Source: a virus (taxonomy: Duplodnaviria; Caudoviricetes). From it: a DNA stretch of 64,000 nucleotides. Positions 1-64,000 of the stretch are shown here, piece by piece (the first letter of the stretch is position 1; each line of letters starts with the position of its first letter). The notes beneath the pieces were generated by a model, which did not search any database, was not told the DNA's origin, and saw only the letters and a program-made list of their open reading frames with translations. Where the stretch lies: positions 58,815 through 122,814 of the IMG/VR virus record IMGVR_UViG_2936984999_000001; one strand, given 5' to 3'. Position numbers and translations under genes: made by a program.

Positions 1-600
1 CCGCCATGTGTTAATGTTGTGCTTTCTCCTATGGACATCGACACAATTGAATTTAAGGATCTAAATAATACTGATGACAGTGATATGATATCCAATTCTA
101 TTTCTAATATTTTTAAGCACATCGGTGGTGTTATTCTCGATTCAGATAAGTCTGGAACAACAATTTATGAAGCACAGATTATTGCTGATATGAAATATGG
201 CCAGAGTACTCTTCTTCCACAGGTACAGAGGTATTTGAATTTATATTTCAATTATGTTGTTGGTACAGGACATGGGTATTTCAAATATATAGATGGTGTT
301 AGCCCATATACTAGAAGAACAAAACGTAAAGAACTTATTGAATCTGCCCAGAATGGATTTTCAAGAATGTCAATCGGTGTTCTCGATGGAAATACACTTC
401 TTGAGCAAATGTCTATGCTTAAGCTTGAGCGTGATTTAGGTCTCGTGGATCTTATGTCAAATCCATTAAGTACAAGCTATACTCAAGCAGGAAGTCAGCC
501 AACTGCAGATACCGATCCAATCAATGGTGGTGCTCCAAGTAAAGATTCTGATGATCTAACCGATTCTGGTAGTAAATCCAAAGAACGTGGAAATGAGTGA
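1..600 (+). CDS. Portal protein, C-terminal part (runs in from upstream of the window)
   Basis: Frame open from the window edge; lies directly before the protease/scaffold and capsid genes; acidic low-complexity tail. Call is mainly syntenic. Confidence 0.65.
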   Translation, partial: PPCVNVVLSPMDIDTIEFKDLNNTDDSDMISNSISNIFKHIGGVILDSDKSGTTIYEAQIIADMKYGQSTLLPQVQRYLNLYFNYVVGTGHGYFKYIDGVSPYTRRTKRKELIESAQNGFSRMSIGVLDGNTLLEQMSMLKLERDLGLVDLMSNPLSTSYTQAGSQPTADTDPINGGAPSKDSDDLTDSGSKSKERGNE

Positions 601-606
601 TAAATA

Positions 607-792
607 ATGAAAGATAAAAAATTTATTTTTACATATGATAAAGAAGTTCGTGAGCAGTTGATCACTCTAGGTTATATAGAGGTTCAGACACCTGCTCATT
701 TTTATATGTTTGTAAATAATAATAAGATGAATTTTGCAGAAAATGACATTGATATGTCTAAAGTAAAATTCACAAATATTATGTGTGTTTAG
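607..792 (+). CDS. Small hypothetical phage protein (61 aa)
   Basis: ORF tightly spaced after the portal; FIFTYD..LITLGY..FYMFVN pattern resembles other small ORFs in the window. Confidence 0.6.
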   Translation: MKDKKFIFTYDKEVREQLITLGYIEVQTPAHFYMFVNNNKMNFAENDIDMSKVKFTNIMCV

Positions 793-849
793 TCCTCTTT
801 TCTAAGGGCTATTATATAGAAATTTTTGGAAAGGAGGTAAATACCAAAT

Positions 850-2697
850 ATGCGAAACAAAACGCTACTCACCATTGATGATTTAGTCAAATTTTGTGAG
901 GAACAGAAATTTGCAAAATTCAGTTCAAATGAAACAGGATATAAACTTGCAGTAAAAGTCCCTACTACTTTTGAGTCAGAAGACTCTGTTGATGAAAATC
1001 ATCGTGGTATGAAAAAAGTTAAAATTAAAATCTTCCATACTGGAGTAAATCGAAATAAATCTCGTGTTTCTAAAGAAGCTGCAGAACGTGCAATGAAAAC
1101 AATTCCTGATAGACCGGTACTCGCCGCTATCCATCAGCTTGACGATGGTTCATGGGATTTTGAAGGTCACGAAATGACAACTGTTAGAAACGAAGAAACT
1201 GGTGAAGATGAAACAGTATATATCGAATCCCAAGTTGGATCATTCTCTTCTGAACCAGCATTTTGGGAACATGATGATAAATTAGATAAAGACTTTGTAT
1301 GTGCTTATGCTTATATTGCTGAAGACTACACTCGCACCACTTCTATACTTGAAGAAAAAAACGGTACTAAAAATAGTTGTGAGCTTGTTATTGAGGAATT
1401 ATCCTACGATGCAAAGGAGAAAGTTCTTGATTTAGATGATTTCTATTTAAACGCCTCGACTTTCTTGGGATCTCGTGATGATGGTACCGAAATAGGAGAA
1501 GGCATGGAAGGTTCCAGAGCAGATATTATTGATTTTAGTGAAGCACATAATTCAGTTTTGATTGATTTACAGACTAGACTTTCTAACGTTGAGTCTAAGT
1601 TAGAAAAGGTTTGTTTCAATAATAATACACAAATTAATCAGAAAGGAGGAAATGATCTGGTGAAATTTGAAGAATTACTTAAGAAATATAATGTAACAGC
1701 TGATGATATTACCTTTGATTACGAGGGATTATCTGATGAAGAGCTGGAGCAGAAATTTACAGAAACATTTGATGATGACGGTGGCGCAGCTTCTGATGAT
1801 GGAGCCGGTGATGCAGGTACAACTGATGGTAACTCTGATCCAGAACCTACTTCTGATGAAAATGCAGACGAAGGCAATGTTGAATCTGATCCTGTAGAAG
1901 AACCAGTAAATGAAGAGGGAGCTGGCGAAACTCAGGAAGAAAATCCGGTATCTGAAGAATCCGAAGATGAGCCTGTTGCAACATCCGATGATTCTAAAGA
2001 AAATCCAGTTGAGGAAGAGGCTTGTGGAACAGATAATAAAAAGAAAAGGAAATACTCTATCACTACTGGTGAGAAATCTGCCAACTTCGAAGTTTCTCTC
2101 GATGAGAAAATTTGGGCACTATCTGATCTAGTAAATGCTCAGTATGGAGAGTCAGATAACTGCTGGTACTCTGTAAAGGTTTATGAAAACTATCTTATTA
2201 TGTATGATTATTGGACATGCATTGCTTATAAGCAGACATATTCTCAGGATGGAGATAACTTCTCTCTCATCGGTGATCGTGTAGAAGTATATGCTACATA
2301 TCTTACCAAAGAGGAATTAGATGAAGTTGAAGCGATGAGAAGCAATTATGCATCTCTTGTTGAATACAAAGAAAATGCAGAGTTTGCAAAACTTCATACA
2401 CAAAGAGAAGAAATTCTTAATGCTGAGAAATACAACGATCTAAGAGATACAGATGAGTTCAAAGCTCTTGTTGAGAACATGGACCAGTACAGTCTTGTTG
2501 ATCTTGAAAAAGAGGCAAAAGTTATTTTTGCTGACTTTATCACATCTAATGCAGGAACTTTTTCTGCACACACTTCTGAAACAAAATCCAAGAAAAAATT
2601 TAATGGTGGAATGACATTTGGTGTTGGTTCTGAAAAACCAGAAGCTGATAATGAAAATTCACCTTATGGAGATTATTTTAAATCTCTTAAAAAGTAA
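850..2697 (+). CDS. Prohead protease/scaffold fusion protein
   Basis: Strong RBS AGGAGG; N-terminal HTGVNRNKS..SCEL protease-like region, long acidic linker, coiled C-terminus; lies between portal and capsid. Confidence 0.75.
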   Translation: MRNKTLLTIDDLVKFCEEQKFAKFSSNETGYKLAVKVPTTFESEDSVDENHRGMKKVKIKIFHTGVNRNKSRVSKEAAERAMKTIPDRPVLAAIHQLDDGSWDFEGHEMTTVRNEETGEDETVYIESQVGSFSSEPAFWEHDDKLDKDFVCAYAYIAEDYTRTTSILEEKNGTKNSCELVIEELSYDAKEKVLDLDDFYLNASTFLGSRDDGTEIGEGMEGSRADIIDFSEAHNSVLIDLQTRLSNVESKLEKVCFNNNTQINQKGGNDLVKFEELLKKYNVTADDITFDYEGLSDEELEQKFTETFDDDGGAASDDGAGDAGTTDGNSDPEPTSDENADEGNVESDPVEEPVNEEGAGETQEENPVSEESEDEPVATSDDSKENPVEEEACGTDNKKKRKYSITTGEKSANFEVSLDEKIWALSDLVNAQYGESDNCWYSVKVYENYLIMYDYWTCIAYKQTYSQDGDNFSLIGDRVEVYATYLTKEELDEVEAMRSNYASLVEYKENAEFAKLHTQREEILNAEKYNDLRDTDEFKALVENMDQYSLVDLEKEAKVIFADFITSNAGTFSAHTSETKSKKKFNGGMTFGVGSEKPEADNENSPYGDYFKSLKK

Positions 2698-2761
2698 TTT
2701 AGAAGTAAATTATAACAACTGAATATAGAAAAAATTTTATAGTTGAACGAGGTATTTATTT

Positions 2762-3016
2762 ATGAGTGATGTATTTTATTGCTACTCTCCTACTCTTAGA
2801 AAGGAGCTTATGGAGAATGCACATCAAAGATATATTGCACGATCAGTCAATCCATCTACCAATAGAGAATTTTGGATGTTCTTATATACAGATGAGTTGA
2901 TTGATTATCTTAACAAGCGTCCTAAAACGAAACATAAGTATGTTAAGAATAGGAAGAATCCTAAGTTCGAAAATATTGAGAATACTTCTTGTAAAAATAC
3001 AGAAGTAAAAAAATAA
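2762..3016 (+). CDS. Small DUF5659-like protein preceding an endonuclease
   Basis: RBS GAGGT; FYCYSPTLRKEL...NPSTNREFWMF pattern recalled for this family. Confidence 0.55.
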   Translation: MSDVFYCYSPTLRKELMENAHQRYIARSVNPSTNREFWMFLYTDELIDYLNKRPKTKHKYVKNRKNPKFENIENTSCKNTEVKK

Positions 3017-3061
3017 AAAGAACTTTTAGGGTTCTTTTTTAATTGAAAGTGAGGTTTATTT

Positions 3062-4255
3062 ATGGGTATTACATTAACTAATGAAGAATTTCAAGAAAAG
3101 TTTTATAATAAATTTGATAAAAACGAGTATACACTAATTTCTCAATATACTGGTGGATCTAATTTTATAAGAATTAGACACAAATGCGGATATGAATTTG
3201 AGAAAAAGCCTAAAAATATAATTACACCAAGAGAACATCTTAATTGTCCAAAATGTTTTGGAAAATTATATACTAAGGTAATTCCTGGAATAAATGATAT
3301 GGCAACAACAAATCCAGAACTAATACCATTACTAAAAAATCCAGATGATGCTTATAAGTATAAAACTAATACAAATAAGAAAATATATTTTATATGCCCT
3401 GTTTGTGGTAATGAAATATATAAAACAGGAAACGAAGTATATATGCATGGATTGCAATGCAAGTATTGTAGTGATGGATTTAGTTACGCCGAAAAATTCA
3501 TGAAGTCTATATTAAGCCAACTTGGAATTAACTATATACATCAATATAATCCTGATTGGGCACAACCATATAGATATGATTTTTATTTTAAATTAGATGG
3601 TAAAAAATATATTATCGAAATGGATGGTGGAATTGGACATGGGAATTTTACTCGTGATGGCAAACAAGACGTTATTGGAAAACAAATTGACGACAAGAAA
3701 GATACACTGGCAAAATTACATAATATAAATGTAGTTCGAGTTGATTGCAATTATATTGATATAGAAAATAGATATAATTATATAAAAGAACATATTTTAA
3801 TTTCTGAAGTGGCTCAAATCTTAGATTTATCAAAAATAAACTTTTCTTTATGCCGTATCGTTGCAGAAAAATCAATATTTATTTCAGTTTGTGATTTAGT
3901 TAAACAAGGAATGCGAAGTTTTGTAGAAATAGCTGAGAAGCTTGAAATATCAAATACCACTGTAAGTAGATATTTAAAAACTGCTTGTGAATCTGGATAT
4001 CTTGATATAGATTATAACGATCTCAAACAACAATCCCTTGATATTGGATATCAAAAGAACAAACAACGAAACGAGAATCGTCCAAATGGATTTAATCGTA
4101 CTCCTGTTAAATGTATTGAAACAGGTGAAATATTTAATTCTATGGATGCGGCGGATAAAAAATATGGCGGATGTGTAAGTAGTTATTTATCTGGATGTAT
4201 AAAATATACTGGTCATTTAGATGACGGAACAGTTCTTCATTGGGAACGAATTTAA
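3062..4255 (+). CDS. Free-standing putative homing endonuclease (zinc ribbons + PD-(D/E)xK/Vsr-like nuclease + HTH + NUMOD1-like end)
   Basis: CPKC/CPVC/CKYC motifs, YRYDFYF..IIEMDGGIGH..DDKKD nuclease motif, EIAEKLEISNTTVSRYL HTH, VKCIETGEIFNSMDAA; more AT-rich than its flanks. Confidence 0.75.
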   Translation: MGITLTNEEFQEKFYNKFDKNEYTLISQYTGGSNFIRIRHKCGYEFEKKPKNIITPREHLNCPKCFGKLYTKVIPGINDMATTNPELIPLLKNPDDAYKYKTNTNKKIYFICPVCGNEIYKTGNEVYMHGLQCKYCSDGFSYAEKFMKSILSQLGINYIHQYNPDWAQPYRYDFYFKLDGKKYIIEMDGGIGHGNFTRDGKQDVIGKQIDDKKDTLAKLHNINVVRVDCNYIDIENRYNYIKEHILISEVAQILDLSKINFSLCRIVAEKSIFISVCDLVKQGMRSFVEIAEKLEISNTTVSRYLKTACESGYLDIDYNDLKQQSLDIGYQKNKQRNENRPNGFNRTPVKCIETGEIFNSMDAADKKYGGCVSSYLSGCIKYTGHLDDGTVLHWERI

Positions 4256-4263
4256 AATCATTC

Positions 4264-4292
4264 AGAACCTTCTATAACGAAGGTTCTTTTTT
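4264..4292 (+). terminator. Intrinsic terminator-like hairpin
   Basis: agaacctt-loop-aaggttct followed by a T run. Confidence 0.6.
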
Positions 4293-4324
4293 ATTGCCTA
4301 AAAATATTAAAGGAGGAAACCGAA

Positions 4325-4870
4325 ATGGCATCTAATTTCGAAAAATATTTATACGACAAACATGGCGTATTTCATGCCACATTAATGCACGCAACTGATA
4401 TTCCAAGTGCATTTTACACAATGGTTAATAAAGATGCAGAGATGGAAAATGGTTCTGTATCTGTTCTGAAGCCAGAGAATTACGTAGAGGACGATGTATT
4501 TAAGGTAGAGGCACCAAAGATTACAGATAAAATTGTAATTCTTGCAAATGATGTAAAAATCTACGAAGAGTACACAAAGAGAATGCAGGAAGAGTCCCAG
4601 TATTTTATTGGTCAGGGAGAAAGAATTCGTGCATTTGAAACATTTGAAACAGACAGATTTAGCCTTTCTAAAGAAGCTTTCAAGGATGAAACAGAGGTTG
4701 AAGTTGGCAAATATGTTGTTGTTGATGGAACTGGTTTCAAATTAACAACTGTTGCTGAAGACCCAAATAAAACAGCTGTAACGCATGGTTTTGTTGGCTA
4801 TATCTACAAGCAGTGGCCAAACGGTGAATATGCAGTATTCGTTAAAAGAAATGCTGCAGTTGAAGCCTAA
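4325..4870 (+). CDS. Putative head decoration/capsid stabilising protein
   Basis: Strong RBS; 181 aa immediately upstream of the major capsid gene. Confidence 0.55.
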   Translation: MASNFEKYLYDKHGVFHATLMHATDIPSAFYTMVNKDAEMENGSVSVLKPENYVEDDVFKVEAPKITDKIVILANDVKIYEEYTKRMQEESQYFIGQGERIRAFETFETDRFSLSKEAFKDETEVEVGKYVVVDGTGFKLTTVAEDPNKTAVTHGFVGYIYKQWPNGEYAVFVKRNAAVEA

Positions 4871-4891
4871 TAGAAAGGAGGAAATATCATA

Positions 4892-5995
4892 ATGAGAAAA
4901 TTATTATTTGCTGAATATACTGATTTAAATCAGGCAAAATTTAAAGATGCAAAAGATATTAGAACTTTTACAAAAATTTGTATTGATACATATAATGGTA
5001 CACTTCAGAACCAGTCTGTAGCAGATGCCAATACTGTAATTAGAACAAAATTTAGAGAAATTGCAGGACTTTCCGAGGATGCAACTGATAATCAGATTAA
5101 ACGTGCATTAGGAAGAACTGCAGTAAGAGAAGCATTATTCGAGATTATTGAGGATACAATTGATGATACATTGGTAACAGGTTGGTCAGCAGATCCATTC
5201 TTCAGAAAATATGTTGATTTTAAGAATACAACAATCGGAGAGAAAAACAGTTTCTATATTAAAGATGATTGTATTCTTACTGTAGCAAAACTTTCTGGTG
5301 GACAGCACGCAATTGAACGTCAGAGACTTGGCGCTGGACAGACTCGTACAGTTAGTACAAGCTACTTTGGATTAGGCGTATACATGAGTCTTCTTAGATT
5401 TATGCAGGGCGTTGAAGATTGGAACGAACTGATTAACAAAATTACAGAGGCATTTGATCGTTATGTAAATACAATGCTTCATGATGCTGTTATGTCTGCA
5501 TCTCAGCAGCTTCCAGTTCCTACAAAATGGAATATCAAAGGTGAAGCTAAAGCTGAAAATAGAGCAAAGCTGAAAAGACTTATCTCTGACGTGCAGCTTG
5601 CTACCGGTTCTAAGGCAGTAATTATGGGTACTGAAGTAGCTCTTGGAGAACTTCAGAACTTTGGTAATGTACAGTGGATTTCTAATGAAGCAAAATCTGA
5701 TATTTATAGAATGGGTCGTCTTGGATCATTCGAGGGAACAGAGATTGTAGAGATTCCACAGGCATTTGCTTACAATGATGTTGAGCACTATCTGGAAGAT
5801 GATAAGAAACTTCTGGTTATGCCTAATAACATTGATAAGTTCGTTAAGTTCGTTTATGAAGGTTCTGATGCAACATTTGAAAGAAACGAAATGGGCGAGA
5901 CTGGCGATGAAACAAAAGATTACCGTATTAGAACTTGCATGGGTCTTGAGACAATGACTAATGTACGTTTTGGTACATGGACTCTTGAGGCGTAA
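4892..5995 (+). CDS. Major capsid protein
   Basis: 367 aa, strong RBS, codon usage typical of high expression, position, downstream terminator. Confidence 0.8.
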   Translation: MRKLLFAEYTDLNQAKFKDAKDIRTFTKICIDTYNGTLQNQSVADANTVIRTKFREIAGLSEDATDNQIKRALGRTAVREALFEIIEDTIDDTLVTGWSADPFFRKYVDFKNTTIGEKNSFYIKDDCILTVAKLSGGQHAIERQRLGAGQTRTVSTSYFGLGVYMSLLRFMQGVEDWNELINKITEAFDRYVNTMLHDAVMSASQQLPVPTKWNIKGEAKAENRAKLKRLISDVQLATGSKAVIMGTEVALGELQNFGNVQWISNEAKSDIYRMGRLGSFEGTEIVEIPQAFAYNDVEHYLEDDKKLLVMPNNIDKFVKFVYEGSDATFERNEMGETGDETKDYRIRTCMGLETMTNVRFGTWTLEA

Positions 5996-6017
5996 TTTCG
6001 TCTAATATAAAAATATT

Positions 6018-6051
6018 TAGGAGTGTGGTTGATTACTACACTCCTATTTTT
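6018..6051 (+). terminator. Terminator after the capsid gene
   Basis: taggagtgtggt/actacactccta stem plus T run. Confidence 0.65.
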
Positions 6052-6073
6052 ATGAATGAAAGGAAAAATAACT

Positions 6074-6736
6074 ATGAAAGTTTTTGAGCTTGCAAAAGAA
6101 ATTGGTGTACCAAGTTCAGATGTTGTAGCGCTATTAAAGGAAAATGAAGTTCCTGTAAAAAATCATATGACTCCACTTTCTGATGAAGCAATTGAAATGG
6201 TAAGAGCCAATTATATTACGGTTCCGGACGAACCTGAAAAAGTAGAGGTAAAAGAACCTAAAAAAGTAGTAAAAACAGACGCAGATTACAGACCAGAGGA
6301 AATGATTCCATGTAGGTCACTTTTTGCCGGTGTACTCTTGTTTACAGGTGATCATACACATATGACATATGCGTTTAATGGTGCTGGTGACAGACGAAAT
6401 ATTGAGTATCAGGATTTAAAAGCTGCAATGCTTCAACACAAAGGTTCTATATTCGATCCAGATATTATTATTGAGGATGAAAATCTTATTAATGACGAGC
6501 ACTGGTTTGAAGTAAAGGAAGTTTATGAAAATATGTTTAACGAAAAAGATATTGAGAAAGTAATGAACCTTCCATATCGTGATTTTGAAAAAGCATTTAT
6601 TCAGCTTCCAATTACAGCCAAAAAAAGAATTATTACTACTTACGCTACACAGATGGAAAACGGTACATTTGAACAGTGGAACAAAGCGAAAATCATTGAC
6701 AAAGTTTGTGGTACTCGTTTTGATCTGAAAATGTAA
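6074..6736 (+). CDS. Phage head-region protein with an N-terminal IF2_N-like domain
   Basis: MKVFELAKEIGVPSSDVVALLKENEVPVKNHMTPLSDEAIE resembles the translation initiation factor 2 N-terminal repeat; RBS aaagga favours the ATG at 6074. Confidence 0.65.
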   Translation: MKVFELAKEIGVPSSDVVALLKENEVPVKNHMTPLSDEAIEMVRANYITVPDEPEKVEVKEPKKVVKTDADYRPEEMIPCRSLFAGVLLFTGDHTHMTYAFNGAGDRRNIEYQDLKAAMLQHKGSIFDPDIIIEDENLINDEHWFEVKEVYENMFNEKDIEKVMNLPYRDFEKAFIQLPITAKKRIITTYATQMENGTFEQWNKAKIIDKVCGTRFDLKM

Positions 6737-6758
6737 TTAATAAGATCGGAGGTACTAT

Positions 6759-7214
6759 ATGACCTACGATGAAATATTTAACAGATTTTATAATCTAATG
6801 GATGATCCAAACTTCTATAAATTGCCACAAGATTTCGCGTATGATCGTATGCGTTCATGGTTGCATGATGCTGCATCAAAGCCATATATTAAGAAGAAAT
6901 TTTCTCAGTTAAAATTGGATGATAGATTGTTAGAGTTAACTTACTCTCTCAATAACCCATCAGATCAGAAATCAGATGATGATTTTGTAATAAATATTTT
7001 TGCTCAATATATGGTAATCGGTTGGTTAAAGCCACAGGTTGACAATGCGATTAATACAGCAAGAATTATTGGTAGCAAGGAAGAAAAGAACATCCAATCT
7101 AACTATAAGGCAAATATAGAACGACTAGAATCTTTAGAGCGTAATCTTCGAAAATTTATCCGTGATGATGGATATATAAACAACAGTTATATCTCCGGAG
7201 GTGAAACGTCATGA
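6759..7214 (+). CDS. Putative head-tail adaptor
   Basis: 151-aa helical protein after the capsid module; RBS GGAGGT. Confidence 0.55.
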   Translation: MTYDEIFNRFYNLMDDPNFYKLPQDFAYDRMRSWLHDAASKPYIKKKFSQLKLDDRLLELTYSLNNPSDQKSDDDFVINIFAQYMVIGWLKPQVDNAINTARIIGSKEEKNIQSNYKANIERLESLERNLRKFIRDDGYINNSYISGGETS

Positions 7215-7543
7215 CGAAACACCGTTACGGAAAATTTAGTGATATGCAAATGTCAGAAATTAAGAAGACCTTACGAGGTTCTATTTTTTTCTTATTACAA
7301 TGTGCAGATCCTAATACTTCAAGTAAATATCCAGGTAAAGACGTAAATAAAATATTTCAGAATATTCAATATGACTTAGATGGATTGAACAGCTTACTCT
7401 TCTATCCTGTTGAGTTAGTTCCTGTGATTGAATTATTGGAAGCTGCCAGAGTTACATACAATAAACCAGATTCTAAATTTGAGGATTATAGAAAACTCAT
7501 TTTAGATGCCGGTGTTGCTGTATTGAAAATAAAGGAGGACTGA
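7211..7543 (+). CDS. Hypothetical virion assembly protein
   Basis: ATGA start/stop overlap with the upstream gene; RBS GGAGGTG. Confidence 0.55.
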   Translation: MTKHRYGKFSDMQMSEIKKTLRGSIFFLLQCADPNTSSKYPGKDVNKIFQNIQYDLDGLNSLLFYPVELVPVIELLEAARVTYNKPDSKFEDYRKLILDAGVAVLKIKED

Positions 7544-7545
7544 TT

Positions 7546-9509
7546 ATGCCTACCTTTAGAGAGATGCAACAACTATATGCGAATATTGGAACGGTTGGTC
7601 AACAGATTAAAAAACAATCTGATGATGCTATGGAAGCGACATGGGATAATTCTATCGCATCAAGGGTTTGTTACATCTATGATTATTATCATGATGACTC
7701 TCCTACTTTGAATAGAAATATTACCTATGGACCATACACAACCAAAACTCGTATTGATGCAAAATTTATTGTCAAATCTTATAGCTCACTGGATAAAGAC
7801 CAGATTGAGTATTATCTACAATTTAAACCAAGTCAGAAGACACAATTCGAACCAACTGATGAACTCTATTATTTTGAAACAGATTACAGACGAAAATACG
7901 GATCAGACGATTTTGTAGGAATGTATTGTGATGTAGCTGATGATCAAGGTATTTATCATAGATGGCTTATCTGTACAAAAGAAATAGGCAATCAGTTTGT
8001 CAAATATAATATTCTTCCATGTGATTATTGGTTTCATTTTATTGTAAAGAAAAACGGTAAACGGTATAAACGGAAAATTTGGGGAGTGACGAGGACACAA
8101 TCCTCGTACAACAGCGGATCTGTTACATGGTCCTTCCCATTAGAAATAAGGGGAAATCTATCCTTTGAATTGCTGGAAATTCCTAAAGACAATTAAACTA
8201 CAACGCAAGTATGAAATATAACTAACCGTGAATGTGGCGAAAGCAGAAAAAATTAATTGTATGAGAACGAGGTTAAAACCCCTGTTCTCTTTTTTAATGG
8301 AAAATCAGCAGCGAAGCCTCGAATAGAGGAACGTTCAACGACTAAGCTACCTAAGTAGGTACTGTGGAGGACATCCGAAAGGATGAAGATATAGTCTGAA
8401 CTTCTTTCGAAAGAAAGAGAAAACCGAAAGGTCTTATTTGAATTAACGAATCAAATAAGTAACGCATTTGTATGGACTGATAAGTAATTGTCCACTGCAT
8501 TTGGAAACTGTGCAGTGAATTTCTTCTAATTGCTGGAAACTCTTTAGAAATTTGTAAACTACAACGCAAGCATGAAAAATGGCTAATCGTGAATGTTAAA
8601 AATTACAAATATTAGATAATCAGCAGCCAAGACTCGAATAGAGTAAGGTTCATCGACTATTATGTAGGACAAGTGTCCGAAATGGAGAACACCTAAACCA
8701 CAAGGCATGGTGAAGATATAGTCAGCACTTCATATGAGAATATGAGAAAAGCATTCGTGCTCTTTTGCAGCTTAACGAACTGTAAAAGTAACATAAGGTA
8801 TTACTCTACTTCCACTGAGAGCCAGTTTAAGGCAATCGTTCCGTTAAATCCAATTACCGAAGATATCTACTATGTAGAAGAAGACAATAAAAATATGCGT
8901 ATAATCATTTCTGCACCTGTAGAAAAACCAAATGTATTCCAGATAAGTAAAGTTGAAACAGCTCCACTATTTGGATTAAAGAGACTTACTTTTGCACAGG
9001 ATAAATTTGATCCTTATACAGATGGTAGAGATGATGTTGAAATTGCTCAAGGCGACATTTTTGCTATGTATGCAGATTTATATGACAATGAAGTACCTAC
9101 TGATACTCCATTCCATACAGATAGTGAGATAAAAATGGATACTATTCATTGTGATTTATCATGTAATGCCAATAAGATTAAGATTGGCGGTAGTTATAAG
9201 TTAATTACTGCAAAATTCTTTAATATACAGGGAAGTGAAATTACAGATGAATTTATTCCATATTTAGCAAAAAGCAGCTGGTCATGTTATGTAAAAAATA
9301 ATAGACATGAAGACCCAGATGAAATCGAAGTCACAGATAATACTGATTTAATCACCTGGCTAGAACAAAAAGAAAGCAATAAAATTAAAATTAAAATAGC
9401 AGACAATAAAGAGTATTTAACGAAAATTCTTGTAATTAAATGCTCTATAAATAAAAATGGAAGAAATATTGTTGGAGAAATTCAACTTCAAATTTCATCC
9501 GTATTATAA
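7546..9509 (+). CDS. Head closure/neck-type protein, spliced: join(7546..8119,8471..8481,8799..9509), about 431 aa
   Basis: Removing two group I introns restores one frame reading ...SSYNSG-LWTD-YYSTSTESQF...; function inferred from position. Confidence 0.75.
8120..8470 (+). ncRNA. Group I intron (351 nt, no ORF)
   Basis: P AATTGCTGGAAA 8168, Q AATCAGCAG 8303, R GTTCAACGACTA 8333, S AAGATATAGTC 8386; P1 exon GGAU with GUCC (8130-8133); terminal G8470; P10 catg/tatg. Confidence 0.88.
8482..8798 (+). ncRNA. Group I intron (317 nt, no ORF)
   Basis: P 8528, Q 8618, R GTTCATCGACTA 8648, S AAGATATAGTC 8713; P10 agtaat/attact; terminal G8798. The 5' site could alternatively be after 8478, which is also in frame. 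Confidence 0.85.
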
Positions 9510-9522
9510 AGGAGGCTCATAA

Positions 9523-10143
9523 ATGGATAAGCTTCAAACAAAGCAGGAACTTCTTGCAAAGCTTACAGCATTAACGAGCGTTCCTGATGATAATAATATT
9601 TATCTAAAAGAAAAGGTTAAAAAAGCCTTACTAAAATCTCCAGAACTCTTGTATGCATTTCACAATTTAGACCTAGAAGATACTGAACTTTTTAATCCGG
9701 ACGGAACTATCAACTACACAGGTGATTGGTCTATGTACTATGGAGAAGAGGGGAATATCCACCCTCACTTCTATTTACCTAATACACAAGATAAAGTTCG
9801 GCACCATCTTTGTTTTAAAACTGAATTCACAGACATTCCAAAGTACAACCAAATCATGTGTTATATGAATGTTACTTTTTTAGTAATGGTAGATGTACGT
9901 GATGCAATTGATCCACTTACAGGAATTGCACGACACGATCTTATTGGCTCAATTCTTCGTGAAAGATTTAATTGGTCTAATATTTTTGGTGCACATTGCA
10001 ATATTGTAAGCGACAAGGAATCTTTTACAGATTCAAATTATATCATTCGCACTATTGTACTTGAACAGGAAACCACAAATAATATCACCGGTATTCGAAA
10101 TGGAAAGCGACAGGTTATTAATAAACAGACATGGACAAGTTAG
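9523..10143 (+). CDS. Putative tail terminator/completion protein
   Basis: Lies between head closure and tail tube genes; RBS AGGAGG. Confidence 0.5.
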   Translation: MDKLQTKQELLAKLTALTSVPDDNNIYLKEKVKKALLKSPELLYAFHNLDLEDTELFNPDGTINYTGDWSMYYGEEGNIHPHFYLPNTQDKVRHHLCFKTEFTDIPKYNQIMCYMNVTFLVMVDVRDAIDPLTGIARHDLIGSILRERFNWSNIFGAHCNIVSDKESFTDSNYIIRTIVLEQETTNNITGIRNGKRQVINKQTWTS

Positions 10144-10898
10144 AGTTTGATGAATCAATCTTTAAATATGATGAGTGCAAACTTCTATTTAGAGAACCAT
10201 ATAGACTGAACAGTTATATAACGATTTCGCAACCGACTATGCAGGATATTATTAATTTTGGTGAACAGGAATATTATCAGATGATAGGCTTGTTATGTGG
10301 TACACCGTCAGATTTTAAAGTAATGCTTTGGGATAATGGGCAAGATTGGAATAAGATTAGTGAATTTGATTTTTTCTGTGTTTTTGCCACAAGCTTAACA
10401 CCAGACAAAACAGGAATTTTATTTGGAGATTTAGATTTTAGTAAATTCCGCTTGGCTACGAAAAATGAGACAGGCGAAACAGTTCTTTATAATGAAGAAC
10501 TTGATTTTGCAATTGATTCCTTTATTTATCATCACATAGTTTCTTATATAAGGCGTATTAATGGCATGACTTATACAGGAACTAAGATTATAAAAGGAGC
10601 AACTGCAAAGAAATTGGTTATCGAAAGAGACCGAAATAGAATGAAAGCTCAGGCAAATAAGCCGTATGAATCACAATTAGTTAATTTGATTTCTGCTATG
10701 CTTGTTTATCCTGGTTTCAAATATAGTAAAGATCAGTTAAAAGAATGCGGAATATATGAATTTATGGATGCTGTTAAGCGTTCACAGATATACACTTCTA
10801 CTATTGCTCTTACACAAGGAGCTTACAGTGGATTTATGGATACAAAAAATATTAAGCAGGAATCATTTAACTGGTTACGTAGTACAGACCAAACTTAG
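10131..10898 (+). CDS. Hypothetical tail-module protein
   Basis: 255-aa ORF overlapping the upstream gene in the structural operon. Confidence 0.55.
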   Translation: MDKLEFDESIFKYDECKLLFREPYRLNSYITISQPTMQDIINFGEQEYYQMIGLLCGTPSDFKVMLWDNGQDWNKISEFDFFCVFATSLTPDKTGILFGDLDFSKFRLATKNETGETVLYNEELDFAIDSFIYHHIVSYIRRINGMTYTGTKIIKGATAKKLVIERDRNRMKAQANKPYESQLVNLISAMLVYPGFKYSKDQLKECGIYEFMDAVKRSQIYTSTIALTQGAYSGFMDTKNIKQESFNWLRSTDQT

Positions 10899-10939
10899 GT
10901 CTGTTTTTTTTATGCAAAAATTTAAAGGAGGAAAACTAT

Positions 10940-11758
10940 ATGTTTGAATTAGATGGCGTATTATGGGATTCTGCGCTTCATGCAGTTGCAGATAGTAAAG
11001 ATGGAAAAGAAGTATATTACCGTCTCCCAGATATCAGTGATGTTTCTATTGATATTTCTGCTGATACAAAAGATTCTGTAGATAAGGATGGCGCAATTAT
11101 TAAGAGATCCTACACAGCTAAGGCTGCAGCAGTTACACTTACAAATACTCACCTTGTTCTTGGTGCTTATGCTGGTACAACTGGTTCCAATAAGGTTGTA
11201 GCAGATACAGGAGCCGAGGTTGAGACACCTAAGATGATTCTTATTGATCCGCCTACTACTGACAATGAAGAAAGCAAGAAATATACACTTCCGGATACAC
11301 CAATTGAAGGAACAGTTAGTGTTACACCAGTTTACAAAGATGGTGGTACAGGCAAAACTTATGCAATGGATACACAGGCAGATACTGCAAAATTTGCAAT
11401 TACTGGAAAGGAGATTACTCTTCCAACAGGTGATTACAAAGATATTGTACAGCTTTTAGTTAAATACGAATATAAATGTGCAAGTGCTGTTATGGTTGAA
11501 AACCATGCAGATAAATTCCCAAAAACAGTTCGTCTTACAATCGTAGGATTATATTATGATCCATGTGAAAAGGATGTTCTGCGTCTTGGTTACATTGTAT
11601 TCCCAAGTTTCCAGCCAAGTCCAGAGACCACAATTGCTATGAAGAATGACTCTACATTTGATTACAAGGGTGATGCTCAGTCTGACTATTGTGCTAAAAA
11701 GAAACGTCTGTTCTATATGGTATTCCCTGAAGACGATATTCAGAAAGACGAAGACTGA
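10940..11758 (+). CDS. Major tail tube protein
   Basis: Strong RBS, beta-rich acidic 272 aa, flanked by terminators, upstream of the TMP. Confidence 0.65.
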   Translation: MFELDGVLWDSALHAVADSKDGKEVYYRLPDISDVSIDISADTKDSVDKDGAIIKRSYTAKAAAVTLTNTHLVLGAYAGTTGSNKVVADTGAEVETPKMILIDPPTTDNEESKKYTLPDTPIEGTVSVTPVYKDGGTGKTYAMDTQADTAKFAITGKEITLPTGDYKDIVQLLVKYEYKCASAVMVENHADKFPKTVRLTIVGLYYDPCEKDVLRLGYIVFPSFQPSPETTIAMKNDSTFDYKGDAQSDYCAKKKRLFYMVFPEDDIQKDED

Positions 11759-11767
11759 TATTCTCTT

Positions 11768-11798
11768 AACCCCATGGACTTATAATCCATGGGGTTTT
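11768..11798 (+). terminator. Terminator after the tail tube gene
   Basis: aaccccatgga/tccatggggtt stem plus Ts. Confidence 0.65.
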
Positions 11799-11820
11799 AT
11801 CAGAAAGAAAGGAGGATGTC

Positions 11821-12273
11821 ATGTCTAATAAGAGAAAATGTTTGATGTGTGAAACTGAGTATAAATATTGTCCTTATTGCCGTGATTATGATCAGCAGCC
11901 ACGTTGGAAAACAACATTTGATAAAGAAGAATGCAGAAATGTATACAATATTCTTACTGGTTATTATAGCGGTAATTATACAAAAGATGTGGCAAGAGAA
12001 AAACTTCTTAATGTAAATATTGATGGAATTGTATTTAACAACGCTGTCAAGAAACAGATTGATGAAGTATTGCAAGTTTCTACAGAAGAATTAAAAACAG
12101 TCCATGACGAAATTACTGATTCTGATGATATCATGGATGGAATTAAAAATATCGAACCAGTTCTTAAAAACGACAAAGTTTTTGAGAAAGCTGATGAGAA
12201 AAAGAAACAGGTAGTAAAGATTAAACCGGTTTCTACAGTAAAACCAGTAGTTAATAAAGCTACTAATAAATAA
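11821..12273 (+). CDS. Hypothetical protein with CxxC..CxxC zinc motif
   Basis: RBS AGGAGG; CLMC..YCPYC. Confidence 0.65.
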   Translation: MSNKRKCLMCETEYKYCPYCRDYDQQPRWKTTFDKEECRNVYNILTGYYSGNYTKDVAREKLLNVNIDGIVFNNAVKKQIDEVLQVSTEELKTVHDEITDSDDIMDGIKNIEPVLKNDKVFEKADEKKKQVVKIKPVSTVKPVVNKATNK

Positions 12274-12384
12274 TTTTGAAGAGTGATTAAGGAGGTAAGA
12301 AAAATATGACCTATTCGCATTGTTTGCGTTTTAAAATCATTCTTACCTCATTTTTTCGCTTTTCTATAGGATCAAAAGGACAAA

Positions 12385-12606
12385 ATGCTTATGCGTGAAT
12401 ATAACGAAGTGATGAATAAATATTATGATCCTGAAAAATGTGTATTCTTTGAAAATGCTCTTCAGAGTAATGCTTATATTTTTCGCGGTAATGCAGAACT
12501 ACAGGCAGTCTTAGATTCAAAAAGAAATCCAGGACGCTTTGTATTCGCATTCCTTATCAGTGATCATAAGAGACTTAGAGAAAAATGGAAAAATCACGAA
12601 TTATAG
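12385..12606 (+). CDS. Small hypothetical protein
   Basis: 73-aa ORF with RBS aaagga. Confidence 0.55.
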   Translation: MLMREYNEVMNKYYDPEKCVFFENALQSNAYIFRGNAELQAVLDSKRNPGRFVFAFLISDHKRLREKWKNHEL

Positions 12607-12616
12607 GTGATACATT

Positions 12617-13006
12617 ATGAAATATTTAACAGAAAAAGAATTTGAAAAAGAAATGACGCAGATCAAACAGCAAAAGCGTCAATATGAAATGAAAAAAGAA
12701 CTTAGAGAAGCAAAACGCAGATTTCCTAAGTTTAAGAAACCAAGAACAAGTAAGATGGTGTTATGGACTGTGATTGCCATTTGTATACAGATCTTATGGT
12801 TTACAGAACATATGGCAACTATTACAGGTGACACAAGTTTTATGTATGCACTTGTCGCTATTCCTGCCTCATTAATTCCAACTGTTTTAAGTTATATGAA
12901 AAATAGTCGTGTGGAACATCAAATGGGACAGTTTGAAAATCCGATAGAGACTCCATATGTAACTTTAGACTTAAATAATGAAGAAGAAAATAAAGCATCC
13001 GGTTAA
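12617..13006 (+). CDS. Two-TM membrane protein
   Basis: Basic N-terminus followed by two hydrophobic segments. Confidence 0.6.
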   Translation: MKYLTEKEFEKEMTQIKQQKRQYEMKKELREAKRRFPKFKKPRTSKMVLWTVIAICIQILWFTEHMATITGDTSFMYALVAIPASLIPTVLSYMKNSRVEHQMGQFENPIETPYVTLDLNNEEENKASG

Positions 13007-13019
13007 AGAGGTGAGATGA

Positions 13020-13316
13020 ATGAATACAAATATTTTTATTATGTTATTTGCAATTTATAGTATTGCAACAGGACTTGTAGTTGAGACAATTAAAAAATTA
13101 CTTGATGAAGCAAATAGAAAATATGCTTCCAATTTACTTGCTTTTATTGTTGCAATTGTTATCGGAACTGTAGGAACACTTGTATATTACCAGTTATATG
13201 GTATTGCTTTTGATGTAAACAATATTATTTGTGCAGTGCTACTTGGAATTTTAAGCGGCGTTGGTGCAATGGTTGGTTTTGATAAAGTAAAACAGTTTAT
13301 TGGACAGATTAAATAA
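13020..13316 (+). CDS. Holin-like three-TM protein
   Basis: 98 aa, three hydrophobic helices, ends GFDKVKQFIGQIK. Confidence 0.55.
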   Translation: MNTNIFIMLFAIYSIATGLVVETIKKLLDEANRKYASNLLAFIVAIVIGTVGTLVYYQLYGIAFDVNNIICAVLLGILSGVGAMVGFDKVKQFIGQIK

Positions 13317-13321
13317 TACAG

Positions 13322-13891
13322 ATGGCAGAAAAATTATACCTAACCTCTCCTATGCCACCTTCAGTTAATCACTACACTTCTGTGCGTACCATAATGAAAA
13401 ATGGCAGACCACTTTCAATGGTATATGAGACCAAAGAAGCCAAGGATTATAAAAAGGCATTCAAGAAAATAATCGAGGATGAAGTAAAAAAACAGAACTG
13501 GACCAGAGAGGTAAATGATACACAGCATTTTTTTATAGATGCTGTTTTTTATTTTGACAGAATTGATAAAGATTGTGCAAACTATGAAAAATGCTTAGAT
13601 GATACAATCACAGAAACACAGCTAATATGGAAGGATGATAATGTAGCACTCTTCCGCCCTCAGAGAATTTTTTATGATAAGGACAATCCAAGGATTGAGC
13701 TTACAATTTATCCTGTTGAATATATTGGGATCTTTAATAGTGACGATGATAAGGTAAAATTTGAAGACAAATGCAAAACATGTAAACGCTATGCAAGAAA
13801 TTGCAGTTTATTAAGAAAGGCTATTGAAGGAAGAATCCAGCCTGAAATCAAAGATTACGTATGTGAAAAATACTCTGAGATTAAAAATTAA
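13322..13891 (+). CDS. rusA: RusA-family Holliday junction resolvase
   Basis: PPSVNHY, DxDxxNYEKCLDD, WKDDN and NPRIELTI motifs. Confidence 0.85.
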   Translation: MAEKLYLTSPMPPSVNHYTSVRTIMKNGRPLSMVYETKEAKDYKKAFKKIIEDEVKKQNWTREVNDTQHFFIDAVFYFDRIDKDCANYEKCLDDTITETQLIWKDDNVALFRPQRIFYDKDNPRIELTIYPVEYIGIFNSDDDKVKFEDKCKTCKRYARNCSLLRKAIEGRIQPEIKDYVCEKYSEIKN

Positions 13892-13907
13892 ATATTGGAA
13901 AATTATT

Positions 13908-14087
13908 ATGTACTCTTATGAGATTAGTGAACTATTAACAAGAAGTAACTATAGAATTCCATCGGATGTTTATTGGAAAATATGTGAATCACCACAAGTA
14001 TGCAGAGTTAAATATAATCCATATGGTGATTGTATAGAAATTTGGACATCCGATGGAAACTATTGGAAAGTTACTGTTTATGAGTAA
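13908..14087 (+). CDS. Small hypothetical protein
   Basis: ORF filling the gap after rusA; start chosen at MYSYEI. Confidence 0.5.
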   Translation: MYSYEISELLTRSNYRIPSDVYWKICESPQVCRVKYNPYGDCIEIWTSDGNYWKVTVYE

Positions 14088-14119
14088 AAGGAAAATTGTT
14101 TGAAAAGGAGTAATTAACT

Positions 14120-14674
14120 ATGAAAGATATTACCGTACAGAAATTTATTAATACATATAATAAGAAGGAATCCGATAAGGAGAAACAGGATTATATTAAA
14201 TCAATGGTAAAAATTGAGTATATGCCGATCAATACAAAAATGACTCTTGCTGAAAAAATTGTTGAGAACGCATATTGGAAAGATGTTGAGAAAAAGGATA
14301 TTGTAAGTGTCAGCTCTCCAGTTAGACATGTGCTTCATGTATATACAATTATTAATAATTATACATATGTCCATATGGACAATAAGACTATGGCTGAAGA
14401 CTATGATTATCTTAACAGAGGTGGACTTGTTGTAGAGCTTATTAAAGCAATTGGAAATGATGTTACAGAATTTACAGCTATTGAAGAAATGACTGCACAG
14501 GATTTTATGACTAATCATTATGGAACACAGGCATTTATTCAGAACCAGGTTACCAGACTGAATGATGTGTTGAAACAGGTTGGTACTTCTCTCGCACCAG
14601 TATTTGCTGAAGCGATGAAAGATATTAGTAAGGAAGATATTATAAAGCTTGTTAAAGCGATTTCTTCAAAATAA
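14120..14674 (+). CDS. Hypothetical protein, possible tail assembly chaperone
   Basis: RBS AAGGAG; upstream of the TMP. Confidence 0.5.
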   Translation: MKDITVQKFINTYNKKESDKEKQDYIKSMVKIEYMPINTKMTLAEKIVENAYWKDVEKKDIVSVSSPVRHVLHVYTIINNYTYVHMDNKTMAEDYDYLNRGGLVVELIKAIGNDVTEFTAIEEMTAQDFMTNHYGTQAFIQNQVTRLNDVLKQVGTSLAPVFAEAMKDISKEDIIKLVKAISSK

Positions 14675-14691
14675 AATATGAACATTTAGTT

Positions 14692-14726
14692 AAGCTCCAT
14701 GGCTGTCAAAGGTCATGGAGCTTTTT
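14692..14726 (+). terminator. Intrinsic terminator-like hairpin
   Basis: aagctccatgg/tcatggagctt plus Ts. Confidence 0.6.
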
Positions 14727-14749
14727 ACAGTTTGAATAGGAGTTAAAAT

Positions 14750-15283
14750 ATGATTTCATTAAAAATTAACGCTTCTAATCTCAATAAGGCGGCTAGAAAA
14801 TTTAGAAAATTAGCTGATAGTATTGAGACTGCAGAAAAGAAAACAAATGAAGAAATACCTAAAAAGGCTGCTCCTGAGATTGAAAATGCAAGCAGGTTCG
14901 CAGTTGAAGATTGGTATATGTCATTCAATCCTGAATACTATGAAAGAACTGAATCTCTATTAAATGTATATGATGTAAAGCCATTATCAGGGGAAATTAA
15001 TGTTAATTTAAGCTCTGATGAATTAGGTGGACATAGAGTAGGTAATGACTACATTTATGAGTATATATTTAAACAAGGTTATCACGGTGGAGCCATTGAT
15101 GGTCCTGAACATCCAGCTCCTGGAACTCCATATTGGAGAACAGGATTTAATTTTTCAGAATGGGGAAGACCTGCTCCAAAAACAACTTCTGCTTATATGC
15201 TTATGCAGAAATACATTAGTGAAAAGAAAGATCCAATTAAGGAACTTACGTGGAGTACGTTTATTGGATATCTAAAATGGTAA
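14750..15283 (+). CDS. Putative tail component/neck protein
   Basis: YYERT..L and GYHGG motifs; immediately upstream of the TMP. Confidence 0.45.
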   Translation: MISLKINASNLNKAARKFRKLADSIETAEKKTNEEIPKKAAPEIENASRFAVEDWYMSFNPEYYERTESLLNVYDVKPLSGEINVNLSSDELGGHRVGNDYIYEYIFKQGYHGGAIDGPEHPAPGTPYWRTGFNFSEWGRPAPKTTSAYMLMQKYISEKKDPIKELTWSTFIGYLKW

Positions 15284-15301
15284 GAAAGGAAGTGAATTTA
15301 T

Positions 15302-18300
15302 ATGCCTAATGAAGATTTTAGTATAAAAACTGGTATAGAGGTTGATGATAGTGGAGTCAGCCAATTAAAAAGTATTGCTGATGAGCTTGAAAAAACAGCG
15401 AAAGCTTTACAGAAAATTAATAACGTAAAATTTAATGGTGATATTTTCTCTGGGTTGACAAATGCAGGAAAAAATATTCAAAACGTCACTAAAGAGATTG
15501 ATAAATTACAGAAGTCTGCCAATGGTGCTGGAAAACCATTAACCAACATTGGAAAAGGCGCAGAAAGTATTGTTTCAGGAAACTCAAAGCAGTTTACATT
15601 ATTAGATTTAACTTCTATTGATGTAATTAAATCAAGTATGAGTGAAATTGCTGCTTCTGCTCAAAATCTTAAAGAAGCATTAGGATCAGAAGTTACTTCC
15701 GGATTAATGACTCAGATTGATGCTATGTTGGCGAAAAAAGATGAGTTACAGAATCTTGCGAATATTTTAAAAAGCAATAAGGAAGATTTAGGTAAAGCTG
15801 CGAAAGCAACTGGAAGTAGTAATAAAAAATCTGCAAATAACACATCATCTTCCACTTCTACTAAAACCCCAAAATATATAACTGATCAGTCTTATGTTGG
15901 TGATTATAAGACACTTGCAGATAATGAAGCTTTTGTTCATACTCTTAGTACGTTTAGACATAATACAACAGAAGCTCAAGCCGCCATAGAAGAACGAAAT
16001 AAAGTTATGGCAAGAGTAAACGCAAAAACACCACAGAACACTTCTGAAATAAATGCAAAGCAGAGATTTGATGATATTGATAAGACTATCACAGACAATC
16101 TTAGTAAATACGGAGATCGAATTCAGAGCGCTTATAATGCTTTCGACAAGATAAAGGCTGACAAAAGTGGCATCGCTGGAATTGAAGATGTATTTAAATC
16201 CAGTGAAGAACAGATAAACAAATGGGCTACTGCTGTCGCAAAAGGCAAAATGAGCATTGGTGAATTTGAGAAGAAAGTCAGTGGGCTAAGTGGATCTGTT
16301 GGCAGTATTGGTAAAATCATCGATCCTGCAAGTATTACAGATGCAAAAGGTGAATTGGAAAGTTATCTAAGAGAGCTTACCAATGTACAGGATATTACCT
16401 TTAGTGGATTTACAGAAAAAAATGGAATTGTTTCACTCAAAGGTACATTTAAGGATAGTGCCGGTGAAGCGCAGACTTTAAGTGTTCAATTAAATACACT
16501 GAATGGACAGATTAAAAATCTTGGAACTTCTGTAAAACCTGTTGAAAGTGGACTTAGCAAATTCTTCTCAGGTTGGAAAGAAAAAATGGTAAACCTTGCC
16601 CAATATTTGACTTCATTCCAGGCAATGAATCAAGTTTGGAATACGTTCAAACAAGGTTTAGAAATAGTTAAAGAGTTTGATACTGCTCTTACAGAAATGC
16701 GAAAAGTATCAGATGAGCCGATCAGTAAGCTAAAAGAATTCCAAAAGGAAAGCTTTGATATGGCAAAGAGCGTTGGTACTACTGCTCTGCAGATCCAGAA
16801 TAGTACGGCCGATTTCATGCGTTTGGGACAGAGCATGGAAGAGGCAAAGCAGTCCAGTATGAATGCTAATATTTTAAAGAATGTTTCGGAATTCGATAAT
16901 GTCGATGATGCAACTTCTGCACTAATTTCTATGCAAGCCGCATATAAAGACTTAACACAAACAGAATTAATTGACAAACTAGACAATATTGGAAACCGGT
17001 ATGCTGTAGCTACTGACGAGCTTGCAACTGGTTTACAGAAATCCGGTGCTACGCTCAGTTTAATGGGAAATAATATTGATGAATCCGTGGCGTTATTAAC
17101 TGCAGCGAACAGTCAGATTCAGAATATTGATACCGTGGCAGCCGGGGAAAAAGTAATTTCTTTGCGTATCGCAGGTAGGTTATGCCTGAACATACTGGAA
17201 GGTATGGGTGAATATTTATATTTACTGGTTGATAACTATATCGGTGGAGGTCTGGGGACAGATAATACCGAGGTAAGACCTATATTTATATAGGAAACCG
17301 TAACGACTGCAGGATGTGTGTGGTAACACATGTGTTGAAGTTATCCGTCCTTTTTCTATAAGGATGTAATATACAGTCTGAACAGCCGAAAGGCTCTTTT
17401 ACATTTCTTAGTGTAATCGTCACGCAATAATCCAAAATTTTATGAAACGTGAGACATAGGTAGAAATTCCTATGCGCCATATTTATATGGTTGGTAAGGT
17501 TTGTGATAAACCTGAAAGTAACAACTTGACAGAAGAAGCAAAGAAAGAACTTGAAGAGCTTGGTGAAGACACATCTGACTATGTTGTCGCAACTAAGGCA
17601 AAGAAGCAACAAATTATTAAGGATTATACTGCCGTAGCTTCTAATGGTGGAAAAGGTGTAGATATTCTTGATGCGAATGGTAACTATAAAAACATGTTCG
17701 AGATCATGAATGAAATCGGTTCAATCTACGCAGAATTACAAGCCGAAGATAAAAAGTATGGCGAAAATCGAAGTATGGCACTTATCGAAGAGTTAGCCGG
17801 TTCTAACCACAGTTTTAGCCGGATTATGTAGAAATGCATAATTAGAACATATTTAATTGCAGGTAAAGCCTTATGCTTTGCACCACAATAATGGAGAAAT
17901 CACATTATGAAGGTTTAAAAACACAAAGATTGGCAGATCTGCAGCGAAGCACCCTAACGTATTCCGTAGATCGTACGGTACTTGAGCCGAGGGTGAACGT
18001 TCACAGACTATTCCCATATAGGGAATCAGAAATATCATTATTCGATGATTATAAAATAAAGGTGGAAATCCTGAATATCTGATTCATTAGAAGTACGGCG
18101 TAATCGCAAATGACGTTGGTGAAAAGCCATTAAATGGAAACGGTATGCTTGCTGCTCTTTTGGGCGTGAGTAAGAAATAGTCGAAACTGACATGAAGAAT
18201 GTCAGATATTTTTTTGTATGGAGAAAAATTAAAAATGGATAAAAAATTTGATAAAGAATATTCAACACAATGGATTAAAGAAGTTAAGTGGCTTTCATGC

Positions 18301-21300
18301 CATAATGTTCGCTTTACGTTCGTAAAAAGAGATACGAATGGAATAACAATTTATAAATATAAAAAAACACATCAATTATTTTCTGCACTTGCAGAATTTT
18401 ATTGTAGAAATGGAGATTGACATAGTAGTGACAGAATTAAATAATGAAATTGAAAACAAAATATTAGAGTTATTTGATAAGGGATTGAACATAAAAAATA
18501 TCAATAGTGAATTAGGACTTGCTGATGGTGTTGTAACAAAATGTCTAAATAAACACGGAATTACAGATACAGGTTGGAATAACCCATCAAAAAGATATTA
18601 TTCGAAATTAACGGATGAACAAAAAAGAGAAATCGAAGATATGTATAGGGATGGACGACTGAAAGAGATTTTAAATATACATCCTACGTTAGAAAAGAGT
18701 TTTCTATATAATTTAATGTCAAGAAACAAAATAGAAAATGGCAAATATTTCTGGACCGAAGAAGATACAAACTATTTGAGAGATAATATTGGTTTGGGAT
18801 ATGATAAACTTTTTAAATATTTTTCTGGAAGACATACTAAAAAAGCCATAGAAACTAAAGCTAAGAAAATGGGATTAGCAAAACCCCAATATTGGACTGA
18901 AGATGAATTGAATATAATGAGAAAATACTATTCAACTATTCCAAAAGAAGATATTAAAAAACTGCTTCCAAATAGAACATGGAATTCTATCGTATTAAAA
19001 GGTAGTAATTTAAAAATAAAATCTCACCATTACCTTAATGAAAAATATTCTGAAAAAGAAGAGAATTTTATAAAAGAAAATTTTGGTAAGATGACAGATG
19101 CTGAAATTGCAAAAGCTATAGGAAAAACAATCCATGGAGTATGTGATAAAAGGCGTTTACTTGGTTTATATTATTTTGATAAAAATTATTCTAAATATAA
19201 CGATATTTCAAAATTCTTTCGAGCGCATATCTATGATTGGAAAGAAAACTCTATGAAACAATGTAATTATCAATGTATATTTACAGGCTCTAAAGATTAT
19301 GCAATTCACCATATAATAAGTTTCAACACTATTCTCTCAGAATTCTTTTCATATATTGAATCTAAAAATCTTTTAAAATCCAATAATTTAAATGATTACT
19401 CAAAAGAAGAACTTGATAATTTAATAAAAATATTTAATACAGTACACGACAAATATCCACTTGGTATTTGTGTACGAAAAGATATACATAATTTATTCCA
19501 TAATATTTACGGAAGTGGTGGAAACACAAAAGAACAATGGGATATATTTTCAGAAAAATTTTCAAATCATGAATACGACAATTTAATAGCGTAAATTTTT
19601 ATCCATGCAAAAAATATAGAGATGTGTTGCGAACATCTTTTAATAAAATTGAAAAACAGATCCAACGTTGCTTCAGCTATACTTAACAACTATGATTTAT
19701 TAGATAAAGTAAAGTCTGATTCTGAGCAATCTTCTGGAGCGGCACAAGAGGAAAATGAGAAGTATCTTGAAAGTATTGAAGCCTCCATAGCCCAACTTCA
19801 AACACAGCTCCAAGAGCTTGCAACAGTAACAATCAACAGTGATATGTTTAAAGGCGTAATAGATACAGCAACTGCCTTTCTTAACATCGTAACTCAGATC
19901 CTGGATAAACTTCCACTGCTCTCAACAGCAATTGGAGGATTCGCAGGATTTAAACTTTCACAAGCAGGTCTGGGTAAACAGCTTAACATAAACCATAAAG
20001 CTAGTTTCAATTCAAAATTTTATCGTAGTTAAGATGCCCATTTGATATGCTGCTGTCATAATCGCGACAGTTAGTATAGAACTTGTTCAAGATGGTGATT
20101 CGACACCTATTGACAGACCTTTAGCCTTAGAGCTATAAAGCCGAATATCGGAGGAAGCCGTAATCCACATCACTGTGGTACCTTAGTTCTGAAAATGAAT
20201 GAAAGGGATATATTGAAGATGGTAGTTCCGACACGTTAGCAAACACATATGTTTAAATTTACAAAAGTGGATGATAAAATTCACGAATAAAACGCAATTA
20301 TAACAGGAAGAAAGAAATAGAGAGCAGAAAGTTGCAGGTAACAACTCTCCACTCTCTTAAAAGACTAAAAGGAGATTACAAAAATATGAACTAAACTATT
20401 TATTATTTTGGGTGTCATCCTTATAGAATTCTCCAGACATGTCAAATCCTTTCAGAAATCCAAAATGGATGTGAAAGTTTTTCATGTTCTTAGATGGTAT
20501 TCTGCGGATTAACGACCATAGGATTAATAATCCTACAAGAGTTAAAACGAATAGAAATACATCTTCCATATCTCACCTCCTTCCTGTACGAAAGTATCAA
20601 GAAAGAGATTTGATGTTGGGGAGAATCCCATAGAAATGAATATAATATTTAGAGTACTTCATTTTAGACAATCTCATTTCTGGTACAAATTGCGTACCAT
20701 TAATTCAGTACTACATGACGACTGTCAGATATACTGTCGTGCAGCGGATCACAATGTAGACCTGTGACCACAAGTATATCTGACTTTGATTGTAGTATAA
20801 TTGTCCATTTTTGTAAATCCAGAACATATGTGTTTTCATGTAAAAGTGTAGTTTTACAGTTAACGTGCGAGAGGCTGACAAGGCGTATTATGTGTGACGT
20901 TACAACATATAGTACAATATACAGTCCAACCAGGGAAAGCCTGGGTAGCATGATGGGTCGAATAGTATAGATAGAACCGTGAGGTTACTACTCTCCTACT
21001 ACCTGAAATGCACTAACTGCACACATTCACCACGGCTTGCAAACGTGGTGTTTTTATTATTTTATTGAAAAAGAAGGTGAAGATTTTTATGCATATAAAA
21101 ATTTTTGATTGTGATATTTTCATTGATACTCACGAAATATCAATAAGTGATCATTCTGGTGAAAGCAGTTATAATTCATTTAATAAAAAACCTATTGACA
21201 CATGTGTTATTAAAGAAATTATAGAAGAACACTTATTATTTAATACTTCCAAAAGATTTAATGATCTTATTACTCAAGGCGAAGGTTTAATTGCGTAATT

Positions 21301-31789: not shown

Positions 31790-32734
31790 TTGGCTATATT
31801 TGGTTCTAGTTTTACATATAACGAAAAGTCTTCGGACGATTACGGAGTTATTCTTTGTGCTACAGAGGCAGTCGATTCAATTCCAATGGGACTTACAAGG
31901 GAAGGTTTAAAGGGAGAAATTACAAGTAGACGACCTGTAGCCAATTGGTATAATACAAAATATTCAGATGTACTTACATTTGATGTGACAATTACAAAAC
32001 CAGAAAATCGTGCATTTTCAAGGGAAGAAGTGAGAGATATTAACGCTTGGTTAACTGGACCACGTACACCTACTCTTCTATTTTTTGAGGATGAAGCATT
32101 TGACCCAATCAATTTTTATGGTGTGTTTACAGATGTAAACAATGTGTACGGAAGTGGTATTTTAATGCTTAAATATACGTTTACATCGAATTCACCTTAT
32201 GGATGGAGCAATGAATTTCAATACATATATAATAACTTGGAAGACAAAAAGTTGTCTGTTGAACAAGGAAGTGTTACAGGTAGTGGTAAGGATCTGGTTA
32301 TTGCTGTCCAGAATAATGGATACTTTAGTATAGAAAATAGTACAGACGAATTAAATGATTTTGTTTATCCTTTGATTGCTATAAATGCATATCCTGGACA
32401 TAAAGTTTCAATAGAAAACATTTCTGAAATATCTACTAATCTTCTATCTCATAAATTAGAGATTACAATTCCAGATAAAGTTGATTTTTCAACAATGCTT
32501 TACATAGATTCAAAATACCATAAGATTTATTACATAAATAATAATACAAAAGAAAAGGTTCCGCTCACGTTATCAGATCTTGGTTTTTCGTCAGAAAATC
32601 TCACAAATATAGATAATGGTTCTTTAGGTCTTTACTGGCCTCGTTTAATCCCAGGAAATAATAAATTTGATATAACAGGTGAATGTAATGTTGCTATGAC
32701 ATTCAGATGCCCAAGAAAGGTAGGTGCTTATTAA
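31790..32734 (+). CDS. Distal tail (Dit)-like protein
   Basis: SFTYNEKSSDDYGV, INAWLT, FTSNSPYGWS and RLIPGNNKF motifs; follows the TMP. Confidence 0.75.
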   Translation: MAIFGSSFTYNEKSSDDYGVILCATEAVDSIPMGLTREGLKGEITSRRPVANWYNTKYSDVLTFDVTITKPENRAFSREEVRDINAWLTGPRTPTLLFFEDEAFDPINFYGVFTDVNNVYGSGILMLKYTFTSNSPYGWSNEFQYIYNNLEDKKLSVEQGSVTGSGKDLVIAVQNNGYFSIENSTDELNDFVYPLIAINAYPGHKVSIENISEISTNLLSHKLEITIPDKVDFSTMLYIDSKYHKIYYINNNTKEKVPLTLSDLGFSSENLTNIDNGSLGLYWPRLIPGNNKFDITGECNVAMTFRCPRKVGAY

Positions 32735-35700
32735 TGACTTTTAATTATGACTACTTTGGGCTTACTGAACCGGCACGAATTTATTTGTGTAAAACAGATA
32801 ATACAATAATTTGTGAATTGAATGGTATTGATCTGCCAACTGTACCTTATACACGGCAGTTAAATAATTTTGACACGATACAATTTGATGTACACAAGTA
32901 TATAAACGGAGAAGAATCAAACGGATATGATCTGCTTGATGAAGCAATGTATATTTTGGTAGATGGTGTTGGATATTTTCGTATGTCCTATCCGGAAGTT
33001 TCAAATGATGGATTTGATGAATATAAAACGGTAACAGCTCAGTCATGTGAATGTGAGCTTGCATTGAAAACACTAAAGAACTTTAAAATCAATACAGGAG
33101 AGACAGACAGCCGTGAATATTTGATTAATGGCAATGTAAAAGAAACCGATGAAGGTGTTAAAGTAGCAGTTAAAAACATTATTTTATATGATGAACTGTA
33201 CAAAGATTTTTCATTACTTGATATTGCAATTGAAAAGGTTTTTGGATGGAAAATTGGTTGGGTTGATCAGGCAATAAGAGTAACAGAGGTTATAGAGACT
33301 AAAGTAAACGATGATGGAACTGTTACTACTACTTCACAAATGGTTGATTCTAAGCGGTCATTTGATATAGACTCAAAAAATGTATATGCATTTCTAACGC
33401 AGGATGTATCAAAGAAATTCGAATGTATTTTCGATTTTAATATTATGACCAGGACAATTAATGTATATAGCGTAAAAGATTACGGTAAGGATTCAAATGT
33501 ATTTATCTCTTATCGTAATTTGATTCAGACGTTGAATTATGCACCAGCTCAAGAAGATAATATTATGACAAGATTTGAAGTACGTGGTGGAGATGACCTT
33601 ACAATTGATGCAGTCAATTTTGGTTCTTCTACTATTGAGAATCTTTCTTATTATCTTAGTACAAAACATGTAAGTCAAGGGTTAATTGACAGATATAATC
33701 AATGGTTATCTAAGCTTGACGAAGCACGTAAAAAATACATGTATTACAATCGTCAGTACAGCTTATATATGGAAAAGCGTGATGAAATCAATCTTAGAGT
33801 TCCGAATGATGGGTTGAATAATAATTGGAAACAATTTACCGTAAAAGACCTTAGAACTATTAAAAAGAAGTATACTACATATATGGATGCACTGAAAGAT
33901 GTAAATCTTGGCTACTGGGATGAAAAAAACCAGAAGTGGCTTAATAAAGGTGCGGAGCAAGATTATATTGTATATCAGGGTATTCTTGAAATTATCGACA
34001 AAACCATTGAATATAAAAATAATACAGATCCTACACAGGATGATAAAAAGTCCAATGAAGTAGATGATTTGATTGAAGAATGGAATACAAATTGGGATCT
34101 GTTTGGTCTTCAAGAGTTAAAAACAAAAGAGAAAACATATCTGAATAATATTGATGCTTTAAAAGCTTATAAAAAGGCATGGAAAGATTTAAGTGAAGAT
34201 GAAAAAGGTCACTTAACAGAGTCCAATTATAATATTTCTCATAATAAGTATTTGAAGTATTGGGAATACGAATACGGAAAAGATGAAAATGGAAATTTAT
34301 ATACTGAACCAGAAAAAGGTGGATGTTCCGGTGCCATTAAGCAAAGACAAGGCGAGTATGATGATATTCAGAGACTAATGAATGGCTTTTCAAAAAATAT
34401 GTCCGAAGTTGCAGCAATTAATGATAAAGAAAACTGCGGCATATTTACAAAGGAAGACCTTGAAACATTAAATAAACTGTATAATGAGACAGATTATGTG
34501 AATGATAATATTATTACCATTTCTACAAACACTGCAGCAGAGATAATCAATACTCAATACGAATTATTCCAAGATGCAACAACAGAGCTTTCTAAGGTGT
34601 GTCAGCCACAATTATCTTTTACTCTTACAATGGATAATATTTTTGCTATTCCTGGATTTAAAGAATGGCAAGGAAATTTTGATATAGGTAATTTTATCCA
34701 TCTCTCATTTGATAAAGATGATCAGTATTTTTTAAAACTTCGTATCTCATCTCTCACCTTTAATCCATGCGTCATTGAAAATGATTTCCAGATTGAATTT
34801 ACGAACATGATCAGTTATAACGGTGGTCGTGATGACTTTGCTGTTTTACTTGATGATACAGTAAGCACAGCTAAAGACCAAATTACAGGATCTGTAAAAA
34901 GCAAATTAGATACATCCGGAATTGAAGTCTCAGACGCACTTATTAAGGCAATGGTGAGTTCAACCAGATTTTCAAATGCGGTATCTAACGGTGTGTTTGA
35001 TACAATAAATGCTAATACAGGTGCTTTCGGACAGGTTATATCAAAAATGGTTAATGCTAGAGATATGATGGCAAACAGTGGTCTTTTTGAAACAATTAAT
35101 GTTGATGCGACCACATCTAAACTCGTTCTTGCACTTGATATTAATGCGACACGTATATCTGCAGGTACTCTTTCTGTAGATAGACTTATCATTCGTGGTG
35201 AAAAGAATTCTATCATGTATTCGTTTAATGAAAGTCTTGGAGCTGTTGAATCAAAGAACATTCCACCAGAAGATTATGATAAGTATTACATGGGTGGTAA
35301 AAATATTCAGGCACATACTATTACTGCCGATCAGATTCTTGCAAATTCATTAACTGCATCTGAAATTACTACTGATGACTTACGTGGTATAAATGGATGG
35401 ATTAATCTTCATTCCGGTACTTTTACTTTCTATGGCAAATCAGAAAAGGTAATTATTGATGATATAAATAAGGATAAAAAACTCCTTGATAATTACATAT
35501 CTTCGTGGGAATCTCCAAGAGGAACTAGCGGTGATGATTTAAGATATAAAGAATCTATGAGTTTTTCACCTATCGGATTAAACCAGGAAAAGTTGAAAAG
35601 TAAGATTGAAGAGTTAAAACCGTATACTACTGATTCAAGTGAAGTTTTAACTACATTACAGAAAAGTACGTTAATAAGATTCCTTGGAGAATTGGACAAC

Positions 35701-37626
35701 TATATCATTTGGCTAAATGTAAATGACAAAATTTACAAAGAAAATAAATCTGCAAGTACATTAAATCAGATGACTCGAACAGATCTTGAAAAAGAGTTTG
35801 GAATCAATACTCTATCTGATGCAGAACGTACAACAAAGTATAATCTTATTAAAAATTATGTAGGTATTAAAGAAGCGTCAGAAGAAGACAATTCCGCAGG
35901 ACTTATGGCGTGGAACGGACAGACTCTTACTGTTCGTGGAGACATTATCGCCAACAATCTAGTGCTCGGAGCAGATGTAAAAATCCATGAAAGCAACATA
36001 GGTGATCTTACAAACTATATTACAACAAATGGACTTGAAAATAAATTAAAAGATTATTCTACTACAGAAGAAATAAAAAGTGGTGGACTTGCCTTTATTG
36101 TGTCTAACAATGGAGAGATAGGAAATTATGATTCTTCAATGCCTCTTCCAGACAACACAGAAGGTTATTTTCGTGTAAATACAAAAGGTTTAATGGTTGC
36201 ACAAAATGCAGTTATATACGGAAAGTTATATAGTTCAGAAGGTCTTATTGCCGGATGGAATATTACAGGTGATGCGTTATCTAAAGGAAGTGGATATGCG
36301 GTAGCAAACACTTCTAGCAGTAAAAATGCATATTTTGGTAATTCTGGATTAAGTATATCTGATAAATTTATTGTTGATAGCGAAGGTAATGTTAATGCAA
36401 AGTCAGGAACTTTTTCAGGGACTATATATGCATCAGCCGGAACTTTTTCTGGAGAGTTAAAGGCAGCGACAGGAAGTTTTAGTGGTAATATTACAGCATC
36501 AACAGGAAGTATTGGTCCATGGAATATAAATTCTGATGCTATTTATAAAGGAAATGGATATAATGCAGGAGTCCCTGGTAATGCATATTTTGGTAATTCT
36601 GGATTAAGTATATCTGATAAATTTATTGTTGATAGTGAAGGTAATATGACCGCAACTGATGCTACTATATCAGGAACAATCACCGCATCGTCTGGAAAGA
36701 TTGGGCTTTTCAATATTAGTAATGATGGTTCTATTTACAATAAACCATACGGCACAGCAGGAAGTGGATCTGATAGTTGTGGTCTTAGTGTAACTTCTGG
36801 AAAATATGCATTCTGGGCTGGAAGTGGAGCATTTTATGTAAATCAAGATGGTAGTATGCATTGCTCAAACGCAGATATTTTAGGTGGCATAACATCAAAG
36901 GGAAACAACACCATAACAGAATTAAGGAATGGACAATTATCTATGAAGTATGATTATGGAATAAGTGACGTAGAACCATTGCCAAAACTTTTAATGGGCC
37001 TCGATGGAAATAATGAACCATATTTGTATTTTTATTCTGTCGCCCCATATACAAGCGTTTCTATATCTGGTGGTATTATAAGAGGGACATTAAATGGAAA
37101 TGTTACTGGAGATGTTAGTGGTAATGTTAATGGATACATAATTAATTCAGAGTCAACAAGTTATCGACCTGCAATTTGTACATCAACAGATGATGGTGGA
37201 AAATATTATGTATCAATTATCAGAACTAACGTAGACAATAAAATTACAATTCGTGGAAAATGGGATTATCAAAAATTTGAGACAAGAACATTTCAACTTA
37301 CAACATCTGATAGGAGATTAAAAAGAAATATAAAAAACACCAATATCGACAATGCATTAAGCCAAATCTTAAAAATAAATCATAGAGAATTTATATGGAA
37401 AGAATCAAATAATTATATAGATTTAGGATATATTGCTCAAGAATTAGAAGATATAAACCCTAACATGGTAATAAAACCATCTGAAAGCAATGAACCATAT
37501 GGTGTAAATACATTCTATATGGAAAGTCTTATTACAAAATCAATCCAAGAAATGTATGCTGAATTAAAAGCAGAAAACAAGCAATTAAAGCAACGAATTG
37601 AATATTTAGAGCAACAAATCAACTAA
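32734..37626 (+). CDS. Tal/tail-tip protein with C-terminal peptidase S74-type chaperone domain
   Basis: Follows Dit; Gly-rich beta repeats; C-terminal TSDRRLKRNI..LGYIAQELE..coiled coil. Confidence 0.75.
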   Translation: MTFNYDYFGLTEPARIYLCKTDNTIICELNGIDLPTVPYTRQLNNFDTIQFDVHKYINGEESNGYDLLDEAMYILVDGVGYFRMSYPEVSNDGFDEYKTVTAQSCECELALKTLKNFKINTGETDSREYLINGNVKETDEGVKVAVKNIILYDELYKDFSLLDIAIEKVFGWKIGWVDQAIRVTEVIETKVNDDGTVTTTSQMVDSKRSFDIDSKNVYAFLTQDVSKKFECIFDFNIMTRTINVYSVKDYGKDSNVFISYRNLIQTLNYAPAQEDNIMTRFEVRGGDDLTIDAVNFGSSTIENLSYYLSTKHVSQGLIDRYNQWLSKLDEARKKYMYYNRQYSLYMEKRDEINLRVPNDGLNNNWKQFTVKDLRTIKKKYTTYMDALKDVNLGYWDEKNQKWLNKGAEQDYIVYQGILEIIDKTIEYKNNTDPTQDDKKSNEVDDLIEEWNTNWDLFGLQELKTKEKTYLNNIDALKAYKKAWKDLSEDEKGHLTESNYNISHNKYLKYWEYEYGKDENGNLYTEPEKGGCSGAIKQRQGEYDDIQRLMNGFSKNMSEVAAINDKENCGIFTKEDLETLNKLYNETDYVNDNIITISTNTAAEIINTQYELFQDATTELSKVCQPQLSFTLTMDNIFAIPGFKEWQGNFDIGNFIHLSFDKDDQYFLKLRISSLTFNPCVIENDFQIEFTNMISYNGGRDDFAVLLDDTVSTAKDQITGSVKSKLDTSGIEVSDALIKAMVSSTRFSNAVSNGVFDTINANTGAFGQVISKMVNARDMMANSGLFETINVDATTSKLVLALDINATRISAGTLSVDRLIIRGEKNSIMYSFNESLGAVESKNIPPEDYDKYYMGGKNIQAHTITADQILANSLTASEITTDDLRGINGWINLHSGTFTFYGKSEKVIIDDINKDKKLLDNYISSWESPRGTSGDDLRYKESMSFSPIGLNQEKLKSKIEELKPYTTDSSEVLTTLQKSTLIRFLGELDNYIIWLNVNDKIYKENKSASTLNQMTRTDLEKEFGINTLSDAERTTKYNLIKNYVGIKEASEEDNSAGLMAWNGQTLTVRGDIIANNLVLGADVKIHESNIGDLTNYITTNGLENKLKDYSTTEEIKSGGLAFIVSNNGEIGNYDSSMPLPDNTEGYFRVNTKGLMVAQNAVIYGKLYSSEGLIAGWNITGDALSKGSGYAVANTSSSKNAYFGNSGLSISDKFIVDSEGNVNAKSGTFSGTIYASAGTFSGELKAATGSFSGNITASTGSIGPWNINSDAIYKGNGYNAGVPGNAYFGNSGLSISDKFIVDSEGNMTATDATISGTITASSGKIGLFNISNDGSIYNKPYGTAGSGSDSCGLSVTSGKYAFWAGSGAFYVNQDGSMHCSNADILGGITSKGNNTITELRNGQLSMKYDYGISDVEPLPKLLMGLDGNNEPYLYFYSVAPYTSVSISGGIIRGTLNGNVTGDVSGNVNGYIINSESTSYRPAICTSTDDGGKYYVSIIRTNVDNKITIRGKWDYQKFETRTFQLTTSDRRLKRNIKNTNIDNALSQILKINHREFIWKESNNYIDLGYIAQELEDINPNMVIKPSESNEPYGVNTFYMESLITKSIQEMYAELKAENKQLKQRIEYLEQQIN
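36325..36645 (+). repeat. 66-bp direct repeat (36325-36390 and 36580-36645, one mismatch)
   Basis: Encodes NAYFGNSGLSISDKFIVDSEGN twice, 255 bp apart. Confidence 0.9.
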
Positions 37627-37691
37627 GAGCATTCTATAACAGGAATGCTCTTTTTATATTAAAAATTAAGATAAAAAGGAGAAAAACTACT

Positions 37692-38138
37692 ATGAAAATC
37701 ACAAACGCAGCTATTTACGATATTATTGAGGCAACTAAGAAATTCAGTAACGCTAAAGGCAAAACAGCATTCGTACTCTTCCGTGTACTTCGTAAACTTC
37801 AAGATGAAATTAAAGACTGTGATGATCAGAAAAATAAATTAATTCAGGAATATGGTAAAGAGGTAGAAGGTGGAATAGCTATTCCTAACGATGACAAAGA
37901 AGCTTATGAGAAATTTATGGCTAAATTCACTCCTATCCTTCTGTATCAGATTGATGTAGATATTCCACAGCTCACCGAGGAAGAATTTGATTCTCTTTAT
38001 GAGGTTGATGCACCTAACGCAACTATGAATGATTATGCTATTATTGACGCTTTTCTTGTAAAGAAACCGGAACCAGAAAAGAAAGAGGAAAAAGCAGATA
38101 CAGAACCTGATGAAACAAAAGAAGCTGCAGTTGAATAA
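37692..38138 (+). CDS. Hypothetical tail-associated protein
   Basis: RBS AAGGAG; 148 aa. Confidence 0.6.
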   Translation: MKITNAAIYDIIEATKKFSNAKGKTAFVLFRVLRKLQDEIKDCDDQKNKLIQEYGKEVEGGIAIPNDDKEAYEKFMAKFTPILLYQIDVDIPQLTEEEFDSLYEVDAPNATMNDYAIIDAFLVKKPEPEKKEEKADTEPDETKEAAVE

Positions 38139-38153
38139 ATTAAGGAGGCACAT

Positions 38154-38768
38154 ATGCGAAGTGTACTTGATATCACTTGCTATGAGTCTGATGGTGTTAC
38201 TAGAATAAATCATCTTACACAATGGGATAAAGGACAGACCATATGTTTTGAAACATTTGGTCTGACTTCTCCGCCTGTGATTCATTGGTGCAATAGAATG
38301 AGTGAAGAAGCACTTCAGGTTAAATCATCTTTGAAAAATAATAAATTTTATGTAGATGTCCCAAACTCATTGCTTCAAGAGCCATACCCTCTTATTGGAT
38401 ATATTTATATATCTGAATCAAATAGCACTTCTGAAACAGTCGCACAGATTCGTATTCCACTAAAACAAAGACAAAAACCATCAGATTATTATTATATAAA
38501 TAATGTAGATTTTGTAGTCAGTTATCAGGTTGGTTCTTTTGAATTTACAACTGGATCTACAGCTGGCGCAAAAACTTATACTTTAACATTCCCAAATAAA
38601 TTCAAATCTATTCCAGTCGTATTCGCGACAACTAATCAAACAGATCCCCAAAACTATGCCGTTTCAATAACAAATAAAAGTCAAACTGGTGCCACTATTT
38701 GTATTTATAACAATGAAAATGGGGTTGATAAAAAACTGACGGTTAGTTGGATGGCTATTATTCCGTAA
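38154..38768 (+). CDS. BppU-like baseplate protein with a lectin-like C-terminal module
   Basis: LTQWDKGQ, VDVPNSLLQ, RQKPSDY; C-terminal LTFPNKFKSIPVVFAT..VSWMAI. Confidence 0.6.
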   Translation: MRSVLDITCYESDGVTRINHLTQWDKGQTICFETFGLTSPPVIHWCNRMSEEALQVKSSLKNNKFYVDVPNSLLQEPYPLIGYIYISESNSTSETVAQIRIPLKQRQKPSDYYYINNVDFVVSYQVGSFEFTTGSTAGAKTYTLTFPNKFKSIPVVFATTNQTDPQNYAVSITNKSQTGATICIYNNENGVDKKLTVSWMAIIP

Positions 38769-38807
38769 ATTATATATTTGTTATTATTGTTAGAAAGGTG
38801 GTGTAAA

Positions 38808-39521
38808 ATGTACACTCTTAGAATTACAGATGACAATAATGTTATTACTACAGTAAAAGAAAGTCTGATGGAGAAAAGTAATTGTGTAAACTTCATTCAG
38901 ATTATTATTAATAAACTTTATAAAGAACAAATTGATATGACAGATACTACTGCTTATATGAAATATGTTCTTCCGGTTACAAAGAAAATTAAGATGACTC
39001 AGCTCATTGCAGATACAACAACTGATGAGAGTCATATTTTATATACTATTCCTGTAACAGCAAATATCTCTGCTGAACCAGGTGATATCGAGGTGTCATT
39101 TACTTTCTTAAAACTTGTTCATGATGAAGAATCTGATACTACCACTTCTTATGTTCGAAAAACTGAATCTGGACTTATCCACATTACAAAATTAGCACAG
39201 TTTGATAGTTATGAACCAAGTGAAATGTTAACTGAACTTGACCAGAGAATTCTTGCACTTATGGCAACTGCTGAAGATATTAAGAAACTTGGTCAGGCAA
39301 CTTATGACAATATGCCAATTGATATGAAACTTGATTCAGAAGCAAAGAAACTGACTCTTGTAAACGCTAATGGAAATACAGGTGATGGTGTTGGGATTGC
39401 AGACCTTTCAGACTCTATTGCAAAAGAACTTACAGGTACAGATCCAGATGGCACTCAAGATGGTGTTACACATATTGACAAAGTTACAGGCGTACAGAGT
39501 CTTGATGAATTATTAAAATAA
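38808..39521 (+). CDS. BppU-like baseplate protein
   Basis: RBS aaaggtgg; ISAEPGDIEVSFTF motif. Confidence 0.55.
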   Translation: MYTLRITDDNNVITTVKESLMEKSNCVNFIQIIINKLYKEQIDMTDTTAYMKYVLPVTKKIKMTQLIADTTTDESHILYTIPVTANISAEPGDIEVSFTFLKLVHDEESDTTTSYVRKTESGLIHITKLAQFDSYEPSEMLTELDQRILALMATAEDIKKLGQATYDNMPIDMKLDSEAKKLTLVNANGNTGDGVGIADLSDSIAKELTGTDPDGTQDGVTHIDKVTGVQSLDELLK

Positions 39522-39537
39522 AAGATGGAGGGAGAAC

Positions 39538-42500
39538 ATGTCATTTAAAGATTCAAAAGCACAAATATTGGCTAATTCAGCTTCCGATGATAGTGATATC
39601 TCTACCATGGAGGCTGATTTAGCCACTACTGCTGTTGTTGACGATGGATATGTATTATGTACAGATGGACGATATGTTATCTATGATGAATACTATGATA
39701 ATTCATATTCAACAGTGGATAAATTAAAAAATGTAACAGTAGACTCTTCACAGATTAATATTGTTCAGGAAACAAACAGTCAGTATATTCCATTCCGTAT
39801 TCCGAGATATTGGGATGGTATTGACCTGATGAAAATGCTGATTCAAATTAGATACGAAAATGTGTCTACTAAAAAAGGACAAGTATCTACAGCTGTAAAT
39901 GTTGCATCAAGTACAACAAATATTACGTTTGGTTGGTTAGTTGATCAGAATGTTACTGCTATCTCCGGTGATGTCAGATTTGAAATTATGGCAACTGGCT
40001 CAAACGAGAAAGGAAATACATACGTTTGGAGAACAAGACCAAATGGTAGACTTACTGTCCTTGAGGGATTAAATTATGATGGTATTGTTGAGCCATCAGA
40101 TGACTGGTATACAGGTTTTGTAACAACCATAATGGGTCATGTTAACGAAGCCAAAGAATACGCTGACCAGGCAAAAGCCTCTGCTGCATCTGTAGATGTT
40201 AATACTATTAAGGTGGACGTGAAAAAATCTGTAACAGCAGATGTGAACGCAAATCTTGCAGAAAATTATTATAACAAAACAGAGATTGATACTAAGGTTC
40301 GAGAACTCAATGATGCTATAGGCGGAATTGATAGCTTAAAAAATCTTAAGGTCGATTATGATAACACAACTGGAAGACTTGTATTTAAAGATGGTACTGT
40401 TATTCTGAAAACTATCACAATTAACAGTTTATCAAACTTAAATGTTACTTATGCCGTTGAAGGTGGTAAGGGTAAGCTTATTTTTAAAAATGGCGAAACA
40501 GAAATTCAGTCTGTGGAACTTAGCTCTATTGAACCGTCTGCACAGTGGACAGCTGCTTTTAAAGAAGATATTAACACAGGAGTTGATGCAAAAATCAGCC
40601 CTGTATCAGAAAAGGTAAACGCTGTGGAATCTTCAGTAACTGACCTTTCTAAAAAGGTTGAAACAAATACTTCTGATATTACATCGTTAAAAAAAAAGAC
40701 GACAGAACTTGAAAAAGCCGATGAAGTAATTCGTTCCACTGCTTCTGAGGCAAAAAATACAGCGGATATTTTAAAGCAGAATGTTGCCGACTATGATTCG
40801 CAGTTTAACACGATCAACGGTGACATTACCAATATTCAGGCTGATATTGATGAAATTAAAAAGAATCCAGCTGCATCTGAGTATGATGTAGATTATGTTG
40901 GTAGTACATTTAGTTGGATGAAAAATGGAGAAGTTCTTAAAACCTTTACTATTCAAAGTGGAGGTGGTGGCGGATCTGATACTTCAACAATTACAATTGA
41001 ACGTGTAACTCCTGCAGATGCAATTTTCTTACTTGGCGATAAAGCAGAAATCGAATACACATTTAGCTCTGTTGATAACACTGGCGATACAACTGGTGAT
41101 GGTACAGCTATTTGGAAAGTAGGAAATACAATTGTATCAACAACCACTGCTTCTCAGGGAACTAACAAGGTTGACTTAACAGAGCACTTATCAGTAGGAT
41201 CTAATCAGATTAGAGTTAGTATAACAGACAGTTTTGGAACAATGTCATATAAAACTTGGACTGTTACTATTGTTGAATTTAAGCTTGAAAGTACATTTGA
41301 TGATACGCTGATCTATACTGACACAGACGTAGTATTTAGATATACTCCTTATGGTAATGTAAATAAGACCATTCATTTTATACTGGATGGACAGGAATTA
41401 GATTCTGTAACAACACAGGCTTCTGGTCGTATTATGTCCTATAATATTTCAAAGCAGGAGCATGGTGCTCATTTCCTTAAAGTATATATGACAGCAACAG
41501 TAAATAATAAAGATATTACTTCTTCTACTATTTACAAGGATATTGTGTGTGTTGATCCGGCAAACAGAACTCCTATTATCGGATGCTCTCAGCAAGAATT
41601 TACTGCAAAACAATATCAGGCTACAAGCATTAAATATGTTGTTTATGACCCAGCTCATAATCCTGCTACCGTTAAGTTGTCTATTGATGGAAAAACTGTA
41701 TCTACGTTAACTGTAGACAGAACTGCTCAAGTTTGGAGCTTCAAGTCTTCTGAAATTGGTCAGAAAAATCTTACTATCTCATGTCAGAAAATCACGAAGA
41801 TTCTTACCGCACATATTGAAAAGCTAGATATAGATGTAAATCCAATTACTACAAATCTTGCATTTGATTTTAACCCAGTTGGTTTATCTAATGGTGATGA
41901 AAATAGACTTTGGAGTGATAAAAATCATCCAGAAGTTGCCTTAACTGTATCAGACAACTTTGACTGGGATAATGGTGGTTATCAGATTGACGATGAAGGA
42001 AATCAGTATTTCTGCGTAAAAGCAGGTACTACTGCTTCTATTAGTTATAATCTGTTTGCCAAAGACCCAAAACAAACTGGTGCTGAATTTAAGATTATTT
42101 TCAAAACTAAAAATGTAAGAAATGCTTCTGCCACTTTCTTGTCATGTCTCGATGGATTGGCAGATTCTAACATTGGACTTGAAATGAAAGTACATGAGGC
42201 AAACATTTATACTTCTACAGACGATCTTTATTTCCCATATTCCGAAGAAGATATTATTGAGTATGAATATAATATTAACTCAATTGATACTAAAAGTACA
42301 ACAGCAACATCTATTATCATGACATATGAAGATGGTGTTGGTGGTAGACCTATTATTTATGATAATTCACATAGATTACATCAGTACACTCCTGCTCCAA
42401 TTTCTATCGGATCTCCAGACTGTGATGTGTTGATTTACAGGATAAAAGCTTATAGTGCAGCATTAACTGATTCTGATGTTTTATCTAACTTTATTGCAGA

Positions 42501-45500
42501 CGCTAGAGATTCTGATGATATGATTGATAGATATAATCGAAATCAGATTTATAACGAAAACAATGCTCTTACACCGGATTCGGTTGCAAAAGCATGTCCA
42601 GACTTAAGAGTTATTAAGATTGAAGCGCCACATTTTACAAATGATAAGAAGGATTTTGTGCTAAATACTTCCATGGAATGTGTTTATGTAAATGGCGATC
42701 CAAAATTTGATAACTGGAAATTTACTAACGCCTGTCACGCTGGACAGGGCACTACCTCTAATGAATATGGTTTTGCAGCAAGAAACATTGATGTTATTTG
42801 CTGTTTTGATGGAATTCATAAGGTAAATAGTAAAATTGATCTTGATCCAAATTATAAAACAAAACTTGTTCTTGGCGATGGAACCGAATATACAGAGGGT
42901 GATGGTAAGATATCTCTTACTCGAAACTCCGTTCCTAATAACTGGCTGAATTTTAAAGTAAATGTGGCTTCTTCTGAAATGGCAAATAACGCACTTCTTC
43001 AGAAAAGATATAATGATTATCTGCCATATTCTACTCCTGCATCTCGTAGGGATAAAAAGATTAAAAACTCAATGGAGTTTGTAAACTGTATTATTTTTGT
43101 AAAAGAGAGTGATCCGGATATTTCTACTCATAGAGAGTTTAATGATACAGAATGGCACTTCTACTCTCTTGCCAATATGGGTGATTCAAAAAAAACTGAT
43201 GTAACAAGAGCTTATGACCCAGATGATATGAACGAATGCTGTATTGAAATTAGCGATAATACACTTCCAAACTCTGTATTCCAAACCGGTGTAACAAATT
43301 CAGATGGTTCAATGAAATATCCTATTTCTAAAGATGAATGGAAAGCTGGTAATACAGCATACGACAATCTTTATAATAACTGGGATGGATCATTTGAATT
43401 TAGATATGACTGTTGTGGAGATTCAAAGGATGGTTCTGCGATTTCTAGTGATGAAGCAAAAGAAAAGATTCGTAAACAAAATAAACAAAATTGGAGAGAC
43501 TTCTATGAATTTGTAATTACATCTTCTAATGAAGATTTTGTAGCTCATTTAGGCGATTGGTGCATTGTCAATTCGGTGTTGTATTTATACCTCTTCACAC
43601 TTAGATATACAATGATTGACAATCGTTCAAAAAATGTATTCCCACATTGGGCAAAACATTATATTAGCAATGAAGAAGCTTCTACCCTTGGTGATAAAGC
43701 TAAGTATTACACTATAGATGATACGGCAGCTGCTATCCACAATGGATATAGATATGACTTGTGGGATTACGACAACGACACAGGAATTGGAATTAATAAC
43801 AGTGGCGAGCTTACTATGTCTTATGGCAAAGAAGATACCGATTATAAGACAGATGGAGATCCAAGTTCTGGATACATCTTTAACGCTGCAGAATCTGTAT
43901 TATGGTGTAGAATTCGTGATTTAATGCCAAAGCAACTTACATCATTATATCAGTCTGTAGATTCAAACTGTTGGAGTGATACTCATCTTATTAAGGAATT
44001 CGATGCTTGGCAGAATCAATTTCCAGAAGAATTATGGAGAATCCATTACGAAAGATTATATCTTCGTACATATCAAGGTGTTATCTTTCCAGGAAAAACT
44101 GAAGTAACAAAGTCAGACAGATTCCTTAAAGAAATGATGAACGGACGTAAAAAATATCAGCGTAGACAGTGGGAACGTGATCAACATGCATATATGGGAA
44201 CAAAATTCCTTCATACTGATGTTAAGTCTGATCAGATTATGTTCCGTTGTAATACTCCTAAGACAGCTGTTGTAAAACCAGATTATACATTAAGAATTGT
44301 TCCATACTCAGACATGTATATTTCTGTACTTTATGGTAATTCACCGGAAACAACTCAGATTCGTGCAAAAGCAGGTCAGGAATATGAAATTACAACTAAC
44401 TTAACTAATATGGATGATACTGCCATTCTTATCTATTGCGCATCAAGAATCCAGGCACTTAATGATTTATCTGCTTGTTATATCCATGATAATGATTTCT
44501 CTAAAGCATCGAAGCTTAAAACTCTTATTATTGGTAATGAAACAAATGGCTATCAGAATACGTTCTTAACGGCTCTCAATATGGGTAATAATACACTTCT
44601 TGAAACTCTTAATATTAAGAATTGTCCAAACTTAACAGGATCTGTAAATCTTTCTGCATGTGAGAATCTTATTAATCTTTACGCACAGAATACTGCTATT
44701 ACTTCTTTCCTGCTTGCTAATCACGGTAAGATTAAGAATGCATATTTACCTGCAACAATTAATACTCTTACGTTTAAAAATCTGAAAGACCTTACAAATC
44801 TTAATGTAGCATCTTATGATAATCTGCAGACATTTGTTTGCCAGAATTCTATTGTGGATGCACTTGAAATTATAAAAACTGCTATTTCGACACTTAAGAC
44901 CGTAAGTATTACAGGTATTGACTGGAATCTTGAAAATACTGATCTTTTAAAGAAATTAGCAAAGCTTGGTGGTATTGACGAAAATGGTATTACCATTGAC
45001 CAGTCTGTATTAACAGGAACTATTCACATTCCAGTTATGCGTCAACAGGAGTATAAAGACTTTGTTGGAACTGATGACGAGCCAGGTATCTGGACAAATC
45101 TTACAATCACATACGATTCTATGATTGCACAGTTTAAAGTTTCATTCTTAAATGACGATTCAAACAAAACTGTGTTAGATATTCAGTATGTTGACAAAGG
45201 CTCATGCGCTGTAGATCCTACAACTCGTCAGGATGATCCTATAGCTATACCTATAAAACAAAGTACCATTGAAAATGATTTTACATTTAAGGGATGGGAC
45301 ACTGTTCTCTCAGATAAAATCTTTGCAGATAGAGTTATCAATGCAGTTTATACAAGTACAATCAGAAATTATACCGTAAAGTATAACTCTAAAGGTTTAA
45401 CCTTACAGGAAACTGTAGCCCCATATGGAACTTATGTTAAATACGAGGGTGATACTCCTGTATACACTGCCGAGGAAGCTGCCTACAAATACAATCTATT

Positions 45501-46809
45501 TAAAGGATGGGACCAGTCCGGATATGTAAACGGTGATAAAACTGTAAACGCAGTATTTGACACTTGTGAATATGTAGACGGATACTTCAATGATAAAGAT
45601 CTCAAAGACCTGTCTCAGGTTGAGTTATATGCAATGATGAAAATGGGACTTGAGCAGAAAGTTCTGTCACTGAAAGACTCATTTGATTTTACACTTGGAG
45701 TTGACTTCCATTATAACGATATTGAGGAAGAAGAATTAATCTCTTCCACAACAGTATTTGACGGAACAAACCATATTGATACTGGAATCTCTATTATGGA
45801 TAAGGATAAGGATTTCACATTTGCGATTGACTTTGAATTTGATAACGAGAACGCAACAGGTGCTACTTTGGCACAGTGTTTCCAGGGTGATGGTTCTAAC
45901 GGATTCCGCTTATGGTATAGTCAGAGTTACAAATTCTCATGGGGAACTGATAGTGTGAATGCATCAAGCTCTGGTGGACGTGAAATTATTGTAATTCGTC
46001 ATAAGGCAGGAAGTCAAAAGCTCTATGTATACAATTCTAATATGTCTGGAAATGCAATCTCTACTGCTACTCTTCAGGCAATCCGTATTCCCGAAATCAC
46101 ATCAACTCTTGTTTTTGGATGCTCAAAGGCAGATGATGGTGCTTATGAAAACTATGCAAAAGGCAAGATCCACTGGTGTAAACTGTGGTATTCAGACCTT
46201 GGTGAAGAACAATGTTCTGACATTGCAGCATGGATTCATGAAACGATTCCAATGGAAGTAGCTAAATTTAAAGCATACTACTTATCAGATGTCGCTTCTA
46301 AGAGAGCAAATGTAACATTTATTGCTTCAAATCTTCTTGGTTCTAAGAAAGCTTATAGTAACAAGTCTACAAATACCGGTGGATGGGCAGAATCTACGCT
46401 TAATACGTGGATGAACACTCGTATAACGAAAGCTATACCACCACTCTGGAAAGCACTGATTAAGCCTGTTAAAGTTAGTTCTTCTATTGGAAATAAATCG
46501 AATACAATATCAACATCTAACTGTCGTTTTTATGTACCAGCACTATATGATATTGATGCTTCTGCAGGAAGTGATCCGTATAGTTCTGAAACAAATGCAA
46601 CAATTCAATATTATGTTGATAACGATTCAAGAAAGAAGGCAAGAACTTCAAGTCCAGATGTTTATGAGTCTTACTGGACTAGATCACCAAATGCCCAGGT
46701 ATCTAACTGGATTTACTCTATAAATGAACAAGGTGATACATACGGATACTCTTATCCTGGACAGGAAATGGGTGTCTTAATGATGTTTAGCATTACATGT
46801 GAGGGGTAG
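39538..46809 (+). CDS. Giant multidomain tail protein (BppU-like N-terminus, CotH-kinase-like region, LRR, InlB-B-like repeats, DUF6273-like end)
   Basis: MIDNRSKN/WDYDNDT; LETLNIKNCPNL LRRs; FKGWD repeats; YWTRSP..GV C-terminus. Confidence 0.65.
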   Translation: MSFKDSKAQILANSASDDSDISTMEADLATTAVVDDGYVLCTDGRYVIYDEYYDNSYSTVDKLKNVTVDSSQINIVQETNSQYIPFRIPRYWDGIDLMKMLIQIRYENVSTKKGQVSTAVNVASSTTNITFGWLVDQNVTAISGDVRFEIMATGSNEKGNTYVWRTRPNGRLTVLEGLNYDGIVEPSDDWYTGFVTTIMGHVNEAKEYADQAKASAASVDVNTIKVDVKKSVTADVNANLAENYYNKTEIDTKVRELNDAIGGIDSLKNLKVDYDNTTGRLVFKDGTVILKTITINSLSNLNVTYAVEGGKGKLIFKNGETEIQSVELSSIEPSAQWTAAFKEDINTGVDAKISPVSEKVNAVESSVTDLSKKVETNTSDITSLKKKTTELEKADEVIRSTASEAKNTADILKQNVADYDSQFNTINGDITNIQADIDEIKKNPAASEYDVDYVGSTFSWMKNGEVLKTFTIQSGGGGGSDTSTITIERVTPADAIFLLGDKAEIEYTFSSVDNTGDTTGDGTAIWKVGNTIVSTTTASQGTNKVDLTEHLSVGSNQIRVSITDSFGTMSYKTWTVTIVEFKLESTFDDTLIYTDTDVVFRYTPYGNVNKTIHFILDGQELDSVTTQASGRIMSYNISKQEHGAHFLKVYMTATVNNKDITSSTIYKDIVCVDPANRTPIIGCSQQEFTAKQYQATSIKYVVYDPAHNPATVKLSIDGKTVSTLTVDRTAQVWSFKSSEIGQKNLTISCQKITKILTAHIEKLDIDVNPITTNLAFDFNPVGLSNGDENRLWSDKNHPEVALTVSDNFDWDNGGYQIDDEGNQYFCVKAGTTASISYNLFAKDPKQTGAEFKIIFKTKNVRNASATFLSCLDGLADSNIGLEMKVHEANIYTSTDDLYFPYSEEDIIEYEYNINSIDTKSTTATSIIMTYEDGVGGRPIIYDNSHRLHQYTPAPISIGSPDCDVLIYRIKAYSAALTDSDVLSNFIADARDSDDMIDRYNRNQIYNENNALTPDSVAKACPDLRVIKIEAPHFTNDKKDFVLNTSMECVYVNGDPKFDNWKFTNACHAGQGTTSNEYGFAARNIDVICCFDGIHKVNSKIDLDPNYKTKLVLGDGTEYTEGDGKISLTRNSVPNNWLNFKVNVASSEMANNALLQKRYNDYLPYSTPASRRDKKIKNSMEFVNCIIFVKESDPDISTHREFNDTEWHFYSLANMGDSKKTDVTRAYDPDDMNECCIEISDNTLPNSVFQTGVTNSDGSMKYPISKDEWKAGNTAYDNLYNNWDGSFEFRYDCCGDSKDGSAISSDEAKEKIRKQNKQNWRDFYEFVITSSNEDFVAHLGDWCIVNSVLYLYLFTLRYTMIDNRSKNVFPHWAKHYISNEEASTLGDKAKYYTIDDTAAAIHNGYRYDLWDYDNDTGIGINNSGELTMSYGKEDTDYKTDGDPSSGYIFNAAESVLWCRIRDLMPKQLTSLYQSVDSNCWSDTHLIKEFDAWQNQFPEELWRIHYERLYLRTYQGVIFPGKTEVTKSDRFLKEMMNGRKKYQRRQWERDQHAYMGTKFLHTDVKSDQIMFRCNTPKTAVVKPDYTLRIVPYSDMYISVLYGNSPETTQIRAKAGQEYEITTNLTNMDDTAILIYCASRIQALNDLSACYIHDNDFSKASKLKTLIIGNETNGYQNTFLTALNMGNNTLLETLNIKNCPNLTGSVNLSACENLINLYAQNTAITSFLLANHGKIKNAYLPATINTLTFKNLKDLTNLNVASYDNLQTFVCQNSIVDALEIIKTAISTLKTVSITGIDWNLENTDLLKKLAKLGGIDENGITIDQSVLTGTIHIPVMRQQEYKDFVGTDDEPGIWTNLTITYDSMIAQFKVSFLNDDSNKTVLDIQYVDKGSCAVDPTTRQDDPIAIPIKQSTIENDFTFKGWDTVLSDKIFADRVINAVYTSTIRNYTVKYNSKGLTLQETVAPYGTYVKYEGDTPVYTAEEAAYKYNLFKGWDQSGYVNGDKTVNAVFDTCEYVDGYFNDKDLKDLSQVELYAMMKMGLEQKVLSLKDSFDFTLGVDFHYNDIEEEELISSTTVFDGTNHIDTGISIMDKDKDFTFAIDFEFDNENATGATLAQCFQGDGSNGFRLWYSQSYKFSWGTDSVNASSSGGREIIVIRHKAGSQKLYVYNSNMSGNAISTATLQAIRIPEITSTLVFGCSKADDGAYENYAKGKIHWCKLWYSDLGEEQCSDIAAWIHETIPMEVAKFKAYYLSDVASKRANVTFIASNLLGSKKAYSNKSTNTGGWAESTLNTWMNTRITKAIPPLWKALIKPVKVSSSIGNKSNTISTSNCRFYVPALYDIDASAGSDPYSSETNATIQYYVDNDSRKKARTSSPDVYESYWTRSPNAQVSNWIYSINEQGDTYGYSYPGQEMGVLMMFSITCEG

Positions 46810-46849
46810 GGAAACCTACCTCTCTTTTTAATATGAAGGGAGAAATCAC

Positions 46850-47116
46850 ATGTACTACAAAGTAACTAATTCAATGACACAAGATATTGTGGATGTCATT
46901 AAGGAAATTCACTATATACAGTACCAAGAGAAACATAAAATACTGATTTTATGTGACATCAAAATTGCACAGGCTATATTGTCTTCTGACGGTAAAAAAG
47001 GCTGGCATATTGAAGGGCTGTATAATTTCCCACTTGATAACACAATATACGAAATTGATCCTATTTCACGATTAGAATACGAAGAAATAGACGCAAAATT
47101 ACACGAGGTAGATTAA
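46850..47116 (+). CDS. Hypothetical protein
   Basis: RBS GGGAG; 88 aa. Confidence 0.6.
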   Translation: MYYKVTNSMTQDIVDVIKEIHYIQYQEKHKILILCDIKIAQAILSSDGKKGWHIEGLYNFPLDNTIYEIDPISRLEYEEIDAKLHEVD

Positions 47117-47117
47117 C

Positions 47118-47972
47118 ATGGCAAAATTACCAGTATTTTTTACTGCCTCAACAAAAGCGATTGCTGAAAAAGCAATTCAGCGAGGTATCTTAAAATATCC
47201 AGGGCTTTGCTATATAGAAGACGGAAATGTAATTGCATGGATGACTGAAGATAATGAGATCAGATATACAAAAGGTGATAAACAAATTACTGACGTAAGA
47301 TTTTCTGGATCAAATCTTCAGTTTTTTAATGAAAAGAAATTACTCTTCTCTTATGATCTATCCATGACAGACGAGGACAAGGACCATATTGTTGATGAAG
47401 TAAAACGACAAATCGGGCTTGATAGTTATATAAAATCCTCAGAGCTATCTACTATATTAGATAATATTATTGGAAATCTCGAAGATAAGCAAACTGTTGT
47501 AGATTATATTAACAGTCTGTCTTATAGAAAGCTCACAGATAAACCAATTGAATATTTGATCGGATCTCTTACAGTACCGGTCACAATTTCGACTCTTGAT
47601 GATGGAATTTATAAAATCAAGGGTCAATTTATTATTGGTGGTAATAGCACCACCGTTCACTCTTCTGCAGATGAAGTGTTCTTTTTAGTTTCACATGATG
47701 AAGATACTCACGGCACATCTATTACTCAATTCCAAGGCAATTCTATACTTCTCTACTTTATCCAACAAGATGGTAATTACGTAACGGACAAATATGTAAC
47801 TGAAAAATGGGTAAATGATCAGAATTTTATGTCTGCGGATTCTGCAAAACAATTCATTCAGGAACAGCTTGAGCTGACTGTGTCAGAGCTTGTGGATAAA
47901 AAGATAGATGAAGCTTTAGATAAAAAAATCGGTGGGCTTGAATCCACTGATATTGCAAACATATTTAACTAA
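47118..47972 (+). CDS. Hypothetical tail-associated protein
   Basis: RBS GAGGT; part of the operon. Confidence 0.6.
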   Translation: MAKLPVFFTASTKAIAEKAIQRGILKYPGLCYIEDGNVIAWMTEDNEIRYTKGDKQITDVRFSGSNLQFFNEKKLLFSYDLSMTDEDKDHIVDEVKRQIGLDSYIKSSELSTILDNIIGNLEDKQTVVDYINSLSYRKLTDKPIEYLIGSLTVPVTISTLDDGIYKIKGQFIIGGNSTTVHSSADEVFFLVSHDEDTHGTSITQFQGNSILLYFIQQDGNYVTDKYVTEKWVNDQNFMSADSAKQFIQEQLELTVSELVDKKIDEALDKKIGGLESTDIANIFN

Positions 47973-47995
47973 ATTTCCAAGGAGGAACAAATATA

Positions 47996-49072
47996 ATGGC
48001 TAAATTACAATTTACGACTATTGACAATCTTCGTGAGTTTTTAACTCTTCATAATGTACAGATTGACAAAAAAATTTCCGATGCAACTGCAAATTCTATT
48101 AAAACTATATCACAGTCCGATGACGGATATATAGTTTATTTTTACACAAAACCAGCTCCAGTAACAGTAGATGAAGCTGTTTTTACTATTACTCTTCCAC
48201 GTCCACTGACAAAAGCAGATAAAGTTAAGAATGCTGTCGCAGGACATTTAGCAGGTCTTGACAAAGATGGTAACCTTGTAGATTCCGGAAAATCTGTTAC
48301 AGACTTTGATGCTGCTGGTGCTGCAGATACTGCAAAAGCAGAGGTGTTAGGTGTAGTTGGTACTATTCCAGCCGATGCAACAGCTAAGAACGTAGTTGAC
48401 TACATTAAAGAAGTTGTTACTGCCGGTGCTTACGATGACAAGCAGATTAAAGCAGACATCGCAGCAAACAAAGGAGCTATTGATACCCTGAACGGAACAG
48501 GCGATGGTTCTGTAAAGAAAGCCGTTTCCGATGCTGTAGCTAAAATCGTAGCAGAGGCTCCAGAATCTTATGATACTCTGAAAGAAATTTCTGATTGGAT
48601 CACAAATCATACATCAGATGCTGCTACAATGAACAGCCAGATTAATACAAACAAAACAGATATTGCTAATCTGAAAACTTTGATTGGTACATTACCTGAC
48701 ACAGCAACCTCTAAAGATATTGTAAGCTACATTGCTGAGTACGTATCTAAAGCTCTTGCTGATTCTGATCTCTCTCAGTATGCAACAGCTGAGGCTCTGA
48801 AGGCTTGCGTAGGTAGAGTAGATGCTATTGAGAAGAAAATTCCTACTCTTGAAGCAGCCGACACAGCTAATACAGAAGCCATTAATGGTGTTAAGACTAG
48901 AGTTGAAACCGTAGAAGGCAAAGTCAAAGCTATTGAAGATGATCTTGCAGTTGAGAAACCAAAGATTGCAAAAAATGCAACTGATATTGCAGCCTTACAA
49001 GGACTTGTTGGTGATGGTTATGAAGCTATTCCATCTGAAAAGATTCAGGCTCTTTTTAAAGTAACTGAGTAA
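47996..49072 (+). CDS. Fibre-like coiled-coil virion protein
   Basis: APESYDTLKEISDWI and GSVKK motifs typical of phage fibre shafts. Confidence 0.6.
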   Translation: MAKLQFTTIDNLREFLTLHNVQIDKKISDATANSIKTISQSDDGYIVYFYTKPAPVTVDEAVFTITLPRPLTKADKVKNAVAGHLAGLDKDGNLVDSGKSVTDFDAAGAADTAKAEVLGVVGTIPADATAKNVVDYIKEVVTAGAYDDKQIKADIAANKGAIDTLNGTGDGSVKKAVSDAVAKIVAEAPESYDTLKEISDWITNHTSDAATMNSQINTNKTDIANLKTLIGTLPDTATSKDIVSYIAEYVSKALADSDLSQYATAEALKACVGRVDAIEKKIPTLEAADTANTEAINGVKTRVETVEGKVKAIEDDLAVEKPKIAKNATDIAALQGLVGDGYEAIPSEKIQALFKVTE

Positions 49073-49124
49073 TTATTATAAAGGAGGGGAATTTCCCCTC
49101 CGTTTTTGAAAGGGCATAATGGAC

Positions 49125-49414
49125 ATGAAAACACAATTTCTTGATTATAGCGGATTAGGGGAGGCCGTAAATTTAATAAAAAATGTATTGCCGACCATAA
49201 AGAAATTCTTCCTTATGCTTCTTTAGGATCGTTCCCCTCACAAGGTATTATAGACGGAATCTATATATATACAGCTACAAATTCAATTGACCGTGGTATG
49301 CCTGTTGAAGAAATAAAGGAAATATTAGGTCACGTAAAATTAGACACTACTCTCATTTATGCAAAAGTAAGTAAGGAAAATATTAAACACGATCACAGAA
49401 AATATATAATATAA
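49125..49414 (+). pseudogene. Chimeric remnant: frameshifted tail-fibre N-terminus fused to a tyrosine recombinase C-terminus
   Basis: MKTQFLDYSGL..(frameshift)..CIADHKEILPYAS..IYIYTATNSI parallels the N-terminus of 49450; continues DRGMPVEEIKEILGHVKLDTTLIYAKV. Confidence 0.8.
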
Positions 49415-49449
49415 AAACATAAACACTTATGAAAGGGGTGATTAAAAAT

Positions 49450-52400
49450 ATGAAAGAGCAATTTCTTAATTTATCTGGATTGACAGAGCTTGTAACATAT
49501 ATAAAATTATGTATTGCACAACACAAGATGATAATCCCAAGAGCCTCTTTCAGCTTGTTTCCTAAAACTGGGGACGAAAATAATATTTACATTGATACAT
49601 CAACTAATTCAATCTATAGGTGGAATGATTCCGATAAATCGTTTGTTTTATTAGCCAGACCACCACGGAATATAAGCATATCTGAGGGTAAAAATAATGG
49701 TCAAATTACATTAAAAGTGGATGAAATTGAATCAAATGCTACTGTGCATGGTTTGAAGAGTGCAGCCTTTTCTAATGCTTCTTCTTTTGCCACATCTGCG
49801 CAGGGAGCTAAGGCAGATTCAGCAGTTCAATCTATTACAATCGCCCCTGGTACAAATAATGGTACAGTAAAAATAACCGTAAATGGTGTAACAACGGATA
49901 ATATTAAAGTCGCAGGTCTTGGATCCGCGGCTTTTTCAGATATAGCAGTATTTGCGCCAGCCAAACACACTCACAGTAAAAGTGATGTTGGACTTGGAAA
50001 CGTAGATAATACCGCAGATATAGATAAAAGTGTTAAGTACGCAGGATCTTCTGGAAGTTCTAATACTGTTGTTTATACTGCTCTTACCAACACAGATTTG
50101 AATACATTACAGACTGAAGGTAAATGGTATTATGCAGGTGGAGGTAACACTTGTACAAACGTTCCTGTTGAATCTGCTGCGTTTGAATTATATGTAGGTC
50201 GTAATGCAAGTGGATGGCGTTATCAACAATTTACTGTGACGAGTGGAGAAATTTATATTCGTGTATTTGATTCTAGTAATTGGGGTAATTGGAGAAAACT
50301 TGCATTTACAAGCGATACTGTTACTGCTGCATCATCTGTTCCTTGGAGCGGTATCACAGGAAAACCATCAACATTTGCTCCTTCAAGTCATAATCATACG
50401 ATTGCAAATATTACAGATATAGGAAAGGCTTCTGTTAATTTTGCAAATTCAGCAGGTTGTCCACAAGGATTTTCAAGCAGAACTACTACTGCTACATGGG
50501 GTAATCAAACAGGAACTGTTGTTACAGATTGGCATACTTCTAATGGTGGTGATATTGCATTTCGTGACAATAGCGGTCAATTAAACGTTGTTATTGATGG
50601 ATTCTTTTATCAGAACGAAGGTAAAAATCTAGTTCTTGATTCTGGAAACTATTCTAATTATGCCGCAACTAAGATTCATACTCACACAATTTCCAATATT
50701 ACAAATCTTCAAACAACTCTTGACGGTAAATCAAATACAAATCACACCCATGATTTAAACCAAATGATTAATACACTTACAAACGGTACGTCAGATCCAG
50801 CTGATACAGATTATTATATTGCTCAATATGCTGGTGGTGGATCAACTACCACAACTTATCATAGAAGACCACATTCTGCTTTATGGAATTATATAAAAAG
50901 TAAAGCAAATAGTGTATATCAGCCGAAGGGAAGCTATGCGGCATCCAGTCACACTCATGACGACCGGTATTATACTGAATCTGAGATTAATACGAAATTG
51001 GCTAGTAAATCAGACACCTCGCATACACATAATTATGTTGTTGGAAGCTATACTGGCAATGGTGGACAACAAAAACCAAATTATTTCGGAACAAATAAAG
51101 TTGGTTTCTTAATGATGAATACTACAGTAAATGGTGATTCTAATTATAAAGATTGGATTATCATGGATTGCTATGGTGGTAATGATGTTGGTGGTAGTGT
51201 TGCACTTGGAGTTAATAGACAAAAGCTTGCAGCATATATTATGCGATCTGCTGCTGAAAGATCTAGTTGGGCTGAAAGTGCCGAATTGCTTCATACATTA
51301 AACTATACCTCATACACCGTAACCAAGACCGGATCTGGTGCAAGCGGTACATGGGGAATAAGCATTTCTGGTAACGCCACTACTTCCACAAAGTTAGCTA
51401 CAGCACGTTCCATCAACGGTACAAATTTTGATGGTTCTGGAAACATTACTACAGCCACATGGGGAACTGCAAGAACATTAACAATTGGAAATACAGGTAA
51501 ATCTGTAAATGGCGGAGGAAACGTTTCATGGAGTCTAAGTGAAATTGGCGCTGCCGCAAGTAATCATACACATAGTTACTTACCATTAAGTGGTGGCACT
51601 ATGACTGGAAATATTTCATACAGAGGATCAAAAGCCACCTATAAAATGATTGAGTTCATAGATAATTCATCAGATGCATATGGAAATGGAATAGCCATTG
51701 GCGGAGGTGGACTTACAATTATTGGAGGTGGAGAATCTGTAGATGTAGTTAAATCCACATCTACTACAGGTGGTGACGAGCGTTTAATCCTTGCAAATGA
51801 TGGTGCAATTGATATTTATACAAACTGCCAAAATGGTATAGATAAAGCTACACATATTACAATTGACAATACAGGATTATATAGTGGTACAGCTGCAAAA
51901 GCTAATTCAGTTCCATGGTCAGGTGTAACAGGTAAACCAAGTAGTTATACACCAAGTAGTCATACGCATACCGTATCTCAAATCAGTGATTTTGGAACAC
52001 ATGTTTATGATGCTACAATTTCACGCACTGCAAATACGGTTTTAGCTGCACCAAATGGAAAGGCTGGTTCTGCTTCTTTTCGAGCATTAGTTGCTGCTGA
52101 CATTCCAAGTATTACTAAAAGTAAGATCACCGACTTCCCATCCAGTCTTCCAGCATCAGACGTTTATGCATGGGCTAAAGCTTCATCTAAACCAAGTTAT
52201 TCATGGGGAGAAATTACAGGGAAACCATCAACATTTGCTCCGAGTAGTCATAATCATAGTTATTTAACGTTATATGGTAGTCGTCCTGCAAATATTAATT
52301 TTAGCACATCAACAAACGGAGCTGGTGCAATGTTTCATTTTGTAGCAACATCATCTACCAAGACAGGTAAGCCACCAGAAGATTCAAATGTTCTTCAAAT

Positions 52401-54264
52401 GAATTGGGATAATAATGGTGGATGGGATACACAATTTGCTATAAGTAATGGAAGTTCTCCACATTCATATATTCGTTCACAAAATAATGGCACTTGGGGA
52501 AATTGGACGACATTATTAGATTCGTCCAATTATAATAATTACTCACCATCAAAAACTGGTACTGGCGCAAGTGGTACATGGGGTATTAATATTACAGGAG
52601 CTTCAGGTTCTTGTACTGGTAACGCAGCTACTGCATCCAATGCATCTAAAGTTAATGGTCATACTGTAAATTCCGATGTTCCATCTGGTGCTAAATTTAC
52701 AGATACAAATACATGGAGACCTCTTGGTACAGCAGCAAATACAGCTTGTGCAGGTAATGACTCACGTCTATCCAATGCTCGTCCTGCATCTGATGTGTAT
52801 GCATGGGCTAAGGCTAGTAGTAAACCATCATATAGTTGGAGTGAAATTACAAGTAAACCAAGTACTTTCACACCGGCTTCACATACACACGCATATATAC
52901 CTTTATCTGGAGGCACAATTACAGGTAGTATAATACGTAGTAGTGGAGGAAGTTGGATATCAGCTAGAAATAATGTAGCAGTTCGTGGTACTGCAACTGG
53001 TAAAGATTCATGGAATCCTGTGGTTGGTCAAGCTACACCAAATGGATATTGGACAATTGGCAACTTAGCATCAAATGATAATTTAGCATTTAGCTATACT
53101 TCTAACACAAATTATAATGCCGGAAACAATTCGGCTACAACAGTGTATTTACCAGTGCAAGAAGGAACTATCATTACTTCTGCAACAATTGGATCTCAAT
53201 CTGTAAAATATGCTACAAGCGCTGGTTCTGCCGGTTCCGTAGCATGGGGAAACGTAAGTGGTAAACCATCTAGTTATACTCCATCGTCACATACACATGA
53301 TGATCGTTACTATACAGAAACAGAAATAAATACGAAGTTAGGAGCAAAACTTGGTGCAGTATCAGCAAACGGTTACTATGGTATGGCAAGACCAGATGGT
53401 AATACATCAGATTGGATACGTACTACAACAGCTGGTATTATACCATATCAGTCTGGCGGAGCCGGTGCAGGACATTGTGGACTTGGTACAAGTTCATGGT
53501 ATTTTAGCAATGCATATATTGATACAGTTAATTGTGTTAATGCTTCAGTTAGTGGTCATATAGATGTAGGTGGATATATTCAAAGTAGTAATTTAATAAA
53601 TACTTATTTTGAATATCAATCTAATAGAGGAACTATAGATTGGCGATTTGGATCTGCAACAGGTACAGGTGATGAAAATTTCTTTGGTTTTTATGATGCA
53701 AAAACTAGGAAAATTCCATTAGCACTTGATGGTAATTTTGGAAACATTTATGTCGGTTTTAACGTAGGTAGTTATGAATCACCGACTGCGGTAGGAGTTT
53801 ATCTTGGAGGGCAAGTTGCCGGAAACAGAGCATTTATTTATAATGGAGACTCATATCAAGGATCAATTTGGATTCAAACCAGACTTGATGGCTCATGGAA
53901 ATGGTTCAGCCTCGGAAGAGTATGTAGTACAGCTCTTTCCGATATTCGACTGAAAGGCAATATAAGAGACACCGAAGTAGAAGATGCTACAAAAGTTATA
54001 GAATCAATGAAAATTCGTTCTTTTGAAAGAAAAGATTCTCATAAGAAATACAAGATTGGCTTTATAGCAGACGAACTCGAACAGCTCGACCCTAATCTTA
54101 TTGATGGAGGCGGAGAGGTTGATGGACATCCAGATTATAAATCTGTCAACAATTTACAGATGCTTGCTTATGTTGTAAAAGGAATGCAAGAATTAAATTC
54201 TAAAGTAACTATACTTGAACAAGAAAACAAACGACTCAAACAAAAACTAAATATGTGCAACTAA
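49450..54264 (+). CDS. Long modular tail fibre with C-terminal S74-type chaperone
   Basis: Repeated WSGITGKPSTFAPSSHNH and HTHDDRYYTE motifs, knob-like WGNW domains, SDIRLKGNI..IGFIADELE. Confidence 0.85.
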   Translation: MKEQFLNLSGLTELVTYIKLCIAQHKMIIPRASFSLFPKTGDENNIYIDTSTNSIYRWNDSDKSFVLLARPPRNISISEGKNNGQITLKVDEIESNATVHGLKSAAFSNASSFATSAQGAKADSAVQSITIAPGTNNGTVKITVNGVTTDNIKVAGLGSAAFSDIAVFAPAKHTHSKSDVGLGNVDNTADIDKSVKYAGSSGSSNTVVYTALTNTDLNTLQTEGKWYYAGGGNTCTNVPVESAAFELYVGRNASGWRYQQFTVTSGEIYIRVFDSSNWGNWRKLAFTSDTVTAASSVPWSGITGKPSTFAPSSHNHTIANITDIGKASVNFANSAGCPQGFSSRTTTATWGNQTGTVVTDWHTSNGGDIAFRDNSGQLNVVIDGFFYQNEGKNLVLDSGNYSNYAATKIHTHTISNITNLQTTLDGKSNTNHTHDLNQMINTLTNGTSDPADTDYYIAQYAGGGSTTTTYHRRPHSALWNYIKSKANSVYQPKGSYAASSHTHDDRYYTESEINTKLASKSDTSHTHNYVVGSYTGNGGQQKPNYFGTNKVGFLMMNTTVNGDSNYKDWIIMDCYGGNDVGGSVALGVNRQKLAAYIMRSAAERSSWAESAELLHTLNYTSYTVTKTGSGASGTWGISISGNATTSTKLATARSINGTNFDGSGNITTATWGTARTLTIGNTGKSVNGGGNVSWSLSEIGAAASNHTHSYLPLSGGTMTGNISYRGSKATYKMIEFIDNSSDAYGNGIAIGGGGLTIIGGGESVDVVKSTSTTGGDERLILANDGAIDIYTNCQNGIDKATHITIDNTGLYSGTAAKANSVPWSGVTGKPSSYTPSSHTHTVSQISDFGTHVYDATISRTANTVLAAPNGKAGSASFRALVAADIPSITKSKITDFPSSLPASDVYAWAKASSKPSYSWGEITGKPSTFAPSSHNHSYLTLYGSRPANINFSTSTNGAGAMFHFVATSSTKTGKPPEDSNVLQMNWDNNGGWDTQFAISNGSSPHSYIRSQNNGTWGNWTTLLDSSNYNNYSPSKTGTGASGTWGINITGASGSCTGNAATASNASKVNGHTVNSDVPSGAKFTDTNTWRPLGTAANTACAGNDSRLSNARPASDVYAWAKASSKPSYSWSEITSKPSTFTPASHTHAYIPLSGGTITGSIIRSSGGSWISARNNVAVRGTATGKDSWNPVVGQATPNGYWTIGNLASNDNLAFSYTSNTNYNAGNNSATTVYLPVQEGTIITSATIGSQSVKYATSAGSAGSVAWGNVSGKPSSYTPSSHTHDDRYYTETEINTKLGAKLGAVSANGYYGMARPDGNTSDWIRTTTAGIIPYQSGGAGAGHCGLGTSSWYFSNAYIDTVNCVNASVSGHIDVGGYIQSSNLINTYFEYQSNRGTIDWRFGSATGTGDENFFGFYDAKTRKIPLALDGNFGNIYVGFNVGSYESPTAVGVYLGGQVAGNRAFIYNGDSYQGSIWIQTRLDGSWKWFSLGRVCSTALSDIRLKGNIRDTEVEDATKVIESMKIRSFERKDSHKKYKIGFIADELEQLDPNLIDGGGEVDGHPDYKSVNNLQMLAYVVKGMQELNSKVTILEQENKRLKQKLNMCN

Positions 54265-54299
54265 GGTCACTCTTAATTGAGTGACCTTTTATTTTTTTT
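54263..54299 (+). terminator. Terminator after the tail fibre gene
   Basis: aaggtcactc/gagtgacctt plus T run. Confidence 0.7.
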
Positions 54300-54327
54300 A
54301 CTCAAAATTTGAAAGGAGCAATATATT

Positions 54328-55230
54328 ATGATTATTTTAGGCAAAATTAAAGTTGACGACCAGGTACTTAAGTATTGTGAAATTTCCTATGATCCATTTT
54401 ATGTAACGGTCATGTCTGAGGACGAGAAAGCAATTGTAGACCTCTTCAATAATGCAAAATCTATTATTGTTATGGATCAGTATGGACTGGTGATTAAATC
54501 CGTATCCAATTATTGTGGCGTTGAATCTTCTACCATAAAATATAACTTTTATCTGGATGAAGAGAACAACATGAAACCTGTAATTACCGTTCGTCTCAAG
54601 GCTGTTGATCTCAATGAAAAAATCAAATCTATTGAAGCTGCTATGGGTGAAGATACTGTTGACGAATCAAGTATGTCTCTTGAAGAGTACAGAGCATACA
54701 AAATTAAACAGTATGGTGTAGAATGCCAGGACAAAATTTATGCAGGTACTGATGTAGAGACAAGTTATGGAACAGAGCACTTTTCTGCCACAGGTGATGA
54801 TCAGGCAAATATTAAAACTTTATCTGATGTTGCCATGGCAACAAAGGTATCTCTTCCATATCATGCAGATGGCTCACAGTGCAAAGTATATACCTATCAG
54901 GATATTATTAAAATTTACTGTGAGATTCAGAAACTAATTCTTGCAGAGACATCTTATTGTAATGCTTTGAATACATATGTAAGAGGACTTAATACCAAAG
55001 AACAGATTGCAGCAGTTAAATATGGTCAGGAAATTACAGATCAGGTAATTAAGACTAATATGGATACCGTAATTGCGCAGGGAAATGCTGTAATGGAAGG
55101 TATTGTAAAGCAGTATCTTGAAACTGCAGTACCAGAAACTAAGACAGATGTTAAGGACACAGAAAATACTACAGATGGCACAGATAATATAGAAGATGCA
55201 GCTACAGAAAAATCATCTAAAAAGGCGTGA
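54328..55230 (+). CDS. DUF4376-like tail fibre-associated protein
   Basis: EHFSATGDDQANI..LPYHADG..SYCNAL. Confidence 0.55.
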   Translation: MIILGKIKVDDQVLKYCEISYDPFYVTVMSEDEKAIVDLFNNAKSIIVMDQYGLVIKSVSNYCGVESSTIKYNFYLDEENNMKPVITVRLKAVDLNEKIKSIEAAMGEDTVDESSMSLEEYRAYKIKQYGVECQDKIYAGTDVETSYGTEHFSATGDDQANIKTLSDVAMATKVSLPYHADGSQCKVYTYQDIIKIYCEIQKLILAETSYCNALNTYVRGLNTKEQIAAVKYGQEITDQVIKTNMDTVIAQGNAVMEGIVKQYLETAVPETKTDVKDTENTTDGTDNIEDAATEKSSKKA

Positions 55231-55235
55231 TATAA

Positions 55236-55667
55236 ATGAATAAATTAAAGCCATGGGCTAAATATTTATTTTTGTTTTATATGGGTGGTTCTATCTATTA
55301 CTACATAGAAGTCCTGTTCAGAGGATATAGCTATTTAAGTATGTTTATTCTTGGTGGAATATGTTTCATTTATTGTGGGTTGCAAAATGAAAAAACTTCA
55401 TGGGATTATCCGTTTTGGAAGCAATTAGCAAAATCTGAAGCATTTGTACTAATAGCAGAATTTTTGACAGGATGTGTTTTAAACTTATGGCTCGGTCTTG
55501 GAATTTGGGATTATAGTAATCTTCCTGGAAATATTCTCGGACAGACTTCTTGGCAGTTTGCATTACTCTTTTTGCCGGTATGTGCATTTGGAATTATCTT
55601 AGATGATTATCTAAGGTACTGGTTTTTCAATGAAGATGAACCACATTACAATTTTAAGCTTAAATAA
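55236..55667 (+). CDS. Four-TM membrane protein (CmpB/putative ABC permease-like family)
   Basis: GGSIYYYIEVLFRG..EFLTG..IWDYSNLPGNILGQ. Confidence 0.65.
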   Translation: MNKLKPWAKYLFLFYMGGSIYYYIEVLFRGYSYLSMFILGGICFIYCGLQNEKTSWDYPFWKQLAKSEAFVLIAEFLTGCVLNLWLGLGIWDYSNLPGNILGQTSWQFALLFLPVCAFGIILDDYLRYWFFNEDEPHYNFKLK

Positions 55668-55700
55668 TCAATAGGGGTGGTATAATACCACCCTTTATTT

Positions 55701-56060
55701 TTATTCTTTTTTGTAATCAAGCATGTATGTAATTATTTCGCCTATTGACATTTTGTCAACTTGATCGGAAGTAATAAGATCATGTCCGGATTCAATCAAT
55801 CCGCGGATATAATCGAACGCATGTAGATGTTGTATATACTCTCTCGCCTGAGAAATCGTAGTCATTCTCATATTTTTCATCTCAAATATTAAAATCTTAA
55901 CTCCCTCTTCATTTTTATGTTTAAGTATAAAATCATTAATATCTGAGATACAGTCTGTATTCACTTCATCTTCTATAAAACTTTCATAATGATCAAGTCT
56001 TAGGCAAATCAATTTAACATAATTCTTGATTTTAAATTTTTCTTTCATATCAGTTGCCAT
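55701..56060 (-). CDS. Hypothetical moron
   Basis: RBS aaagga, extended -10 TGGTATAAT upstream, bidirectional terminator near 55672. Confidence 0.55.
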   Translation of the reverse strand: MATDMKEKFKIKNYVKLICLRLDHYESFIEDEVNTDCISDINDFILKHKNEEGVKILIFEMKNMRMTTISQAREYIQHLHAFDYIRGLIESGHDLITSDQVDKMSIGEIITYMLDYKKE

Positions 56061-56193
56061 TTTTTATTACCATCCTTTTCTATTTTTTTTAAATTATACC
56101 AATTTTAATTAAATATTTCACTGGAAATATATGGTAATTGATCACTTCTAAAATTTAACTCTAAATTCAATTCTAAGAAAGGAGTCACATCTT

Positions 56194-57210
56194 ATGACAA
56201 AGACAGAAAAAGCTACTCGTTGGATGGAAGCAACTGCTCGTGATAATAGTCATGGTTACGATCAGGCTTATCGTTGGAACGAAAAAGGCGATTATGACTG
56301 CTCTTCTGCTGTTTACACTGCATGGGTTAATGCAGGTATTCCTGTAAAAGATTATTCATTTAAAACTTATGGCTGTGCTTATACTGGTGTTATGAAAGCA
56401 GTATTTACACATTTTGAATTTAAGGATGTAACCTCTAAAGTAAATCTTACAACAGGAGCAGGTTTACAGCGTGGAGATATTTTGCTTAATGAAAAATATC
56501 ATGTTGCAATGTATTGTGGTAATGGTCTTGAAGTTGAGGCATCTATTAATGAAAATGGTAGAGCTACTGGTGGAAAACCTGGGGACCAGACTGGACATGA
56601 ATTCTTAATTCGCTCTTATAGAAATTATCCATGGAATGTTGTTCTCAGATATACTGAAGCAGCTGATGGTAATCCGCCTGTAACTACAAAAAATTATCTT
56701 GCCATGGGTGATAAAGGTGATGCGGTAAAAACAATGCAGACAATGCTTATTAAACTTGGTCATTCTTGCGGAAAATATGGAGCTGACGGAGAGTATGGAT
56801 TAGGTACATTGGCTGCTGTAAAAGAGTTCCAGCGTGATAATGGACTTGTTACAGATGGTCTTTATGGTGAAGCTACAAAAGCTAAACTTACAACCTTATA
56901 TAATGCTAAAATTAAAGCAGAATCAGCTTCAAAACCAAGTTCAAAGCCATCTACATTATCTTCTAAAGTTGCTGCAGCTCAGTCATTTAATAAATCAATT
57001 GCTGGTACTTACAAGGTTAAAGCATCTAATGGACTTAATCTTCGCTATAAGCCAGGAGATACATCCAATTCAAATCTTATCCTTACAATCCCTAATGGAA
57101 AATCTGTTGCAAATTATGGATACTACACTGCCGTCAATGGAGTCAAATGGTATCTTGTTACATACAAAGATACACCTGGATTTGTTTCCAGTCGGTATCT
57201 TGTTAAATGA
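56194..57210 (+). CDS. Endolysin (NlpC/P60-type catalytic domain + PG-binding + SH3)
   Basis: YDCSS..GDILLNE..HVAMY; GDAVKTMQ..DGEYG..FQRDNGLVTDG; GLNLRYKP..GFVSSRYL. Confidence 0.88.
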   Translation: MTKTEKATRWMEATARDNSHGYDQAYRWNEKGDYDCSSAVYTAWVNAGIPVKDYSFKTYGCAYTGVMKAVFTHFEFKDVTSKVNLTTGAGLQRGDILLNEKYHVAMYCGNGLEVEASINENGRATGGKPGDQTGHEFLIRSYRNYPWNVVLRYTEAADGNPPVTTKNYLAMGDKGDAVKTMQTMLIKLGHSCGKYGADGEYGLGTLAAVKEFQRDNGLVTDGLYGEATKAKLTTLYNAKIKAESASKPSSKPSTLSSKVAAAQSFNKSIAGTYKVKASNGLNLRYKPGDTSNSNLILTIPNGKSVANYGYYTAVNGVKWYLVTYKDTPGFVSSRYLVK

Positions 57211-57257
57211 TAGTACAGCACACAATGAATAAAGGGAGTGAGGATAAGGTGGTTTAA

Positions 57258-57836
57258 ATGGATAAGTTTGGTGGAATTAAAGAGAATGTAGAAGTTGTAC
57301 GCAGTTTTGATTGGTGGACCGTTGTGATTGGAGTTTTGATTGCAATAGGTATTGTAATGTTATGCGTAAAAATTAAAGACTTTGTTGTTTCTACATTTGG
57401 AATTACTACAAAATCTGCTTTAGCTAAACAGGCACAAGAAGAACGTATCAAAGACTTGAATAATCAAATTATAGATTTACAGAAAGAAGTTCAACAGTTT
57501 AAGGATAATAGAATCCATGATAGAGACCAGTCATTTGATATACAGAAACAATTAACCGACAGTCAGACGTTACTACAAAATTCAGTTGAGAATTTAAGAA
57601 AAATGTTAGTTAACAAAGAGATTAATGACATGCGTTGGGAAATTCTTGACTTTTCAAATGCCGTTATGAATGGTAGAGTATATAATAAAGAGATATATGA
57701 TCATATTTTTGACACATACACAGAATATGAACGAGTATTGGAAGAAAACGGTCTCGAAAATGGAAAGGTTAATTCATCAATGCAATTTGTTCGTAATAAA
57801 TATCTTGAGCTAATGGAAAAAAGCTTTAAGCAGTAA
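57258..57836 (+). CDS. Single-TM coiled-coil lysis-module protein (holin-like)
   Basis: N-terminal TM helix; follows the endolysin. Confidence 0.5.
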   Translation: MDKFGGIKENVEVVRSFDWWTVVIGVLIAIGIVMLCVKIKDFVVSTFGITTKSALAKQAQEERIKDLNNQIIDLQKEVQQFKDNRIHDRDQSFDIQKQLTDSQTLLQNSVENLRKMLVNKEINDMRWEILDFSNAVMNGRVYNKEIYDHIFDTYTEYERVLEENGLENGKVNSSMQFVRNKYLELMEKSFKQ

Positions 57837-57896
57837 TTATACATATGGGGTAATAAGTTGTTATTATACAGCTTACTACCCCATTTTTTCGCGTTT

Positions 57897-58115
57897 TTAT
57901 TTACATGATATATTATATATTGGAACAAATACCTGATCATTGATTTCGAGCCGTTTTGGATAATTATTGATGAGTGCATCATATATTTGAATTGCCATTT
58001 TTTCTGTTATAACAGTATCTTTTTTGATTGGAATTTTCTGGATAAGATTTTTCATAATTATTCTGGCATTTTCATTTTCATATATATATTCGTCTGCAGG
58101 TATTGGATTAATCAT
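57897..58115 (-). CDS. Small putative SOS-regulated protein
   Basis: RBS GGAGGT; LexA boxes in its promoter. Confidence 0.6.
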   Translation of the reverse strand: MINPIPADEYIYENENARIIMKNLIQKIPIKKDTVITEKMAIQIYDALINNYPKRLEINDQVFVPIYNISCK

Positions 58116-58141
58116 AATATCGACCTCCTATTGTAAATAAT

Positions 58142-58193
58142 CGAACAATTGTTTGTTAAATGTTATTGTATAGAATATACGTTCGATTGTCAA
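58142..58193 (-). promoter_or_regulatory. SigmaA promoter with two LexA/DinR-type boxes
   Basis: TTGACA-17-TACAAT; CGAACAATTGTTTG 58142-58155 and AGAATATACGTTCG 58172-58185 versus consensus CGAAC-N4-GTTCG. Confidence 0.7.
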
Positions 58194-58566
58194 GGCTTTA
58201 TGTCGAATTATTGCAATTTATTTACCATGATTTTTCTATACTTCTGCTGCTATGTATGGTATTATCATATTTGTAACTAACATTTCAATTTTAATAAGAC
58301 TCCAGCACGATTTAAATTGGCCTGCGCGCTGGAGTCTTGTATATGTAAAATTTATTCATTCCGCAACTTGAATAGTCCTTATAATAATCAGAACTTAAAA
58401 GTACAAATTCCATACTTTTCTCCTAATAAAGTAAAAACCTCTTATATTTGCAAAGAAGAAGATTTTTTCAAACCTAATATTGCAAAAATGCGTGATGATC
58501 TATATAATAAATATAGAAATCCAAAAACTTCTTGACAAACAAGATAAAAAGTTATATACTGCAATA

Positions 58567-58680
58567 TATAAAAAATTAGAGAAAACTAAATAAAGTGCTT
58601 TTTGGGTATAGGAGCAAATGAGCCAGCCTATATTTGGAAAGAACACTTTCAAAAAGGACATCCTACGAGGTGTCCTTTTT
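58567..58680 (+). ncRNA. Candidate small RNA
   Basis: TTGACA-17-TATACT promoter (58532-58560), long hairpin, terminator aaaaaggaca/tgtccttttt; no RBS-led ORF. Confidence 0.5.
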
Positions 58681-58786
58681 GTATTGTTTTTATATTAAAC
58701 TATATAACAAAGCCCAGCGATCCACACGGACAACTGGGCTTTTATTGTTACTATTCCTCATCATATTCCAGACTCATATTTTCCTC

Positions 58787-59044
58787 TTATTCTTTTATAA
58801 ATGTTGTCATAATAGATGCTGTATACCCTGATTCATCACCGTTACATTCCTGAATAATATATGTACCAAGCTTATATTTGTCTGAGAGAGCTTGTATTGT
58901 TTCATTCACTGTTTTAAATGCTCCAAGAATTTTCTTATTTTTCAGTGCTATAAAGGATTTTCCATATTTATTATATAGATCCTGGTATATACTTACAAAA
59001 TATTTGAAATCATTTAATCTGTCTTGTTCTGTATATGTGTCCAT
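58787..59044 (-). CDS. DUF5678-like small protein
   Basis: RBS GGAGGG; LYNKYGKSFIALKNKKILG pattern. Confidence 0.55.
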   Translation of the reverse strand: MDTYTEQDRLNDFKYFVSIYQDLYNKYGKSFIALKNKKILGAFKTVNETIQALSDKYKLGTYIIQECNGDESGYTASIMTTFIKE

Positions 59045-59173
59045 ATTGTCAACCCTCCAATCTGTTCTTTTCTACTAATATATTACTATATTTTACTGTA
59101 TATTTCTATGTACAATGTGGTCTAATGACCATAATAAAAGCCCAGGCATTCACCCAGGCTTTATAGTGTGTTA

Positions 59174-59446
59174 TTAATCTACCGTTGGCTTCGGCTTGGA
59201 CATAAGCTCCTTCAGTTCGTCAATTGTGTAACCGTTAGAATCCATGAGATTTGCAAGTTCTGTAAGCTGCGCTGCACGTTCGGCTTTGGACTTCTGGGCT
59301 TTTAAAATAGCAAGTTCTTTATCAATATTTTTCTTCTGTTCTGATAATACATTAATCTTCTCAGTTAATTTTTTAATTTCTTCATCAATTTTTGTAAGTT
59401 TTGAATTAAGCACTTCTTCTTTTGTTCGTCTTGTTCTTGCTGCCAT
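59174..59446 (-). CDS. Small coiled-coil protein
   Basis: RBS AGGAGG before MAARTRRTKEE. Confidence 0.65.
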   Translation of the reverse strand: MAARTRRTKEEVLNSKLTKIDEEIKKLTEKINVLSEQKKNIDKELAILKAQKSKAERAAQLTELANLMDSNGYTIDELKELMSKPKPTVD

Positions 59447-59522
59447 AATAAAATTCCTCCTATTGGATAATTTTATAATTATACTACTCCATAACAACTA
59501 AAGTTTCAAGATAATTTTGAAA

Positions 59523-60335
59523 TTAATGGCATATTTTTAAATAATAATATATGGCGCTCATTGTATAAAAATTTTTTCTATTGTCATATACCATTGAGTC
59601 TATTTCTCTACCGCAAAAATTTATTCCATGTTTTTTATAAAAACTAATTATGTTACTTCTTAATCCCCAATTTTCTTTTCTAATCGACAAATAATCAATA
59701 CCAATATCTTTTATGTCTTGTTTATAATATCTGTCAATTGCGTATTCAACTATTTTATCAAGCATTTCATTTGTGTTATATTCTACATCAGAGTTAAGAT
59801 TCATCATTTCTAGTGGAGATAATTTTTCTCTTACTCTTCCATAACCAATATAACGTATTTCACTATTATGCAATTTGCACTTGTGTATAGGACATATCGG
59901 TAGCATTCGTATTTGATGTATATTATGCCAATATGCTTCTCCATATTTTTTACGATCCTCAATAATACACATTGGACAATATTTCAATTGTCTATTTTCG
60001 CTACGTGGTCTTCTTATATTAAGCTCTGTTTTATAGCAGTCCGTTTTTAAATTATAAAGGAATTCATTAGCATAGTCATTTGAACAATACCCTGTATAAA
60101 CATAAAACATTGTATGATGTTTTAACAGATTTTCTATTGATATAACTTTCTCAATATTATTTTCGGTATCTTTATTAATATTTCCAATAAATAATTTACT
60201 AATAACATTTGTACTGTTTACAAATAGTTCTTTTGCAATCTCATGCTCTCTCCATATACCGCTACTTATAAGATATCTACAGAACCAGCTGTAAACTGTT
60301 TCGTCATCATAGATGCTAGGAAGTCTGTTTGTCAT
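59523..60335 (-). CDS. tniQ: TniQ/TnsD-family target selector
   Basis: YDDETVYSWFCR, YCPMC..YGEAYWHNIHQ..CPIHKCKL. Confidence 0.88.
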   Translation of the reverse strand: MTNRLPSIYDDETVYSWFCRYLISSGIWREHEIAKELFVNSTNVISKLFIGNINKDTENNIEKVISIENLLKHHTMFYVYTGYCSNDYANEFLYNLKTDCYKTELNIRRPRSENRQLKYCPMCIIEDRKKYGEAYWHNIHQIRMLPICPIHKCKLHNSEIRYIGYGRVREKLSPLEMMNLNSDVEYNTNEMLDKIVEYAIDRYYKQDIKDIGIDYLSIRKENWGLRSNIISFYKKHGINFCGREIDSMVYDNRKNFYTMSAIYYYLKICH

Positions 60336-61567
60336 ATTTTTATTTCCTCCACTATAATTGATTGTTTAAGCAGTTTTATAAAATCAATATTTTTTTCCTT
60401 AGATATTTTCAATATCGTTTCAATGTTATTAAACTCTTTTATTACGCAATCTTGTGTGATATTATTTGTTCTATCAGATACTATGTGTTTATTTTTCTTT
60501 TTATCGGCTTTGTTAATGCTTGGTTGTATAAATTTGTGATACATTTCAATCCTATTTTGGTATGCTTCATTCAATATATTAATATTAATCTTACTAAGTC
60601 CTGACATTATAGCAATTTCCTGAGCATCGTGTAATAATGATATTACAATTGAAATGTTACCGCAGGAATGGTCATATATCCATTTATAAAACTCTTCATT
60701 TATTGTTGCATTTTTTATAGTATATTGATATCTAAATAATATATTGCATATGTTTTTAAAGTACTCATCATAAGAAAGTGTTGTATATTTAAGCCCCATA
60801 GTTCTTCTGGCAAGATGCTCTGCGCCTTCAAAAAATAACACGCTTTCCGGAGTCCCAACCATACAAATACTTATTCCACTATTGTTGATAAGCTGTGTAA
60901 GAAATCCTATTATATTTTTACCGTTTTTTGAGTTTGCAACATTTTGTATCTCATCAATGATAAGAACACCTATATTATTTATTGCTATTGTACTTATTTG
61001 GCTTATGAGGGCATCTGTAGTACATTTATCAATAATTTTCCCATTTAAATATTGTGTTTTAAGCATACTGTTTATCTTCATCAAAATTTCGATCGCAAGA
61101 CCTTTTACAGATGAATCAAATGGACATTGTACAGTTACAAATGGAATTATATCTGAGAATAAATTGCAATCAAATTTACAATTTTCAACAATAACATCTA
61201 CTGCCCTGTTCACGGCTGTACTTTTACCAATACCTGAACTCCCTATTATTGTAAATGAATCAGATCCGCCAATTATACTATTAGAGTTTCCTGTTAAAAA
61301 TCTTTTGTAATTTTCGTATCTTTGCTGTGATGCCAATTTTGAACTCTTCTTTTTTAGTGAGTGATATAAAGACAAATATAATTTGTTATAAATCTCTATG
61401 GACATTTTAGATGGAATATAAATATCATATAGATTTGATAGGGCAATCAGCCTTTCTCCAATATCCATATTTTTACTATTTTCATCATATTTTGGAACAA
61501 CAGACAATGCTTTTACAAGTCCATCTCCTGATAACATTTTAGGTAATATTTTTGTATAATCATCCAT
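60332..61567 (-). CDS. tnsC: TnsC-like AAA+ ATPase
   Basis: Walker A GSSGIGKS, Walker B LIIDEIQN, VGTP, LARR. Confidence 0.88.
   Translation of the reverse strand: MDDYTKILPKMLSGDGLVKALSVVPKYDENSKNMDIGERLIALSNLYDIYIPSKMSIEIYNKLYLSLYHSLKKKSSKLASQQRYENYKRFLTGNSNSIIGGSDSFTIIGSSGIGKSTAVNRAVDVIVENCKFDCNLFSDIIPFVTVQCPFDSSVKGLAIEILMKINSMLKTQYLNGKIIDKCTTDALISQISTIAINNIGVLIIDEIQNVANSKNGKNIIGFLTQLINNSGISICMVGTPESVLFFEGAEHLARRTMGLKYTTLSYDEYFKNICNILFRYQYTIKNATINEEFYKWIYDHSCGNISIVISLLHDAQEIAIMSGLSKININILNEAYQNRIEMYHKFIQPSINKADKKKNKHIVSDRTNNITQDCVIKEFNNIETILKISKEKNIDFIKLLKQSIIVEEIKI

Positions 61568-64000: not shown

Follow-up and report, generated by a model that had tools for sequence, protein, structure and literature searches.

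In the tail tube gene orf142 of Staphylococcus phage Twort, the self-splicing group I introns 2 and 3 flank an exon of 23 nt, and exon skipping has been reported (Landthaler & Shub 1999, as summarized in PMC10136302 and PMC11878797). A small exon has also been described for phiNIT1 (PMC11878797). In the 23S rRNA of Coxiella burnetii, the dissimilar introns Cbu.L1917 and Cbu.L1951 enclose an exon of 34 nt, for which the summary in PMC10136302 likewise records exon skipping (Hicks et al. 2011). Exons of 12-15 bp lie between introns in the mitochondrial cob, cox1 and cox2 genes of Armillaria (PMC6506933).

The window analysed here, which takes up the right-hand end (64 kb) of an IMG/VR phage record of 122.8 kb, contains a gene in which two group I introns (I1 and I2) are separated by a micro-exon. 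With a probability of roughly 80%, we consider that the two introns were acquired independently, 11 nt apart in the most conserved codons of a virion gene of an uncultured SPbeta-like phage, and that both are excised to give a protein of 431 aa. The parts of the gene are as follows.

7546-8119, plus strand: exon 1 (191 codons and one base, ending ...AGC GGA T; U8119 is the 5' splice-site base)
8120-8470, plus strand: I1, an ORF-less group I intron of 351 nt with terminal G8470
8471-8481, plus strand: micro-exon TATGGACTGAT (11 nt; the last two bases of a Leu codon followed by Trp-Thr-Asp, ending at U8481)
8482-8798, plus strand: I2, an ORF-less group I intron of 317 nt with terminal G8798
8799-9509, plus strand: exon 3 (236 codons and a stop, matching phrog_5251 positions 156-234)

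Exon 1 appears in the ORF listing, matches positions 11-130 of the phrog_5251 profile and is colinear with the intronless genes P0001 and L010, and exon 3 shows 68% identity to P0001 throughout its length. By these profile matches, exon 1 corresponds to one half and exon 3 to the other half of a single phage protein family. Joining of the three exons yields 431 aa with the sequence ...SSYNSG-LWTD-YYSTSTE across the junctions. An in-frame stop follows 25 open codons in I1, and TAA is the second codon of I2. Direct joining of exon 1 to exon 3 gives SG-LLLYFH-stop, which bears out the claim of the initial annotation that only double splicing keeps the frame and that skipping of the micro-exon leads to a stop within seven codons. 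The junctions of both introns are unable to slide because the bases flanking each junction differ.

Comparisons with intronless homologues showed that the 11 nt are a coding exon, as had been proposed. The homologue P0001 (429 aa, from the Logan contig at locus L001) reads SSYNSGLWTDYYSTSTE and aligns with the spliced product without gaps, and at the DNA level the colinearity is maintained, base by base, through the two junctions. Both P0001 and L010 read SYNSGLWTDYYST, gap-free and also colinear at the DNA level. The alignment that the initial annotation had suggested as a check thus contains the expected WTD-like segment, SYNSGLWTDYY, in both genes. Distant homologues read SG-RWLD-RY and TG-KYRD-HY at the micro-exon, again without gaps. 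The micro-exon is contiguous with exon 1 in the alleles without I1 (L005, L011-L013 and L015) and with both exons in the intronless L010 and L001. Two other readings of the boundaries were considered and rejected. A twintron, in which one intron lies within the other, was rejected since the intervening 11 nt are coding: they directly continue exon 1 where I2 is the only intron, and the intronless genes have them too. A 5' splice site of I2 after GGAC (8477), which would match a more stable hairpin, was rejected since no 3' site then restores the frame of the intronless genes.

Both introns match the Rfam model RF00028 (threshold 50 bits) over model positions 1-253, I1 at 8112-8419 with 82.3 bits (E 2e-19) and I2 at 8459-8746 with 72.9 bits (E 1e-16). 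Beyond these two, the 64-kb window has no Rfam match at the gathering threshold; this includes the tape measure region at 17802-22476, where group I introns with cores split by large inserts would be expected to escape the search. The ORF listing shows no ORF of at least 60 aa in either intron except read-through from the exons. The description of I1 and I2 as two complete ORF-less group I introns therefore holds. RNAalifold analysis showed compensatory changes in 34 of the 80 pairs for I1 with its relatives, and in 31 of the 68 pairs for the nine introns at the I2 site. The U-G wobble at the 5' splice site is kept in six of the seven aligned introns of the I1 set and in all nine of the I2 set. 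The internal guides are located as follows.

8126-8133, plus strand: internal guide of I1, read from the sequence
8484-8493, plus strand: internal guide of I2, with P1 pairs G-C, A-U and U-G invariant in nine of nine introns at the site

P1 of I1 is formed by GGUCC (8129-8133) and GGAUC (8116-8120, with the splice site after U8119), includes the wobble pair U8119-G8130, and has its columns kept in six of seven aligned introns. P10 of I1 comprises four base pairs between CAUG (8126-8129) and UAUG (8471-8474), and CAUG is kept in L014 and L048. P1 of I2 is formed by UUGUC (8488-8492) and GAUAA (8479-8483, with the splice site after U8481), closed by a GUAA loop and including the wobble U8481-G8490; in the nine-intron alignment, its intron-side pairs covary and its three exon pairs are invariant. 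P10 of I2 comprises five base pairs between GUAAU (8484-8488) and AUUAC (8800-8804). The micro-exon is shared between the two introns: its first four bases pair in P10 of I1 and its last three (8479-8481, with 8490-8492) in P1 of I2, leaving four between them. The proposed double role of the micro-exon as P10 partner of I1 and P1 partner of I2 is thus matched by pairings present in the sequence. With a full core, a U-G wobble, a terminal G, a P10, covariation and restoration of the frame, I1 and I2 have the sequence hallmarks of group I introns, and both are predicted to be self-splicing.

The guide of I2 also has partners other than its own splice site. GUCC occurs in both guides and is able to pair with GGAU of exon 1, as the initial annotation had noted, and GUCC of I2 (8490-8493) is complementary to GGAC of the micro-exon as well. 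With exon 1 GGAU, the I2 guide forms four pairs, compared with three with its own UGAU. The same guide is a perfect fit in relatives whose exon ends in GGAU (L041 and L052). The productive P1 of I2 with its three exon base pairs is predicted at -2.1 kcal/mol, compared with -5.2 kcal/mol for a non-productive UGGAC/GUCCA hairpin, which exists in I2-only alleles too. Because the I2 guide fits the 5' splice site of I1 better than its own, exon skipping in this gene is plausible.

For comparison of alleles, 39 related loci were taken from IMG/VR, the eleven closest with 93-97% protein identity over exon 1. The sister phages carry four states of the gene.

No intron: L010 (also L001)
I2 with a LAGLIDADG ORF: L011, L012, L013 and L015 (a 1.06-kb insert at the I2 site)
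ORF-less I2 alone: L005
I1 and I2: L006-L009 and L014; also the ENA contig L048, which ends inside intron 2

The LAGLIDADG ORF of the second state encodes 323 aa (Pfam LAGLIDADG_3 at 6e-16), and its host intron is 81% identical to I2. The ORF (for example within L011 3586-4948, and likewise in L012, L013 and L015) has N-terminal helix-turn-helix motifs. Its last five codons (SFAA-stop) form the 5' strand of a conserved 3' hairpin, a stretch that is kept in the ORF-less I2 (TCTTTTGCAGCTTAA).

The alleles without I1 read GGC CTC TGG ACC GAT at the I1 site, compared with GGA T-TA TGG ACT GAT in the twin alleles, where the hyphen marks the position of I1. The silent changes in the twin alleles create the GGAU and UAUG that pair with I1. 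When IMG/VR was scanned for exact junction patterns, five twin junctions came up but none with I1 alone. Since an I1-only allele was not found, I2 was probably already in place when I1 arrived. Conceptual splicing of each of the five twin alleles in IMG/VR yields 431 aa free of stops. The twin alleles are confined to phages with exons 90-97% identical and I2 copies 96-99.7% identical. Their introns are 95-99.7% identical to those of the window, compared with 81-94% at third codon positions. Because the introns are more conserved than the third codon positions, the ribozymes could be under constraint or could have spread recently by horizontal transfer.

The two introns lie in SYNSGxWxD, the most conserved stretch of the family. 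Many database 'proteins' stop within this stretch, a hallmark of introns. At least six insertion positions, including the two of the window, fall within the 27 nt that encode it. Insertions in related genes are as follows.

After SY and one base: L022; probably also L040, L042 and L043
After SYN: L052 (40 bits)
After SYNS: L050 (58 bits)
After W and two bases: L042 (27 bits, weak)
After D: L027, L041, L052 and L053

L052 (1699-2240) has a divergent group I intron (40 bits) after SYN, then an 18-nt exon AGTGGAGTCTGGCAGGAT (SGVWQD), and then an ORF-holding intron of 98 bits; L042 seemingly has two introns around about 20 nt. Since L052 also has it, as L042 seemingly does, the twin layout has arisen more than once in the gene family. 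The introns of L040 (about 3548-4802), L042 (about 3548-4809) and L043 (about 1626-1896) follow TCGT (Ser-Tyr). For these three, no boundaries were found that combine a U before the intron, a terminal G and the reading frame: under the usual rules, with the terminal G positioned from homology to I2, the TCGT-AACAA join creates an in-frame TAA, and a frame-keeping junction needs a terminal A. L022, which bears a related intron, has normal boundaries. As a consequence for annotation, gene calls routinely break it up into two or three pieces.

In related contigs, the neighbours of the gene are YonB-like and YomU tube-like genes, and the gene lies within the virion gene block at every related locus with neighbours listed. 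Its location between the YonB-like and the YomU tube-like genes places the host gene in an SPbeta-type virion module. The AlphaFold model of P0001 (pLDDT 86.6) shows an N-terminal domain followed by beta-rich C-terminal domains, and the conserved motif and the intron sites are located in a low-confidence linker (residues 187-201). The C-terminal part matches Ig-like folds; a Foldseek search of the PDB yielded nothing beyond generic matches of Ig-like type. The N-terminal domain resembles the neck chain 8vhx_F of phage Chi (VIA-align, Z 9.1, r.m.s.d. 3.3, 109 residues), one among many Ig-like matches. The modelled product thus probably begins with a neck-type domain and continues with Ig-like ones, the label 'neck-type' being tentative because this is the sole neck match among many Ig-like ones. 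No homologue of the exon 1 protein was found in the phage database, Pfam gave no match for exon 1 or exon 3, and megablast of the gene returned nothing but intron similarity to two Bacillus phages.

Two further observations concern the surroundings and the protein family. Just 5' of the virion genes, a 226-aa ORF (window 6056-6736) has an N-terminal IF2_N domain (PF04760, 1.2e-9), which is odd for a phage structural module. The ENA protein P0002 (590 aa) combines an unrelated N-terminal part of 435 aa with the last 155 residues of the gene product at 95% identity, and is probably a chimera of assembly or gene calling.

For each intron, some 140 phage records show 70-76% identity; the hosts of these phages include Staphylococcus, Bacillus, Enterocloster, Clostridioides and Vibrio, among others. 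I1 shares 68% identity with the portal-gene intron of LY2, a Bacillus phage, and equally with an intron from an Enterocloster phage, and is ~73% identical over 180 nt to the tail tube intron of Staphylococcus phage phiIPLA-RODI, a Kayvirus related to Twort. An extra GGUUAAAnCC hairpin is found in I1 and in the LY2, Enterocloster and Kayvirus tail tube introns, and is absent from I2. None of these three, the closest relatives of I1 in the database, is annotated as an intron in GenBank. The LY2 intron (L044, vB_BceH_LY2, ON366411.1, 112.5-114.3 kb) splits the portal gene, and two ORFs inside it are annotated 'transposase'. The intron of Enterocloster phage CB457P2 (L045), unannotated in GenBank, adjoins an I-TevI-like ORF, and that of phiIPLA-RODI (L046), also unannotated in GenBank, is positioned just 3' of the annotated tail tube CDS. 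The phage studied here has a third group I intron (locus L004, G000:C1:42750-42994; RF00028, 58.5 bits) ~16 kb before the window, whose identity to I1 and I2 is no more than 44-47%.

The initial annotation had taken the long blocks shared by I1 and I2 to suggest a related origin. The blocks are indeed present in the alignment of the two introns; however, they are conserved core elements of a large phage intron class, present in well over 100 phage introns, and so do not support the suggestion as it was phrased. A closer relationship, in which I1 is a local copy of I2 made by tandem duplication or by reverse splicing at a similar-looking site 11 nt 5' of I2, would account for GUCC in both guides, for the sequence GAU^UAU at both insertion sites in the spliced RNA, and for the fact that the sole blastn match of each intron within the genome is the other. 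In a tree of 16 introns the branching is star-like, and a clade of I1 and I2 is neither supported nor rejected (AU test, p 0.088). However, I1 and I2 are only 60% identical in one alignment with their relatives, which makes a local duplication unlikely because I1 is nearer to the introns of other phages (68%), with which it also shares the hairpin that I2 lacks. A duplication inside such a narrow phage clade should leave more than 90% identity; therefore, I1 and I2 are read as separate arrivals, and we regard local copying as quite improbable. In the preferred reading of two independent acquisitions, each intron has its own complete core, guide, U-G wobble and terminal G, and the 431-aa protein requires the removal of both. 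I2 is the version without an ORF of a mobile intron that, at the same site in sister phages, encodes a LAGLIDADG homing endonuclease; driven by this endonuclease, it would have arrived first, and its ORF would since have been lost in some alleles. I1 belongs to a different branch of that phage intron class, and its entry into an I2-holding allele is the most likely course.

The weak P1 of I2 with its more stable competing hairpin, together with the lack of an endonuclease ORF in both introns, could also be expected if one or both introns were splicing-dead and the gene a decaying pseudogene. This is very unlikely, since the exons are in frame and stop-free in the window and in five complete twin alleles despite third-position changes of up to 19%, the cores, U-G pairs and terminal Gs are intact with the introns more conserved than silent sites, and the gene keeps its place in the virion block. 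Another explanation gives the pair of introns a regulatory role, with exon skipping or partial splicing setting the ratio of an N-domain-only isoform of ~197-216 aa to the full-length virion protein. The introns fall exactly in the segment that links the N-terminal domain to the Ig-like part, the I2 guide pairs better with the 5' splice site of I1 than with its own, and exon skipping is reported for Twort orf142 and phage SIOphi in the accounts of PMC10136302 and PMC11878797. However, some sister phages have the gene with no intron (L010) or with a single one (L005 and L011), so an isoform mechanism is not required, and we give it a low probability. If true, ribozymes would here carry out alternative splicing that serves a structural end.

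Short exons between self-splicing introns are a natural test of how a ribozyme chooses its splice site near a similar second site. The sister phages provide a ready-made comparison set (no intron, I2 with endonuclease, I2 alone and both introns), in which the splicing order and exon skipping are directly testable. The SPbeta-like virion gene is added to the list of intron hot spots.

The gene most closely resembles Twort orf142, in that two phage-class group I introns in one virion gene flank a very short exon and the pairings of guides and exons permit exon skipping, which is reported for Twort in the secondary accounts and is here a potential seen in the pairings. The exon is about half as long as that published phage example (11 nt compared with 23 nt), the introns are 60% identical whereas those accounts describe the Twort pair as highly similar, and the host gene family differs. 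The two dissimilar group I introns around a short exon in Coxiella burnetii 23S rRNA are also comparable, but they reside in a bacterial rRNA gene rather than a phage protein-coding gene, and the exon, in the account cited, is three times longer. Other multi-intron phage core genes likewise contain several group I introns, with a small internal exon found by cDNA only and skipping seen, and the closest database relative of I1 is from a Bastillevirinae phage (the LY2 portal gene). Unlike those genes of DNA metabolism and terminase, the gene analysed here belongs to the virion, and its sister phages between them display all four allele states. The Armillaria mitochondrial genes have exons of similar size, which result from dense intron insertion into conserved codons; however, they belong to organelle genomes with a different intron history, and splicing there is often protein-aided. 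Thus, the kind of arrangement is already known, and what is new is a compact example with a complete natural allele series and an I2 guide that fits the wrong site more closely than its own.

Follow-up and report, generated by a model that had tools for sequence, protein, structure and literature searches.

The tape-measure gene of this phage is interrupted by a group I intron whose P6 loop contains, on the minus strand, a gene for a 57-residue membrane protein that has its own promoter, a long structured leader and its own terminator. We consider it rather probable that this arrangement is an autonomous moron-like unit, placed backwards in the intron loop and expressed from a translationally locked mRNA resembling those of type I toxins. 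An own promoter and terminator within a late operon, the mark of a moron, are both present. The gene, its signals, the fold of the leader, the protein family and the orientation of the cassette are established by the results given below. The window analyzed is a stretch of 64,000 nucleotides of the IMG/VR record IMGVR_UViG_2936984999_000001, and all positions refer to it.

The open reading frame at 20396-20569 (minus strand) encodes 57 amino acids, a transmembrane (TM) helix followed by a conserved β-hairpin (FHIHFGFLKGFDMSGEFY), and was confirmed as a genuine gene by comparative sequence evidence. The preliminary description of this DNA had pointed to the same frame and had made its proposal depend on conservation, which was found: the frame is intact in 13 related contigs, including protein copies at 79% and 42% identity. 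The more distant copy, in contig L024, has 58 residues and a 3-nt in-frame indel; although this part of L024 has changed more rapidly than the ribozyme core, the frame stays open. The frame is also open in L040 (79% identity) and L041 (93% identity). Ratios of dN/dS between 0.06 and 0.37 (Nei–Gojobori) were obtained, with 9 synonymous and 4 non-synonymous changes between the window and L041. In ten other contigs the peptide is 98–100% identical to that of the window, which is no evidence on its own because the whole block 19791-21058 is 96–99% identical across the same contigs. An AlphaFold model (mean pLDDT 74) places a helix at residues 2–26 and the β-hairpin at residues 29–48. From the earlier proposal of a TM helix followed by basic residues the helix could be retained, whereas a basic C-terminal tail is confined to the window clade; distant members end in an acidic or polar C-terminus.

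A profile search assigned the peptide to an unnamed family of proteins of 48–61 residues with 24 representatives at E≤1e-3. They share an N-terminal TM helix and a subsequent β-hairpin of the pattern K-x-x-K-x-F-H-I-H-F-G-x-L-K-G-F-D-x-S-x-S-F-Y, and occur in Lachnospiraceae phages and prophages, the latter with copies in the genomes of Kineothrix and Lachnospiraceae bacterium A4. Searches of Pfam, NCBIfam, PHROGs and the PDB with the peptide gave only chance-level hits (for example Imm32, E 0.011), Foldseek comparison of the AlphaFold model with the PDB gave no match at E≤0.001, and the ESM Atlas returned unnamed clusters only. In a phage GenBank collection, blastn of 19600-21300 found no match. 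As far as these searches reach, the small-protein family and its structured leader RNA appear to be undescribed.

Most family copies oppose the direction of the flanking phage genes. The cassette is antisense to both neighbors in the window, in L042-45/50/53/54/56 and in L046, L047, L051, L071, L073 and L075. The tape-measure gene adjoins or hosts it in the window clade, in the L042 type, in L051 and probably in L073, so that at least four contexts lie beside or inside this gene. Complete relatives of 205–222 kb carry two to three tyrosine recombinases each. Two loci were counted against the favored reading: in L049 the gene is co-oriented with its neighbors and has a short leader only, and in L046 it adjoins a RusA-like gene instead of tail genes.

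Expression signals were located at both ends of the gene on the minus strand. The −35 hexamer TTTACA (20812-20817) is separated by 17 nt from the −10 hexamer TACAAT (20789-20794), and the transcript is predicted to start at the base of leader helix P1 (about 20782-20784). In a σ70 scan this promoter scores 10 of 12 matches; the scan alone is not above chance in the window (17 sites compared to 17.1 expected from shuffles). Of the 15 cassettes of the family, 11 have a promoter of like quality at positions −242 to −252 relative to the start codon, and distant members share this position as well as the leader with the window cassette. The hexamers are unchanged in L024, L040 and L041 with a varying spacer, and the −10 box is aligned in all 14 leaders (TATAAT or TACAAT). 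A ribosome binding site GGAGG at 20580-20576 precedes the ATG by 6 nt. Downstream, a 3′ UTR (20358-20395) leads to an intrinsic terminator (20309-20357) composed of a 17-bp hairpin at 20357-20319 and a U-rich tail, the sole terminator-like site within 19500-22600. Its consensus folding energy (alifold) is −25.5 on the minus strand compared to −13.0 on the plus strand owing to many G⋅U pairs, and its pairing is kept by one-sided changes in L022 and L040. The folding model thus predicts termination in the minus-strand direction only. Promoter, ribosome binding site and downstream hairpin had all been named in the preliminary description, and each is found at its place.

Between the predicted transcript start and the ATG extends a leader of about 215 nt, in good agreement with the structured leader proposed earlier. 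Its 5′ domain (20699-20784, minus strand) is built from two helices, the outer P1 and the inner P1a, and its CUACA loop is complementary to a downstream UGUAG, with which it can form a pseudoknot. In alignment A4 of this domain 95.4% of cells are paired and 19 of 29 pairs have changed on both sides; none of 500 shuffles reaches the A4 value, and slid controls give 22–42%. The covariance model R1 scores 72.1 bits at the window leader and matched nothing else in the 122.8-kb record; the 5′ domain was likewise not found upstream of P0011, P0017 and P0023. Support for the pseudoknot comes from one covarying pair inherited by one clade, and the counts of G⋅U and A⋅C, only 12 and 7, were weighed against the favored reading.

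The 3′ domain of the leader (20570-20698, minus strand) contains a GGUAC..GUACC hairpin at 20682-20698, followed by AGAAAUGAGAUU, a GGGAUUCUCCC hairpin and a helix that sequesters the Shine–Dalgarno (SD) sequence. In the latter, an anti-SD strand (20598-20610) pairs with the SD strand (20575-20586), and the resulting hairpin has −19 to −33 kcal/mol in 13 of 13 leaders. Consensus folding of the leader gives −54.2 on the minus strand compared to −41.6 on the other strand, with folding z values of −3.2 to −6.0 across the leaders. A possible anti-anti-SD pairing has −10 kcal compared to −5.6±2.2 for shuffles. In the distant clade a 3′ UTR motif UCAGUAGR pairs with the leader segment UCUACUGA, and L046, L048 and L056 preserve this pairing through compensatory changes. 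The corresponding 5′–3′ UTR pairing of the window clade is weak (−7 to −11 kcal) and is therefore not claimed for the window. In L070 a small TM protein of another kind follows the same 5′ domain, which thus has the character of a module. Neither any Rfam family nor, among the riboswitch aptamers of Rfam 15, any model matched the leader (window region at E≤10, eight family loci at E≤1). In bacterial genomes the leader is rare (2 of 151 genomes of the family searched) and seemingly confined to phage DNA.

The intron that houses the cassette extends from 19976 to 22458 on the plus strand, with P1 at 19971-75/20036-40, P10 at 20019-35/22459-76 and the ωG at 22458. The 5′ strand of P6, CGUUAGC (20234-20240), directly follows a Q-like element AGUUCCGACA (20224-20233), and the 3′ strand GUUAACG (20859-20865) directly precedes an R-like element GUGCGAGAGGCUGA (20865-20878); P7 (GGCUG, 20873-20877) comes next. 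P7, P8 and P9 covary among six relatives. Rfam models gave no match to this intron, and covariation settled no model for P3–P5; the assigned elements are Q-P6-R-P7-P8-P9. The order Q-like, P6, R-like is that of the Rfam-aligned introns of the same window, which supports the placement in the P6 loop proposed earlier. An inverted repeat of 31 nt brackets the cassette (plus strand), with a left arm at 20241-20271 that contains the palindrome ACATATGT and a right arm at 20804-20835 that overlaps the −35 hexamer and the region upstream of it. As L040 lacks the left arm and conserves the right one, the long stem is dispensable, and its interpretation as a universal closing stem or as transposon ends was rejected. 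The sequence ATAATGCAAGTATA upstream of the 3′ splice site was also considered as a repeated phage promoter and discarded, as it occurs once.

The intron is not part of what defines the cassette. Only the window clade carries it within an intron; in other phages the same cassette and leader occupy ordinary intergenic gaps. It is therefore not intron-specific, and the earlier idea that addiction or regulation is tied to the intron was not supported. P6 loops of phage group I introns are known to house ORFs, for example I-TevI in the td gene of T4. As there, the same ribozyme site houses a gene with its own expression signals. Unlike I-TevI, however, the cassette lies on the antisense strand, occurs also without an intron and encodes a membrane protein instead of a homing endonuclease: no nuclease domain (LAGLIDADG, GIY-YIG, HNH and others) was detected in the peptide, which is antisense and carries a TM helix.

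Taken together, we favor the following course of events. A host-type σ70 promoter would give a transcript of about 470 nt, the first 215 nt or so of which would form a multi-helix leader with the pseudoknotted 5′ domain and, after it, a long pyrimidine:purine helix. This helix would bury the SD sequence and in many members also the start codon, and the mRNA would therefore be translationally closed by default. The purine tract behind the GGUAC hairpin could pair with the anti-SD strand and open the SD sequence. The product should be a 57-residue bitopic membrane protein with an amphipathic β-hairpin. If the terminator is active only in the direction of the cassette, tail-gene transcription would pass through, and the tail-gene transcript, as pre-mRNA and as excised intron, would cover the cassette mRNA in full as its antisense. 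From this arrangement we infer timing, silencing by antisense and function: synthesis of the protein would take place while the late genes are silent (lysogeny or early infection) and would stop once these genes are expressed. The protein would then act at the membrane in small amounts, either as a growth-arresting or as an entry-blocking effector.

The preliminary description had suggested the plus-strand intron RNA or a short plus-strand RNA as natural antisense. The first part stands, since a cassette in P6 necessarily makes the intron RNA a full-length antisense of the cassette mRNA; the systematic antisense is probably the host operon transcript, which in the window takes the form of the intron RNA. 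As to the second part, a comparison of 15 family cassettes showed no conserved dedicated antisense promoter with 10 or more matches out of 12. The only plus-strand candidate in the window (20252-20280, 9 of 12 matches, convergent on the 3′ end of the cassette) is lost in L040, and distant members show no conservation beyond the terminator.

The position at the tape-measure gene also suggests a superinfection-exclusion moron similar to HK97 gp15: made in the prophage state, it would block DNA entry of phages with a matching tape-measure protein and be co-inherited with that gene. We regard this as rather unlikely. [quoted passage not shown] This gene is at the same time a positional precedent for the moron-like unit favored above. 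The cassette resembles it as an independent promoter-gene-terminator unit in the same genomic slot, encodes a small inner-membrane protein and would be expected to be expressed in the prophage. That at least four independent contexts place it beside or inside the tape-measure gene, and that sequenced Lachnospiraceae have prophage copies, also fits. Further, the last 185 nt of exon 3 (the hydrophobic tape-measure segment) and the cassette are linked in the block 19791-21058, which travels as a whole among mosaic relatives, but exon co-conversion by intron homing explains this co-inheritance equally well. In contrast to gene 15, the cassette encodes an unrelated protein, belongs to a Gram-positive host, runs antisense to the tail operon, carries a long regulatory leader and, in the window phage, is housed by an intron. 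No similarity to gp15/YebO or another named exclusion protein was detected, with no Pfam or PHROG match among 22 family members, and some members do not lie near tail genes. A heavy translational lock would be unusual for a constantly needed protein, and by the positive-inside rule the hairpin of the window protein should face the cytoplasm, away from the incoming tail.

A true type I pair, in which a membrane-damaging toxin is held by a constitutive short plus-strand RNA or by the intron RNA and stabilizes the phage genome or aborts infection, is an unlikely explanation as well. The architecture speaks in its favor. The product is below about 60 residues (57, with the helix at 2–26) and bears, in the window clade, a basic tail; an AGGAGG-type SD at 6 nt is sequestered in a predicted mRNA fold that blocks translation, a 5′-terminal hairpin starts at +1, and the terminator is strong. 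Known hok mRNA has a 5′–3′ fold-back element, and the 5′–3′ UTR pairing with compensatory changes in the distant clade resembles it. Type I toxins of Clostridioides difficile prophages show a hydrophobic N-terminus, a charged tail, an AGGAGG ribosome binding site and long-lived mRNAs (PMC7699646), and the cassette shares features with them. Like txpA/RatA, bsrG/SR4 and yonT/SR6 of Bacillus subtilis and CD0977.1/RCd11 of C. difficile phiCD630-1, all from prophages of Firmicutes, it is a small phage-encoded single-TM protein whose mRNA has a strong hidden SD, a stable-looking 5′ hairpin and a strong terminator, and antisense transcription would cover the gene. Unlike these, it has no sequence or RNA-family similarity to them and no dedicated antitoxin promoter was found; its leader, with about 215 nt and a pseudoknotted domain, is much longer. 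The conserved part of the protein is the β-hairpin with its HxH and not a charged tail; the positively charged C-terminal tail described for such toxins (PMC7699646) is confined to the window clade, the C-terminus of distant members being acidic or polar. Searches of Pfam, NCBIfam, PHROGs, the PDB and Rfam gave no significant homology to a described toxin or antitoxin. For an antitoxin RNA, the convergent plus-strand site at 20252-20280 could be invoked; its absence from L040, the 15 cassettes without a conserved antisense promoter and the unconserved flank beyond the terminator argue against it. If no antisense existed besides the late transcripts, nothing would hold the gene in check in a lysogen. 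From the type I toxin architecture claimed earlier, the small TM protein and the long structured leader hold.

Two further readings start from the leader. According to the bolder one, which we regard as quite unlikely, it is a new sensing RNA (a riboswitch or a processing-activated switch) that gates a new family of membrane effectors in gut Lachnospiraceae phages. With the cassette placed antisense in a self-splicing intron of the tape-measure gene, as in this phage clade, cassette mRNA and intron RNA could silence or disturb each other, which would couple tail-gene splicing to the lysogenic or early state. The other, in which a riboswitch-like leader senses a ligand or signal and the peptide is a small membrane protein with a regulatory role instead of a toxin or an exclusion factor, appears improbable. 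It can draw on a 5′ domain of about 100 nt with a junction, a pseudoknot and strong covariation, followed by a platform of mutually exclusive pairings, and on the modular use of this domain in L070. A precedent is given by C. difficile, where 58-residue membrane proteins, stated to have no homologues outside this species, are under control of a c-di-GMP riboswitch (PMC13724677). There too, in a member of the Clostridia, a small membrane protein stands behind a long structured regulatory leader, but the cassette leader is not c-di-GMP-I/II by Rfam and the cassette is phage-borne. No riboswitch family of Rfam 15 matched, the element is rare in bacteria (2 of 151 genomes, seemingly phage DNA only), riboswitches do not show a 5′–3′ UTR pairing as a trait, and no ligand can be proposed. 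Finally, a chance ORF whose conservation reflects the structure of a plus-strand P6 extension could invoke the near identity of the ten contigs and Watson–Crick helices that fold on either strand, but is extremely improbable, being already contradicted by homologous cassettes with the same leader outside any intron, by dN/dS far below 1 with an in-frame indel, by the fast-diverging but open L024 frame and by terminator and SD helices that need the G⋅U pairs of the minus strand.

The known gene repertoire of gut Firmicute phages grows with this cassette by a small-protein family and a structured leader RNA, both undescribed; proteins of this size class are usually missed by annotation. As an independently regulated antisense gene that encodes no nuclease, the cassette represents a new kind of cargo for the P6 loop of phage group I introns. 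The leader, whose fold is supported by covariation and whose SD helix is switchable, lends itself directly to RNA biochemistry. The recurrent backward placement, often at the tape-measure gene, points to a testable design in which the protein would be made only while the late genes are off, and it bears on how temperate or plasmid-like jumbo phages may protect their hosts or be retained in them.

The ORF is 98–100% identical in 10 related contigs, which carries no weight because the entire block 19791–21058 is 96–99% identical in the same contigs. This block, whose flanks are mosaic, holds the end of exon 3, the ribozyme core, the cassette and a terminator at 21030–21055, and from 21058 to the 3' splice site the cargo of the relatives varies in content and length (1.4–4.4 kb). 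In the window the intron holds two further minus-strand cargo genes, for a proteasome-subunit-like protein (21270–21860; PF00227, E 8e-6) and a zinc-ribbon protein (21842–22405; phrog_2546). The distant copies L041, L040 and L024 decide the matter and indicate that the minus-strand ORF is a real gene. Block and peptide identities amount to 90% (nucleotide) and 93% in L041, 73% and 79% in L040, and 78% and 42% in L024. In L024 the ORF is the most diverged stretch of the block, yet its frame remains open for 58 codons, a single 3-nt indel leaving the phase intact, and the adjoining RBS is unchanged. The frame of the peptide gene proposed in the preliminary description is thus conserved in all three copies, and dN/dS (Nei–Gojobori) is 0.06–0.37 in all informative pairs, with 9 synonymous changes per 33 sites and 4 non-synonymous changes per 138 sites between the window and L041.

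By profile comparison the window peptide belongs to a family and is no orphan. A word-based search revealed close relatives only; the profile search of 1.84 billion representatives yielded 24 proteins of 48–61 aa at E<=1e-3. In every member a TM helix at the N-terminus precedes the motif K-[DN]-x-K-[DE]-F-H-I-H-F-G-x-L-K-G-F-[DE]-x-S-x-S-F-Y, and AlphaFold with the family alignment predicts a helix (2–26) and a beta-hairpin (29–48) at a mean pLDDT of 74. No match to the family protein was found in Pfam, NCBIfam, PHROGs, PDB sequences or PDB folds. Members are located in a prophage-like region of Lachnospiraceae bacterium A4 that holds a tape-measure gene, in viral contigs and in a MAG of Kineothrix.

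The cassette runs against the genes on either side of it in the window clade, in the eight loci of the L042 group and in the loci L046, L047, L051, L071, L073 and L075. In L048 it is convergent on just one side, and in L049, where the leader is short, it is co-oriented with its neighbours. A tape-measure gene is host or near neighbour in the window clade, in L051 and in the L042 group (YomN-like chaperone plus PhageMin_Tail); the L073 cassette is probably near or within such a gene, and that of L046 adjoins a RusA-like gene instead. In HK97 this slot at the tape-measure gene is taken by the gene 15 moron, a unit with a separate promoter and terminator whose product is a small exclusion protein of the inner membrane (PMC3594210). 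From its placement across these loci, the cassette is an independent module that entered the intron loop in one clade and is no feature of the intron. The tie between cassette and intron suggested initially is therefore not borne out, since homologous cassettes occur in other, non-intron contexts.

The source IMG/VR record comprises 122.8 kb at an estimated completeness of 55%; complete relatives of 205–222 kb carry two or three tyrosine recombinase genes. Distant phages possess unsplit tape-measure homologues of 1600–2700 aa, with which four pieces in the window align collinearly: 15302–17170, 17472 to ~17805, 19652–19975 and a 2717-aa ORF starting at 22456. Two further introns, neither matched by Rfam's model, break the same gene. 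That at 17171–17490 and the cassette-bearing intron have the AAUAUACAGUC element in common; that at 17806–19650 has canonical R and S elements and houses a 401-aa ORF with HTH and HNH-like PHROG matches.

The borders of the third intron were derived independently here. U19975 is the last base of the 5' exon, UGGGU is paired to GCCCA (20036–20040) with a U.G pair at the 5' splice site, and the adjoining 20019–20035, including a perfect 14-nt inverted repeat, is complementary to 22459–22476. The terminal G is that of the apparent start codon (22458), and the exon junction keeps the frame. Splicing at G22458 is supported by three observations: TTTAACTACGATAAA, which supplies the 3' exon strand of the long P10, is nucleotide-invariant in 10 relatives (L014–L024 equivalents) whose downstream tape-measure proteins are only 36–55% identical; the preceding "start" is ATG or TTG with G alone constant; and the 2717-aa ORF has no SD. 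The ORF tail that seems to continue past the proposed 5' splice site (19976–20032, KQLNINHKASFNSKFYRS) has deletions of 7 nt (L022, L023) and of 12 nt, 8 nt and larger sizes (L024, L040); with its frame lost, this stretch is noncoding intron. The exon 3 end AGGUCUG (19966–19972) is also perfectly complementary to intronic CAGACCU (20113–20119), separate from the P1 pairing. ATAATGCAAGTATA (22420–22433, 25–38 nt upstream of the 3' splice site) occurs once in the window, is kept in all relatives and could be either a 3' element of the intron or a promoter serving the downstream exon, a point relevant to trans-splicing.

The Rfam group I model gives no match to the cassette-bearing intron and aligns two other introns in the window, in the canonical order P4' (Q), P6, J6/7-P7 (R), P3', P8, P7' (S), P9. 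The cassette-bearing intron can be read in the same order: Q-like AGUUCCGACA (20224–20233), a 7-bp P6 helix (20234–20240 with 20859–20865), R-like GUGCGAGAGGCUGA (20865–20878), P8 (20885–20915), S-like AAUAUACAGUCC (20916–20927) and a GAAA-type P9 hairpin (20930–20944). Covariation is seen in P2, P7, P8 and P9 among six relatives. The assignment to a P6 loop was right, as the ~620 nt between the P6 strands hold the cassette. A 31-nt inverted repeat (20241–20271 and 20804–20835) flanks it; the left arm is missing from L040, so that its stem is not essential. Both arms contain the palindrome ACATATGT (20243–20255 and 20822–20834), and the right copy lies close upstream of the -35 hexamer of the cassette, so that it may bind a protein.

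The signals described earlier were all located, including an SD (GGAGG) 6 nt upstream of the ATG. Taken alone, the promoter TTTACA-17-TACAAT is uninformative, since 17 promoter-like sites, itself included, occur in 3.1 kb, as many as in shuffles. Of 15 family cassettes, 11 have a promoter of this quality between -242 and -252 relative to the ATG. The hairpin 20357–20319 is the sole terminator-like site found in the 3.1-kb scan. Owing to its many G.U pairs its folding energy is -25.5 kcal for the minus strand against -13.0 for the plus strand, where no T run follows; it should stop the cassette transcript and let tail-gene transcription pass.

Leader conservation reaches far past the window clade, and the -10 box lies 212–222 nt from the ATG in 13/13 leaders compared. 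Outer and inner helices, an optional hairpin and a CCACA loop able to pair with downstream UGUGG (CUACA/UGUAG in the window clade) make up the 5' domain. In its alignment A4, 95.4% of cells are paired and 19 of 29 pairs show both-sided changes; 0/500 shuffles reach the observed pairing and covariation, and slid controls pair at 22–42%. The covariance model R1 of this domain recovers every copy in the two main clades and has the cassette as its sole match in the record that contains the window; its matches are rare in bacterial genomes (2 of 151 genomes of the family searched). One bacterial match, L070, lies upstream of a different TM protein, indicating that the domain acts as a module. This locus (L070:1501–1880, Lachnospiraceae-family genome) combines the 5' domain (45.8 bits) with an anti-SD/SD helix; its 60-aa protein starts with TTG and is unrelated to the cassette peptide.

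The 3' domain is built from two hairpins (GGUAC..GUACC and GGGUUCUCCC), a purine tract and a long pyrimidine:purine helix. This helix buries the SD (-19 to -33 kcal), and UUCUCC is additionally paired with the first codons in many members. The purine tract could pair with the anti-SD strand, with matching clade differences (GAGAUU/AAUCUC vs GGA/UCC); as the energies beat shuffles by just 1–2 sd, this pairing is graded possible. The leader's UCUACUGA pairs with the 3' UTR motif UCAGUAGR in the distant clade, where L046, L048 and L056 carry compensatory changes; such pairing is weak in the window clade. Rfam 15 holds no family for any leader part.

Given the recurrent backward placement, the surrounding operon transcript, here the intron RNA, is antisense to the whole cassette. 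A harmful protein is favoured by the heavy translational lock and the hok-like end pairing, an exclusion protein by the genomic slot and tape-measure linkage, and a sensor by the modular, pseudoknotted 5' domain; the data fit toxin, exclusion protein and signal-controlled effector alike. A classical type I toxin-antitoxin pair is weakened: the opposite strand of the 15 family cassettes has no conserved site of comparable promoter quality for a dedicated short RNA, and the basic residues noted after the TM helix are replaced by non-basic tails in distant members. The parts demonstrated are a promoter of host type, an mRNA locked against translation, a terminator active in one direction and a small bitopic protein whose hairpin is conserved. 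The cassette would be expressed while the late genes are off and silenced once they are on, and its product would act at the membrane in a dose-sensitive manner.
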